In this document: piece by piece, positions 1-64,000 of the stretch
Layout of the letters: every line of letters begins with the position of its first letter
How positions within the stretch are numbered: the first letter of the stretch is position 1
Assembly (NCBI RefSeq): GCF_025526975.1
Contig: NW_026515695.1
Location: 124,001-188,000, forward strand
DNA length: 64,000 nucleotides
Direction of reading: 5' to 3'
From: Fimicolochytrium jonesii
Lineage: Eukaryota
Program-made: the position numbers and the translations under genes
Notes under the pieces: generated by a model
What the model was told of the DNA's origin: nothing
What the model saw: the letters and a program-made list of their open reading frames with translations, nothing else
Databases searched by the model: none

Positions 1-67
1 GAGAGCGGATTACCGCGATATATGCCACTCGGGTAGAATACGTCGCTGAATCTTGTTCTTCTCTCAG

Positions 68-777
68 GAAACAACCCGGAGTTGCTTAAGGGAAAGTTGA
101 AATTCTCATGGGACTTGATCAACTACTATGGCACCGTGCTGGAGGATGACGATGAAGACGACGATGATGAGGACCAGCAGATGGCAGATGACTTGCAGCA
201 AGCTCGGTTGAAGGTATGAAATACATCCTCAATGCAGGCCAGTCCGTTCTGTTTGTAACGGTCCCTTTAGGAAGCAGATGAAGTCACACGGAGGATGACA
301 AAGGAGGAATACATGTACTACTCTGAATGTCGGCAAGCTTCGTTCGTATTCAAGCGTCTTCAGCGGTTCAAGAAATGGTCTGAACTGGGAAAGTAGGTTG
401 AGGTTTGATAGAAAAAGAGTTCTCATTGCATTCTGCCCGATTCACACTATTCCACTCCCTCCAGATACTACGAAAACAAACCCAACGGCGATGTAATCGA
501 CATCTGGGGTTTCCTTGCCTACGAAATGGTGCGCAAGCTCACAGAGATGGCCCTCGAAGTCAAAAAGCAGTGGGACACCAACCGCGTCGACGAGATCGAG
601 CACGAGCAGCGGGAGATGGAGAAGAAGAATGTCGGGCTGTTTGCGAAACCGACGAATGTGCAGAAACCCCTGCAGCCGGGACATATTCATGAGGCTTTCA
701 GGAGGCTGCAGAATGTGACTCCGAGTGTTAACAACTTTAGGGGCGACTTTGCGAGAACGACTTTGGCGTTGATTTAG
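68..777 (+). CDS. SPT3: SAGA subunit Spt3 (3' exons; gene starts before window)
   Basis: Spliced exons read ...FSWDL...acidic tract...EADEVTRRMTKEEYMYYSECRQASF...DVIDIWGFLAYEMVRKLTEMAL...PLQPGHIHEAFRRLQ, matching Spt3 histone-fold motifs; GT-AG introns; stop at 777. Confidence 0.85.
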
Positions 778-1342
778 GCGCGGATATTCCATCGGCAGTT
801 AGGTGATAGAGGCCGGCTCAGTTCTCGGTCTGTGGACGCGAGCTGCAAGCCACAAAACATCATTGCATACGGACGCCTCTATCTTTTGGGAACTTCGGCC
901 GGGACCTCTCTATTTCTGGGGGAAACAAGATAGCACAACGAAACGCGATGGCACGTAACACGGATGCCCTTTCCCAATCTGATCCGTCACACTGGATATG
1001 GCCTCGGAGCGCGTCAGTCAAGCGGCCACGCTGTAGTCTAGGGAAGAGCGAGAAACCCGTGACGCCAGCACGTTACATTTGGAGAATAGCAAAGCCAGTC
1101 GGGAGGCTTCCGATGCAAAGCAGACATGGTTGGTAGAAACGACCCAAACAGCGTAGCGTCATGTACATACATTCATGTACATACATTCTGGCGCAACTGA
1201 AAGCAAACACGATTTTGGATTATAAGTCAATAACAAATGATTTACAAAAACCATAGCAGGCCGTCCACTTTTAAGCTAGCTCCGAAGTCCCCACCCTACG
1301 CCCAATGCCCCCAAAAAATCCAACCATCTACCATCCCCCTCC

Positions 1343-4234
1343 CTACTGACTCTGCACCTGCCTCTTCAACCACGCCTCGCCTCCATTCTGCACGGCCGTC
1401 ACCACATCCTCCTCGCTAATATTCAGCTGTAGCTTCTGCGACCTGTCGCCTGCGCGGTGCTGCTCCAACAGGATAAGGCGCGAAGTGTGGAGTTGGGCGC
1501 AGATCCCGTAGAGATCGTAGGCGGTGGGGGCGGGGAGGTTGCCCATGTCGCAAAGGCGGTAGTGCTCGTCTGAGACCTGGATGAGTTGGGCGATCAGAAT
1601 GAGGTAAACCCAGTGCCATGAGTTTGTGTATTCGGACCACGTGACTCGCGATTACATACCGGCCCATACTCAACCTCCCCAATCCCCGCCCTTCTCACAC
1701 TCCTCACAAGCGCAACCAAAAACACCCTCTGATGCGTGCTCCCCCTCCCCACCGACTGCACCGCCACCGACGCAAACATCTCCTTGACAGCCTGGTCGAT
1801 CACCATCATCGTCACGAGCTTGTTGTCCTGCGTCCCGGCCTCTGCGGCGCTTTCCAGTTTCGCTTCCAGTATCTCTACGCCTCGACTGAATTGGGATGCC
1901 CTCGCGTTAGGCATCTCGTGAGAGCGTGGTGACGGTTTTTGAAGGGTGGACTGGTGTACTTACCGACAGATATCCAAGGCTCGTCTAGCGTCCCCAGACA
2001 CCGCTCCGATCTTTCTCGCACACAGCTCCACAGCATCCTTCTCAAAACACTGCACGCCTTCCAGTCGTGATTGTACAATCTCAATGAGCTGCTGGTGCGT
2101 GTATGCCGGGAAGTTGATCCTCGTCAATCCTGGGTAAATTACAACAGTCAGGAGATCGGATCATACCCTATTTGCGCGGAAGGAACCATCTTACCCAAAC
2201 GACTAGACACCTTGTTAATCATCATCCGTTCCGGCAAGTCCATCGTATTAGCAATGGCGACAACGATTAGCCGTGCATGTTGTAGATCCGGCCATGTCAG
2301 GAAATTGTACATGATCGAGTGGTTTTTCGTGACGAGGAGATCAATCTCGTCCATGAGAAGCACGCTGCATGATGAATCCACGTAATCAGCAAGGTGCTCC
2401 AGACACGGCGCAAGTTAGGTCAAAAATCCTTACGTGGGTTGTCGGTTCGGAGATGGAGTCGTGAAATGCTTCTGCAGCAAGGAAAGCGCATGTGTGGAGC
2501 TGACTTTCTTGCCCGTCAGGGCTTCCCACAGCACAGAGTAGGCTTGTGCGGGCTCCGTCAGCTTCATCCCGTTGATCTCTACGAAGCGGTATGGCGAGAG
2601 TTCCTGCAAAGGGAAGAGGGATTGAGATTTGCAAGTGTCTGTTTCGCGAAGCGTGGCCGGCGCGTACCTCATCTTCCACCGCCTTGTCGAGGGCTCGCAT
2701 GACTGCATGGACGGTAGCCGTTTTCCCCGTTCCCGGAACACCCGATATGTCTACGAAAACGCTTACGCTCAAACAAAGGAACTTCTTTCAATCGTAATGT
2801 GTGATCAGGCTGACACTTACACACGCAACCGCCCGAACCTTCCTCAATCGCACTCGTCAGCTCCGAATAGATCTGCGCATACTCGTCCTCTCTGCACGGC
2901 AGCGCGTCCGGGTACACAGACATATGCAATTTTTCCCGGGCGCGCTCAAACACCGATCTCGCCTTTGACCGCTCGAGTGCGCGTTCCGGTAAAGGAGTGG
3001 GTGCCAGTTTCGGCTTTCGCTTGCTAGGGGTGGCTCGTTTTCCGGAGGCACTCACGGCAGAAGCGTTGCGGGCGGTAATTCGCGGTGTCGGTGTGCATTG
3101 TTCGAGCGATTCGAGCGGCATTCGTCGGTTTGAGGGTGTGGCGGCTTTGTTTGGGGTATATGTGACTTCCTTTCGTTTCCGCTTCTTGATGGGTGTTGCG
3201 ACTTCAGCTTCTGATGCGTCCTCAGCTTCCTCGCCGTCTATTTGTTCCGCTTCCTCTGACGCGGGATGTTGCTGGAAGAGACGCCCATTTAGACAACGTT
3301 CAATTACCAAGACTATGCGCAAAGACCTTTGCGCACCTCCTCGCTTTCCTCTACGCTACTCCGCCCACGCGACTTCCTCGGTGGTGCAGCCTGTCCCACC
3401 TCTTCCTCCGTCCATCCCTCCTTCTTTCTCCGCCCCGTTGCCTTTCTCACGCTGTTCGGTTTCGCAGAAGCAGGCGTCGCAGCAGCAGTCTCATTCCTGG
3501 TCGTCCTCGCAGGTGTCCGCGCAGCAGCATGCTCCTTCGCCTTACCCTCCCTCTTCTGCATAGCCTCCGCCTTTTCAAAGGGTGGAGCGTCTTCATTCCT
3601 CCTAAAGGCCTCCCAATCCATCGGCCACGCCTTCACATCGCGGGCGGACCCGAGCGTACGGTGACAAAAGTAGATTCCGTCGGGGTTGGATTTCGGGTAT
3701 CGCGATCTGTATTCGTCCCGGGACAACACCTCGATCTTGCCGCAAATGTGCTCAATGTCCTCTTTGACCTCCTTCATGTCTGTATGGACGATTTCTGTCT
3801 AGGTGTATGATCATCAGCACGCAGTGTTCTTGAGATCGAAGCCGCCGGAGGAAAAACTTACCGGCCGGGTCAAGCTCCAGCGCCCGACACTTCCTCGTCC
3901 TCGCCGCCGTAGTCCCCAACTGCCTCTCCACCTCCGACGCAGCATAGATCCACCTAATATCCATCTTCCCAGTCCCTTCCTCATCGCGATAGCAGGCGAT
4001 TATCATCGCCTTGTACGGCTCATCCTGGTCCTCGGCCTCGACCAGGACACAGTCGTTGAGGTGGTAGTCTATCCCGTCTTTTCGGAAGCCGGGGTAGAGG
4101 AGTTTGTTGGAGAAGCCCTTTTTGGAGAGGCCGCGGGTGGTTGCGCGGCTGGGTGTGGCGGAGGATAGGGGGCCGTCTGCTGTACGGTTTAAGGGTTGGC
4201 CTGTGAAGGTGAACGACTCGGAGTTCCGCCGCAT
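1343..4234 (-). CDS. ORC1: Origin recognition complex subunit 1 (multi-exon)
   Basis: N-terminal BAH-like region ([18 protein letters not shown]); LPCREDEY; Walker [23 protein letters not shown]; Walker [31 protein letters not shown]; winged-helix C-terminus. Confidence 0.9.
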
Positions 4235-4611
4235 GTTGGGTGGTAGCTTGCGCTTGGTTGAGCGGAGGCCGGGAACGTGCGTTCGCTGATGGATATGGAG
4301 GTTGTCGTTGTTATAGTTTCAAGATCAGAATGCCTGCTGGGTTTGCGACGAGGAAAAGGCGGGCAAGAAGGGCACAAGCGCGTGTCCGGAAGTTGAAAGT
4401 CCGAACAGTCCGAACTCAATGTAAGAAGGAATGGCCCTTCCCCCTAATCAACTTTCCTCACGCATGCGGCAGATTTTCTAAAAATATGATACAGTATATA
4501 GACGTATTATGTACATAGGGATTCTATATGAGAGAAGTCTAATCCACTTGAATCGCAGTCCCAGACATCTCGTTCTGCAGGTTAGCACGCGAGCCTTCTT
4601 CCGCCGAGTAA

Positions 4612-5868
4612 TCACGCGGGGCGACCGTCCCATCTGGCATCGTTTGCCTGCCGCTGCGGGCCGGTGTGTAGCGCGGTAAAACATACGCTGGGATCTGCAA
4701 TATAGCCGCCAATAAAGGTCAAGATGTGCGCCAAAAGGGGAAACTCCATGAGCCGAACACTTACGTCCCCGTTCCCATGGCGCTCCCCATAGAACCATCC
4801 GTGCATCGGATAGTTGAGTTTGTATGCAAAGACAGCCGCCGTGATGCCGATCGCCATACCGGTGAGAACTTGTCCGGTAGTGTGGTGGAAGTCCATGATG
4901 CGTGTCAGCGAGATGTACCCTGCCACGATCAGTGGGATGAATGTGACGAGAAGCTGCATGCATATACCGCATGTCAGAGTGGTTTTCCATGCTTTTGCGG
5001 AACGACAGAGATCCCGCATTGCAGCCCTACCTTGTAGAATTGTGCTGTTCCATTGTATGGCTTCAGCTTTGCATGCATCCAGAATGACAGGAAGACCCAG
5101 CACTGAGGGATAGAATGTCGTTGAGCAGGGTGCGCAACGAATGCCAGACAGCGGTTTCAGAGAACAAAACCACGCACCGTAAATGCCGATCCCGCGTGTC
5201 CGGAGGGAAAGCCGTTCAAATCAACCTTTTCAAGTTTCGTGCGACAAACAGACTCGGTATAATAGAGCTGTCCTGCAACGAGCTTTGCTGGATCTGGATC
5301 GCATTTCGTGATGTGGTATGGACGAAGCCCGCCGATGGTGGCCCAAAGGAACGAACATGTGACCATCGTCATTGCTGTCGAGAAGGAGAGATGTGGGTGA
5401 CATCGTCAGATGTAGGATTTCGCTCTACGGAATCCTACCCAAAGCCTGAACCAGCCCGGTCACAGCATGATACATATCCGGCCAACTGGTGTAAAACACC
5501 AAGTTCAAAATCACTATCAGTGCGATAGGGATGGCGACCGAGACCACCGTAGATAAAAAGGAAGATACCCTGTCCGGAAGGACGGGTGCCATGTAGAATT
5601 GGTCATTGACGTTGAAGTAAATTTCTGGCTTGGTAACATAGGCGTAGAAGACTTGGGTCAAGATCAAGCACACGATTATGAGCACCCAGTCGAGGATGCG
5701 GGCTAGGACGTAGCTGCGGCGGGATTTCGTTGGGATGTCAAGTCTATCAAGAGTATACGACCGTAAATAACTGACCGAACGGTAGAGCGAGGCCAAGCAG
5801 ACGGAACTCAGGGTGAGGCCGGCAAGGACCGAGAGTCCGAAAACACATACTTTGACGGAAGACTCCAT
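4612..5868 (-). CDS. PAP2-family lipid/diacylglycerol-pyrophosphate phosphatase (multi-exon)
   Basis: Multiple TM segments; PAP2 motifs GGLRP, FPSGH and SLTRIMDFHH. Confidence 0.8.
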
Positions 5869-6455
5869 CCTTGTGGATCAGCTACAAACCCGCCCTTCTC
5901 AGCCCACTTTTGCCTCCAAGAGAGAGCAGGCATGGTGCTTGGTCGTCGTCGGTTTGCCCGTGGGAGTTCGGTTATGCGTTCGTGAGAACCGAGCTATCGT
6001 TGAATGGCGACTTCACACAAGGGCTTCCGAAACTGAAGACAGTGCTGGGAGCGGGTTCTCGTGGCGTCTCCTCCCCAGACGCAGGTTGGCAACGGATAGT
6101 CAATGGAAGGGTGGCGAGTGGCAAAGGCAATACTTGTTGGCCACGGGACACTTGGGGGGGCGGAGGAGCCATTTGCATGACGAGTTGACATCACCGCGCC
6201 TAAATTTCAAAGTTGTTGGACTGCATGTGCAGCTCAGAAGCAGGCGTGCGTGGATTGGGTCCCAGACCTCTTGCCCTCTTGCCTGCTGTGAGAACCGCGT
6301 TTTGAACTGCGCCACCCTAGGTGACGTAAGCACGAAACATCGCCCGCTTCCTCGCAAAAAGGGAAGTCCAGATGTATAAATTGCCAAGCGTTGTTGCACA
6401 TTTCCCCAAGCGTACTTCTGAAGAACCGTCTCATTGTCCCAAACATACAATATCA

Positions 6456-7219
6456 ATGGAATCTATTTTGACGTCCGAACCATTTACCCCCCAACGGTCG
6501 AGACGCTCTTCGGTTGCTTCTGAGACAACGTTACGACGATGGTGCTTGGAACGGGATGGAGACAGTGCTTGGTATGCCGTTTCCCGTTTGGCGAGACGGC
6601 ACATATTGTTCCCCGAAGGACTCCCTCGTTCCAAGTCTCCGCTGCCATCGAGTGCGGAGACTTGCCCAAAGATTTTGCGCGGAACGACATACGCAACATG
6701 TTCGTGCTGTGTCCAAACCACCACGAAGCATACGATAGATTCTGGGTCGCTTTCGTTCCCGGGGAAGAGCCGCACAGTTATCATTTCGTCAATCTGCTCA
6801 ACATAGCGCAATTCTCTGAAGTTACCATCACATTCGCTGGACCTCTACCCGCTTTCCCGCTCGCATTTCTCTACCACGCCCGGGTGGCATTCGCTAAGTT
6901 TGCAAGAATCTACCGTGGGTCCCATGCTCTTCCAAACGTTCAAGGTGGAAGCGGCGGCAGAGGCGGGGTTCCCCGTCACTGATACGAGATTTTGGTGGTC
7001 TGGCGGTTACTCTGGTCACCAGAACGCGGAAGCGCAGAGCAGGGCGGCAGTGCAGGAAATGGAACCGCGATATCAAGAATTATAGCTCGAACTCTTGCCA
7101 TGGCTGCAGAAGAAAAAGAGTTCGACAGGACTTCGGGGGACGTGGATATGGATGATGTTGTTCGGGGAGACTGGATTGAGCCGGATGTTCCCAAACGCCG
7201 TGCGTTATTTGAGCTTTAG
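6456..7219 (+). pseudogene. Frameshifted HNH-endonuclease-domain gene (fungal HNH_2 type)
   Basis: LRRWCLERDG continues as RQCLVCRFPFGETAHIVP...RNMFVLCPNHHEAYD only after a 1-nt shift at ~6560; further frame changes are likely after ~6900. Confidence 0.6.
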
Positions 7220-7989
7220 TCAGATCTCATGTATAATACATTGAGCTCCGTGGATGGCAGTTTGAGCTCCGTGGAAGGCGCAAGCAGCCGTGGCCACGGA
7301 GGAACGTGCATAAGGAACGTGCGGAGGAACGGCGTGGTCACACGTTGGCCACGGAGGAAGGTGCAAACTGCTCGCCAACGTGGAGTTCCGACGTGGCCTC
7401 TAAACCCGTGGTCTCGCCCTACTTTCTACCTATCTACACTCCTATCAAGCCCTCTTCCTAATCCAACCTCCCTATGCAAGCCACTCCTCCAACACCCACT
7501 ATCCTCACACCTATCTGCCGCCCCCGCCGTCCCCGGTGCAGTCCACGGGTGCAAATCACGGCCCTGGGAGATACACTCCCGCCGTTCTTTGGCTGCCATC
7601 CGCGCCAGATGCGCGTCGTTGCGTGTTTGAGTGTGGATGAGGTCTTTGTGGAGGGTTTGCTGCTTTTTGAGGGTGGAGAGGTGGAGGGTTTAGACGTACT
7701 AAAGATGGATAGGGAGGAAGTTATGGGTTGACGACACATCGGTGTTTATCAAAATCCTTTTCGCTCCTGGATGACCTCAACTTTGAAGAATACAGACCCA
7801 TCCTGGCCAACCTGACTTGCACGGCTCGAACCCCGCCGCCCACGTTGCCCAGTGGCCGCATTACCTTCTGATTCGAGAATTTCAGCGAGAACAAGGGCGC
7901 ATTTGAAACCTACACCCGCCGAGGGATCATTCGTGTCATCCCGGACGCCATACTCAAGCAGGGCTACGTCGGTGTCCCCGCGGTGGAGC

Positions 7990-8183
7990 TACTGCTTGCT
8001 GAAGAGTACGCTCATGTGCCCCGCAATTGCGACTGCAGGCTCTATGAGCAGTCCACACAACCGCGCTTCCAGCGGTGCAGCAGGTGTGCTAAGGCGTACT
8101 ACTGCTCTCGGAAGTGCCAGAAGAAGGACTGAACAAAAGGTCATCCCGAGCCCCACAAGAAGACTTGCTCCATGCGCTCATGA
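7990..8183 (+). pseudogene. MYND zinc-finger remnant with in-frame stop
   Basis: Reads NCDC...RFQRCSRCAKAYYCSRKCQKKD*TKGHPEPHKKTC; the conserved Trp of the MYND 'DW' is TGA at 8130-8132. Confidence 0.7.
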
Positions 8184-9211
8184 TACCTTTGACTCGATCT
8201 GTTGTGAATAAAGTCGGTCATCCAAGGGTCATTGATGCGGTTTTCCAGTCATTTTGATGTATATAGCCTCCGCCGAATTGGACGAATGCAAACACTTCGA
8301 TGTCAATACTAAACGCACAGATATTGAATGGAGGCTCCATCGCTAACGTACGTATGAACGATAAAGGCCAAAATAAGGATTCCTGAAGGACGAGGTGGGC
8401 CATGCTGGGTTCTATTCCATGGACGGCACATGCAATGTTCAACTCAGTTTGGTCATGGTATCGCAAAGGTTTGAAATGCACTATGAGAAACCTTTTTCTC
8501 CTCATATTCGTGTCGTCCTGATCCCAAATTTTGTGATAATCTTGTGATAATGGAAGAAGCCGTTTCTGCTTCTCAAATTGGACCCGTTAGCTCAACGTTG
8601 AGAATCGATACACATATGGAGGGCTCCAATGGTAATAAGCGAAACTTATGCGATGCGGAGAGCGAGCGACTTTGGAGGACCCTCCCGGTGATGGCGAAAT
8701 GACGGGGCAATGAAGTTGACGCGGCACAGGGCCTGGGGGCAGCCAACCAGAAAGTGCCAATGCCGGTGACCGATCAGATCAAGCAATCCCATTATCCCCG
8801 CTTCAAAGGCGCGCGCGCACGTGACCGCCTCCACTCTCGCTCGAACATATGAGGTGTGATCCTGGGGTCACATATGTATACTGTAAGCTCGTAGGGTTGC
8901 CTTTCTGGACAGACATTACGCTCTCCACCAAGGTACGTTTGCAAATAAAGGGGAGCCTATAGAGTTCGGCGAAGGGGGAGCAGGTGAACTGGTCGTCACG
9001 TTCGCAAGCGTCAGTGAACCTCATCAAGGACGCACTGTTTGCAGCGAGCAATTGCAGTCTTTACCGCGTCTTCAGACGGAATCTTGGGAGTTCGCGCTCA
9101 CACCCACTCTGCAATCCCAATCAGTCCGCTACATCCACCGAACAATCGGATCGGCCTCAATACACTTCTCAGAACAGCGGCCTCACATCCGCGAACTCTT
9201 ACGCAAAAGAC

Positions 9212-10346
<1,135 letters not shown>

Positions 10347-11038
10347 ACCCACCTTACCCCACCCCATATCGCGGAGAATTACGAATGCTCTGCCCCCGCC
10401 TAGCATATGTAGAAAAAAACCCGGCCACACCAATTTGCGTATATGCTCTTTCCTACCCCATGCATCTCTCAACCCACCACCCTTGAACGGCGCACAGTAT
10501 AGAGAGGCCGACCCCTTAGTGCGTTCCATTTTCGCCTTTGCAGATAGGATATAGGGGCGATTCTTGTGTCTTTTTTTTCGATCTTGTCTCATATTGTTTT
10601 TGATTTATGATATTGTGCGTGATGTTCAGATTCGGGGTTTCGGTGTTGTAGTGTTATGTAGATGTGAGCAGGTGAATGGATGGACTGGATGTGGAGAGGA
10701 TTGCTAAGATTGTGGGGAGTTCCCCGACCGTGAAAGGCTCTCTCGCGAATCAAGGCCCGCAGAACCGATATATATACCGTTCGCCCGTCCAGGTTATTGT
10801 CAGCGAAAGCGGCAGAAACCCAAATCCACATATCCAAAAGCACCACGGCCATCGGCCGCATTCCAACCACCACATCAGCGACCGTGATCACAACCCTCCG
10901 TCAAACCCGAAATCAAAGCACATCATGGTATATATTGAAACTGTCGAAGAAAGAACAAGAGGTCGAGAATCGTGTTCACGAAACGTTTTGAACACCCCTC
11001 CTCGCCTTCCTTCTGGGTTTTTCGTCTTCCGAGCACCC

Positions 11039-11855
11039 CTACTTGTCGTTCTTCACTAGCGAGTAGTCAGCCGGGAACGGCCATCCGAACGTCTCGCCGC
11101 GTGCGGCCATCCGGCGGTGGGCTTCGAGTTTTGCTGCGTCTGTTACGCTGTAGTCACGAAATAAGAAATGTAATCAGTGGAATGATGAGTATGTCCTTCT
11201 TCCGAACCAGGCAACTCCATCCACCGCTTCAAACACGTCCATTTCCAACTAACCTGACTTTCGGAGAATAGATCTGGAACACAAAAAAGGTCGCGAATGC
11301 TCCATAGTATCCAAAGTACCACATTGGCTCCCACCAGTACCACGTGTGCTTTTGGCCGCCCTGTGAGAGAAGGGATCGTGTGGAAGTGGCAAGGTTAGTG
11401 ACTGCGGTGGCGTGGCGTCGAGTTTCCCCGCCTCGCTGGCTCCTCGAACTGCGTTTTACGGAGACTCTAGCCGTCTCCTGCGCCCACCAACAACCCCTTA
11501 TGGAGACGCGAAGGTAAACGCAATTGAATTTGTCTCAAAAGTCGACGTGCGGCGGATTCCCAGCATCTGCCAACAACCTCCCACCCAACATCGACTCCCC
11601 AAATTCCGCGTCACCAAGAACGCTCCACTCCCCTTCACCCCCGCCTCCACCCCTATTCCTCACGTCTCCTCTTCTCCCTTTTCACCTCGCGCCGTAAAGA
11701 CATCAACTCACAGGTCTACCGAGAAAGTATCCCGAAGGCTCCTGCCCCCGTGGCCCGTGTCCTCCGCCGCCGTTGCGGACCGACTGTAGTTGCGAGGGCG
11801 GGTTGCGCCTGGCGAGTGCCGCTGTCCGTGCGGCTGTTCGTGCGAGGGATAGCAT
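11039..11855 (-). CDS. NDUFB11: Complex I accessory subunit ESSS/NDUFB11 (3 exons)
   Basis: Mitochondrial presequence MLSLARTAARTAALARR, GGGHG..EPSGYFLG, WWEPMWYFGYYG plus TM helix, AKLEAHRRMAARGE. Confidence 0.7.
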
Positions 11856-12110
11856 TTTGTTGTGTTGTGTTGTTGGGGGTTGATGTTGTGTCGGTTGGTT
11901 GTGACGAGGGCGGATAAGGGGATCGCTCGAGTGGCAGGACCTGTCCAGCACGTGACGTGTTATTCGAGTTGAATAAGCAACTTGATTTTGGAGTCTGTCG
12001 TTCGGACGTCCTGCACCCACGCGTTTCGCTCTGCTGCTCAGGCAAACTCTGACAGAACTGCCCCCCCCCCTCCCCCCCAAACCTCTTGCATACCCAAACG
12101 ATACTCGAAT

Positions 12111-12925
12111 ATGTTGTCAAACGGTGGAGCTCGTCCAGCAACAGCCGGCGGAAAGCCAGGAGGAGACGCCGCTACCGTCTCTAAGAGGTAAGTCCAGGTT
12201 GTCCTGCTGTAGGAGGAGTTCCCGACTGCCGCTGACCCGAGTATTCCCCTCCCTTGTTTCTCCACCTAGGCTGCAAAATGAGCTTATGACTCTCATGGTA
12301 ACGCAACACGGACTACGTGCTCGGGAAATTTGTTGGCTGAGCTGAGGCTGACCCGTCGCCTACGCTTTTTCAGATGAGTGGTCTGCACGGCATTTCCGCA
12401 TTCCCAGACGGCGATGACCTTATGAACTGGACAGCTACTATCACCGGGCCGGACGGCACTGTAAGCGTAACTATTTTCAACATGCACGAACATAGAAACC
12501 ATCGTTGACAATGTATACCTCCCATTTAGCCCTACGAAAAATTACAGTACAAGCTATCCATGAAGTTCCCATCCTCCTACCCTTACACCCCCCCAACCGT
12601 TATGTTTAGAACCCGGTGCTGGCATCCCAACGTCGACACCAACGGGCACATCTGCTTGGATATCCTCAAGGACAAGTGGTCGGCGGTATACACTGTGCAG
12701 ACGATATTGGTGTCTTTGCAGAGTTTGCTGGGAGGTAAGTGGATGATAACCTTGCTCTTGCGTTGGAGGCTCTGAGTTCGGAATGCTGATTTTTGATTGC
12801 GCTAACTCGCAAATGCAGAACCAAACAACAACAGCCCGCTAAACGAAGAAGCAGCTCAGCAATGGAAGGATCAGGCCAAGTTTAGGAAGTCGGTGCTTGT
12901 CATGCACGATGATGGTCCCGAATGA
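12111..12925 (+). CDS. UBE2C: Ubiquitin-conjugating enzyme E2-C (UbcH10/Ubc11; multi-exon)
   Basis: [66 protein letters not shown]. Confidence 0.88.
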
Positions 12926-13307
12926 TGATATCTTAGATTAATCATGAGGGGAATGGATGGGATTGTATATGGCAGGACGGCCTCAAGCGCGTATTGCTTA
13001 GGTTAGAAGAATTGAAAGTGGGACGTAGAATGGGACAAGCCCCTTGTGTATATTTAATGTAAATGTAAATGTGAGAATGCTAGACTTTTGCTCTCGCATG
13101 TTTTTCTTGTTGCGAGGGATGAGAAAGGGACGTTGAGTCGTCCTACCTTTTCTATTGCGAATCACGGCGGTGAACAACTGCAACATGGAACACAGATTTC
13201 AATTCTTTGCTCCATCGCCGCATTCGTCCATATCTCCATAGCCCACGGGGATACACAAAAAGTGCCGAAACGGTAGCCAAAGTAAGTGTCCGACTATCTC
13301 CTGCTGA

Positions 13308-13358
13308 AGCAATGCGGTGGTTTCAGCAATGCGGTGGTTTCAGCAATGCGGTGGTTTC
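13308..13358. repeat. 17-bp tandem repeat x3 (AGCAATGCGGTGGTTTC)
   Basis: Three direct copies read in the sequence. Confidence 0.9.
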
Positions 13359-13800
13359 CTTTCCCTAATGACGGGTGGCTGCTGGCTGCTTTACGGGATC
13401 GGGTCTTGCTTATGCCCCTTGTGCCTTTTCCCGACACTGTGACCTTCGAATTTGCCGAACTGCCTGGGTCTCGTCTTCTTTCACTTTTTGCCATGATTTG
13501 TCGCGCAACGCCTAGAGGTGGGTGGCGGATAAGGATGCCGTATGCAACAATCAACTTCCTCTCTTTTCTTGCCCGTTACCCTGTTATGCCAGGGCTACGC
13601 GCAAGCTCGACTTTTTTCAGGTCAAGCAAAATGTCATCGCCATCGCCTCATTTGTACATCACGTACGTGAATCTGACATCTCCCTCTGCACACGCGTGTT
13701 ACCAGCCGGCTATCCCAGGTGGGGACGCCTAGGTCCTCCTCTTCTCCTAGGCTAGACGTTCGTTCGCTAAGATACGTGTACAGTACAGTACATACACGTA

Positions 13801-13980
13801 CAATCTGTTGCCATAAAGCAGGTCGCCCACGAAACTAAGTGAGTGTCCAAGTGTCCTCGCCGCTGATCATTGCATCATACGAGACCCCTAATCTAAACTA
13901 CATCTGTCACTGTCCTAGGCAACCACTGCTGGGGCCGACTGCGCACGGCCAGGTGCGACCTGCTTTATGGCAACAGACTG
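13801..13980. mobile_element. MITE, Tc1/mariner-type (26-bp TIRs, TA target duplication)
   Basis: Left end CAATCTGTTGCCATAAAGCAGGTCGC (13801-13826); right end reverse complement CAGTCTGTTGCCATAAAGCAGGTCGC (13955-13980), 25/26 match; TA at 13799-13800 and 13981-13982; no coding capacity. Confidence 0.85.
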
Positions 13981-15047
13981 TACAGTACGCATCATCCTCC
14001 ACCACTCTTCTGTTGCTGGACGCGCGTGTTTCGCGTTTTGCGGCGATTGCTATGTGAAAATTCGACTTCTTTGGGTAAGAGGAGACCACTTAGCTGCGCC
14101 CAAACCTGTGAACAGCGGAGAGGCGAACATGACGTGGAGGCAAATATCATCATGTACTGACTCTGAATGGCCATCGCGACATTCGGGGGCGATATTGAGG
14201 GATGTTGACATGACATTTATCGTTTGACGCGGTATGCTTACGAGACGATAATGGATGGAAAGTGCGCCGGTTAGCGCTGGGAGAGGACGCGCATGGCGGT
14301 AAGTTTACGCACAGGGCGGGTCGAAGCACTTGGCTGATGGGTCAATCGAATGGGATTTTGGCCGTCGATGGAACCGCAGGGATTCCGTAAGGTAAGCAGC
14401 CGCTTAGGCGGGCGGGGGGCGGTGGAACAGGAGCAGGAGGAGGAACCGGAGCGGGAGGAGGAGGAGTACGAGGAGGGCAGAAAGAGAAGCTGGAGCTGGA
14501 ACTGGATCTGGGGTGGGAGTGGGAGCGGGAGTAGGAGCCGAAGAGGGAGAAGGAGAAGGAGGGGGGAGTAGGGGAGGAAGTGGGAGCAGGAGAGACAGCG
14601 GCCGCGGCGGCCGCGGCAGCAAAAGGAGAGGGCAGCAGGTGCAGGAGACTGAGACTGCGCCTACTGGTGCGCCCCCCAAACGATGGTAAATGCATCCACC
14701 AGGGATTGAGGGACGACTAGCACGCGAAGATATGAACAAAGCTGTCTGCTGCCCCAGCCGCCACCGCCGCCGCAAAGGGTAAAAGGGGACAAGTGCACCG
14801 CCCAGCAAGCAGAGGCCACATCACCCCTTCAGCCACTTAGCCCAGGGAGACGCATACGTCCCCTGTTTGCGTTCAGCTGCGACGTCACAATAGGAAAGGG
14901 GAGGATACTCTCTCCCATGAGGTTCCCGAATTCAAGGCGCGACTTCCATCGCAGCGTGAGATTTATTCCAATCCGAAGCATTTCGATGCTATTCGCAGAA
15001 ACGATACACTACCTAGCAAGTAGCTACACCGCCCTTCGTTCCACAAT

Positions 15048-18000
15048 CTAAACAACAGAGTATCGAGCCCCACCAGCGGCTTCGCTCTCCATACTCGAGA
15101 TGGTAGCTTCCGTGATGATGCGCCTGATCTCGACCTTGGCTTTGTCGATGACGAGTTGCGTGTCTCCTTCGATAAACTGTGGGGTTGCAGGGAAACGAAA
15201 GAAAAGCGTAAGTTAAAATCACTGTTCAGAATAAGGAACGAACGGCAATGCGGGACGTACCAAGTACAACTTCCGCTCGCCCGGCCCCGGCTGCTTCCCC
15301 GGCGGGAAGAAGGTCCCGCGTGTAGTGATAGCCGCACCACTGAGCTCATTAATCTGCGAGATCTGCTCCTTGTTGGTGACGCGCCACCGAGCCTTCTTGG
15401 GGTAATCATTGATCTCAATCTCGTACGCAAAGGCAGCCTCCGCAGACTGTTTCTTGTCCTCGGACGCTCCTCCGAACCCGGGCAAACCGGCGTTTCCGGC
15501 TTTGGCTTTGGCGTTGATCTCGGCGATGATGTCGAGGGCCCGCGCGGTTCCGGTGGCGCCGATCGAGGCGTTGACCTTCGCGGCGGCTTCTTCGGCGGCT
15601 TTGAACCGCGGGTCGCCGCCGGTGGCGTTGGTTGCGGCTGGAGCTGCCGTTTCTCGAGGAGGGGCGGCGCCCGATGGGACGGCCTTGGCCTCGAACTTGA
15701 CTTCTTTCTCTTCCTCTTCCTCCTCTTCTTCCTCCTCGTACTGTCCACCGTGCGCCTTCTTCTGAATCCTCTTCACGATATCACGCTCTTTTTCCAACTT
15801 CTCTAGCCCTTTCCCGCCGAATCCAGAGGAGGAGAATTGGGCAGCGCCTGCTTTGACTTTCTCCATGAACGCGTCTGACAGCTTCTGGAGATCGTCCGGA
15901 ATCGGCACCTCACTCATCGTAAGGGCCTTCATGATGTCGACCGCGAACCTGTCCTGCTCAGGCGTAATAAATGTGTACGCAGTACCCTTATTTCCAGCAC
16001 GACCGGTACGCCCAACACGATGAACGTAATCCTCCATGTGGTTCGGGCACTCGTAATTAATAACAACTTTAAGTTGCTTAACGTCCAACCCACGTGCGGC
16101 GACGGACGTGGCGATCAAGATGTTTGTGTTCCCCGTTTTGTAATCAGTAATTGTGGTATCACGGTCGGCTTGATCCTTGCCTCCATGTAAAGACTGACAA
16201 GGGTAGCCTTTACGTAGAAGCTGGGTGAGCAGGTTGTCCGCCGCTTCTTGACGATCCGTGAAGATTAAGATCTTCGCCCCGTCGTCTTCGTGGAATGTCT
16301 TGCCGAGAATCTCGAGCAGTCGCAAGAACTTCGCGTTATCGTCCTGTAAGACCTCCACGATCTGCGTAACGTCCGAAGCGACAACACTGCGTCCTCCAAC
16401 CGTGATTTCCAGAGGCTTTTTCAAAATCTTCCGGGCAAGTGCTTCCATTTTCCGAGGAAAGGTTGCCGAAAACAGGATGGTTTGCCTGCTTGGCCGCACG
16501 TTGTTGACGATCCGCATGACTTGAGGTTCAAAGCCCATGTCAAACATGCGGTCGGCCTCGTCCAATACGAGATATGTCACCCTTTTCAGATTCGTGACGC
16601 GTCCGCTGTTAGCGCACAGCAAATCGATCATGCGTCCGGGCGTGCAGATAATGATCTCAGCGCCACGCTTCAGTTCAGCAATCTGATCTTTGATTGGAGA
16701 CCCGCCGTAACAGCATACTGCGCGGAGGTTCAACACCTTTGCGAAGTATTTGCATTCCTTGTGGATTTGGACTGCAAGCTCGCGAGTCGGTGTCATGATC
16801 AATGCGACAGGCCCCTCTTGGGGCTCAAGGGGTCGCTGGTCCTTGATGTGTCGGAACATGGGCAGCAGGAACGCAATCGTCTTGCCAGATCCGGTTTTGG
16901 CGATACCAATGACGTCTCTTCCACTCATGATCGCCGGTATCGCTTGGGCTTGGATTGAAGAGGGTTTCTCGTACTTGAGAACTTTACGAATGACGTCTCC
17001 CACTCCACCAGGTAATCCAAACTGCGTCCATTTCTCGATTGGCTTCGGGCATTTGACTCCACGGATCTTGATACCGTCCAGTTCTATGCGCTTCGCGTCA
17101 ACCTCCTCAGGTGTCATATCGGCGAGTTCCGGGGGCTCTATGTAGAAATCTTTCCTGAATTGCTCGTATGATTGCGTGCTATGATCTACCGGAGCGAGAT
17201 CCTTCCGTTTGGCTGCCAGTTTCTTGGCTGCTGCAGCGATCAAGTCTTCCGGTGTATCGCTCTGATCACCGTCATCCTCCGCCTGATCGTCGCCTTCAAC
17301 GACGTCCATTGGTGTCGTCGACTGGTTCTGTTGCTGAGTTTGCAAGTCTTCGTCGTTGAGTCTCTGAACTTCTGTGCTGACATCAGCCATGAAGGCGTCC
17401 AGTGTATCTTCTCCACCATCATCAGGCACGGGAGCCGTCTCTTCGGTGTCCATGTCGTCCGGTCCCGCGATGCGCAGCTTCCGGCCAGGCAACGTCGACA
17501 TCTTCGGAGTATCGTCGTCATCGTCCAAACCGAAGGCAGAGGGTCTAGAATTTACTGAGGGCCCTTTTCCGAACGAAGTCGGTTTCATCGAAATACCGAT
17601 TCTGCCCGGTTTAACAAACGAGATTTTCGGTGCTACTTTAGCCAGAGGTGCCTTCCCCGCATGAGGCTTGGCAGCGGATAAGGGCACTCGCGAAACAGGT
17701 TGAACTGGTAACGCAGAGGTTAGTCGGTGGCCAAACTTGAATACCATGGGAAGTAGATTTTCGAAAGAGTGACACATACGTTCTGCTTTCTGTGCCTCTG
17801 GCTTGACCGCCGGACTGGACACAACCGGGCTGCCCGGTGAGGCAGTTGCATTCTCCGCGCCGCCTTTCTCAGCCGCCTCTTTGGCTAGCCTTTCACGACG
17901 CCACTGCTCAATCTTTTCCCTCCGCTGTCGTAACTTTTCTTCGGCATCCGTAGCTGCAGTGGTAACCTGCACAGATGAAAAGGCGGTTATGCATGGTTGG

Positions 18001-18631
18001 AATAATTTGAGGGCGCAGCTTTCTGGGTCATTTACCTTCGACGTTCCTCCTTCGGCTTTCAGATCTTCCTTCTGTGGAGTTGGCAAAGGTAGAGTAAATC
18101 GCTGAACAGACTTGAAAGCAAATACATTTCCCAGCTCACCTTGGCGGATGACTGGGTACTTGCAAGATCTGTTCGCCCTGTTGAGTGGATCTGACCATTA
18201 CTCTGCTGCCGTTGGTCCACTCTACCGTTGTCCAACGCATCGCTCGATGGACGGTGGGAAGTTCGTCCTTCCGATCTTACCGTCTGCTCATTTTGATGTA
18301 CATCACGGCCGTTGCCGCGGGGCGGGAAACTACTTGCGGCATGTGCGCTCTCTCTGTCATCCCTCCGTTCTCTGTCTCCATCCCGATCTCGGTGTCTATC
18401 GCGAGTATCCCGGGAGTGACGGGACCGCTCTTTACTACGGTCCCGGCGGCTGGAGTCGCGATCACGTTCGGAGCGGTGGCGTTTCGATGAAGAGCGATCC
18501 TTCGAATCTCGAGCACCGTCTTTTGAGGACCTTTTGTCGGCGCCTTGGTCGTCGTCCTCGTACTTTCTTCGTTTGAATTCGGGGGATGTCTTAGAATCTG
18601 CTGAGCGAGAGCGAGAACGATGGCCAGCCAT
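15048..18631 (-). CDS. PRP5: DEAD-box pre-mRNA splicing helicase Prp5/DDX46 (multi-exon)
   Basis: RS/RD-rich N-terminus, [39 protein letters not shown]-terminal [19 protein letters not shown]-like domain. Confidence 0.95.
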
Positions 18632-18980
18632 ACTTTTCTTTACGTTTCGGGTTTTCGGGAATGATTCTCTGCTTTCTGAAGAACCTTGAGTATGTAGTAT
18701 ATATGGCGATGAAACTGTCCTTTGGCGTTGAGTGGGGCACAGTTTCCAGAAGGAAGTTCGTTGAAGAAGCGGGGAAAGTTTCCATTAAATCTCTCACTGC
18801 CACGTGACGCCGGTGCAATCTATTCGAGCACCACGCCGAGAGCGGCAGCACTTCCATCCAAGCCCAACACCAGCCCCCCGATTGCCTACAGAATATTCCC
18901 GATCGTCGCCGCTCAGCTGTCTGAAGGCTTACTCATAGTCCACTCTAGTTCCCCACTTTGTACGGCAACCACCACGGCAG

Positions 18981-19958
18981 ATGTCTCCTTCACCTTTTAA
19001 TGCCGCCACGGCACGAGAACACCTGGCCGCTATCCGCCTCGGCACCGCAGAGCCCGGCATCCACGACACAGACATTCACCTAGATTACGACCCCACCAAG
19101 ATCGTCGAGCTAGGCACCAAGCTCGTTGCAACGCAAAGTCTCGACACGATAGAGCGCCTTGCCGTCCATGAGCAGGTGCTCATCGCGGCTTTGGACGCCG
19201 GTGACGTCCCATCCGCCACAAAGCAGTTCCAGGCCTTACAACAACAATTTCCTGTGAAAAGCTCGATTCGCATGCAGAGGTTGCAGGGGTTGATCAAAGA
19301 AGCAGAGAAGGATTACGCAGGCGCGCAGGCAATCTACGAAGCCGCGGTACAGGAAGACGAAACCAACGTGACAATACACAAGCGCCTGATAGGACTGTTG
19401 GTGTCCCAGGGAAAGCGGGCCGAAGCGATCGAGAAGCTGGTGGTGTACGTGGATGCCTTCATGCAGGACGTGGAAGGATGGGCAGAATTGGCGTCACTGT
19501 ACCTGGCGGAGAACCTGATCCCACAGGCGGCGTTTTGCCTGGAGGAGATCCTGGTTCTGAGGCCGCAGAACCACCTCTACCACATTCGATACGCGGACGT
19601 GACATACACGTTGGGCAAGTTCGACGTCGCTTTAAAGCATTACTGTGCTGCGCTGGAATTATGTAGAGACAATACCCGAGCGCTGTATGGGATGAGGCTT
19701 GCATCAGACGCTGTCTTGCGCTCAAGGGCGAAAGACTCAGCCAGCTCGTCGCCTGCGACGAAACGGGGAAAGGGCGGCATGGTGGTCGTGAAAGAGAAGG
19801 ATGATGGGGAACGTGATTTTGTGACGGAGGACACGTTGCAGGCGCTGAAGAAGCTGGCAGGGGATCGGCTGGTGGACGTGTATGAGCGAAACGGGAACAG
19901 CGGGACTCGCTCGACAACGATTCTAAAGGCTTGGTTGCAGACTGGTGAACAGGCATGA
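18981..19958 (+). CDS. EMC2: ER membrane protein complex subunit 2 (TPR)
   Basis: 325-aa ORF; EQVLIAALD, FP..S.R..RL.G..EA, DAFMQDVEGWAELASLY, AAFCLEEILVLRPQN, RALYG. Confidence 0.88.
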   Translation: MSPSPFNAATAREHLAAIRLGTAEPGIHDTDIHLDYDPTKIVELGTKLVATQSLDTIERLAVHEQVLIAALDAGDVPSATKQFQALQQQFPVKSSIRMQRLQGLIKEAEKDYAGAQAIYEAAVQEDETNVTIHKRLIGLLVSQGKRAEAIEKLVVYVDAFMQDVEGWAELASLYLAENLIPQAAFCLEEILVLRPQNHLYHIRYADVTYTLGKFDVALKHYCAALELCRDNTRALYGMRLASDAVLRSRAKDSASSSPATKRGKGGMVVVKEKDDGERDFVTEDTLQALKKLAGDRLVDVYERNGNSGTRSTTILKAWLQTGEQA

Positions 19959-20062
19959 GGGGACGTGGGCATGACGAACATACAGCAGCTTGTAAATACA
20001 TGTTTGAGGCCTTTGATACATTCTCAATCACCTAACAGAGTATATCACAGATCGAAGACCCC

Positions 20063-21470
20063 TTATATATCGACGATCATCTCGTTGCCGTCTTCCATAC
20101 CGAACCTATACATAGTGACAGACCCGTCTCTGCAGCCCCACACTATACACCGCTCGCTCACGTTCCGCTGTATCCAGGACATTTCGCTAAGCCGCCTTCC
20201 AGCTCTGGAGTTCGGAAAAGGCTCGCATAGATCGACGTACTGGGCTTCTGCAATCGCCGTGAAGAAGACGCCCGGGAGAATGTGTGATGCTCGTGCAGAG
20301 TTGCCGCGAAGGAATCTGCGGCCGATACCTCTCATCTCACTTGGCAACGATGCACTGTCCTTGATGTCAAGGTACGAGTCCGTGTCGCCCAGTGTTGGCG
20401 TGGGCACTACGCCGGCTCCCATATGGGCCAACGATTCCCGATCCCAATAATCATACTGGCCGTTTTGACAAATGGCAATTAGATACTTGGGCGTAGTTTG
20501 TAAGGAATAAGTGCTGAGCGGCTGGCAGATTCGGTGAGATGTTGATCATGAGTGGGGTTTCTTCCGAATGACAACGTACCGAATGCGTTGTGGTATCTAA
20601 TCTTGTTTTCAGCTTCCCAGTCTTCATATCCCACACGTATATGGGAGGAGCAAATTCGTGCAATCCACCGCTATATACGAATTCTTCATCCACACACAGG
20701 CCCGAATTCGCAGATGGATGCTCTATGAGTATATGATAGCTATCCGGCGAAAAGAATGACCGTATATGTATTCGGGAGTCGAAATCGCAGCCCACGACGA
20801 TGAGCTCCTGCCGGGTCTCAACGAACTCTAGATGCAGCAAGTTGCCCATCTCCATGGTTCCGATGCACGTCAAGGTGCGGATGTCCCAAGCTTTGACCAG
20901 TCTATCTCTAGACCCAGTCACCAAGATGTTCCCTTTCACCCTGACGTGCATGACGTCGCTGCCGTGAGCTTGGAATGTAATCGGTGTGGTTGGCTTCTGC
21001 CATGAGCGGATCCCTTTCAGAAGCCACAAAGCTTTGGCTTTCGGATCCTTCCCGTCATTTTCGTAGTCCAATAGCTGATGACTCTGATACAGATCCACGA
21101 CGATCCTGTGCCATACCGCGGTGTTATCGGCGAGTCTTTTCCATGCTTTTGAGACGAGTTTAAGCCTCAGCACGTCGGTCCAGTGAAGATATGACGCGAT
21201 GTGCACTGCGGTCTCAATCGGAACTAATGATACGAAGTCGACGCCCTATATATGGATTGGAGTGTATCGGTCGCTAGAGATCAATATCCCAGACATCCGT
21301 AAGGCAGCGAGCAGTCGGCTTACCTTGGTATTCTGGGCATGTAAGTCAAGGGCGAGGCCGAGTTCCGACGGACGCAAGATTGGGAACAACTCTCTCAGAA
21401 AATCTGCACGCGCAGATAGCGACAGTGATGGGAAGACTGCAAGTGCATCTGAGAGCTCGGCGGGTAGCAT
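20063..21470 (-). CDS. F-box/WD40-repeat protein (3 exons)
   Basis: F-box DFVSLVPIETAVHIASYL...VSKAWKRLA followed by WD40 repeats (AHGSDV...VTGSRDRLVKAWD; IYVWD). Confidence 0.8.
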
Positions 21471-21909
21471 GAGTTTGCTGCAGACACAATAAAGTTTAAA
21501 GGTTGAGAGTGGAGGAGTGATGCATTGTAACGGGAGGGACTGGAGGCTGACTGGAGGATTGGCGGCAAACCTCTCAGAACTCCAAACCTTGCGTTGACAA
21601 CTTGACAGCAACCGACACTTTCGCAGGGTAACGCTAAGACGGACAAAGTGCCGCCTGAGGCTTGCGAGTTGCCGGCATACTACGCAGTAAAACATCAGGC
21701 ACAAAGTTTTGCCAAGCACAAAACTCGCAGGATAGATGCTTGTAACTAACCACGTAACTACGAATAGGCGCCTGCCGAAGCTAATCAAGAACAAAAGCTA
21801 TACTAGAATCGGAAAGAGCCAACTATGGACAGCAAACCTGTGGTCGCGGGCCGTCCAGAGTTTGCACCCATCTCATGGTACCTCGAGGCCCGTTTCCCGG
21901 TCGCAGCGC

Positions 21910-22794
21910 TCAACTATCCATGAAGTTAGTGACTAAAACAACCGTTCCACCACTGGTAGTGCCTATCTCGGGCCTAAACCCAGTGAACCCGGTGTGCTCC
22001 CCGAGTCGATCACGGTAGGTCAAGTGACCATCTACTCCGTCCCTCTCGCCGTCCGTCACTTCCTGAATCTGTACGAGAAACGGGACTCTCGTCTTCTCCA
22101 CGTGATCATCGGGATTCTCCTCCATTCGCTGTCGTACATGTAGTACGGCTCATCATCATCGAAGTACTTCTTGCACATCGCCTTCGAGGCAGCACTGTCA
22201 ACGAATCTTTCAGGGAAAGAGCGGCCCGGACGGAAGAAGACTTACCTGATACGATGCTTTCATGACATCGAGAACCGTTACATTTCGCCGGTTTTTTCCA
22301 CGGTGATGGATGATTATACCGGGAGCAGAGCCGAAGTGAACAACGCATTAGCTAGTTGGTGGTGATGTGGCGTTTTCGTTTCCGACGGAACTATCTCCGA
22401 GAGCTGTAAACCCGTTCTTGCGGTAGAAGCCGATATGCCGAATTTTAGTAGAACATTCGGATCCGATCCACGAAAAGCTGGGATTCTACGTGATGTGTGT
22501 CATCGGACTGAGACTGGCGCGGCCAAGCTTCTCCCGGAATAGAATGGCGTCCAATTTACGCGAAAGTCCCTTTTTCTTGACCAAGAGTTGAAACGATTTG
22601 CAGACATTTGGAATGATTCTCTTCAAGTCGCAGTAGCCAGTGTAGCCAAACACCTGCATCCAGGGTATAGGCGGGAGCCCTCCCAATGATGAATTCACGA
22701 TCTTGTAGAACAATCTGCAAGCGGGCGTGACCCGAGTCTGGACCGTCAGCGTGTTTGAAGTTTTTGTCCCAGACTTCGAGAGGGAACTGTGCAT
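21910..22794 (-). pseudogene. Degenerate F-box-domain gene
   Basis: F-box-like GLPPIPWMQVFGY...VCKSFQLLV; the downstream reading (ENATSPP...TVLDV...LGEHTGF...FMDS*) is broken by stops and frame changes. Confidence 0.45.
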
Positions 22795-23152
22795 TGTTCG
22801 CCTCCTTCGTGCTGTTGCGCTGTCGTCAGTGGTCGCTCCTGCCGCTGAGCTTCTCGGCGATCTGTGACGAACACCGGACTGTCATGACACCCTTCTGGTG
22901 AGAAGCGACGTTTGCAGTTGCATCAATGTTCCCAAGTCACGTGATTGACACAAAAACCAGCGAGATTCTGCATTAATCTCCTTAAGTTCCTACCCGCCGC
23001 GTTCCGCACATCTCCCCACATTTGACGTTTGACCACACTGCCACAGGCATTCCGGTCAGGGTGATCTGGCAAAAGTCTGCAAACCCCATGGGCAAGCGGA
23101 GCATACGGAATTCGAAGAAACCGATGTCAAGCTGGATTGCGCACTCAATAGA

Positions 23153-25189
23153 ATGGCGGACTGGAAAAATGAACCACCTTCCCTGGTCTATCTAGCGATC
23201 TTCAACCCTTCCTTGGCCCCGAAAGACGAAACAGCTCTGGAGCAAATATGTCTGTTCCACCCTAATACAACTCCACAAAACGAAAAGGCTCGTCAAGTCG
23301 GGTTAGCTCAGGCCTTGGTGAATTTCACAAGGTAGGCCGCATGTCATCCTATCCGATCCAGACTTGTTGCTGACGTCACGTTCGCCAGCACGTTTTCTCC
23401 AAATACACCTTGCGAGACGGTCCACACCCGGAAGCACCGGGTGGTTTTGCTGGAGGCAGAGAAGGGCTATTGGATGGTCATGGTATAGTCGAGGATGCGT
23501 GTTTGCAGGACAGACGCCCCAAAGCGTCACGATTTACTGAAATACGACTGTTCTTTCACAAGAAAGTCCGACTTGGTACAAGGACTCGACTGAGGGATGG
23601 GAAGAAAGTGACGGAATTTTTGGGTTCTGATATCAAGGATAGCATTTTGAAAGCTGTGCTGCGGCGATGTGCAAATACATTCAAGGTATGGTGAGTTTTG
23701 CACGTTGATGCAGCATGTTGCGCTCGAACCTCATACCTTTTGGTTGTAGTTATTCCATGGCGGATTGGATTATGTTCGTCAAAAGCGCTCCTTATCGGCT
23801 CTGCGAAACCTCCTAGAAGAATTCTATATTAGCTACCTACAACGCATAGATTTTGGATCACTCGATTTGCTATATGCTCTAAATGGTAAGGCTATGTTTG
23901 AAATTGCAGTTTTACGGCCAACCAGTCTGAACCATTGCCCACAGGTATAAATTTTGCATCATTATCGAAAACAGCTTATACCGACATCGCCTCGTTCATA
24001 CACACCTTAAGCGCAACCTTCCCCGAACTGAAGACACCAGTCTTCTTATGGCATGACCAACTAGTCTGGAATGGGCTGCAAAGTTTTGAGGAGCTCCAAA
24101 CTCTGTACTCGTATCTCACGGACCCCGCGACTGGACGCGTGTACGATGGATTGGTGAACCAGGTCAAGCGGAAAGGCGAGGTTCGTCTATCGAAACAGTC
24201 ATGCAGTCATAGAGTTTCATCTGCTCATCCACTTTGACCGGTAGCCGATCATAGCGACTCGAAGACCGAGCTTACAGCCTTCAAAGTCGGGACGGACTCG
24301 ATCAATAGCAAGCAAACTGAGACCTAATCAAAGGTTTTCTGGCTACTTGATTGGTCCAACGGATACCACTTCGGACGATGTAAATCTACATAAGACCTTC
24401 ATTGACGATAAAGAGCATGTGCTCATTGTATACCAGGTGCGTTAAATAACCACTTTTCGTCGCATCAGCCTGCAATCTCATCATTTCACCTTTTAGTACG
24501 ACGACGAATGCACTCTTGTGTTCCCTGTATTACATAGTGAGCCCTCAGGAGGAAATCTTCGGTCCGGCAGCTTCTATACTCGCTTAGCAGCGTTCTTGCA
24601 GCCGAATCTCAAAGTGCTAGTGCCACTATTGACGGAAGGTTGGGCTAAGGCAAGAAATCTGAGGTACGCAAGTACATTTCGACCACACCCCTTTGTCACT
24701 ACCTCATCCTCGGTTTAGCGAGTTTGCAGATCAGCACTTCCGATACCTTTACTACAACTCGATGAACCTTGCGTTCAAAACCTCCATTGGGATGTACAAG
24801 TCCACAGTACTAAAATCAGACCTCGTCCAGTGTCTGAACCAAATGCACGAGGATTTCGCGAGGTGAGTTTGATTGTTACATTGGCTTGTCATTGTGTAAT
24901 CTTTGCCAGTCCATGAATCTCACACGTCCCATGTTCAGCGCGTCCGGGCCAGACGCGGTCAACGAGATTTGTATGAAGACATCTTCGGAAGCGTGGATAG
25001 TAGGCAGACGGTCTGGAGACCGCGAGCTGTATCTGATATTTCCGAAGAGTGACATGGGCTTGGTCGATGTTGATGGTAAGTTGACTACCGCAGAGATGTT
25101 GGAGGTGCAGACGGGCTGAAATGATCCCTTCGATTGTAGATGAAGTCAGCAAGTTTACCATGGCGTACTTCAGTGATATACTGCAATGA
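23153..25189 (+). CDS. CCZ1: Vacuolar fusion protein Ccz1 (Mon1-Ccz1 GEF; multi-exon)
   Basis: LAIFNPSL..KDE...EQI.LFHP...NEKARQVGLAQALVNFT; FRYLYYNSMNLA; EICMKTSSEAWIVGRRSGDRELYLIF. Confidence 0.85.
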
Positions 25190-26154
25190 GGACATTCGTC
25201 GCGGTCGAATGGCAACTGCCTATGCCTCTCAGACTGCAAATAGCGATCAATGTTCTGGCTTGGAGGGTGCTCTCAATCCAGAAGCTTATGGAACCGCTCC
25301 GCGGTTCATCCATCGCCCCTCAAGGCACCCACTGAGCACGATGACATAGCCATTCCGCATATCGTGTGGAACGATCGGGTTTTGGAAGCCCTCTCTAGTC
25401 TAATCTTGGAATGTCTCCCCTCCCTCCCCATCGACCTCGAAAACGGCGTCTTCCACACTCTGACCTATAGATGCGCGCGTCGTCATTGATCAAGATTCCC
25501 ACTGCCGCGTCGTCATTGGCTGAATTTCACTCACGGCTGTCAATTTGCAACCCGTCATTTTCAAGGCATCCGTGGGCTCCTGAACTTCGGCAGTTTATCT
25601 TTTATATTTCCAAGTGAAAAAAGCAATGATGTATGTCAGAAAGGGACGGCGGAAAGAGTAGGATCCAATGAAACCCAGGACACCAAGCCAATATGACTAG
25701 GATTCATTTACAGAAGGGAGAAATAAAGGTGCAATCTATGCGAACTCAAAGGTAGCAATGGATGCAAAACTTTGGCGCGCGATCTTATGTATATGCGACA
25801 GTCGTAACCTTGTATTTGAAAGACCGCTTTATACATGTCCGGTAATGATCACACCTCACGAGTACATTCATGAATGTCTATATGGAAGACATGTCTTTCG
25901 CTCAGCTGAACGCTTCTTTCTTGTGTCGGGAGTAAGACAATGGCCGAAGAGCGGCGATACCGAAGCTTCGGAAGCCTCAATTGGCGGGACTTGGTATTCT
26001 CCTCTTCGCGCGGTATTACATGCAATCGACCACTGATTCATAGATAATAACTTCCCGCGGGTGCCAGGTTCTCGAAGCGGCGATACGATACGGCGCCACG
26101 CACGAAGTTGCCCACGCCCCCGTCACGACAACCTCTTTTTCGGAGGTCCGAGGC

Positions 26155-28212
26155 TCAAAGCAAAGGATGGGATAACTGCCGTCCCGCGCTTAGCCCGACA
26201 TCCTGGCTGCGGCTCAAGGCCGTAATCCCTCGCCCACCCGGACGCCCCTGCGCCGCACGTCTGCTTTTTCCAATCCACTCCAGTGTGTCGCGAACAACAT
26301 CTATGCTGATGGGTTTCCTCAAAATCTTGTTGGCTCCCGCGTCGTAAATGCTGCGCTCCTCTTCGACCAAACTGACACCGCTCGTGGAGACGATGAGTAG
26401 CTCCGACCACCCGTGTGATCGTAGCCACTTTATGGCTTCGGTTCCGTTCATGCGCGGCATGAAGTTGTCGATGAACATGGCGTCGAAGGGGCATTCGCCG
26501 ACTTTGGGGTAGGCACCGAACAGGTCGACGACTTCCTGCCCATCGGACGCGATATCGGCCGTGTGTCCCAGCGACTTCATGATGCGCTGCATCATCATCC
26601 GGCTGATCTTGTCGTCGTCGACGATCAGTATGTGCAAGGGGATGCTTTTTGCTGCGATCGTCAGCGCCGTGGCTTTTGCGGAGAGGATAGGCGAGTTCTT
26701 CGATGACGACGGTGTTCTTGACGCTGGTTTCGACCCGACGCTGCACGTCTTGGCGGAGAAGCGGAACCAGAATGTGGATCCCGCCCCGACGGTACTTTCG
26801 ATCCCGTACGTCCCGCCGATCGCCTGGATGATGTTGGCGCAAATCGCGAGGCCGAGTCCAGACCCTTTGCCTCCCTGATTCAGCTGGGCATCGATCTGCA
26901 CCCACGGCTTGAACAATTTGGCGATATTCTCGGCTGATATCCCAATCCCCTCGTCCGACACTCCGACATACACCTCCACTGTCTCCCCATTTGACGGCCC
27001 TACAACAGCGGTCTCGACTGTGATGGCTTTGCGTTCAGGCGTAAATTTGATCGCGTTCGAAATCAAGTTCGCCAGAACTTGCCGGAACCGAAAGTCATCC
27101 AAAACGATACATCTCGGTACGTTCAGATCCAAGTTCGTCGAGACAATGACACCCTTTGCATTGGCCGACGCGGCCATGACATGGACAACGGTAAGGATGC
27201 TCTGATGTATATCGCATGGTTGCGGATTGAGTTGGAAGAATCCTTCAGCGATCTTCTGAAAGTCGAGGACATCATTCAGTAACGTCTCGATCGAGCGCAG
27301 GCCTGTGTTGAGCACCTCAATGAGGCTGGCATCATAGTCCTTTGCGCCTCCTTTCTCGAGTAAGTTGACGCTCTGAATGAGAGTATTAAGCGGGACGCGG
27401 ATCTCATGGAACACGTAACCAGTCAATTGCCGTTTCTTCTCCTCGACGCGTTTCGTCTCCAAGATCTCGTTGTTGAGGTCGACCTGGAGCTTGAAAGATG
27501 TGCGGCGGTGGTTGTCCAAGATGATGGCGAATATGAACATGAAGATCTGAAAGACGGTGATGAGGATGTAAAGAGTAAACTGCGAGGAGTCGCCCATGAA
27601 GACGAGTATGCCGAGGTACAGGTCGGTCAGGAAGAGCACGAAACCGTATAAGCCCTTGTGCGTGTTGAAGATGTAGAGCTGTATGAAGGGGCCGAAGGTG
27701 ATATACAGTCCTTCGTTCGCTCTGGTTGGATAATTGTCCGTGGCGCATTCGGGGACGGGATCGTTCCTGCAGCGATGGTCTTCAATTAATGCGACCACAA
27801 CCCAGGCAACGCTGTTGAGCATCAGTAGGAAGTCCCATATCCGGCTCTTCTGCCAGTCTTTTCGGAAAGATCCAATGGCGGCGACGACACTGAGAGGGCC
27901 GAGGAGCCCGAAATCGACGCCCCACGTGTATGTTGACTGGAACTGCCCATTGAAGTGGGTAAGCAGCATCATCCCTCCCCAATGGGCCAGGATTCCCACC
28001 CCAACCACCTTGGTTATACGGGAGAGCCATCGGTCGGCTAGAAGAGACTCGTGGTACTCGGCCTCTCTCTTCTGGGCGAACCGGATGCCGAAGAGGCGCA
28101 TCTTGTCGTCGTTAAGCAAAAACTTTGACAACCGAGCACGAAGCGAAAGCACTGCAGCGTTCATTGAGTTGAGCGTCGGACTTGGGCGGCGGGAGTAAAT
28201 GCGGGGTAGCAT
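26155..28212 (-). CDS. Membrane hybrid histidine kinase (TM sensor-HisKA-HATPase-receiver), intronless
   Basis: 685-aa ORF; several hydrophobic segments; H-box YVFHEIRVPLN; N-box QVLANLISNAIKFT; DEGIG; GSGLGL; receiver ILIVDDD...FIDNFMP..NG...KP. Confidence 0.93.
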   Translation of the reverse strand: MLPRIYSRRPSPTLNSMNAAVLSLRARLSKFLLNDDKMRLFGIRFAQKREAEYHESLLADRWLSRITKVVGVGILAHWGGMMLLTHFNGQFQSTYTWGVDFGLLGPLSVVAAIGSFRKDWQKSRIWDFLLMLNSVAWVVVALIEDHRCRNDPVPECATDNYPTRANEGLYITFGPFIQLYIFNTHKGLYGFVLFLTDLYLGILVFMGDSSQFTLYILITVFQIFMFIFAIILDNHRRTSFKLQVDLNNEILETKRVEEKKRQLTGYVFHEIRVPLNTLIQSVNLLEKGGAKDYDASLIEVLNTGLRSIETLLNDVLDFQKIAEGFFQLNPQPCDIHQSILTVVHVMAASANAKGVIVSTNLDLNVPRCIVLDDFRFRQVLANLISNAIKFTPERKAITVETAVVGPSNGETVEVYVGVSDEGIGISAENIAKLFKPWVQIDAQLNQGGKGSGLGLAICANIIQAIGGTYGIESTVGAGSTFWFRFSAKTCSVGSKPASRTPSSSKNSPILSAKATALTIAAKSIPLHILIVDDDKISRMMMQRIMKSLGHTADIASDGQEVVDLFGAYPKVGECPFDAMFIDNFMPRMNGTEAIKWLRSHGWSELLIVSTSGVSLVEEERSIYDAGANKILRKPISIDVVRDTLEWIGKSRRAAQGRPGGRGITALSRSQDVGLSAGRQLSHPLL

Positions 28213-29820
28213 TATGCGCAGTTTGGGACACGGAGAGAAAGGCGATCATTCGAAAGCGAGGGAAACAAACGCTCGGAGGCCCCGGAGACCGACCAGAAGG
28301 ACAAATGCTCCCCCCACGATCAGGTGGAAGGTGGAAGGGATTGCATGCAGACCCTTCCGGACGCTCGATGTCGCCAAACTCAGAATCCCACAAGCTGAAT
28401 TTGAAGACGCTTATGTCACATTCGCGTCGGGCCCTGACAATCGAACGCGTCCAAACCCCTTCTGGAAACGGCAACAAAACTCACCGAACAATGATACCGC
28501 ATTCTTGCCAAAGTCCCGGCTGGCAGCCCAGAAAAAGATGGACGGTCTCAGAGCTGTTTGTCTTTCAGATTCTCTAGAATCAAATCGATTTCCGCATGAG
28601 TTACTCCTCTCTTCCGTTACGCACCTATCGAGGATAAATGGCCCGACCCCTCCGGTAGGCGGATATCAAAGCATGAGAGCTTTTTTCTTGGATCGCCATC
28701 CCTGCTGTCATCCGCGGCTATGTATGTATGTCTGAATCCCTTCTGACGTACATCCCCACGGGAGGTGACCTCATACCGACATCTCGCAGGATCGCCCGTC
28801 CGCTGGAATCAAATCCCTGTTTTTCTCGTCTCTCCGACATATCTGTCAAAAATCCCTTCGGATAGGGTCGCGCGGCAAAGGGTCCATAGGCATGACGTTT
28901 GTCGATGAACTCCTTAGAGGGGAATTCTGAATTATCCGGAAAAGCATCAAACTGCGACCATTGTGTTCCGTGTGGACAACATTCTCTTCCGCAATCACAC
29001 TACAGAAACGTCACTCTTCCGTCCTTCGGTCCGTTCACGGTTTGACGGTATATGCGTTTGGACAGCCTGATGGTCCGTATATGGCAAAGCCCTTGGGAGG
29101 CTGCTGATGATCGACATCCATCGGCGATTCAGCTTGGGCAGTCCAACAACGGACGGGCGCGACAACGAGCGTCGAAGCGCCGTTTGTTATGGGGCAATGG
29201 TGTGGATGGATTTCAGTGGCATGCATGCATGTTATGCGGCGCTAGCTGCTAATGGTGAGGTACCGCTAAGCGTTCCCACGGTAATGCTGCGGACACTTTG
29301 ATGATGTTAAGAGTATGCACGTTCGCAAGGCATTGATGCGGGCACACATGACGGTGTTTCTCAGCGATTCAGGAGATCAACCGGCGTGGGTACACGGATT
29401 GAGGCATGTCACAACTGATTTTCATGAGTGGCCGAAACGCGGAGAGCGCTATGGTCTGTGCGTTCTTAGAAACGATGCGCTGCCGGCAAAAAGTGCTGTT
29501 GAATAGCCCAGCCGAGACAGCACTTGATGGGCACCCATCAATAATCCCGTCAGCGTACGGCGTTGATCTGAAGGTATTTTGTACGCGAGGCCCTACGGGG
29601 TGATATATCACACATATACTGTACACGAGGTATGAGAGCAATTAAGAAGGGCTCGGCACGATATTACTGTCCGGGTCGAGGAACAAAAAGGGAGGTGAAG
29701 CGGGTTCATCTACATACGATACAAACTACATACGATACAAATACGTCGTGCGTGATACTGCCTCAAATTACAAAAGCTAGCTAAAAAGATATCCAAGCTA
29801 TTCATCGTCGGTGTGTTGGT

Positions 29821-31951
29821 TTATTCTACCCAGTTCAAAGACCGCTCAACGGCTTTCTTCCATTGTCCGTAGCGTTCGGCGCGGTTAGCGGTTTCGATTG
29901 TGGGTTTGAAAATGTCCGGCTTGGCGCTGGCTTTGAAGTTGTCGAGGTCCTTCCAGACGCCAACGGTCAGACCGGCGGCGAGGGCGGCGCCTAGGGCGGT
30001 GGTTTCGGACATGGCGGGGCGTTCTGAGGAGGAAGGAGATGATTTAGCATCGGTGCGAGACTACGGATAAGGAACGGGAGGCATGTTTGAGAACTCACCA
30101 ACGTCAATGCCCAAAAGGTCGGCCTGTATTTGCATGCCGAGGTCGGAGGCGGTCATACCACCATCAACCTTAAGGACGGCAAGGTCGGTACCAGCGTCAG
30201 CGTTCATGGCGTCAAGGACCTCCTTGCTCTGGAAGCAGACGGCCTCAAGGGTGGCACGCGCAATGTGCTCACGAGTAGCGTATTGCGTCAGACCGACGAT
30301 ACATCCACGAGCGTCGTCCCTCCAGTGGGGCGCAAAAAGTCCCGAGAAGGCGGGGACAAAGTAGACGCCTCCAGTGTCCTCAACGGCGGAAGCGAGCTCG
30401 TTGACCTCAGCGGCGCTCTTGATCATCTTGAGGTTATCCCGCAACCACTTGATGGCGGCGCCGGCGATGGCGACGGAGCCTTCGAGGGCGTAGATAGCTT
30501 CGGCGTCCTTGCCGAGCTTGTAGCCCACAGTGGTGAGGAGACCGTGGGTGGAGATGACGGGCTTGGAGCCGGTGTTGAACAACATGAAGCAGCCAGTGCC
30601 GTAGGTGTTCTTTACTTCTCCGGGGTTGAAGCAGCGTTGTCCAACGACAGCGGCTTGTTGGTCTCCGAGACACTAAAGGAGAAGAGCAAGTTGATGTTTT
30701 AGTAGACTGTCACGAAATTTGAGGCCAAGAGCAAATCCGATTACTCACCCCTGCGAGAGGAACGCCAGCGAAAGGTCCGTCGACAACGTTTCCGTAAACC
30801 TCAGCACTGGAAACGATTTCGGGAAGGACATTCTTCTTGACGCCAAAGAACGACAGAATCTCGTCGTCCCACTGCAGCGTGTGCAAGTTCATGAACATGG
30901 TACGGGAAGCGTTGGTCACATCAGACACGTGCTTTCCACCTTTCACACCACCAGTCAAGTTGTAAATCAACCAGGAGTCGACGGTTCCAAACGCCAGCCT
31001 GTCCTCGTCATGCGCCTTCTTGACCGCCTCGTCGTTGTCCAGCAACCATCGAAGTTTCACGCCTGAGAAGTAGGTGGAGAATGGCAGACCGCACTTTTCT
31101 TGCCAGTGCGTGACGCTGCCAGACTTCTCCACGAGCTGCTTGACGGTCCCGTTGGTGCGGCCGTCGAGCCACACGATGGCGTGATGCAATGGCTTGCCGG
31201 TGGTCTTGTCCCAAACGACGGTGGTCTCGCGCTGGTTGGTGATTCCGATGGCTTTGATCTCGGAAAGCTCGTGGCCGAGGGCTTTGAACTTTTTGGCGGC
31301 TTCTGTCACACACTGCGTGACGGAGGCCATGATGACCTCTGGGTCGTGCTCACACCATCCGGCTTTAGGGTAGATCTGGGCGAACTCTTCCTGGTGCATG
31401 GCCACGATGGCGCCTTGGTCGTCAAAGATCATGAACCGGGAGCTGCTCGTGCCCTGGTCGATGGCACCGACGAATTTCTTGGGAGCCATGTTTGCCTTTG
31501 GTGCTACTGGTGCTGCTTCAGTGGCGGAGGTGGCTGCCGCTGCTGGTGTGGTGGTGGTGGTGGTGGTGGTGGTGGGGCCTTTTGATGAGGCAGTGGATGT
31601 CAAGTTTGGGGTGGATTTTGAGGCACGAGACGAGGAGTCCAAGGGGGCCGCGTTTTTGACCCTCTTGAACAGGCGCGCAAGTCGGGACTTGGGCTTCGCA
31701 GCTGGGACAGCAGTGGCCGGAGAGGACGTTTCGCCAAGCATGCTGACAAGGAGTGCTATCGGGCGGGCTTCAAATGACTTTGTGTTCGGATATTGAGGCG
31801 ACGGCTGCCTGGCATGTGGCCGGGTATAAATGTGTTTCTGAAAGGCCTCGTTCCGACACCATCCTGCCGGGGTGAACCGCGGAAAGCACCGTGGAAAACA
31901 GCTCGCCTCAACAGCACGGGCAATGGCCGCTGGTCGTGTACGGAGCAGCAT
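29821..31951 (-). CDS. GUT1: Glycerol kinase (3 exons; in-frame ATGs at 31951, 31741, 31489)
   Basis: [63 protein letters not shown]. Confidence 0.95.
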
Positions 31952-32889
31952 GCTTCCTCTTGACTTGCATTAGCAGATGCGTAAGCCCAGGGCTTTTCTT
32001 GCACGTCTTCGGGCTCGAATTCCGTGCGCACGAGACCCCGTTCGGAGGCGAAAAGTGGCACGAAAATCCTCGTTTCCGGAGATGCTTTTGCGGTTCAAAG
32101 ACGGCCCAATATAAGTGACGAAAAGGGACGCCATTTGATTTACCCCACCTAATCAAAAAGCCTATGCCCAACACTGGCAGTCATTACGTAGCGAGCGCCT
32201 TTGCGCGTCACGGTAAGTCACGAGTGGGTTGCGGCTTACCTCAAAAATTGCAGGTCAAAACGCGGGAATGCCTCCGTGTTCTCATGTGGGTCGCACGCCT
32301 GCCAGTCAGACAAACAACAACCCCCATGTGAGAATTGCAGGTGGGTTTGTGTCCATTTCATAGTTTTTCATTATGACCGGGAAAAACATTGCCGTACCAC
32401 CGAAGAATCCACGACACCAAATGAACACTGTTCCAAGCTGGTTCCAAGCTGGTGTGGCCCCGCCAACGTACGATGGGGCCACATCATTCCACTCTCCGCT
32501 TCCAAAACGGCAACAGTATAGTTGACATGCGAAGACCGACCAAGACCAATGAGAAAATGAGAATCGTCTCCAGGACATGATTGCATGCAGCGACTAGATT
32601 TTGTTATACAGAACTTGATGGTATGAAAGTGTGTCTAATAATGTACAAATGCAAAACGGCGTCGAAGACAGGAAAAAGGCCTGACGCCTGGGTGGTATGT
32701 GATGGATGGCCTGCCGTTCGGGTACGAAAGCCGGGAGGTGTTAATGTACGATGTATGGGTATGTACTTGTGGTGGGAGATGCGCTGGGCGGTGTCATGCG
32801 GTTGGCATTGCGACGGTTGCAAGCGGTCCAGCCGCAGATGCCATGTAGCGGTCGATGCGACGGGCGATGGCGGCGGTTCGAAGACTCTG

Positions 32890-33336
32890 TCAAGAGCTCG
32901 GACCGGTCGTGGCACTCCTCCTCCTCCTCGCCACCGCCTCCCCACTGCCTGGCCTGCCCTTTCTCTCCCCACCCTCCTTCACCGCAGGCGCATCGGATGC
33001 TTCTATGATATTTGCATCCGCTTCCGTTTTTGTGTTGACACTCCCACCAATGCTCACATGGAGGAGCCACTCACACATCCCTCGTGTGAACAGTACCGCC
33101 ACGAGTGCCGATGCGAGCGCCCAAAATAGGGCTACCGAGGGATCTGTCGCTGTTGGTGGGTCGATAGGCTGTTGCTGTTGTTGTTGATGATGTGGTGGTG
33201 GTGGTGGTAGGGACGCGGAGGAAGGTGTATCGGAAGCGGGCGAATAGGCGGGTGGTGGTGGACAGGCGGCGAGGAAGCCGAGTTGCGATTGAAGGTGGTG
33301 GGCTAGAAACTGAGCCGTGGTGGCAACCATGTTCAT
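32890..33336 (-). CDS. Hypothetical small single-pass membrane protein (Pro/Gln-rich)
   Basis: ORF with poly-P/H/Q tract and hydrophobic segment VALFWALASALVAVLF; no family recognised. Confidence 0.35.
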   Translation of the reverse strand: MNMVATTAQFLAHHLQSQLGFLAACPPPPAYSPASDTPSSASLPPPPPHHQQQQQQPIDPPTATDPSVALFWALASALVAVLFTRGMCEWLLHVSIGGSVNTKTEADANIIEASDAPAVKEGGERKGRPGSGEAVARRRRSATTGPSS

Positions 33337-34493
33337 TTCGGGCTTAGGTGAGGGAGCGTTTGTGAGCAGTGTCGTCCTCGTCGTTTGAAGCGCGACAGAA
33401 GGATAAAGCGGGCAAGGAAGCCTTGGTGTATGTGCCGATCGGAGGATGCAGATAGATTGGTCGTCAAAGCGCGGGCGTCGCAACCGCACGGTCTTATATA
33501 CATCCGCTCGCCAAGGAACAGACCAAAGGATGCCAAAAAAGAAACAGGAGCTGGACCAAACGTCCCGAGTCGGGTGTCGAACGAAAATGGTGCAATGCCT
33601 GATAATGCAGTGGCCGTACGTACAGACAGTACAGTTGCTCGCCAGAACAATACCCAGCGATTGTTCGAGCAAGACGGCTCACGAGCACGACATGAGGTGG
33701 GAAGGCAGAAGGAGGAAGAGAAGACCCCTATGAGTTTTGGGGCTTTTGCGCTGTCATCGAGTCTTGCGCGGCCTTTTGGGGTAAAAGGCCGCGGTTATGG
33801 ATGGCACGGAGGGTTAAGGTAGGCCGTACGGTCTACTATCGCCGGACTTGCGCACAGGACATCAGGGCAGCGGCCTCGGGTGATGATAGACCTGTTTTAG
33901 TCAGACAGGCGAGGTCGCCAGGTAGCCGCCCCGAACAGGGCTTTTTTGCACCAAACTTTCGAGTTGGGGCGAGAGAGAACAGGCGATGTCGGGCAGGCGC
34001 GTCGCTTTTGGCTCCCAACAATCGTAAAGACACCCACCACAGGCACGCGGAGACGAACAAAGAAAGCACAACCAGGAGATGGGAAGCCGGCTGGGAAGTT
34101 GGGTGACATGACACCACCGTGACCACCCCACAGCGCCTTAATGTTAACCCTAACTCGTAAAGTAGAGTTCTCGCCCTCACTCTCCTGACCTGGCAGCGGG
34201 ATGGTCTCGCATATGCTGCCGAACTCCGCGGCAGTCGACATTCCCCTTGAGCGATGACATCCGAGAACGCGTCCGTTGCGCGTTGCAATTCCGATTTCGA
34301 CATTTTTGTCTGCTTCACCAGATCAAAACTTTGACAGCATCCGCCTCTCGGAAAGAAGTGCACTTCGACAGAAGGATATATGTCATTTTTCTAGCTCTCA
34401 TTTGGCCTCTCAAGCATTCGATTTAGGTATGGACCTTGAATGACTGTTTCCATGATTCAAAGCCTGATCTCTGATCTCAGTCCGCAGAAGAGA

Positions 34494-37400
34494 ATGGAAG
34501 TCCAAGAAGACATATCGGCGGCATTGGTGAACGAGGATCGTTTATAACCAGCCCCGTTTTGCAGATCTAACCAAACCTCTTGCTCCCAAAGACCCTGGAC
34601 TGGGCTTTTGGTTTCAACCGGACCATTGTCGGTGGGATTCATGCAATCAAGGAGAATGTACGTACAAGTTGGTGTTGTCCGGAGATCAACAAGATTCATG
34701 GACAAGGGACTGAATTCTGGTCTGTGCGGATGAAAGACCATATTCTACGCATCAGCGCACGTCGGTGTAATCTACGACCACGCGTCCGGGAAACAAGATT
34801 GCCTCATGGGCCACGTACGTCCTCCATGCTTCGTAGAAGTCTCATGCATATCGACATGTCTAAACGCTCTCCTTAAACAGTGCAACGAAATCGCAGCCCT
34901 AACAACCTCCACCGACAAACGCTTCCTTGTAACCGCCGACAAGGGCGCCAACTCCACCATCATCGTCTGGGACACGGCGGTTGCGAACAACCGGTCGGGG
35001 AGACCGCTGCCGATCCGGACGTTGTTTGATCCGCATGGAGGTGCTGGGGTGGTGGCGGTGGGGTTGTCGGCTGATGCGAAGTGGCTGGTTTCCTTGGGGG
35101 CGGGTGAGTGGGATGGTTTATGGTTCTGTCCGATGTAAGGAAGAATTCAATGGATATCTGACGTTGTTGGATGGGTTAGATACGCCGCAGACCATCTGCG
35201 TATATGATTGGACGGATGAGGATGATAAGCCGTTGAAGACGGCAGTGGTTGAAGGACCGGCCCAGGTATGTCCGTCACAGATCATAGCAGCATGGCCTGT
35301 GTATCGGCTATTGGCTTACTCTGCTCTCAGGTATCACTGCAAGTCAACCCCGCCGATCCATTCGAGATCCTCAGCACAAGTCTCGGCGGCGTAAACTTCT
35401 ACGTCTGGTCCCTCGATACGAACATCGAACAACACCCAGGGTCCCTGAGTCCAAAGTACGGCCTTCCTCCCATTCGCTCTATACCCCTCCACTGCCTGCA
35501 CTCACCCAATCGTTCTCATACAACAGAGATTTCAAGCACATTCCCACCTCCTTCACCCATTCCACCTTCCTGCCCAGCACGCCCGCGAACTCGCTCGGGC
35601 AGGCCATGTCTGCCACCGCGATGGGCGATGTGGTCGTGTGGACGGACCGGAGTCTGGTCAATTTGACTGAGAAACTTGAGAGGGGGAATAAGACTGCAGT
35701 AAAGGTTATGAAGTAAGACCCAAACCGATGCTTTGGGTTGAAGGCAGGTCCGCTGTCTTCATCTTTGACCAGTTCCTGATGGTTGCCGTAGGCTGCACAA
35801 TGGAAGCATCAACCTGTTGACGATAGTGGGCGGAAAGTATCTGGTCACGGGCGGTGGTGATGGGTTTGTCCGTGTGTACGATTTGCAGGTACGCCAGCGA
35901 TCTCTGAATGCATCAAGTTCCACCTTCATGTTCATCAAACCTCACCCGCCCTCAGTTCCGGCTAATAGTCTGGTTCGAGCGTCTCCGCGGCGGCCCCATC
36001 GTCTCCATCTCCACACTCCTCACCAGCTCGCTCGTAGTCCCATCAACGGACGACGTCGACGACAAGGAGCAGAAAGCACCGGAAATCGATTCCCACCAGG
36101 ACTTGCCGGATCTGATCATTGCGACGAAACACTCGAAAGTGATTAAGCTGCTAAGGCCGATGGAGAATGTTGGGAAAGATGCTGCGGCGGGGAAGGGAGC
36201 TGTTGCTGGGGTGAGTTGTGGTCGTGGCCTAGATGCCTTTTTGTTGCTTGGCGGAACCTTTTTTGATATAATCTCTGCCACCTAGCTGGGCGCCTCGACA
36301 GAGATTCTCATGGAAGGGTCGTACGATCCAGTAGAGGCGCTAGCGGTGCATCCCGTCCTCCCGCAGTTTGCTGTGGGAGGGGAGAGCGGTGAGTTATTGT
36401 AGTGCGACGTACCAAATCGTAGGAAAGCGTTTCACTTACACATGTTTACTCAGGCATCTTGATCGTCTGGGACTACGATACCAAACGGATGGTGATGTCA
36501 AAACAGTTCGATGAGCCCAGAGACTCCAAAGACCCGATGGCGAAACACCAACCGAAAGAGTTCGACTTGCTGAAAATCAGCAGTCTCGCATATAGCACCG
36601 ACGGCGGTAGTATAGGTAAGGAGGCTATCTCTGTGCGCCTACGGGCAAGTCATGGGCTCATTCACTACCAAAATGCAGCACTCGGCTTTACCAACGGAAC
36701 TCTTCGCATCGTATCCTCCACCACACTACTCGACCTTCCGCAATCAACGCCAGCATCGCATCGGCCCGGTCTTCCCGGCTACGCCGCGGCCAAGGCGCCC
36801 ATCACCCGCATCGCCTTCTCCGACACTTCCGTGGGGACAGCTCAAGGGCTTTGGATGGCCATTGCAGACGAAGGACATGGGGTTGGGGTGTTCCACTATG
36901 GTCTTGGGGATCAAAAGAAGAAGGAATGGGTCTTCGTGGGACGGTGCAGGGGGCATTACAAGGAGATTGTTGGTGAGTACATGCCGGAGCTGCGTCGAAT
37001 TGTTTCCCATCACAACATCACCTAAGTTTTTTGCTTTCGGACAGGCATCCAATTCGTCCCACCGCAACCAACCCTCACCTTTCCCCGCCTCATGTCCGTC
37101 TCCTCGGACCGCCATCTTGTCGAGTACGATCTCGAATCCTCCAGCATCACAGCCGGCGTCCTCATCAGATCCAAGCTCCAAATCGACCAACTGCATCGCC
37201 CGCTCGCCGCAGCACTTCACCCGTCCCCACCGCTCCGAGGTCCCAATGACGCGCCGCAGCACTACATCCTGACCGCCAACTCCGGAAGCAAATTCAAGCT
37301 GTACAATGCAGAAACGGGCATGTGTCGGCGAACGGTGGTTGCTCCCGCGTATGGTGGCGATATCCGACATCTGCAGTTCGTACCCGCCCCTCGCAGCGAG

Positions 37401-38599
37401 TCCCCACAACAACAGCAACCACAAAGCGGCTACCTCGCCTACGCCACCACCACAAAAGTCGTCGGCCTCGTCAAACTGCCCCTGGACGGCAACCCACACC
37501 GCTCAATGGGCTTGTACGCGCACCCAGGCGCCATCGCAGCCATCGCCGCGACGCCCGACGGCAAGCGGCTGTTGACGCTCGGGCGAGAGGAAGGGGTTGT
37601 GAATCTGTGGAATTTGAACCCGGCGGAACTGGATAAGGCGGTGGAGAATGGGGGGACGGGCGTGCATCCGTGGCTGGATTTGCTGTGTGATGGTGGCGAT
37701 GTGGAGGCGAGGGATGGGTTTGTGAGGGAGATGGAGGACTATTTTTACTATGCTCAGTTGAGGAGGTTTGTTACCCACCGGATGGTTTCTTGCCGATGCT
37801 ACCGATCGGCGTAAGAGCTACCTAGACCACATCGCTAACATGTGCATCTCATCCAACAACCCAGCCAAGGTGAAAACGCCGTAGCGGTCCGCAAAATCAG
37901 CCTCAAAGTGCCACTCGGCGAAGTCCCTCTGATCATGCAAGCCATGGGCCACTACCCCTCGCACGAGGAAACCGACGACATGCTCAACGAGGTGCGGTAT
38001 GCAGGCTGGTTCGACGGCTACTCGGCTGATCTCATCGAGACTGTTGGGTTTGATGATCTCATTAAATGTACGGCAACCATCTTTTCAAATCTCGCTGTTC
38101 TCACCAAGCATGCCTTAACCTTGTAATTCGAGAACAGTATACATCAACCACCGCCCCATCCAGGACTTCACCCGCTCCGAGATCTACAGCGCTCTATCGC
38201 ACGCCAAGCGGCTAGAACCCGGCGGGGCGCCCGTCGTCACAGGGCCTGCGCCGCTCGTCACGGACAGGGATAAGATCCGCAAGGAGGGGCTGATCAGTTT
38301 GTTGCAGCAGTATGGTGCGTTCACAAGTGCTGTTTCTTTCGGCACAACCTTCGCTCTCATCGAGCGATGCAAACATGAAACCTGACTGGAGATTTATTTT
38401 TCGTTGGCATCTCCCAGGCGAATCACTATCAACAAAAGACTTCACAGACGCCATGGCCTCGCTCCTCCAAGACGACCCAACCTACATGGGCGCCTTCCCC
38501 GAGCGCTTCACCCCGCGAGAGTTCGTCGAAGAAATCCTCGGTCTCGTTCCGCAAGTGATGGGCGGTGAGCCGGCGCGAGCGGGTGAGCCCGCCGCCTAA
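34494..38599 (+). CDS. CFAP251: Cilia- and flagella-associated protein 251 (WD40 + EF-hand-like C-terminus; many exons; start approximate)
   Basis: LDWAFGFN, DKRFLVTADKG.NS.IIVWD, GLVKLPLDGNPH..MGL.AHPG, MEDYFYYAQLR.QGE, MQAMGHYPS.EE..DM.NEV, YINHRP, LLQQYGE match WDR66/CFAP251. Confidence 0.85.
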
Positions 38600-38919
38600 A
38601 ATTATCAATGTGCTGCCTCTGCATAGTAGGGATTACATGAGCGATTGAGAAAAAGTCTTATTTCCTTATGTAGCCATGTGATTTCCATCTCCCCGAATCG
38701 CATTCGGGAAGGATTGGAAGGGGTATATATACATTTCATCCGATAGCGAAAAATATATGGGAATTAGATGCGGCTGAAGAAAGATGATGCCGGGAGGGAA
38801 GTGAATGCGAGATGTTGAACGCACGGAGATGCGCACACAGACCCTGTGCCCCAAGTGTCCACCCATGATGTTGAACACCACGTTCCAAAAGAAGAGCAGG
38901 CCTCGCCACACACAAGCTC

Positions 38920-41900
38920 TCAATACCACCCACCATCCCGTTTCTTCAAATACTCCTGCGGGGTAAGAAGCCCCTTCAACAGATCATCATCCAACCGCTG
39001 CAACGACGGCTTCGACGGGTCCTTCATATCCATCGACAGCTGGGCCGGTTCCTGTTTCGTCTCTGGCGATTTCGGGAGGTTGGGGAGGACGGGCATCGGG
39101 TCCTTTGAATACTCGGGCAACTGGAGGGCGGGTGGTGGAGTAGGGCTGAGGAGGAGGGCATCGTGGGAGGCGTGGCGGGAGAGTTGCGGGCGTTGGACGT
39201 CGTGGAAGGGGCTGATGGGGTGTTGGGGCAGTTGGACCTGGTAGGCGGAGTAGGTTTGGCCTCGGAAGTAGGATGATGGGCGACGGGAGCCGTCGCTCTG
39301 TTGTTGTAGTTGTTGGGGGAGTGGTGGAGTGGGGAGTGGGGGTGTTGGTAATTGCGCAGGGATCTGTTGAGGATGGTAGGATGAATGCACCGGTTGCTGT
39401 GGCGACGTGTACTGACTCGCGGGTGGCTGATATGAATGAGGCGGCATGTAGTTGTAGCCATTGTTAGGCAAGATAGTGCCCTGCGGTGGTGCAGGTACCG
39501 CACCGCTCCACCGACTATTCATCGGCTGCTGCTGCTGCTGTTGAGGTATGTGAGGTTGTTGATTATAATACGAGGTATTCATGCTCTGGTCGAACGAGGG
39601 ACGAGATTTCAGGCTCTGGTCCATTGATCCGCGAGGTAAATACTGCGGTTGGACTTGTGATGGAGGCGGTGACAAGGGTCGGGCAGTCGATGGCATTGGC
39701 TCGTCCATTTTCGGGCCAAGAACCGTGAATGGGATGTATCCGCGGCGGCCGGTTGCGCGATTCGTTCCGTAGCACCACCCTGGACCAATTAATGCCCTAA
39801 GGAATCCGGAGACGCCGTTCAGTATGGCACAATCAACCTACGAAAAGCATTGACGAAGTAAATACTCACTCAACAGCAACCACCTGCCCCTGCATTATCT
39901 CCACATCCCCCGCATTGCGCGGCTGATAGGACCTCAGCGCCCGATAATTCGTCACCGGTATCGCTTGCCCAGGGACAGGAACCTGCTGAACCACCGGCTG
40001 CTGCTGGTTGGCCACTGCCCGTCCATCGTATCCAACCGGCGGTCCCTGCGACGATCTCCTGTTGTACGCGTTGATGATACTCATCTCCTCATGGTCACGG
40101 AACCCGCCGTCCATTGAAAAAGGCCGTTGGTACCGATCTATGGGATTCGGAGTATTGTCACTCCCCATGGGACGGTCTGCGCGGCGCTGAGGCGAGTTTG
40201 GAGGGAGTGGTGCCGGAGAGCCGATGTCACCTATCCGGTGATTTGACGGAAGTGGGGATATCGGCCGTGGGAACATGAATTGATCTCCTTCTGCATCGTA
40301 TCTCGATGTAGGCATTGCCGAAGCTCTCACGCTGCCTGACGTGCTGGCCGTACTTGTAGGGCGGACAGCCGCCCGCTGTAAATCGTCGTGGGATTTGGAG
40401 ACCAATGAGGATGCTGATAGTGGACTTCTGCAAGTTGCCGTGCTGTCCGATATGAACGATGACGGGTTACTACGCGACCCTTGGGATGTGAAAATGGACA
40501 TGCGCTTGCTACGACTCGCGGGTTGTGCCACGCTCTCTCGCGTCGTATCCACGGCTTCGGCCCAGTTGATCCCGTTGACCCCCGACACGGCTGAATCAAC
40601 AGGTTTCCTGGCGGTGTTCGTGTTCATTGGGAGCGGTGGTGGCGGAGACTGACTTCGAGAATTTTCCGGTTTGCCCGGCAACAGCGACTTGTTCCTTCGA
40701 CAAACCGTCAACGTCCCGCCGATAGCATCTGGCACGGACAGCCCCGCAGCCCCAGCCTCCGACATCTTCCATGCTGTCTCACCCAGCGCGTTCAGCGGGA
40801 AGAAACCCTTTGACCGTGTGGTAAGATTCTCGCCCGTCGCCCACCCGTCTTCGAACGATTGCCAGATCTCGACAAGATCGCCCACGGCCAACTCCATCTC
40901 GTCGGCCTCGGCGGGCTGGAAATCGTGTTCCGATCGGTACTGCTGACCAGCGGCGTGAGCGGTTATAGAGCTTTGACGCGTTGCTGGTGCGCCTGCTCCG
41001 GTGACCTCTATGGTAGGCGCGGCGGGTGGCACTTCACCAGGCCCAACGGGTCCTCGTGGTGGGTCCCTGACAGACTGTGTCGCCACGCTTGGAAGTCTTT
41101 CAACTTTAATCTCCGCCACGTCCTGTCCAGTAGAGGCGCTAATCGTGGAAGCATAATCGCTCAGCCCTAAGCCCGCTTGGGGAGAACTTATTATGAAACC
41201 AGCGAAACGCACGGGGATGGTAATCACTTCCCGATGGACCTGTTCACAATCGGGCAGGATGGAAAAATCGACCGTCAAGGAAACGGCGTGAGTGATCTTG
41301 AGGCTCTCAAATTCGGCATCCGCTTGGATAGGGACGCTGAATGGCTGAGAGAAGACGATAGCACTGTGTGGATCAGACGGTAGATGGGCGCGTTGGGGTG
41401 AATGCAGTGCCCTGTCCAGACGCGTGCCGGCCGCACCACGTTCCCCTCGGATGCTAACGTGTTCCTGCCATAAGCAATCAACAGCTCCCAAAAGGATTGG
41501 GGAGTCGTATTTGTGGCGCTTGAAAGCCCGGAATGAGACTCTGGTGACTGGCTTATCTACATTGCAGACCTCCGCATATTCAATATGGTAGTTCAAGAAG
41601 CCTGGCGATAAATAGCGATGAGTGTGCAGTCGTAGCTGGGCCCGTAATTCCCGCGAGCATGAAATCTGCACTCACCATTTGCAAAAGCGCCCTCTGCGGT
41701 AATGATCCGCTCTCCCGCCTCCTCCTCGGTCTCCACGCGCCGACATCTCTGCAGTACGACATCCGACTTTCCAATCAAATGCCCCCGATCCGCCCGCCTC
41801 ATCTTCACAAACAGCGTATGCAGCACTTCTTTCGCAGCATCAGCCTTCGAGAATGTATGCAACGTCGGCGGTAACTTGTTCGACATCGGTAAGGAGAACG

Positions 41901-42591
41901 GGAACTCGTGCGTGCCGGTATTAACTTGAACCGATTCCTTCCACACATACGCCGCGCTCCGTGCGATAGGCCGCATATGCAATCCCGCTGCGGACGGTGC
42001 CTCTGGATCATGTACTGGCTGCCCAGTCCGACCTTGTCCCGAGAATAGCACGATCGTCAGGCGTGGGCTTATGAATGGTCGGGAAGGATTGGTGATCCGC
42101 AAAATCCCATTCAGAGCCCGAGCTTGCGATGTAAACTTCAGCGTAGGCGAGCATGCTGAATCTGCCGGTAACGTCTCCGAAGTGCACTCTTCAAACAGGA
42201 CCTGGATGGATACACCGCCCTCCCCGCTGGTAGAAAGCACCAGCCCCGCATGTCTACTTGCTGCGTCTTGCGGAAACAGCGACATAGGTCGAGCGCTCGG
42301 TTGCGACCGTTCGACATTCGCTGATCCCTCCGTGTTCGGGCTGACCTGCACCTGGTTGTGTCGGCTCGCCGAATGTTGTGCCTGCGGCGCGGCCGTACTC
42401 GGCCGCTGACTTGCCGGGCTCGTACCCGTTGGCCGAGTTTTGTCCGGAGCGTCCCAGTGCGGCTTTTCTGCTGATGGAGGGATCTTCGCCATGGGTTCCT
42501 GGCGGGCAGGCTTTGACGATTTGGACGAGAAGAGGGATTTCAGGAAGCCCTTTTTGTGGGGCCTCTCCGCCTTCTCAACAGAGAACCCCAT
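38920..42591 (-). CDS. Arrestin-fold-like protein with two SH3 domains and SHOCT-like tail (multi-exon)
   Basis: GTHEFPFSLPM..KLPPT (arrestin-N-like); SH3 YRSEHDFQPAEADEMELAVGDLVEIWQSFEDGW..G...GFFP; second SH3 YRALRSYQPRNAGDVEI..GQVV; tail LQRLDDDLLKGLLTPQEYLKKR. Confidence 0.65.
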
Positions 42592-43741
42592 CGTTTCGAT
42601 GCTCTTATAGAGGCGCCAGCCTTGTTGAGCTCCTCTGCAGTTGAATGAGTGAACCCGTTGTTGAATCTCCAGTCGCGAATGCCCCCTGCTTGGCAGGTGC
42701 TCCACAATTTAGCACTGCAAGTTAAAAACGGCTGAAAGAAGGTTAAAATCTATTGAGATGCGACCCGTGGAGGTGCGAAGGTTCTAAAGAAGTGAGTTTA
42801 TGGGGTACTATCTGGGGCTGAGGGGCCAGCGAAAATAGCGATGTTGCAGGCTGGAAAACCGCTCCTGTCTCCTCGCCTCCTCAGGAGTCCTCGGACGAAT
42901 AGCCGAGGAGGTGGCAATTTGCGCCAACACAACGCGCAATCCATCACCAACTGGGCTACTGGGGGATCCCACCTGCCACCCGCCTTCAAGTTTACATGAC
43001 AGTGTACATGTCAATGGGATAAATTACTAGCCCCGCTACTCGAGGATCTCCCCGCCCTCGTTGCACGCTGGTGTACTATTGCTTTTCGTGAGACCGCATG
43101 AACGCTCGCATACTTCCACTTCTGCTTCTTCATATAGATTGCGTCCGTGGCCGCCGAAAAGCGTACGGAAAGGGATCCCCAATGAAAGCCATCGTAGAAC
43201 CCTGGGGGCATACATGCAAGATGGGAGGGAATTCCAACGAGCGACTACGTGAGCTGCAATAAACCTGTTCTGGGAGACGCCTGTCGTTGAGGCTGCTCTT
43301 GGAAGTTGGAACCTCTCACCACCTTCGGGCCCTGCTTCGGGCCTGGGGGGGATGTTCTCAACGCTCACACGCGCCGAAAAATCCAGCCAGGGCAAACTTA
43401 CCGACCCCCCGGTCCCAGCGTCGCACAGATGTCCGGAGGCTCCGCGTTGTTTAACAGCTTCAAACGGACGGTGACCCGCGAATGTGGCTTGGGGCCGCTG
43501 GGCCGTCGAAACGAGGCTTGTGGGTCCCGAAACGGCAGAACGGCAAAAGGTGGTCAGGGTTTAAACGAGTAAAGAACTTGAAAAATGCGTGATTGCCCTC
43601 CATATGAATTAGAAAAAAAAACGTAAAGCCAGTCACAGAAATGAAGCATGATATGGAAAACAGCAGCAAACTGTCTGCGAATCTATATGGACTCTACATA
43701 CTGTACAGATGGTGCGTCCGAGGGACCGTCTATCCCGACTT

Positions 43742-46700
43742 CTACATACGGAAAACACCAAACTGGGTCTCGTTAACCGGCTTGCTCAGTGCCGCGCTCA
43801 GACCGAGTCCGAGCACATCGCGGGTGGAGGAGGGGGTGATGATTCCGTCGTCCCACAATCGTGCGCTGGTGGAGAGGGAGAGTGACGTGTGGGCTGATGT
43901 GAGTACGATGGGAGTGCGGTGTCAACGCTGCAGGTTGACTGAGAAAGGGCCGCTTACCTGGCGAAGTAGGGGTGTCCTTCAGACTCGTATCGCTCCCGGA
44001 TAGGTTTCTTGAAGGCTTCTTCTTCTTCCACGGCCCACTATCGTTCAAAAGGACATGAATGTCAGAACCGTCGTACCGCTTACCTTTCACGAATGCGTTC
44101 GATTACGCCCATACCTCCTGTCCCTTCTTCGCCTTTGCATCTCGAGTGACTATACGACGAAGGAACGCGTTAACACTCAACGAACAATACCCAACGATGC
44201 AGCATGGATGTAACTTACTCTGCGCCAGAACATTGGAAGCCTGCTCGCCTCCCATTACGCTGATACGGGCTGTGGAAACTCGTTTAGCACTCGACATCCC
44301 TACATACAATTCGCTTTCGCGCTACTTACAGTTGGGCCATGTCCACAAGAAACGAGGGCTGTATGCTCTGCCACACATTCCGTAGTTTCCTGTTTCGCAT
44401 TAAATGAAAGAGCATAAGATAACACTCGGTCATTCTACTCTATGAAAACTAATGGGACAGACCTGCTCCGAAGGATCCTCCACACAAAATCTGCGATGAA
44501 CTTATATTAGTGACCCGTCACGAAGGCGTAGGGAGGTTGCATGAAGCAATGCTTACCGTAAACTTTGGAACATTGGCACAAGCAACGGCGGTTACGAGCT
44601 TGGCACCGTTCTTGGCAATCCCGCCGGCCTCGGCGTTCTTGCCGACCATGAAACCTTAGACACAGAGAGACAATGTCAAATTTGGAGGACCGTCAGGGAA
44701 CGACGAACAGAGGACGCACCAGTAATGTTCTGCAAGAAGACCAACGGAATACCCCGTTTGCTGCACAGTTGCACAAAGTGCGCTCCCTTCAAGGAGGACT
44801 CGGAGAACAGAATTCCGTTGTTCGCGACGATTCCGACAGGGAAGCCGTGGATCCTCGCAAACCCTGTAGTTGAGAAACGATTATCAGCGGAAGTCACCGC
44901 TTGCTTCATCGCGACACGACGACAACACACCAGTGATAAGAGAAGTCCCATAGAACTCCTTGAACTCGCTAAACCGACTCCCATCCACAATCCTTGCAAT
45001 AACCTGTCGAACATCATACGGTTTCCTCAGATTGTCGCCGACAATGCCTCCAATCTCTTCGGGGGAGTACAATGGCGGCTCGGGAGCGGTGAGCGTGACG
45101 CTGGGTTGCTTCTTGTAGTTCAGGTTGGCGACGATTTGGCGGCCGAGGGAGAGGGCGTGCGCGTCGGAGTGGGCGTAGTAGTCTGTGACGCCGGAGGTCT
45201 GGAAATTTGAAAAGAGAGTGTGAGGATGATGTTTTCGTTCGGCGAAAGATGGGTGATGTGTACCTTGCAGTGGAGATCGGCACCACCGAGTTCTTCGGCG
45301 GAGATGACTTCTCCCGTTGCAGCTTTCACAAGCTATGGGGTAAACACAATATCAGCAATCCGTGGAGGGTCAGCAGGAGCGGTCCGGAGTACTTACCGGC
45401 GGCCCGGCGAGGAAAATAGTTCCCTGGTTCTTGACAATCACACTCTCATCTGAAAGTCTTCATAGTCAGTAATGATCATGCGATGCCGAAAATGGCTACT
45501 TGACTGACCAGCCATCGCTGGCACATATGCTCCTCCAGCAGTACAGGACCCGAGGACAATCGCGACCTGGGGAATACCAGCTCCTGACATGGTCGCCTGA
45601 TTGTAGAAGATTCTTCCGAAATGCTCTTTGTCCGGGAACACATCCGCCTGTCTCGGCAGGTTGGCACCTCCGGAATCGACTGCAAGGCGAGGATTAGACA
45701 CGGGTGTTCGATGGCCAGAGCCACGTCGCAAACGAAAGGCATACCTAAGTAGATACAAGGCAACTTGTTTTCCCTTGCAATCTCTTGTGCACGCAAGTGC
45801 TTTTTCACAGTAATCTGGCGATATCAAGGGCGTCAATCACACAGGGACTGTCTGAGCGTAATCGAAGGTATGCTGCGTACAGGATAGTAGGTTCCTCCCT
45901 TGACAGTGGAATCTGGGTTCATCATTGATCGCGAATCAGGAGGCTGTCTAACTCTGATTCATTGCGAAAAAAGCCATACCGTTTGCCACAATGACGCATT
46001 CCACTCTGAAAAAGCGATATCGGTCAACCTTAGGTTCCGACAGGACCAGCTTTTGTATCCCTATGATGCTCATACCCGCTGACCCGCCCGATTCCCGTGA
46101 TGATTCCTCCTGCCGGAACGTCATCCTCATACAGCTTGTATCCTGTCATGCGGATGCATTAGCACCGTCCCAGTTCGATCGCCACTCATCACTGTCCTAC
46201 AACATACCAGCAAATTGTGAGAGTTCGAGGAATGGCGATCTGCGTTGAAAATGTCAGCCAAGCAAGCCTCGTTTGCCATAACGTAGATGGATGACTCGCG
46301 CATACCCGGGATCTATGAGGGCGTCGACTCTGTCGCGTGGTAGAAGCTTCTTCCGGGAGAGGTGGCGTTTCCGTGCTTCTAGTCCGCCTCCTGCCAAATC
46401 CCAGAAAGATTGATTAGACCAGGCAGCAAGCTCTTCGTCGAGAAGCGCCATTCATACCTTGCTTTATCTTATCGACATCCTCCCTAAGCTGCTTCACCAA
46501 CTGATCTTGGGCCGCTGCGTTTTCCTGAACGAAATCGAGAACCATCGCGTCACTAATTAGCTACTGCGCAGAGCCCTTCTCACTTCGGGAAACCCACCTT
46601 GAACTCGTCGGAGTGGATGTCAACAGTGTTTTCGATGACCTGTCCGATGGAAGACAAGCTAGCGAAAGTCCTCCTCCCAGAGCTGCATAGGACTTGCGAG

Positions 46701-46780
46701 CTTCTCATTGGTTGTTGGGCAAGCGCATTGTTGGCACGCAGGAGGGTCCTGCTGGACAAGACGAGCTTTGAGCGAAACAT
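43742..46780 (-). CDS. MCCC2: 3-methylcrotonyl-CoA carboxylase beta subunit (many exons)
   Basis: [92 protein letters not shown]-terminal FGVFRM*. Confidence 0.93.
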
Positions 46781-47643
46781 GCTGGGCTGTCGTCGCGAAA
46801 GGTGAGGTCGAAATGTCTCTACGTGCGAACAGGATGTCCAAACTCCAAGGCGTAGGAAACCACTTTTCAAGCAGCTTTGGGGAAACTCTGGTGGAATTGG
46901 AACTGACTTGCACCAGACGCGCTCGTGACTGATCAGTGACGGGTTGGACGTGGAAAGGACCACCCTGTCAATTTACGCTGGGGCGGAAACTTCAAGTCGA
47001 CGGATGACGACGAACGATACTGTATATAGAGTATATGTTGGACTGTGCCCTTGGAAGCTGATTGTCACATAAGTGTGATTAGTTGGAACCTACAATATCT
47101 CGGAATGCCTTTTCCCCCGTCTCTTCCTAGCCATTCATCGCTTTTCCCTGCTCCATCTCTTACATTGATGGCTCCATATGAAACGCTTATGCTTGCCAAT
47201 GAAACCGACTTGCACCCGACCATTACATACAGGAACAGGTGAACATCATACTCTCGAGTTGCGTGCGGTGACTGCTGCGAAAGATGCCCATCCGCTACTC
47301 TTTCAGTCTGTCCAGGTGTGGTTGAGCCGAGGGGGCCGTCCGTCAGAAGTGGAAGTGTCGGTGGTAAATGAGAGACGCGCTCGAGGGTCAGCTGCCGTCC
47401 TCACGAGCATCATCACGTTCGCTCGCTGGGAAACATTCTGCAAAACAAGACATTGGCCTCAGCACGGTTCTCGGTTTACAGCTTTGACATCGGCAAAAGG
47501 AGCTTGCCATCGGGTAGCCAGCATACCTCACTCGAGTCGCTCGTGGAAAACTTCACAGGTGAGCATAGCATAGGGACGACCGCTGGTTCCTGCCGCTCTG
47601 AGATACTAAGGCCATCCGGTGATTCCCCAGACCTTCATCCAAG

Positions 47644-50515
47644 ATGTTAGGGCAGCTTCAGTTCCGATCTGCGGCCGCAACCGCTAAGGCGCTTCACGGA
47701 CTTTCTCAGGCTCAACGCACCCAGTCTGCTGTTGCCGCTACGGCATGCTCGGCACAACGAGCAACAGGCCGAAGGGCAGTCGCGACCTCGACCGACTATG
47801 GCAAGGTACGTTACGACCGCGCATTGTAGCGTTATGGAGACGTGCCCAATAGACTTATTGATATGTTCTGTACAGACTTTCGACAAGATCTTGATTGCCA
47901 ACAGAGGAGAGATTGCATGTCGTGTTATCAAAACTGGTACTGACAGCTGGTTCTTATGCTGTGCGCGAATAAAGAAGGCGTGAGAACTCACCCACTCCGT
48001 GACTCCCAGCTAAAAAGATGGGGATCAAAACGGTCGCCATCTACTCCGAAGCCGATGCGAACTCGCTTCATGTGCGCCTAGCAGACGAGGCAGTCTTTGT
48101 GGTCAGTCACGGATACGCACGACTTTTTATGGCCGCATGCTGCTCACTTATCGGAAATTAGGGACCGCCACCTACGAGCAAAAGTTACCTCAATATTCCC
48201 AACATCCTCGGAGCTATCAAGCAAACCGGCGCGCAGGCTGTTCACCCTGGTTACGGATTCCTGTCAGAAAACAGTCAATTTGTCAAGGCTCTTGATGGCG
48301 TCGGAGCGACTTTCATTGGACCGAACGAGTCTGCTATGGCTGCTATGGGAGACAAGATCCAGAGTAAAATCATTGCACACGAAGCCAAGGTCAACACCAT
48401 TCCTGGTTTTAACGGAGTCGTGAAGGACGCCGAACATGCGGTCGAGATTTGTATGCATACTCCTTGTTTGCGAACGATCATTCGCGCATTACGATAGACT
48501 GACAGCGTTGACCATTCACAGCGAGATCCATCGGCTATCCTGTCATGATCAAGGCTTCCGCTGGCGGAGGTGGAAAAGGAATGCGAATCGCTTGGAACGA
48601 CAACGAAGCACGCGACGCTTTCAAGATCTCGTCGTCCGAAGCTCTGTCCAGTTTCGGAGATGACCGTCTCCTTGTGGAGAAGTTCGTTGAGGACCCGCGT
48701 CACATTGAGATCCAGCTGATCGGAGACAAGCATGGCAACGTCGTACGTAGACGGCATCACATTTTAGCGCATGATTTCCTGTGATCGCTCATGTAGTGAT
48801 TCCGTAATTTCAGATCTACCTGCCAGAACGTGAATGCTCCATTCAGAGGCGGAACCAGAAGGTCATTGAGGAGGCACCTAGTGTTCACATTGACGAGGCG
48901 ACACGCAAAGCGATGGGTGAACAAGCTGTTGCATTGGCGAAGAATGTAGGATACTACTCGGCCGGTATGTAGTTCGTCGTCGTCGGAGCACCAATGGGAG
49001 CGGCAATTCACAGGACGCCTCACCACAGGTACCTGCGAGTTCTTGGTGGACCCGAAGCGGAACTTCTATTTCCTGGAAATGAACACTAGATTACAAGTGT
49101 GGGTGGCGAGTAGTAGCTACTCCTCGTCTTCAACTTGGCTACCATCCGAAAACTCATTCCGACCTTTCAATCCTCAGAGAGCACCCGATCACCGAATACA
49201 TCACAGGCTTAGATCTCGTAGAGCAGATGATCCGGGTCGCCGCGAACCAGAAGTTGAACTTCAAGCAGTCGGACGTGAAAATCAAAGGTTGGGCCTTCGA
49301 GTCCCGCGTGTACGCCGAGGACCCCGAAAAGTACCTCCCATCCATTGGTACGCTCAACAAGTACATTGAGCCCAAGGCGATCAAGGACGAGATTCGCTGC
49401 GACTCTGGAATCGTGGAGGGAAGTGAGATTAGCATTTACTACGATCCTCTGATCTGCAAGCTTTGCACGCATGCACCTACTCGTGCTGAGGCTATCACTA
49501 CCATGGAGAAGGCGCTTGATACCTACGTGATCAAAGGTAGGAGCGTATTGTGTGATTGAAGCCCTACTCAACCGGAGACTAACCTTTCTCTTGTTCTATC
49601 CCACTTAAGGTGTCACACACAACGTCCCGCTTCTCCGCGACGTATACTCTCACCCCCGGTTCCAATCCGGAAAGATTTCCACCGCGTTCCTGGCAGAAGA
49701 ATATCCCAAAGGATTCAAGGGTCACAAACTCACGGAAGAATCCAGCGAAGAGCTGGTCGCCATCTCCGCCGTCATTCACTCCCTCCGCGACGCCCGCAAG
49801 CGCGGATGGGTGCAAGGCGGCGGCTCCTTCGCCGACAACCGCGTCGGCACACCCGTCGCAAAGTCCGATTGGTCGTTCTTTGTCGGCATTGGCGAGAACG
49901 CCACCCAGAAAGCGGACGTCAAGAAAGTAAGCGACGGCACGTACACTGTTGCCATTGATGGAAAGGCGCCCGTCACTGTGTCGAACCTTGAGTGGGTGCT
50001 GGAGAGCCCTATCATCCATGCGCACGTCAAGGGAGCGAAGGGGGCTGCGCGACCCGTCACGATGCAGTATTTGGAGACGGATGCTTCGGGATACAAGTTG
50101 CAGCACTATGGCACGAAGGTATACTAAACTCATGCGTTTTCCTCCTCATCTTCATAACCGTCATGACCATCCTAACACCACCTCTCCCCACCAGTTCTCC
50201 GTCCGCCTCCAAACCCCGCTCCAAAACCAGCTCTCCATCCACATGAAACCCAAGCCCAAGATCGACACAACCCGCATGATCCTCGCCCCCATGCCCGGCA
50301 CCGTCGTCTCCGTCGCCGTGAAAGTCGGCGACCTTGTCGCAGAAGGGTCCGAGCTCGCCGTCGTCGAGGCGATGAAGATGCAAAACGTGCTTCGCGCGCC
50401 GAGGGCGGGGACTATCAAGGGCGTTTATGTGAAGGCGGGAGAGAGTGTGGGTGGGGATGAGGTTATGATTGAGTTTGCGGGGGATGCGGCGAAGACCGTG
50501 AAGAAGAGTGCGTGA
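47644..50515 (+). CDS. PCCA: Propionyl-CoA carboxylase alpha subunit (biotin carboxylase + BCCP; many exons)
   Basis: [21 protein letters not shown]-type [82 protein letters not shown]; biotinyl motif EAMKM. Confidence 0.85.
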
Positions 50516-50692
50516 GGAGTGACTGAGATAGCATAGGTAGATCACACTCCACAGTTCTTTCAACATCTCAAGCGTTAGTGTGGCGTTGGACTAGAATATC
50601 TCATCTGAGGATCCCCCAATCATAGGCGAAGAACACTTTGTAGAGGACTTGATGTTTCGTCGCTCTTCTTCTCTTTCATATGATCCAAAAAC

Positions 50693-52009
50693 ATGCATGT
50701 TTACATCTTGAGGAATGGATTGCCGATTTACATATATCTGGATAGCACACCTGAATGCATCAGGAAGGAATGTTTCGATGGTGAGCACCTGCTCGCTACT
50801 GCTGCTTTCCGCGAGTTTCCTGAGGATGCCTTCCGCAGCGTGAAAGTTCTTCTGGAAAAAGGCTTTGTGGATGCGACACGGTTCGATGTCAGTTGCTTGA
50901 TGTATGTACCGGAGTGCAGCTGGCAAACGGTCGCTTCTCGGCTGGAATCACCATTTTGGATGCGATTCACGCCGCCACTGGACGGTGAGCCACATTTATC
51001 TCTAGTTGGTGAGCCAGACCTCTTGAGATACAAATGTATACTTCGGCATTGACTCTTAGAGCAGCGGCAATATCTCAAAGAAATGGCGCACATGATTCTG
51101 AAAGCTTCGGGAAGCATCAACGAACTAGACGTTTTCAGAGTGACAAATGAAGCCACTCAAGAAGCTTGCTGCGAATTTTTGCACTACAATACCGCAGCCT
51201 ACGATAGGCTTGCCCGTGTCTATCTTCTCAAAATGGCGGAAATACCGCCCGAGTGGGTCCGGAAGCGCGTGTCGCAAGGCTTCTCTATTGGTGGGTCGCA
51301 CCTAAAATACATCCTCAAAAATTGGCTATGTCGCCTGCCGACCGGGCTGGACGGGTTCACCAACTGTGACGAGGCCGACACGGCGTATATCGACGACCAT
51401 CCCATGATCTGGCTACTGAACGTGATACCATCTTCGCGATTGTTTCTGCGTAAGTTTCGTGACTATGGCTACGACGGGCTTCTCCCGGTCGTTCTGCATG
51501 CCGGCCTGAGATTCGAGCTAAAGGACGTGTGCGCATTTTTTGAGAAACGACCCCTGGCTTTCCTCAAAGACCTTCTCGGGGCGGACGAAAGCTGCTTTTT
51601 TCGCGACTCGGACGGTCTGCTCCCTTTTGATCCGCGCAAGGGGCCAGCGCTCTATGAAGCGGCGTTGGCACGGAGCGGACCTTGCGGGCGTAGTAAGCCA
51701 GACGTCCTCAGGCTCTTGGCGGAGGACGTTCGGGTGATACCGTCTGAGGAGAACATATCCGGTGTTGCTCGGTTGCTGTTACCACGTACTGTGCGAACCA
51801 TGCTGGACATTGCCCGTGACAGCTTACCACGAGACGATTTTGCGGAGATGCTTGCCTCTCTGGCTTCTTGCTGGGATGACGCGAACACTTTGGTTGCTCA
51901 GGTGGAGGGAGACTTTGACCCGTTGTTGAAGAGGCACGCGGCCACAAGGATGGTTAGAGTCTTTGCGGACCGCCAAAGGGAAGCACGCCAAGCTGATGGG
52001 AGCCTTTGA
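50693..52009 (+). pseudogene. Uncharacterised intronless gene split by one in-frame stop
   Basis: ORFs 50693-51052 and 51083-52009 are in the same frame, separated only by TGA at 51050-51052; helical-repeat-like composition; no family recognised. Confidence 0.45.
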
Positions 52010-52602
52010 CGCGAGCTTTGGAACCAAGAAAATGCATGGTGTTGGGCAGGGCAGGTTCCCACCCGACATATCATCTATTCCAACGTCCACCGATGGGACT
52101 TTCGTTCACCATCTGGATATTGTGAGCGATCGCGAGCCGCCTTGCTTCCTGCTGGGCTTCTACCATGCAGCATGTAAATTTGATTCGGGGCGGTCGTCAC
52201 TTCACGTCTCAATGGCGACTACGGGCTTCCACCATGCAGGCAACGACCCGTTTGGCAAGGTCAAGCTCCAACCTTGGTCGCTTCGAGCCAGCGCAAATCT
52301 ACAAACGCTCATGGTACACATCTACGAGACGCGACGTATGAGCCATTGGCACCATAGAGCTTGACTAGCGGTTCGTGGGCAAATATAGATCTTGCTAGTC
52401 ATATATCGTAGTTTGTGTTACTTTCCATTTGTCATATATCCTTACACCCGCACGTCAATGCTAAACATGGATTGGCGAGCCCTTGGCCACAGTCGGTTGG
52501 GTTGAGGGTTATAGCTACTTAGCCCACAAACCGGCGGATGCTGTTATCATTCACAAGCATGTCGCAACTCTGCGGGAGCGCGGCTGCGGGAGCGGGAGAC
52601 AT

Positions 52603-52790
52603 GGGCAGGTAGTTATTAACTTATGTGTCATTCTCGAGAGGCTAGCGGACCAGATTGCTCTACTTTGGGAACAATCTGGTGGTATGCGGCCGTGGTGCCG
52701 ATTCTGTACAAATAATCTACCTGCGTTATAAGTTACAAGTTGCCATCATCGGCGACGCCTCAGGCAGAGATACAATGATGTGGATGGCAG
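52603..52790 (-). ncRNA. Candidate Fanzor omegaRNA scaffold / transposon right end
   Basis: Immediately downstream of the Fanzor stop. Enclosing stem 52711-52724/52605-52617; 12-bp hairpin 52669-52680/52649-52660, perfect only on the minus strand (G.U); crossing pair 52728-52735/52617-52624; hairpin 52773-52780/52744-52751, also minus-strand G.U. Confidence 0.6.
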
Positions 52791-52828
52791 ATAACCACCA
52801 CGGAAAATGGGATGGGGTGAAATCTAGA

Positions 52829-53818
52829 CTACCTACGGTTACGGGAGAATGCGTCTGGTCTGCGGCCATTGCCAAACACCACCGAACGCACAATCGAGAG
52901 GAAATTCTTGGTGCTCAGGACGTCCCGATTGTGCACTCTCATCCATAGTCGTAGTGGTCGTCTTCCAGGAATCTCAAATGGCGTCCAGTCTTGGTTGATA
53001 CATTCGGGGTTGGGGCAACCCACCAATCCATGGACGTATTCCATTCTTCCCTTTCTAGCTTGCCATGGCCGAGATGACAGCCGGCGTCGGATGTTTTTCT
53101 TCACACGCCCGTGGCAGTCTGGGCACACCGAAGACGTTCGATACTCATCTAGCAAGTAGCATGGAATGCTGTTCCTTGCAAAGAGTGTGTGGAATCTGAT
53201 TTCCCCCCATGAGTGAGCGTATTATAATACATAAAAAACAATGACGGTCACTCACCCTTTGGTCTTTGATGACTCCTGAAAGCGCATGGTTTTTCCAGCG
53301 TCGCTCCAATCACCCAAGATGACCAAAAAATGCTTTCCATACAGCCGTCGCATGTTCTTGATGAGCTTGCTCTCAGACTTTTGCCGCAGTGAGAACGCCT
53401 TGAATCTGCAAGCCACGTGAATCTCATCCTGGTAAAACTCATCCAGGGCGGGATCTGGGATATGAATGTGAGCCCATGTATTACCAAATTTGAAAATCAA
53501 AGAAGTAGAACATCATACCCGCATGTTCGTAATCCACGATGAACGCTGAGAACGCCTCGATGTTCATGCTCTTGTGCGATGGAATATGTGCTTCCATCTC
53601 AGCGATGCCCGCATTGATCTTTCGCTCTGTCATGTCTCTTTGAAAGTACCGAGACTTTGTCTCGACCGCACGTTGATTGGATGTGTATCTGATATGGGGT
53701 GGTGCATTGTGAGGACGCTGCAACGGAATGTCGCCGCAACGGGGATGGCGGAGACAGGGGGCTGGCGGGCGGAGACGGGGGGCTGGCGGGTGGAGACGGG
53801 GGGATGGCGGGCGGAGAC
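52829..53818 (-). CDS. Fanzor (TnpB-derived RNA-guided nuclease), 3' half with two introns, interrupted upstream by an LTR retrotransposon
   Basis: Removing GT-AG introns 53455-53518 and 53196-53255 gives a continuous frame: IRYTSNQRAVETK...FY...LVILGDWS...KG...YLLDEYRTSSVCPDC...VHGLVGCPNPEC...HNRDVLSTKN...RPDAFSR (RuvC-II Glu, Zn finger, RuvC-III Asp). RuvC-I is not in the window. Confidence 0.88.
53746..53818. repeat. 21-bp minisatellite, ~3.5 copies (GGCGGAGACGGGGGGCTGGCG-like)
   Basis: Direct tandem copies abutting the LTR; in the Fanzor frame they read RLRPPAP repeats. Confidence 0.85.
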
Positions 53819-54355
53819 TGTTATGGACGACGCGCCCATACCATAAGCTTACCTACTGACAGCCGCCAATGTCAACCGCCAAATGTCAAACGCCAATGTC
53901 AATGTCAATGTCAGTGTCAATGTCAGTGTCAATGTCAATGTCAATGCCACTCCCCCTCTCTCCTCTCATTTCGCCAATCCTGTTGCAATATCGCCACTCC
54001 GCCTCTGTCCTCTCATTTCCCCAATTCCCCCTCGGCTCCTCCACACCCCCCACTGCTTCCTCATAGCCAGCAGCTGTAGCAATGCTCTCTACGCTCGCCA
54101 CGCACCTCCAGGAGCATAGCTGGCGCCCCCCAGTCCCCTCTTGTTGTTGTTGTTCTCTGATCTGCTGGGTTGCCTATCTATAAATAGCCGGCCTCTCTTT
54201 GTCCATTCCCTTCCTCCCCAGCAGATCAACCCCAGTTCTTCTCATCTCCTGTTCTAGTCCTTGTTTCTTGTTTCGCCAATAGAATCTCTTGTCGCCTATC
54301 ACACTCGCCCTGTCTTCTCTACTTCGCTTCTGCCCCCGTCGTCGAGATCATAACA
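53819..54355 (+). repeat. 5' LTR of element A (537 bp)
   Basis: TGTTATG...CATAACA perfect 7-bp terminal inverted repeats; TATAAA at 54179; (TGTCAA/TGTCAG)n microsatellite at ~53890-53946; followed by GTTTGATCTGCT. Confidence 0.92.
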
Positions 54356-54424
54356 GTTTGATCTGCTCCAACACTGCGAAGTTCAGAACCTGTCCAGCCC
54401 TGCATCCGACAAACCTTTTTCGCC

Positions 54425-55415
54425 ATGTCCCAACCCGAATCCGTACCTTTCACCGCCAAGCAATGGAACGATATGTGCCAAGCCATCGCCGCCTTGCAAA
54501 GCCAAAACACCAACTTGCAGGCCAACCTAGCGCAAGCCCAAGCCGACGCACAAGCTGCCCAGAGCATCGCCGCCCAGGTTCAAGCCGATACGTACACCCG
54601 TCCCCAAGTCGCCAACCCTGCTCTGGAACCAAGAATCAGCTCGCCCGAGAAGTTTGATGGTACCCGCAGCAAATTCCGTTGGTGGTTGAACAACATCCGG
54701 TTGATGTTTGCTCTCCAGCCTGACCGCTACCCCAGCAACATCATCAAGATCCAAACTATTGGCACCTACCTCACCGGCACTGCGCAAGCCTGGATGGCGC
54801 CCCTAGTCGAACGCCAAGATCACAGCCTTCAGGACTTCAATAGTTTTATCAGCCAGATGCAATCGGTCTTCGGAGACAGCGACAGGGTCGGCACCTCTAA
54901 AAACAAGCTCCAGAACCACCCGTGCAGCAACCGAGTACGTTGCTGAGTTCTGCCAGCTACAATGCGATGTCTCCTGGAACGACCAGGCCCTGATTGCTAC
55001 CTTCCGCCGTGGCCTCAAAGAAGACGTCAAAGACCTGATGCTCACAATGCCCCCTGCGGCCACCATTGATGTGGTGATGGAGCAGGCTATCCAGTGCGAT
55101 AACCGGCAGTTTGAGCGCCGCCTGGAGCGAAACAGAAGCCGCCAGACCTTCCCGGTTCCCCACACCTCGTTTACTACTACCACCACTGTCGACCACAGCG
55201 AGCCTATGCAGATTGACGCCGCTCGTCCCCGCGGCCCTCTGAGCCCTCAGGAACGCCAACGCCGCATTTCCAACAACCTCTGCCTTTACTGCGGTGGCGC
55301 GGGGCACATTGCAAAAGTCTGCCCCGTCAAGAACAAGACCACCACCCGTGCCGCCAACGTCGACATCAAAGAACCCTCCACCGAACAGGGTTTTCCCAAA
55401 GTCCAGCCGCAGTAA
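54425..55415 (+). pseudogene. Element A gag (retrotransposon capsid + CCHC knuckle), frameshifted
   Basis: PEKFDGTRSKFR...; an 8-nt deletion at ~54917 relative to family-B gag shifts the frame; CLYCGGAGHIAKVC. Confidence 0.9.
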
Positions 55416-58184
55416 AGCCCCAGCGACTGGACAACACACACCGCCCCGGGCCTCCTAACCTTGCAGCTCCTGCAACGGGAGAGGCCACCCCCCTGGTTCC
55501 CGACTCCGTTATAGCCGACACAACCCTCCTAGCCGCTGCCCATGTCGAAAACCCCGAAATTAACCCCCGCGCCATGCTTGCGCTGGGTCCCGTCGAACCC
55601 TTCAACTACCCCGTTACCATCATGGTATCATCCAGCCGCGCCCCAATACCTACCTCAGCCATGATCGACAACGGTGCCCTGTCCTGCTTCATCGACAGAG
55701 ACATTGCCCGCAAACACCGCATCGCCCTAGTCCCGCATCAGCGTCCACTGACGATCGAACTCGTTGACGGTCAACCCAGCTCTGCTGGGCCAATCACCCA
55801 TCACACCCAACCACTAGGCATGTGGGTCGACGACCACTTCGAAGAACTCGTCTTCCATGTCACCAAATCACCCCATGCTCCAATCCTCCTTGGTCTCCCC
55901 TGGCTCCGCCTCCACGACATTAACCTTGACTTCAAGAACCTTTCGGTCGGTTTCCGTTGCGACTGTCAGTACCATGAATTCGCAAATTGGGACAACTCTC
56001 CAGCACCCCCGAGCCCAGCACCCGCCAGAACCCCCGAGCCCTTGATCCGCATTCCCCAGGATGAAGTCCCCGTCGACGAAACATGGTCGATTCCAGTACC
56101 CAAGGTAGCTCGCTCCAGCACCCCAGAACCGGCTCCCACGCCGCTCCGAGTCTCGTTCATCTCCGCCCCAGCCTTCCGGGTCGCAGCAAGGCATGACCAG
56201 GTCTTTGTCGCCTACGCCAACCCTGCGAAACCCAATCTCCCGGCCTCGCCTAGCCCCAGTAACCCCCTGACACCCGAGAAAGACATCAAAGACTTCCTGC
56301 CCCCCGAGTATCAAGACTTCGCCGACGTTTTCGAAAAGAGAAATGCTGACACTCTCCCCGAGCACCGGCCCTACGACTGTCCAATCGATCTGGAAAAAGG
56401 CAAGCAGCCACCTTTCGGCCCGATCTACAGCCTCAGCGAACCAGAAATGAAGGCACTCTGCGAATCTCGAAGAAAACCTCGCCAAAGGATTCATCAAACC
56501 CTCAAAGTCCCCTGCCGGTGCGCCAGTCTTATTTGTGAAGAAAAAGGACGGTTCTCTCCGCCTCTGCGTGGATTATCAAGGCCTGAACAACATCACGGTG
56601 AAGAATCGCTACCCCCTGCCCCTGATCAATGGTATCATGGATCGTTTGCGCGGCGCCCGCCGCCTCACCAAGATCGACCTCCGCGGCGCTTATAACCTCT
56701 TACGCATGCGCCCGGGCGATGAATGGAAGACCGCCTTCCGCTGCCGCTACGGCCTATTCGAATACAATGTCATGCCCTTTGGACTCAGCAATGCTCCTGG
56801 CGTCTTCCAGTACCTGATGAACGACATCTTCTGCGACATTCTCGATGTGTTTGTTGTCGTCTACCTCGACGATATCCTGATATTCTCCAAGAACCCCGAA
56901 GATCACCCCAAACATGTCCGCGAAGTCTTGTCCCACCTCCGACAGCATGGGTTGTACGCCAAACCAGAGAAGTGCGAATTCAATCGCGAATCCGTTGAGT
57001 TCCTAGGCTTCCTCATCTCCGAGAAAGGCATCCAGATGGACCCCAAGAAGATCGCTGCCATCACGGATTGGGAACCTCCCAAGACTGTCGAAGGCGTCCA
57101 GCGGTTCCTCGGCTTTGCCAACTTCTATCGCCGATTCATCCAAGGTTATTCCAAGATCTCTACCCCGCTCACAGCCCTGACCCGGAAAGACATCCTGTAC
57201 GCCTGGACACCCGCCGCAAACACCGCCTTCGAGAACCTGAAGAAAGCATTCACCACCGCCCCCATCCTTGCTCATCCTGACCCAGAGAAGCCCTTCGTCG
57301 TCGAAACTGACGCCTCCGACTTCGCTCTTGGCGCAGTTCTCCTCCAACCTGACCAGGACAATCAGCTCCACCCCGTGGCCTTCCACTCTCGCAAATTCAC
57401 GGCCGAAGAGATCAACTACAAGATCTACGACAAGGAACTTCTGGCCATCCAAGACTCCTTTGCCCAGTGACGACACCATCTCATTGGCGCCCGTCACAAG
57501 ATCACCGTTTACTCCGACCATAAAAGCCTTCAGTACTTCATGACCACCCGCACCCTGAACCGCCGCCAAGCCCGCTGGTCGATATTCTTCTCGGATTTTG
57601 ACTTTGTCATTACCTATCGCCCCGGTTCCCAGCAGCACCAAGCCGATGCCCTCTCCCGACGCTCCGAACATGAGCTAAAAAAGGGGGAAGAAGCGTTCCG
57701 CTCCCAGGCAACCACAATTTTGACTCCCGAACGCCTTCGACTCGCCGCGGCCTACCTCACACCCATGGATACCACGCTGCTTGACAAGATTAAGGCCGCC
57801 CAGGCTTCTGATCCCCTCGCTAAGACCATTCGCAAAAAGCTCAAGATACCCCTCGCCCAACGAACCGAGGAAACCCAAGATCGTATCAAGCGGTTCTCAG
57901 ATGAAGATGGGATCCTGCTGCACGATAACCTGGTCTATGTCCCCAGCAACGAGCTCTGAGCTGAAGTCTGCCACGACATGCACGATACACCCCTAGCCGG
58001 CCACTTTGGGATGTCCAAGACGCTCGAACTCGCCTCCCGCAACTACTGGTGGCCCAGCGAGTGGCGCTTCGTCAAGGCCTACGTCAAGTCCTGCGATACC
58101 TGTAGCCAAGCGAAATCCAGTCGACACAAACCATATGGCCTACTCCAGCCCAACAGTATCCCTACCCGCCCTTGGGGATCTTGG
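55388..58184 (+). pseudogene. Element A pol (protease-RT-RNase H-partial integrase), disrupted
   Basis: Protease IDNGA; RT LRLCVDY...KIDLRGAY...MPFGL...YLDD (56862-56873); RNase H ETDAS...YDKELLAI; integrase H..HD..AGH...CDTC. Frameshift at ~56465 and TGA stops at 57468 and 57957. Confidence 0.93.
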
Positions 58185-58714
58185 TGTTATGGACGACGCG
58201 TCCATACCATGCGCTTACCTCATGACAGCATCCCAACAGTCAGTCAATGTCAATTCCCTGTCAAAACCTGACATCTGCCAAACCTCGCAGCCGCACGCAG
58301 CCGCGCTACCCCACACCTGCCACTGCCTTCATTTCTCCACGCAGCCGCACGTAGCCACACCTCCCAACACTCGGCGCTCACAAACCCTTCTCCATACTTC
58401 CCCACGTACCCGCCCACAGCCTCAGCGTAGCCACCCCATCCCCAGTCTTCTGTTTCTATGCTTCCCCACCCTTGGCGCTTCTCTTGGCTTCCCTCTCATT
58501 CCGTACCCTTCTGCTTCCCCACGCTTCCCCAGCCTTCCCAGAAAAACATAAACAGCCGCCTCCCCTGAGCTCCCCACTTCCTGATCCCCCAGCAGATCGA
58601 CACCAGTTCTTCCTAGTCTTGTTCTAGTTCTTGTTTCGGTCTGAATACCATTACCTGTCAACAACCTGCACCACAAGTCGCCTCTATTTCCATCGGCTCC
58701 GCCCATTCATAACA
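58185..58714 (+). repeat. LTR B copy 1 (530 bp)
   Basis: TGTTATG...CATAACA; shares ends and R-region motif with LTR A. Confidence 0.93.
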
Positions 58715-58765
58715 GTTTGATCTGCTCAACAACCCCCAGCCGCTGTACCTCCACGCCAAATCACC

Positions 58766-59692
58766 ATGTCCGACGCCCTTCCCCTCACGGCCGAAGCCTG
58801 GCAAGCCATGTGCAATGCGATTGACGAACTTCGAGCGCAGAATACCACCCTACAAGCCGAACTAGCGCAAACCCAGACCACTGCCCCTGCCACCCACGCC
58901 CCCGAACCCAAAATCAGTCTCCCAGACAAATTTGATGGCACCCGAAGCAAGTTCCGTGGGTTCCTCAACCAGATCCGGCTCATGTTCGCCCTCCAACCCA
59001 GGCGCTACCCCAACGATCAGACCAAGATACGAACTATTGGCACCTACCTCACTGGCACCGCCCAGGCCTGGCTGGCGCCCCTTGTCGAACAAGACCATCA
59101 TTCCCTTACGAACCTGGATGATTTCATCCAGCAAATGCAAGCAGCCTTTGGAGACAGTGACAGGATCCGCACGTCCGAAAACAAGCTCCAGAACCTTCGA
59201 CAAACCCGTGCAGCAACAGAGTATGTAGCTGAATTCCGACAGCTGCAATGCGATGTGTCGTGGAATGACCAGGCATTGATTGCCACCTTCCGTCGCGGCC
59301 TCAAAGAAGACGTCAAGGACTTAATGCTCACGATGCCCCCTACCGCCTCAATCGACACCGTGATGGAACAGGCCATCCAATGTGACAACCGATTGTTTGA
59401 GCGCCGTCTAGAGCAAAGCAGGAACCGACAGCCATATGTGCCAGTTACCACTAGCCCCACCCTCATGAGCCCCGACAACCGCCCAGACGACCCTATGATC
59501 ATTGACGCTGCTCGTCCGCGAGGACCCCTCACACCGCTAGAGCGCCAACACCGCATCACAAACAAACTTTGCCTCTACTGTGGTAAACCCGGCCACATAG
59601 CCAAACTCTGCCCGAACAAGATACGCACGGCGAATGTCGCGGTTAAGGAACCTGCACCCATCCAGGATTTTGCCCAAGTCCAGCTGCAGTAA
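58766..59692 (+). CDS. Gag, unit B1 (308 aa, intact)
   Basis: Retrotransposon gag domain PDKFDG...QTRAATEYVAEF...FRRGL and zinc knuckle CLYCGKPGHIAKLC. Confidence 0.92.
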   Translation: MSDALPLTAEAWQAMCNAIDELRAQNTTLQAELAQTQTTAPATHAPEPKISLPDKFDGTRSKFRGFLNQIRLMFALQPRRYPNDQTKIRTIGTYLTGTAQAWLAPLVEQDHHSLTNLDDFIQQMQAAFGDSDRIRTSENKLQNLRQTRAATEYVAEFRQLQCDVSWNDQALIATFRRGLKEDVKDLMLTMPPTASIDTVMEQAIQCDNRLFERRLEQSRNRQPYVPVTTSPTLMSPDNRPDDPMIIDAARPRGPLTPLERQHRITNKLCLYCGKPGHIAKLCPNKIRTANVAVKEPAPIQDFAQVQLQ

Positions 59693-60605
59693 AGGCCGAG
59701 CAGCTGGGCAACACCTGTCCTGGGCCTTCTCACCACGCAGTACTGCCAAGGGAGAAGCCACAATACCTTGCTCCAATCCTGGCATCTCCAGCAACACCCT
59801 TCTCCTGACCACCAACAATGTCAATCTCCTATCTGAGATACCCTCACCCATGCGGACTTTGGGCCCATCCTCACCATTCGAGTACCCTGTTACCCTGCAG
59901 ATATCGGCCCAGCGAGCTCCAGTTCAGCTTTCAGCACTACTCGACACCGGTGCGATGTCGTGCTTCATCGACGAAAGTTATGCCCGCAAGCACCGCATCC
60001 CACTTGTCAAGAAGGAGGACCCCATTGCGCTTGAACTGGTTGACGGACGTCCCAGCCATGCGGGCTCCATTACCCATCACACCCAACCTTTGGGCATGTG
60101 GGTCAACGACCATTTTGAGGAGGTGGTATTCCATGTGACATGTTCCCCGCATGCGCCAATCATCCTGGGGCTTCCCTGGTTTGAGCTCCATGATGTGGAG
60201 CTACATTGGAAGACTTCGCACTCTTTGCGTCCGCTGCCATTGCGGTTTTGGACAATACGCCTCCTGGGATGCCCTGCCAACAGAACCTAGCCCGAAGCCC
60301 TCAAGAACCCCTGAACCTCTGATCCGTATCCATCAAGACGAGATTTCAGTCTCCCTAGCCCAGACACCCAACACACTGGACCCAGCACCCACACCGATCC
60401 ACGTATCGTTTATCAGCGCCCCAGCTTTCCGTGTGGCAGGCAAGGCATGACCAGGCATTCATTGCCTACGCCAATCCGACCAAGTCAGATTCCCAAGCCC
60501 TGGCGACCACTCCTCCAAAAGATCCGAAGGCCATCATTCCTGAAGAATACCAAGATTTTGCGGACGTCTTCACCAAGAAGAACGCGGATACCCTCCCAGA
60601 GCACC

Positions 60606-61135
60606 TGTTATGGACGACGCGTCCATACCATGCGCTTACCTCATGACAGCATCCCAACAGTCAGTCAATGTCAATTCCCTGTCAAAACCTGACATCTGCC
60701 AAACCTCGCAGCCGCACGCAGCCGCGCTACCCCACACCTGCCACTGCCTTTATTTCTCCACGCAGCCGCACGTAGCCACACCTCCCAACACTAGGCGCTT
60801 ACAAACCCTTCTCCATACTTCCCCACGTACCCGCCCACAGCCTCAGCGTAGCCACCCCATCCCCAGTCTTCTGTTTCTATGCTTCCCCACCCTTGGCGCT
60901 TCTCTTGGCTTCCCTCTCATTCCGTACCCTTCTGCTTCCCCACGCTTCCCCAGCCTTCCCAGAAAAACATAAATAGCCGCCTCCCCTGAGCTCCCCACTT
61001 CCTGATCCCCCAGCAGATCAACACCAGTTCTTCCTAGTCTTGTTCTAGTTCTTGTTTCGGTCTGAATACCATTACCTGTCAACAACCTGCACCACAAGTC
61101 GCCTCTATTTCCATTGGCTCCGCCCATTCATAACA
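60606..61135 (+). repeat. LTR B copy 2 (530 bp)
   Basis: Direct repeat of 58185-58714 with a few substitutions. Confidence 0.93.
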
Positions 61136-61186
61136 GTTTGATCTGCTCAACAACCCCCAGCCGCTGTACCTCCACGCCAAATCACC

Positions 61187-62113
61187 ATGTCCGACGCCCT
61201 TCCCCTCACGGCCGAAGCCTGGCAAGCCATGTGCAATGCGATTGACGAACTTCGAGCGCAGAATACCACCCTACAAGCCGAACTAGCGCAAACCCAGACC
61301 ACTGCCCCTGCCACCCACGCCCCCGAACCCAAAATCAGTCTCCCAGACAAATTTGATGGCACCCGAAGCAAGTTCCGTGGGTTCCTCAACCAGATCCGGC
61401 TCATTTTCGCCCTCCAACCCAGGCGCTACCCCAACGATCAGACCAAGATACGAACTATTGGCACCTACCTCACTGGCACCGCCCAGGCCTGGCTGGCGCC
61501 CCTTGTCGAACAAGACCATGATTCCCTTACGAACCTGGATGATTTCATCCAGCAAATGCAAGCAGTCTTTGGAGACAGCGACAGGATCCGCACGTCCGAA
61601 AACAAGCTCCAGAATCTTCGACAAACCCGTGCAGCAACAGAGTATGTAGCTGAATTCCGACAGCTGCAATGCGATGTGTCGTGGAATGACCAGGCATTGA
61701 TTGCCACCTTCCGTCGCGGCCTCAAAGAAGACGTCAAGGACTTAATGCTCACGATGCCCCCTACCGCCTCAATCGACACCGTGATGGAACAGGCCATCCA
61801 ATGTGACAACCAATTGTTTGAGCGCCGTCTAGAGCGAAGCAGGAACCGACAGCCATATGTGCCAGTTACCACTAGCCCCACCCTCATGAGCCCCGACAAC
61901 CGCCCAGACGACCCTATGATCATTGACGCTGCTCGTCCGCGAGGACCCCTCACACCGCTAGAGCGCCAACACCGCATCACAAACAAACTTTGCCTCTACT
62001 GTGGTAAACCCGGCCACATAGCCAAACTCTGCCCGAACAAGATACGCACGGCGAATGTCGCGGTTAAGGAACTTGCACCCATCCAGGATTTTGCCCAAGT
62101 CCAGCTGCAGTAA
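61187..62113 (+). CDS. Gag, unit B2 (308 aa, intact)
   Basis: Near-identical to B1 Gag; six amino-acid differences visible in the ORF track. Confidence 0.92.
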   Translation: MSDALPLTAEAWQAMCNAIDELRAQNTTLQAELAQTQTTAPATHAPEPKISLPDKFDGTRSKFRGFLNQIRLIFALQPRRYPNDQTKIRTIGTYLTGTAQAWLAPLVEQDHDSLTNLDDFIQQMQAVFGDSDRIRTSENKLQNLRQTRAATEYVAEFRQLQCDVSWNDQALIATFRRGLKEDVKDLMLTMPPTASIDTVMEQAIQCDNQLFERRLERSRNRQPYVPVTTSPTLMSPDNRPDDPMIIDAARPRGPLTPLERQHRITNKLCLYCGKPGHIAKLCPNKIRTANVAVKELAPIQDFAQVQLQ

Positions 62114-62270
62114 AGGCCGAGCAGCTGGGCAACACCTGTCCTGGGCCTTCTCACCACGCAGTACTGCCAAGGGAGAAGCCACAATACCTTGCTCCAATCC
62201 TGGCATCTCCAGCAACACCCTTCTCCTGACCACCAACAATGTCAATCTCCTATCTGAGATACCCTCACCC

Positions 62271-63024
62271 ATGCGGACTTTGGGCCCATCCTCACCATTC
62301 GAGTACCCTGTTACCCTGCAGATATCGGCCCAGCGAGCTCCAGTTCAGCTTTCAGCACTACTCGACACCGGTGCGATGTCGTGCTTCATTGACGAAAGTT
62401 ATGCCCGCAAGCACCGCATCCCACTTGTCAAGAAGGAGGACCCCATTGCGCTTGAACTGGTTGACGGACGTCCCAGCCATGCGGGCTCCATTACCCATCA
62501 CACCCAACCTTTGGGCATGTGGGTCAACGACCATTTTGAGGAGGTGGTATTCCATGTGACATGTTCCCCGCATGCGCCAATCATCCTGGGGCTTCCCTGG
62601 TTTGAGCTCCATGATGTGGAGCTACATTGGAAGATTCGCACTCTTTGCGTCCGCTGCCATTGCGGTTTTGGACAATACGCCTCCTGGGATGCCCTGCCAA
62701 CAGAACCTAGCCCGAAGCCCTCAAGAACCCCTGAACCTCTGATCCGTATCCATCAAGACGAGATTTCAGTCTCCCTAGCCCAGACACCCAACACACTGGA
62801 CCCAGCACCCACACCGATCCACGTATCGTTTATCAGCGCCCCAGCTTTCCGTGTGGCAGCAAGGCATGACCAGGCATTCATTGCCTACGCCAATCCGACC
62901 AAGTCAGATTCCCAAGCCCTGGCGACCACTCCTCCAAAAGATCCGAAGGCCATCATTCCTGAAGAATACCAAGATTTTGCGGACGTCTTCACCAAGAAGA
63001 ACGCGGATACCCTCCCAGAGCACC
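62271..63024 (+). pseudogene. Aspartic protease / truncated pol of unit B2 (B1 equivalent at 59850-60605 has two extra 1-nt insertions)
   Basis: LLDTGA catalytic motif, IILGLPW; ends at LPEH where the next LTR begins. Confidence 0.85.
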
Positions 63025-63554
63025 TGTTATGGACGACGCGTCCATACCATGCGCTTACCTCATGACAGCATCCCAACAGTCAGTCAATGTCAATTCCCTG
63101 TCAAAACCTGACATCTGCCAAACCTCGCAGCCGCACGCAGCCGCGCTACCCCACACCTGCCACTGCCTTTATTTCTCCACGCAGCCGCACGTAGCCACAC
63201 CTCCCAACACTAGGCGCTTACAAACCCTTCTCCATACTTCCCCACGTACCCGCCCACAGCCTCAGCGTAGCCACCCCATCCCCAGTCTTCTGTTTCTATG
63301 CTTCCCCACCCTTGGCGCTTCTCTTGGCTTCCCTCTCATTCCGTACCCTTCTGCTTCCCCACGCTTCCCCAGCCTTCCCAGAAAAACATAAATAGCCGCC
63401 TCCCCTGAGCTCCCCACTTCCTGATCCCCCAGCAGATCAACACCAGTTCTTCCTAGTCTTGTTCTAGTTCTTGTTTCGGTCTGAATACCATTACCTGTCA
63501 ACAACCTGCACCACAAGTCGCCTCTATTTCCATTGGCTCCGCCCATTCATAACA
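63025..63554 (+). repeat. LTR B copy 3 (530 bp)
   Basis: Appears identical to copy 2. Confidence 0.93.
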
Positions 63555-63605
63555 GTTTGATCTGCTCAACAACCCCCAGCCGCTGTACCTCCACGCCAAA
63601 TCACC

Positions 63606-64000
63606 ATGTCCGACGCCCTTCCCCTCACGGCCGAAGCCTGGCAAGCCATGTGCAATGCGATTGACGAACTTCGAGCGCAGAATACCACCCTACAAGCCGA
63701 ACTAGCGCAAACCCAGACCACTGCCCCTGCCACCCACGCCCCCGAACCCAAAATCAGTCTCCCAGACAAATTTGATGGCACCCGAAGCAAGTTCCGTGGG
63801 TTCCTCAACCAGATCCGGCTCATTTTCGCCCTCCAACCCAGGCGCTACCCCAACGATCAGACCAAGATACGAACTATTGGCACCTACCTCACTGGCACCG
63901 CCCAGGCCTGGCTGGCGCCCCTTGTCGAACAAGACCATGATTCCCTTACGAACCTGGATGATTTCATCCAGCAAATGCAAGCAGTCTTTGGAGACAGCGA
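63606..64000 (+). CDS. Gag, unit B3 (runs off window)
   Basis: Same start and sequence as B2 gag. Confidence 0.9.
   Translation, partial: MSDALPLTAEAWQAMCNAIDELRAQNTTLQAELAQTQTTAPATHAPEPKISLPDKFDGTRSKFRGFLNQIRLIFALQPRRYPNDQTKIRTIGTYLTGTAQAWLAPLVEQDHDSLTNLDDFIQQMQAVFGDS

What the first reader, a model, noticed from the sequence alone, without database searches (positions are those of the whole stretch)
52603..52790. Structured omegaRNA candidate with pseudoknot topology just 3' of the Fanzor stop
Seen on the minus strand: an enclosing stem GCAGGUAGAUUAUU (52724-52711) / AAUAACUACCUGC (52617-52605), and an inner 12-bp hairpin ACCAGAUUGUUC/GAGCAAUCUGGU. There is also an 8-bp pairing UAACUUAU (52735-52728) / AUAAGUUA (52624-52617) that crosses the enclosing stem (A-B-A'-B'), and an upstream hairpin CAUCAUUG/CGAUGAUG. 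Two stems are perfect only as minus-strand RNA (G.U rather than A.C), the same strand as the Fanzor. Established: TnpB/Fanzor guide RNAs are transcribed from the element's right end, with the guide read from flanking DNA. Inference: the scaffold ends near 52603 and the guide begins about AUGUCUCCCGCUCCCGCAGC. The scaffold could still serve intact Fanzor copies in trans.
Basis: partly seen in the sequence, partly recalled or inferred. Interest (0 to 1): 0.8.

Follow-up and report, generated by a model that had tools for sequence, protein, structure and literature searches.

The report
Fanzor guide RNA, boundary misplaced
A broken copy of a known fungal RNA-guided nuclease transposon (Fanzor1) ends about 130 bases earlier than first proposed, so its guide RNA is likely an ordinary 75-base scaffold like the published SpuFz1 one, and the eye-catching stems and "pseudoknot" lie in neighbouring DNA, possibly a separate small mobile element.

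Summary
The gene is the 3' part of an intron-split Fanzor1, close to SpuFz1 and interrupted by a Ty3 retrotransposon nest. Other copies in two soil metagenomes match the window only down to the TA at 52735-52734 and then run into unrelated flanks (4 of 4 contigs that reach that point). The element ends there, not at 52603. Counting back 75 nt from that TA gives a scaffold (52808-52734) of SpuFz1's length. It has SpuFz1's 5' leader and a 7-pair stem-loop 1 with three double-sided pair changes. The predicted guide is 52733-52719. The enclosing stem, the 12-bp hairpin and the pseudoknot pairing need flank sequence; only the 'upstream hairpin' is inside the element. Fanzor1 guide RNAs are reported to lack the pseudoknot (PMC10711439). 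The flank 52603-52733 is a real, unexplained fold-back (z -4.9), possibly a MITE cut by the insertion. Expression is untested. The scan has noted this Fanzor family at other loci of this genome, and similar right ends in other genomes. Verdict: new member of a known kind.

The parts
53689..53818 (-). 3' part of a C-rich Fanzor intron; the LTR retrotransposon nest is likely inserted in it
   Evidence: Acceptor at 53689. Two paralogue gene models that retain this intron match 53733-53641 (84%) and 53733-53650 (89%) and carry a similar C-rich stretch upstream.
53519..53688 (-). Fanzor1 exon (starts at the RYTSNQR motif; the RuvC-I Asp exon is not in the window)
53455..53518 (-). 64-nt GT-AG intron
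   Evidence: the spliced product equals public gene model P0074 over 226 of 226 residues
53256..53454 (-). Fanzor1 exon
53196..53255 (-). 60-nt GT-AG intron
52829..53195 (-). Last Fanzor1 exon with RuvC-II Glu (DEYR), zinc-finger/TNB region, RuvC-III Asp (NRD) and stop TAG 52831-52829
   Evidence: Best PDB match SpuFz1 8gkh, E 1.9e-29; motifs checked
52734..52808 (-). Predicted omegaRNA scaffold, 75 nt, ending in the TA
   Evidence: 3' end from the copy boundary. 5' end from the UUUUCC leader, by eye against the SpuFz1 rows (14 of the first 19 positions identical). Length.
52780..52801 (-). Stem-loop 1: 7 pairs with one bulge, loop UUAUCUG
   Evidence: The 30-nt piece folds at z -3.7, ensemble frequency 0.91; pair probabilities 0.48-0.81 in the 75-mer; similar stem-loop in L001
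52744..52780 (-).
   Evidence: pair probability about 0.7
52736..52772 (.). Likely terminal inverted repeat, about 37 bp or more
   Evidence: One X1 contig matches only 52734-52769 and is unlike on both sides, as a left end or ghost would be; its loose end continues the repeat for 3 more bases, then 7 after a 2-nt gap (read by eye)
52734..52735 (.). TA at the element end, likely the target-site duplication and the last two scaffold bases
   Evidence: 3 contigs diverge exactly before 52734 and one before 52731; Spu-1 has putative TA duplications (PMC3627910)
52719..52733 (-). Predicted 15-nt guide, from flank
   Evidence: Inference from the boundary and from the 14-15-nt extension reported for SpuFz1 (PMC10432273 section 7)
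52603..52733 (.). Flanking fold-back holding the enclosing stem, the 12-bp hairpin and the 8-bp partner; not part of the conserved element end; identity open
   Evidence: z -4.92 minus, -1.98 plus; best of 302 tiles, tile chosen after the fact; no Rfam match
53819..54355 (+). 5' LTR of a Ty3/Gypsy element at the start of a retrotransposon nest that runs to the window end
   Evidence: TGTTATG...CATAACA ends; gag, RT and RNase H domains follow; an X1 contig starts at 53819 with another flank

Best explanation
This is the right end of a broken SpuFz1-like Fanzor1 transposon copy that ends at the TA 52735-52734, and its guide RNA is likely a 75-nt scaffold (52808-52734) plus about 15 flank bases (52733-52719), while most of the flagged stems lie in flanking DNA. 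SHOWN: Fanzor1 identity, the two introns, the interruption by a Ty3 nest, the copy boundary, and the position of each stem relative to it. INFERRED from SpuFz1: a read-through or local transcript is bound by Fanzor protein and trimmed to about 90 nt. The leader and stem-loop 1 would dock on RuvC/TNB. A terminal stem (U35-A75, G36.U74, U37.G73, A38-U72) would sit on WED. The flank-derived guide would direct cutting of the empty allele. This copy probably cannot supply nuclease, because its RuvC-I exon is separated by more than 10 kb of retrotransposon, so any activity would need protein from another copy. The flank fold-back would be trimmed off and play no part in the guide RNA.
For: Boundary: of 6 contigs laid on 52590-52900 (X1 five, X2 one, X3 none), the 4 that reach the end all diverge at 52731-52734 into unlike sequence, in two studies. 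Scaffold length from leader to TA is 75 nt, equal to SpuFz1's (PMC10432273). By eye against row ID16: 14 of the first 19 positions are identical, and so are A30-U31-C32, U35-G36 and U74-A75. Stem-loop 1 keeps 7 pairs with three double-sided changes and one single-sided change. The leader-loop motif occurs once in the 64-kb window, here (0.04 expected; the pattern was drawn from this site, so this is only a rarity check). A relative at 47% identity, L001, has a similar leader and stem-loop just after its RuvC-III region. Fanzor1 RNAs are reported to include TIR and TSD, to end in a stem and to lack the pseudoknot (PMC10711439). Seven-pair SL1 is reported as the conserved Fanzor1 feature (PMC11423790).
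Against: No RNA data: no RNA run was listed, so expression and ends are untested. The boundary rests on 4 short metagenome contigs, one probably a left end, not on paralogues of this genome (none held). The 75-mer as a whole does not fold better than shuffles (z -0.6). The SpuFz1-like terminal stem is not favoured in free RNA: -15.0 forced against -18.6 kcal/mol free, pair probability about 0. The loop has 7 nt with U at the place of SpuFz1's G20. L002 fits the motif poorly (5-bp stem, z -0.3), and automatic alignments of the three ends were poor, so no formal covariation count was made.
Confidence: 0.82

Rival explanations
1. One reading: a roughly 190-205-nt pseudoknotted scaffold ends at 52603 and the guide starts at 52602, perhaps in a subfamily that captured a 131-nt extension.
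For: The stems are real and above chance. The minus strand folds better relative to shuffles than the plus strand. Fanzor1 RNAs vary from 75 to 150 nt.
Against: 4 of 4 contigs that reach 52734 leave the window sequence there. A complete SpuFz1-sized scaffold ends at that TA. The pseudoknot is reported lost in Fanzor1. The two crossing helices share a base and are joined by 3-nt and 0-nt links, which makes joint formation sterically doubtful (inference). No TA follows 52603.
Confidence: 0.05
2. For the flank only (compatible with the best explanation): 52603-52733 is most of a small non-autonomous DNA transposon (MITE-like) whose terminal repeat begins at 52603-52624. The Fanzor element likely inserted at a TA inside its other terminal repeat. 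The 8-bp 'pseudoknot' is then the leftover half of that repeat, and the 13-bp arm at 52724-52711 a subterminal copy of the terminal motif.
For: It explains two coincidences seen in the sequence: the 8-bp arm starts exactly at the insertion TA, and its partner directly abuts the partner of the enclosing stem, so 52605-52624 reads as one repeat unit. Fold-back is similar on both strands with DNA parameters (-19.0 and -18.0 kcal/mol).
Against: No second copy in the window or in viral contigs. No target duplication can be checked, as the far side is not in the window.
Confidence: 0.4
3. For the flank only: it is an independent structured RNA (minus-strand rod of about 120 nt) of the host, unrelated to Fanzor.
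For: z -4.92 on the minus strand against -1.98 on the plus strand; one G.U in the 12-bp hairpin.
Against: No Rfam match at E up to 5 or 10, no tRNA, no C/D or H/ACA boxes by eye, no homologue for covariation. A single decayed base in a DNA palindrome gives the same G.U asymmetry.
Confidence: 0.12
4. The 75-nt right end is only DNA terminal-repeat sequence in a dead copy and is not made or used as RNA at this locus.
For: The gene is split by a retrotransposon nest. In S. punctatus the native small RNA was reported at four loci only.
Against: Leader and stem-loop 1 lie outside the repeat, are nearly identical in other copies (1 difference over 87 nt in the X2 contig) and keep SpuFz1-type pairing. 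Protein-less 'ghost' scaffolds of SpuFz1 work in assays.
Confidence: 0.35

Closest known systems
SpuFz1 omegaRNA and Spu-1 element of Spizellomyces punctatus (PMC10432273; PMC3627910; PDB 8gkh, 9ceu-9cez)
   Same: Fanzor1 protein (46% identity of paralogue P0007 to SpuFz1); TIR element ending in TA; 75-nt scaffold that includes TIR and TA; UUUUCC leader, 7-pair stem-loop 1, A-U-C linker, U35-G36 and terminal UA at the same positions; Ty3 insertions in some copies.
   Different: Spliceosomal introns (SpuFz1 is one ORF); different TIR sequence, about 37 bp or more against 30-33; 7-nt against 6-nt loop; stem-2 region unrelated in sequence, with a competing hairpin; TAM unknown; this copy broken.
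PpFz1 and GtFz1 omegaRNAs (PMC11423790)
   Same: Seven-pair first stem-loop; the PpFz1 rows show the same leader and loop motif.
   Different: More distant proteins (PpFz1 E 2e-9); other lengths (75 and 150 nt in total).
TnpB and Fanzor2 reRNAs with a pseudoknot (PMC10711439)
   Same: Right-end-derived scaffold with flank-derived guide.
   Different: Their pseudoknot pairs the last scaffold bases with an apical loop inside the scaffold. The pairing here uses guide bases and flank 110 nt beyond the element, and Fanzor1 is reported to lack the pseudoknot.
Fimicolochytrium jonesii Fanzor proteins listed in Table S2 of PMC10711439
   Same: Same protein family; 33 occurrences of the genus name, and the one shown in full is KAI8816250.1 = P0099, 94% identical to this copy.
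   Different: In the passages and two supplement rows I saw, only protein sequences are given; no RNA or element end.

Membership tests
Fanzor1 (SpuFz1-like) element | Protein homologous to Fanzor1 with TNB/zinc finger and RuvC-II Glu and RuvC-III Asp | tested here: met
Fanzor1 (SpuFz1-like) element | Complete RuvC triad in this copy | tested here: not met
   RuvC-I DPG/DPN exon absent from the window; tblastn finds no 5' part. The copy is broken; 20 of 56 close gene models carry all three motifs (motif match only).
Fanzor1 (SpuFz1-like) element | TIR-bounded element with TA at its ends, variable flank | tested here: met
   Right end met by 4 contigs; the TIR inferred from one left-end-like contig. 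This copy's own left end is not in the window.
Fanzor1 omegaRNA (52808-52719) | Conserved non-coding right end between stop and element end | tested here: met
   Contigs cover 52734-52869 with 1-3 differences each
Fanzor1 omegaRNA (52808-52719) | Seven-pair first stem-loop after the 5' leader | tested here: met
   by-eye comparison
Fanzor1 omegaRNA (52808-52719) | Terminal stem that includes the TSD, next to the guide | tested here: inconclusive
   Four pairs can form in SpuFz1 register but are not favoured in free RNA
Fanzor1 omegaRNA (52808-52719) | Expressed small RNA bound by Fanzor; guide-directed, TAM-dependent cleavage | not testable with these tools
   No RNA run listed; needs bench work
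   Conservation ends at 52734
MITE-like element (flank 52603-52733) | Terminal inverted repeats | tested here: inconclusive
   13-bp and 8-bp inverted arms are present; one end would be cut by the insertion
MITE-like element (flank 52603-52733) | Multiple genomic copies and a target-site duplication | not testable with these tools
   No genome held; none in the window

The most novel reading that the evidence does not exclude
This copy belongs to a subfamily that has captured the 131-nt fold-back as part of its right end. It makes a roughly 205-nt scaffold that ends at 52603 and either has a pseudoknot (reported lost in Fanzor1) or switches between two guide boundaries, with the extension masking the inner guide.
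Probability: 0.05. Interest if true: 0.6.

Novelty: new member of a known kind. Interest (0 to 1): 0.24.

Why it matters
Modest. It gives the predicted scaffold, TA boundary and guide for a large, recently expanded Fanzor1 family related to the genome editor SpuFz1. The proteins are already listed in a published table; I found no description of their RNA (2 paper searches; supplement searches). It adds a natural stem-loop 1 variant with compensatory pairs, and a testable orthologue that may have another TAM. It does not show a new RNA architecture; the pseudoknot claim fails.

Tried and rejected
Whole genome: not held, so paralogous ends could not be aligned directly. Sequencing runs: no RNA holder listed; this is no evidence on expression. 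No contig of X1-X3 covered 52300-52730; absence of cover is not used as evidence. Exact 22-nt terminal pattern in JGI metagenomes: 0. 17-nt pattern in viral contigs: 8 matches, none extending beyond 17-25 nt, treated as chance. Flank patterns in viral contigs: 0. Related loci by protein: 25 in metagenomes, 0 of 20 candidates in viral contigs, 1 in genome contigs. I looked downstream in 18 of the 26. Among the close relatives only L001 and L002/L003 (one locus twice) had enough flank; L005 and L006 end at the stop; 8 were left out because the match did not reach the C-terminus. The motif scan hit L001 and, loosely, L016 and L021; L002 was placed by eye. MAFFT alignments of the ends were out of register, so no covariance model or pair count was built. 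Rfam and ARAGORN: nothing. A seeming likeness between DNA beyond 52603 and the C-rich intron was chance (184 of 500 random pieces scored as well). No paralogue gene model reads into the flank (only weak E 0.03-0.05 hits from distant proteins). The guide has no second site in the window at up to 3 mismatches. Look-ups of earlier findings by sequence and place gave nothing for this stretch. TAM could not be read: the loose end at 52734 in X1 is a mix of two contigs (agreement 0.62). The supplement search of PMC10530073 found not even 'Spizellomyces', so it is uninformative. One PDF of PMC10432273 was too large to read and one had no text.

Full report
Observation. The 188 nt fold better than shuffles on the minus strand (z -2.79) than on the plus strand (z -0.76). 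Three perfect stems of 8 bp or more are present; 2 of 2000 shuffles reach that, while a single such stem occurs in 279 of 2000. All three lie within 52605-52735.

The gene. Three exons (53688-53519, 53454-53256, 53195-52829) joined over 64-nt and 60-nt GT-AG introns give an open frame of 244 residues plus the stop. It equals public gene model P0074 over 226 of 226 residues, and 56 of the 111 proteins then held, P0074 included, are 85% or more identical. The 13 hits of the first search are all named Fimicolochytrium jonesii, a chytrid. The closest solved structure is SpuFz1 (E 1.9e-29), then PpFz1. The RuvC-II Glu and RuvC-III Asp motifs are present. The RuvC-I exon and everything 5' of it are not in the window. 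The gene is cut within a C-rich intron, also seen in two paralogue models, by an LTR starting at 53819 and a Ty3/Gypsy nest that runs to the window end. This copy is therefore probably not a source of nuclease (inference). Twenty of the 56 close models carry all three catalytic motifs, by motif match only.

Where the element ends. No genome was available, so I used contigs of three soil metagenome runs that hold parts of the stretch. On 52590-52900, six contigs were laid: five from X1, one from X2, none from X3. Four reach the low end. Three diverge exactly before 52734 and one before 52731, into unlike sequence. None goes more than 3 bases past the TA at 52735-52734. One of the four matches only 52734-52769 and is unlike on both sides, as expected of a left end or ghost, which suggests a terminal repeat of about 37 bp or more. 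Spu-1 has 33-bp TIRs and putative TA duplications (PMC3627910, passages). This rests on four short contigs from two studies, not on this genome's own paralogues.

The likely guide RNA. SpuFz1's RNA is a 75-nt scaffold spanning the right IR plus 14-15 variable bases (PMC10432273, section 7 and passages). Its sequences are in supplementary file 5 (part 1 of 2 seen). In the window, the stretch from a UUUUCC leader to the TA is also 75 nt (52808-52734). By eye, 14 of the first 19 positions equal row ID16, and so do A30-U31-C32, U35-G36 and U74-A75. Stem-loop 1 (52801-52780) has 7 pairs and one bulge. Against SpuFz1, three pairs are the same, three change on both sides and one on one side; the loop is one base longer. 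It folds at z -3.7 on its own. Seven-pair SL1 is reported as the shared Fanzor1 feature, the rest being unconstrained (PMC11423790, section 5). A metagenome relative, L001, shows a similar leader and stem-loop at the matching place (z -1.3); L002 fits poorly. Which stem-2 form the protein binds is open. The predicted guide is 52733-52719.

The 8-bp crossing arm is the terminal TA plus the first six guide bases. The 5' arm of the enclosing stem starts within the guide. The partners and the 12-bp hairpin lie wholly in flank. None can be a family feature if flanks vary. Yoon et al. report that Fanzor1 RNAs lack the TnpB/Fanzor2 pseudoknot, include TIR and TSD in the scaffold, and end in a stem (PMC10711439, passages). 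The crossing helices also share base 52617 and have 3-nt and 0-nt links.

The flank. 52603-52733 is strongly self-complementary: z -4.92 minus and -1.98 plus, and best of 302 tiles, though its limits were chosen after seeing the fold. It has no Rfam or tRNA match and no second copy in the window. My preferred reading (0.4) is a MITE-like element whose second terminal repeat was cut at TA by the Fanzor insertion. This accounts for the 8-bp arm starting exactly at the TA and for its partner abutting the enclosing stem's partner. It predicts what lies beyond this copy's left end, which I could not read. An independent RNA (0.12) and a captured extension (0.05) remain possible.

How it most likely works. 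Shown: element identity, boundary, broken state, stem positions. Inferred from SpuFz1: a transcript over the right end is protected by Fanzor made from another copy and trimmed to about 90 nt. It would guide cleavage of the empty site, favouring repair from the filled allele. Protein-less ghost scaffolds of SpuFz1 are active in assays, so use in trans is plausible but untested. Native small RNA was reported at only four S. punctatus loci, so this locus may be silent.

Novelty. The protein family is in Table S2 of PMC10711439 (33 occurrences of the genus; two rows seen). Two paper searches (listings, 19 of 20 and 40 of 178 shown) gave one paper with both 'Fimicolochytrium' and 'Fanzor', unrelated in its passages (PMC12247965). 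Supplements of PMC10432273 had no mention, one file unreadable. Introns in Fanzors are known (PMC10530073, passages). PMC13434818 (passages) and a supplement search of PMC11423790 added nothing on this family. Earlier notes of this scan describe other copies in this genome and similar right ends elsewhere; they are unchecked and not counted as support. Splice consensus, LTR end rules, snoRNA boxes and MITE anatomy are from my own knowledge. Verdict: a real feature, an ordinary Fanzor1 right end with the scaffold in another place than proposed; new member of a known kind; interest 0.24.

Noticed in passing
window 52603-52733: Strong fold-back of about 120 nt directly outside the Fanzor end; the 8-bp arm starts exactly at the insertion TA. 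Possibly a MITE cut by the insertion; unexplained.
   Followed up: partly
window 58185-64000: Tandem array, about 2420-bp period, 99% identical, of an LTR-gag-protease unit of a second Ty3 family inserted into the pol gene of the first; the units shown stop before reverse transcriptase.
   Followed up: no
window 51053-52009 (+): ORF of 318 codons with no Pfam match above cut-off and no homologue but itself among 4649 candidates of similar length.
   Followed up: partly
window 52770: All four contigs that cover this base carry G where the window has A (plus strand), so this copy has a private change in the stem-2/TIR region.
   Followed up: partly
L001:3190-3230: In this relative the omegaRNA-like stem-loop 1 overlaps the last codons of the Fanzor frame (stop at 3226), unlike the window, where it starts 20 nt after the stop.
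   Followed up: no
L009-L013, about 95 nt after the stop: Five copies of a distant Fanzor1 share a 3' tail that ends sharply after a T-rich run, another right end with variable flank.
   Followed up: no
L026: A Fanzor1 fragment on a 3.3-kb contig of a bacterial MAG, likely eukaryotic contamination.
   Followed up: no

What the first reader, a model, noticed from the sequence alone, without database searches (positions are those of the whole stretch)
52829..53818. Hidden intron-containing Fanzor (eukaryotic OMEGA RNA-guided nuclease)
Seen: three small minus-strand ORFs join into one stop-free 256-aa frame from 53723 when two canonical introns are removed. Intron 53455-53518 is GTATGA...GCTCAC...CAG and intron 53196-53255 is GTGAGT...GCTCAC...CAG. 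The product has RYTSNQR..ETK, VILGDWS, DEYRTS-x2-CPDC, HGLVGC-x4-C and NRD-x5-N. Established: this RuvC-II Glu / zinc finger / RuvC-III Asp layout characterises TnpB/Fanzor, and Fanzor1 occurs in chytrids and Mucoromycota. Inference: a spliced, host-adapted Fanzor1 that was intact until an LTR element landed upstream. Its N-terminus and RuvC-I Asp should lie beyond the nested retroelements, right of this window.
Basis: partly seen in the sequence, partly recalled or inferred. Interest (0 to 1): 0.88.

Follow-up and report, generated by a model that had tools for sequence, protein, structure and literature searches.

The report
Broken chytrid Fanzor transposon copy
This is the back half of a Fanzor RNA-guided nuclease gene in a chytrid fungus, with two predicted introns; it is one of dozens of near-identical copies, is cut off from its front half by nested retrotransposons, is likely dead as a nuclease, and its protein already appears in a published list of Fanzor candidates.

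Summary
Both introns are at the stated coordinates and removing them gives a stop-free frame. The product is identical over 226 aa to the public Fimicolochytrium jonesii model KAI8817407.1, which is already in a published table of putative Fanzors (PMC10711439 Table S2). It is a Fanzor1 with 53% identity to SpuFz1.

The RuvC-I Asp is absent from the window. The gene is a transposon-like family (at least 53 models, 87-96% identical, with CpG-type decay), not a domesticated gene.

New here: a candidate omegaRNA at 52808-52680, and three intron positions absent from the related loci that cover them (8, 6 and 8 of 9). Splicing was not shown with RNA, and the 5' half could not be checked. Intron-bearing Fanzors and Ty3 insertions into Fanzor genes are published. 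The scan had only a related note on Spizellomyces ghost elements, none on this locus.

The parts
53689..53818 (-). 3' part of a third Fanzor intron (predicted phase 2, in the R of R|YTSNQR), with a 21-nt GC-rich tandem repeat at 53747-53818, branch-point-like CCTCAC at 53714-53709 and acceptor CAG ending at 53689
   Evidence: Paralogous models P0016 and P0209 retain the same text right after KERPF (tblastn E 1e-14 and 2.5e-12). P0011 retains its last 8 codons. P0002, P0014 and P0261 break at YTSNQR. Tandem repeat.
53519..53688 (-). Fanzor1 exon (YTSNQR...EHA); start of the helical RuvC region after the missing RuvC-I strand
53455..53518 (-). Predicted spliceosomal intron, 64 nt, phase 1
   Evidence: retained in part by models P0002, P0021, P0233
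53256..53454 (-). Fanzor1 exon (DPAL...GDWS...KTKG)
53196..53255 (-). Predicted spliceosomal intron, 60 nt, phase 2
   Evidence: four models start or end their match here
52829..53195 (-). Last Fanzor1 exon: RuvC-II Glu (SpuFz1 E541 position), CCCC zinc finger (C548, C551, C586, C591 positions), RuvC-III Asp (D606 position), stop codon
   Evidence: phmmer to SpuFz1 8gkh E 1.9e-29 and to PpFz1 9cf0 E 2e-9; residue mapping
52680..52808 (-). Candidate omegaRNA scaffold (129 nt) and right end of the element: TTTTCC leader, stem-loop 1 at 52801-52780, end GGCCGCATACCA
   Evidence: Stem-loop 1 z -3.66, 0 of 200 shuffles. Same position and layout as published SpuFz1 omegaRNAs (compared by eye) and as loci L001, L003, L005, L007. 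Whole region does not fold better than shuffles. Inferred, not shown.
52665..52679 (-). Candidate 15-nt guide (flank beyond the inferred right end)
   Evidence: Inference from the SpuFz1 layout; no match beyond chance in the window
53814..53818 (+). GAGAC, candidate left target-site duplication of the first LTR element; it is also part of the 21-nt repeat unit
   Evidence: the right-hand copy lies outside the window and was not seen
53819..58184 (+). LTR retrotransposon 1 (Ty3/gypsy type), antisense to the Fanzor: 5' LTR 53819-54355, then gag, protease, RT, RNase H and integrase zinc domain in six separate ORF pieces
58185..64000 (+). Second LTR family nested in the integrase of element 1: 530-bp LTRs at 58185, 60606 and 63025, each followed by gag (and protease in the two complete units); units of 2421 and 2419 bp
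   Evidence: LTRs at 60606 and 63025 identical, the one at 58185 differs at 6 of 530 positions

Best explanation
The locus is the 3' part of one copy of a multicopy Fanzor1 gene family of the chytrid Fimicolochytrium jonesii, likely carried by a Spu-1-like non-autonomous DNA transposon; a Ty3/gypsy retrotransposon sits antisense inside its predicted third intron, so this copy likely makes no working nuclease. In intact copies a spliced mRNA would give a protein of about 760 aa with a disordered N-terminus and a SpuFz1 fold. It would bind an omegaRNA made from the element's right end plus about 15 nt of flank and cut DNA matching that flank next to a short motif, helping the element persist (inferred from SpuFz1). 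Here the REC and WED domains and the RuvC-I Asp are separated from the rest by more than 10 kb of nested retroelements. I put the odds at about 60% that the 5' half still lies right of the window.
For: Shown: identity with P0210. SpuFz1 hit E 1.9e-29 for the last exon and E 2.7e-122 for paralogue P0002. 123 of 232 aligned residues identical to SpuFz1 (P0022, recognised by D383, N385, E541, D606). AlphaFold model of paralogue P0229: pLDDT 82.8, pTM 0.78, residues 1-127 low confidence; Foldseek top hit SpuFz 9ceu, E 1.6e-50, TM 0.91 on the target. 81 F. jonesii models fetched, 68 match the window product, 53 cover the Glu and CxxC; 32 with at least 200 aligned residues are 87-96% identical; 8 of 81 hold REC, DPG, Glu and Asp motifs together. 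Short end branches (0.013-0.03) in the tree, sister to a Gaertneriomyces protein (SH-aLRT 99, quick tree). Arg at CGN codons deviates in 88 of 942 cells against 4 of 334 at AGR codons, and 78 of the 88 are Q, H, C or W. 5mC is confined to transposons in Spizellomyces (PMC12695648 passage). No tblastn hit for the 5' half elsewhere in the window with 206 proteins at E 1e-4. Ty3 insertions into Fanzor genes are reported in S. punctatus (PMC10432273 passage).
Against: The 244 codons present carry no stop or frameshift and keep all six catalytic and zinc residues in this part. The insertion is in an intron, so the reading frame itself is not cut. No terminal inverted repeat or left end could be seen, so the transposon is inferred from copy number and from SpuFz1. 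The CpG cells are not independent (shared ancestry); the site-level test is 20 of 20 against 4 of 7, p 0.012, and CpG is not depleted in the coding sequence (observed/expected 0.97). The omegaRNA pair count did not beat shuffles. No annotated 5' half was found next to P0210.
Confidence: 0.8

Rival explanations
1. The copy is dead as a protein but is kept as a guide-RNA donor: its omegaRNA is transcribed and loaded in trans by full-length Fanzors from other loci, as proposed for ghost Spu-1 elements.
For: The candidate scaffold keeps the leader and stem-loop 1. 8 of 81 models hold all motifs of a full protein. Ghost loci with omegaRNA and no protein are described in S. punctatus.
Against: No expression data. 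The whole candidate does not fold better than shuffles. Its end reads CA where three related loci read TA. An intact-looking scaffold is also expected in a recently broken copy without selection.
Confidence: 0.1
2. The retroelement nest is spliced out as part of a giant third intron, so the copy still makes full-length active Fanzor.
For: The insertion is inside the intron, antisense, and leaves the branch-point-like motif and acceptor in place. The exons are free of stops.
Against: The intron would exceed 10 kb where the two neighbours are 60 and 64 nt. The copy carries rare substitutions (S33A 0 of 43, R125H 1 of 46, R207W 2 of 39, S100L 3 of 46 paralogous models). No 5' half was found among the models on that contig.
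Confidence: 0.05
3. The annotated 226-aa protein from the Met at 53633 is a real, host-used truncated protein (zinc finger and partial RuvC, no nuclease).
For: The public annotation models it so (P0210), and several paralogous models start at the same Met (P0003, P0006, P0008).
Against: The same start recurs in unrelated copies, as a gene finder would choose when the upstream exon is out of reach. The fragment lacks the first RuvC strand and all guide- and target-binding domains. The family shows a decay pattern.
Confidence: 0.05

Closest known systems
SpuFz1 / Spu-1 element of Spizellomyces punctatus (PMC10432273, PMC3627910; PDB 8gkh, 9ceu)
   Same: 53% identity over the window part and 46% (285 of 617) for paralogue P0229; same fold; same Glu, zinc finger and Asp; multicopy; Ty3 insertions in some copies; similar 3' RNA leader and first stem-loop.
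   Different: SPu-1-1p is a single ORF; this family has at least three introns in its 3' half. It has a Pro-rich disordered N-terminus of about 127 aa with a PRRKRRK-type motif (19 of 81 models). RuvC-I reads DPG rather than DPN (37 of 40 models with the motif matched). The TAM-reading N133 is Ala in P0229, so the motif may differ from CATA. The candidate scaffold is about 129 nt against 75 nt.
Putative Fanzors of Fimicolochytrium jonesii in PMC10711439 Table S2
   Same: The table holds 33 F. jonesii entries, and row 758 is KAI8817407.1, this locus's spliced product.
   Different: It is a list of HMM hits. The main text has no occurrence of 'Fimicolochytrium', 'chytrid', 'intron' or 'LTR', so gene structure, omegaRNA and the insertion are not described there.
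Intron-containing Fanzor1 such as CrFNuc of Chlamydomonas reinhardtii (PMC10530073)
   Same: Introns in a multicopy, transposon-borne Fanzor; the paper reports intron densities up to about 9.6 per kb.
   Different: CrFNuc sits in Helitron2 elements; no transposase was seen beside this copy. The intron positions were not compared.
Gaertneriomyces sp. JEL0708 protein KAJ3177236.1 (P0017)
   Same: Nearest relative outside the species: 56% identity to P0007, sister in the tree.
   Different: Keeps DPN and lacks the long N-terminus; its introns could not be read.

Membership tests
Fanzor (TnpB-family RuvC) | RuvC-II Glu six residues before the zinc finger (rearranged position; PMC10711439 passage) | tested here: met
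   E140 and C147 of the window product align with SpuFz1 E541 and C548; Glu in 53 of 53 aligned paralogues
Fanzor (TnpB-family RuvC) | CCCC zinc finger followed by RuvC-III Asp | tested here: met
   C147, C150, C183, C188, D214 align with C548, C551, C586, C591, D606
Fanzor (TnpB-family RuvC) | RuvC-I Asp in a DPG-type motif, in this copy | tested here: not met
   Absent from the window. Present in the family: DPG in 37 of 40 models with the motif matched. The copy is therefore filed as a broken member, not as a working nuclease.
Fanzor1 | Enlarged REC lobe and overall SpuFz1, PpFz1, GtFz1 fold | tested here: met
   Tested on paralogue P0229, not on this copy: Foldseek ranks 1-7 are Fz1 structures (E 1.6e-50 to 1.1e-18); the next hit, Cas12f, has E 2.6e-5
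Fanzor1 | Eukaryotic genomic context | tested here: met
   GT-AG introns, fungal-type LTR elements, and identity with a named F. jonesii model
Fanzor1 | omegaRNA at the 3' end with conserved stem-loop 1 | tested here: inconclusive
   Hairpin z -3.66 about 20 nt after the stop and layout like SpuFz1; pair count 72% against 69.9% in shuffles; whole region not significant; no Rfam match; no RNA data
Fanzor1 | RNA-guided, TAM-dependent dsDNA cleavage | not testable with these tools
   Needs a biochemical assay on a full-length paralogue
Spu-1-like non-autonomous transposon | About 30-nt terminal inverted repeats and TA target-site duplication | not testable with these tools
   Left end outside the window, no genome held, no second copy in the window; the repeat finder listed no pair that looked like element ends in four related loci
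Spu-1-like non-autonomous transposon | Many dispersed, similar copies | tested here: met
   At least 53 models covering the Glu and CxxC, on many contigs, 87-96% identical
Domesticated (host-adapted) Fanzor | Single or few copies under purifying selection | tested here: not met
   Multicopy with CpG-type substitutions; dN/dS could not be computed without paralogous DNA

The most novel reading that the evidence does not exclude
This Fanzor1 lineage gained its own spliceosomal introns while it was still jumping, and the third intron is itself a foldback or MITE-like insert. None of the three intron sites is interrupted in SpuFz1 or in the related loci that cover them, and paralogous models show the 21-nt repeat of intron 3 in both orientations (C-rich in the window, P0016, P0209; G-rich with the same 7-residue period in P0253). 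That would make a family of dozens of near-identical copies a direct record of intron birth from a transposon inside an RNA-guided nuclease gene, with broken copies still feeding guide RNAs to intact ones.
Probability: 0.2. Interest if true: 0.5.

Novelty: already known. Interest (0 to 1): 0.25.

Why it matters
The locus itself matters little: a broken copy whose protein is already listed as a putative Fanzor. The family is of modest use. It offers a SpuFz1 relative at about 46% identity with a changed TAM-reading residue and a DPG active site, with a candidate omegaRNA now located, so a full-length paralogue such as P0229 could be tested as a new editor. Its lineage-specific introns also give a tractable case of intron gain in a mobile nuclease gene.

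Tried and rejected
No whole genome was held, so paralogous DNA, element ends and the region right of 64000 could not be read. No RNA holder and no run of any kind was listed for 50600-53810; this is no evidence either way. Pfam on the three exon ORFs gave only Cas12f1-like_TNB at E 0.028, below cut-off, on the last exon; seven paralogues also stayed below cut-off. Rfam and ARAGORN found nothing.

The apparent match of window CGDIPLQRP to paralogous CRDIKKERP was rejected as coding sequence, because paralogous models retain the same stretch as intron text in other frames. Paralogue model P0052 runs from a Fanzor 5' part into an LTR like the window's first LTR; it was rejected as this copy's 5' half because it breaks about 175 residues earlier and lies on a contig of another length.

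The alternative long-range pairing GTGGTG/CACCAC predicted for the whole 3' region was not significant. MAFFT misaligned the full 3' regions. The pair count on five stem-loop-1 sequences used a structure string of mine that was out of register for some rows and did not beat shuffles; I did not refit it. An after-the-fact stem-loop descriptor gave 4 hits on both strands of the window, the best at 52806, but missed L001, L002 and L007. The candidate guide has 3 other matches at 3 mismatches in the window, as chance gives (mean 2.25); its 77% complementarity to 55386-55407 is treated as chance. The careful tree did not finish; the quick tree (35 rows, last 300 residues, 309 columns) was used. Searches for a description of this family in print: 'Fimicolochytrium' with 'Fanzor' (the one listed paper with both terms does not link them), 'Fanzor' with 'intron', 'Fanzor' with 'intron gain', 'Spizellomyces punctatus, Fanzor, TIR'.

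Full report
Observation. Intron 53455-53518 and intron 53196-53255 have the stated donors, branch-like motifs and acceptors, and their removal gives a stop-free frame of 256 aa. Both are AT-richer than the exons. Many GT-AG pairs would also open a frame (92 combinations, 4 with strong donors), so homology had to decide. The last exon alone matches SpuFz1 in the PDB at E 1.9e-29 and PpFz1 at E 2e-9. It also finds 13 proteins of Fimicolochytrium jonesii among 163 candidates. One cluster member, P0210 (KAI8817407.1, EV422DRAFT_560649, 226 aa), is identical to residues 19-244 of the spliced product. The public annotation therefore uses the same two introns, and the window very likely comes from this species. 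Of 56 paralogous models aligned, 43 span each junction; 41 are collinear at the first and 43 at the second. These are predictions; no RNA run was listed, so splicing is inferred.

A third intron. Paralogues read KERPFRYTSNQR where the window reads HNAPPHIRYTSNQR. The window has CCTCAC and an acceptor CAG ending at 53689. Models P0016 and P0209 keep, right after KERPF, text that matches 53689-53818 in another frame (E 1e-14 and 2.5e-12), and P0011 keeps its last codons. Five models break at this point against P0229. P0209 retains about 90 codons' worth of it, so the intron is longer than the 130 nt left here.

What interrupts it. An LTR of 537 bp starts at 53819, directly after GAGAC. Gag, protease, RT, RNase H and integrase zinc domains follow in six separate ORF pieces. 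A second LTR family starts at 58185 inside the integrase, with further LTRs at 60606 and 63025. All right ends lie beyond the window. With 206 fetched proteins, tblastn found no Fanzor 5' half in the window. Three of the 81 F. jonesii models lie on a contig of P0210's length (414,560 bp): P0233, P0092 and P0210. None is a 5' half next to P0210. That is weak evidence, because repeats are often unannotated.

The family. I fetched 81 distinct F. jonesii models; 68 match the window product and 53 cover the RuvC-II Glu and first Cys pair, a lower bound on copies. The 32 with at least 200 aligned residues are 87-96% identical to it. Eight hold REC, DPG, Glu and Asp motifs together. P0022 is SpuFz1, since its residues 383, 385, 541 and 606 are D, N, E, D as in PMC10432273. 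The window part is 53% identical to it and keeps the Glu, four Cys and last Asp. The family has DPG where SpuFz1 has DPN; DPG is the usual Fanzor motif (PMC10711439 passage). A model of paralogue P0229 (pLDDT 82.8) matches SpuFz structures at TM 0.89-0.92 on the target. In a quick tree the F. jonesii rows form a short-branched clade, sister to a Gaertneriomyces protein and apart from the Mucoromycota rows. With P0210 and the aberrant P0011 left out, Arg at CGN codons deviates in 88 of 942 cells against 4 of 334 at AGR, mostly to Q, H, C or W. The cells share ancestry; at site level it is 20 of 20 against 4 of 7 (p 0.012). CpG is not depleted overall (0.97), so the decay would be recent. Four of the window's eight differences from the majority would be CpG transitions (inferred from codons). 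This fits methylated transposon copies, as reported for Spizellomyces (PMC12695648 passage), and not a domesticated gene.

The 3' RNA. About 20 nt after the stop the minus strand reads TTTTCC followed by an 8-bp hairpin with one bulge (52801-52780; z -3.66, 0 of 200 shuffles). Published SpuFz1 omegaRNAs begin the same way, with a similar loop (supplementary file 5, part 1 of 2; compared by eye). Four distinct related loci with sequence past the stop show a TCC-type leader and a predicted hairpin there, two of them weak (z -0.29, 0.42, -1.68, -4.00). The window's GGCCGCATACCA at 52691-52680 resembles the ends GGCCGAATACTA, GGCTTAATACTA and GGCTACGCACTA of L001, L003 and L007. Stem-loop 1 is the conserved part of Fz1 omegaRNAs and the rest varies (PMC11423790 passage). 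Against: the whole region folds no better than shuffles, the pair count was not significant, and my descriptor missed three known cases. I rate the omegaRNA as likely (about 75%), with an uncertain 3' boundary.

Introns in relatives. Of 9 metagenome loci (L001 and L002 near-identical), 8, 6 and 8 cover the three window intron sites, and all are continuous there. Several have intron-like inserts elsewhere: after INLR (L001-L004, L006), in GLLG|C (L001-L003) and after KKNK (L004). SPu-1-1p is a single ORF. So the three positions look specific to this lineage. Breaks in paralogous models hint at further introns at KYYL|A, YLG|A and NVN|D. Gain versus loss was not tested on a rooted tree.

Mechanism. 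Shown: the sequence anatomy, the identity with an annotated model, Fanzor1 homology, copy number and the insertion point. Inferred from SpuFz1 (PMC10432273 passages): intact copies make a protein that binds the right-end RNA and cuts DNA matching the flank-derived guide, which would favour the element's persistence. Inferred here: this copy lost that ability when a nest of more than 10 kb came between the RuvC-I exon and the rest. Rivals are a guide donor in trans (0.10), splicing of the whole nest (0.05) and a functional truncated protein (0.05).

What is known. PMC10711439: passages and supplement search; Table S2 lists 33 F. jonesii entries including this protein. PMC10530073: passages report intron capture by Fanzors; its 2 supplementary files gave no hit for Fimicolochytrium, nor for Spizellomyces, so that search says little. 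PMC10432273: passages, one supplement part and a supplement search without hits, with file 2 unreadable and one PDF too large; it reports Ty3 inserted in Fz genes and ghost loci. PMC3627910, PMC11423790, PMC12695648, PMC6317226, PMC12247965: passages only. I found no text describing this family's gene structure (searches); subscription papers are not covered.

Verdict. Real, correctly identified, but ordinary: a broken copy of a multicopy, intron-containing Fanzor1 whose protein is already on a published candidate list. Interest 0.25. The residual value lies in the family's intact paralogues, the candidate omegaRNA and the lineage-specific introns.

Noticed in passing
window 54220-54229 with 54356-54367; 58591 with 58715; 61012 with 61136: The sequence just after each 5' LTR (GTTTGATCTGCT, the same in both LTR families) is complementary over 8-10 nt to a stretch inside the LTR, about 40 nt after a TATA box in the first LTR. 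This suggests Tf1/sushi-type self-priming rather than a tRNA primer (PMC6317226 passage).
   Followed up: partly
window 58185-64000: LTR-gag-protease units of 2421 and 2419 bp, 2404 positions identical, both ending at the same pol position with no purine tract before the next LTR. Likely one nested insertion followed by tandem duplication through unequal crossing-over, or an assembly artefact.
   Followed up: partly
window 53747-53818 and paralogue model P0253: The 21-nt intron-3 repeat appears in the opposite orientation right after KERPF in P0253, hinting at a foldback or invertible insert in this intron. Seen only at protein-model level.
   Followed up: partly
paralogue models P0052, P0043: Other copies also abut mobile elements: P0052 runs into an LTR like the window's first one, and P0043 is fused to a stretch that looks like a tyrosine recombinase (by eye, not searched).
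   Followed up: no
window 52650-52679: A short inverted repeat (8-nt arms, 14-nt spacer) starts exactly at the inferred guide position; it could affect guide folding or mean that the element end lies further out.
   Followed up: no
window 50684-52009 (+): Two adjacent in-frame ORFs (122 and 318 aa) separated by one stop codon, with no Pfam match above cut-off; possibly a broken or misassembled gene.
   Followed up: partly
window 44000-50515: Two divergently arranged intron-rich genes that look like biotin-dependent carboxylase subunits (recognised from motifs by recall, not searched).
   Followed up: no
L001:3183-3257, L001:4519-4590, L003:1233-1287, L003:2576-2638, L004:385-616, L006: Related Fanzor1 loci in metagenomes carry intron-like inserts at other, partly shared positions; database proteins P0039 and P0040 retain one of them in frame.
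   Followed up: partly
clusters 2 and 4 (P0220, P0236, P0240): Three short cluster members are unrelated to the Fanzor family; they were left out of the 81-model count.
   Followed up: yes
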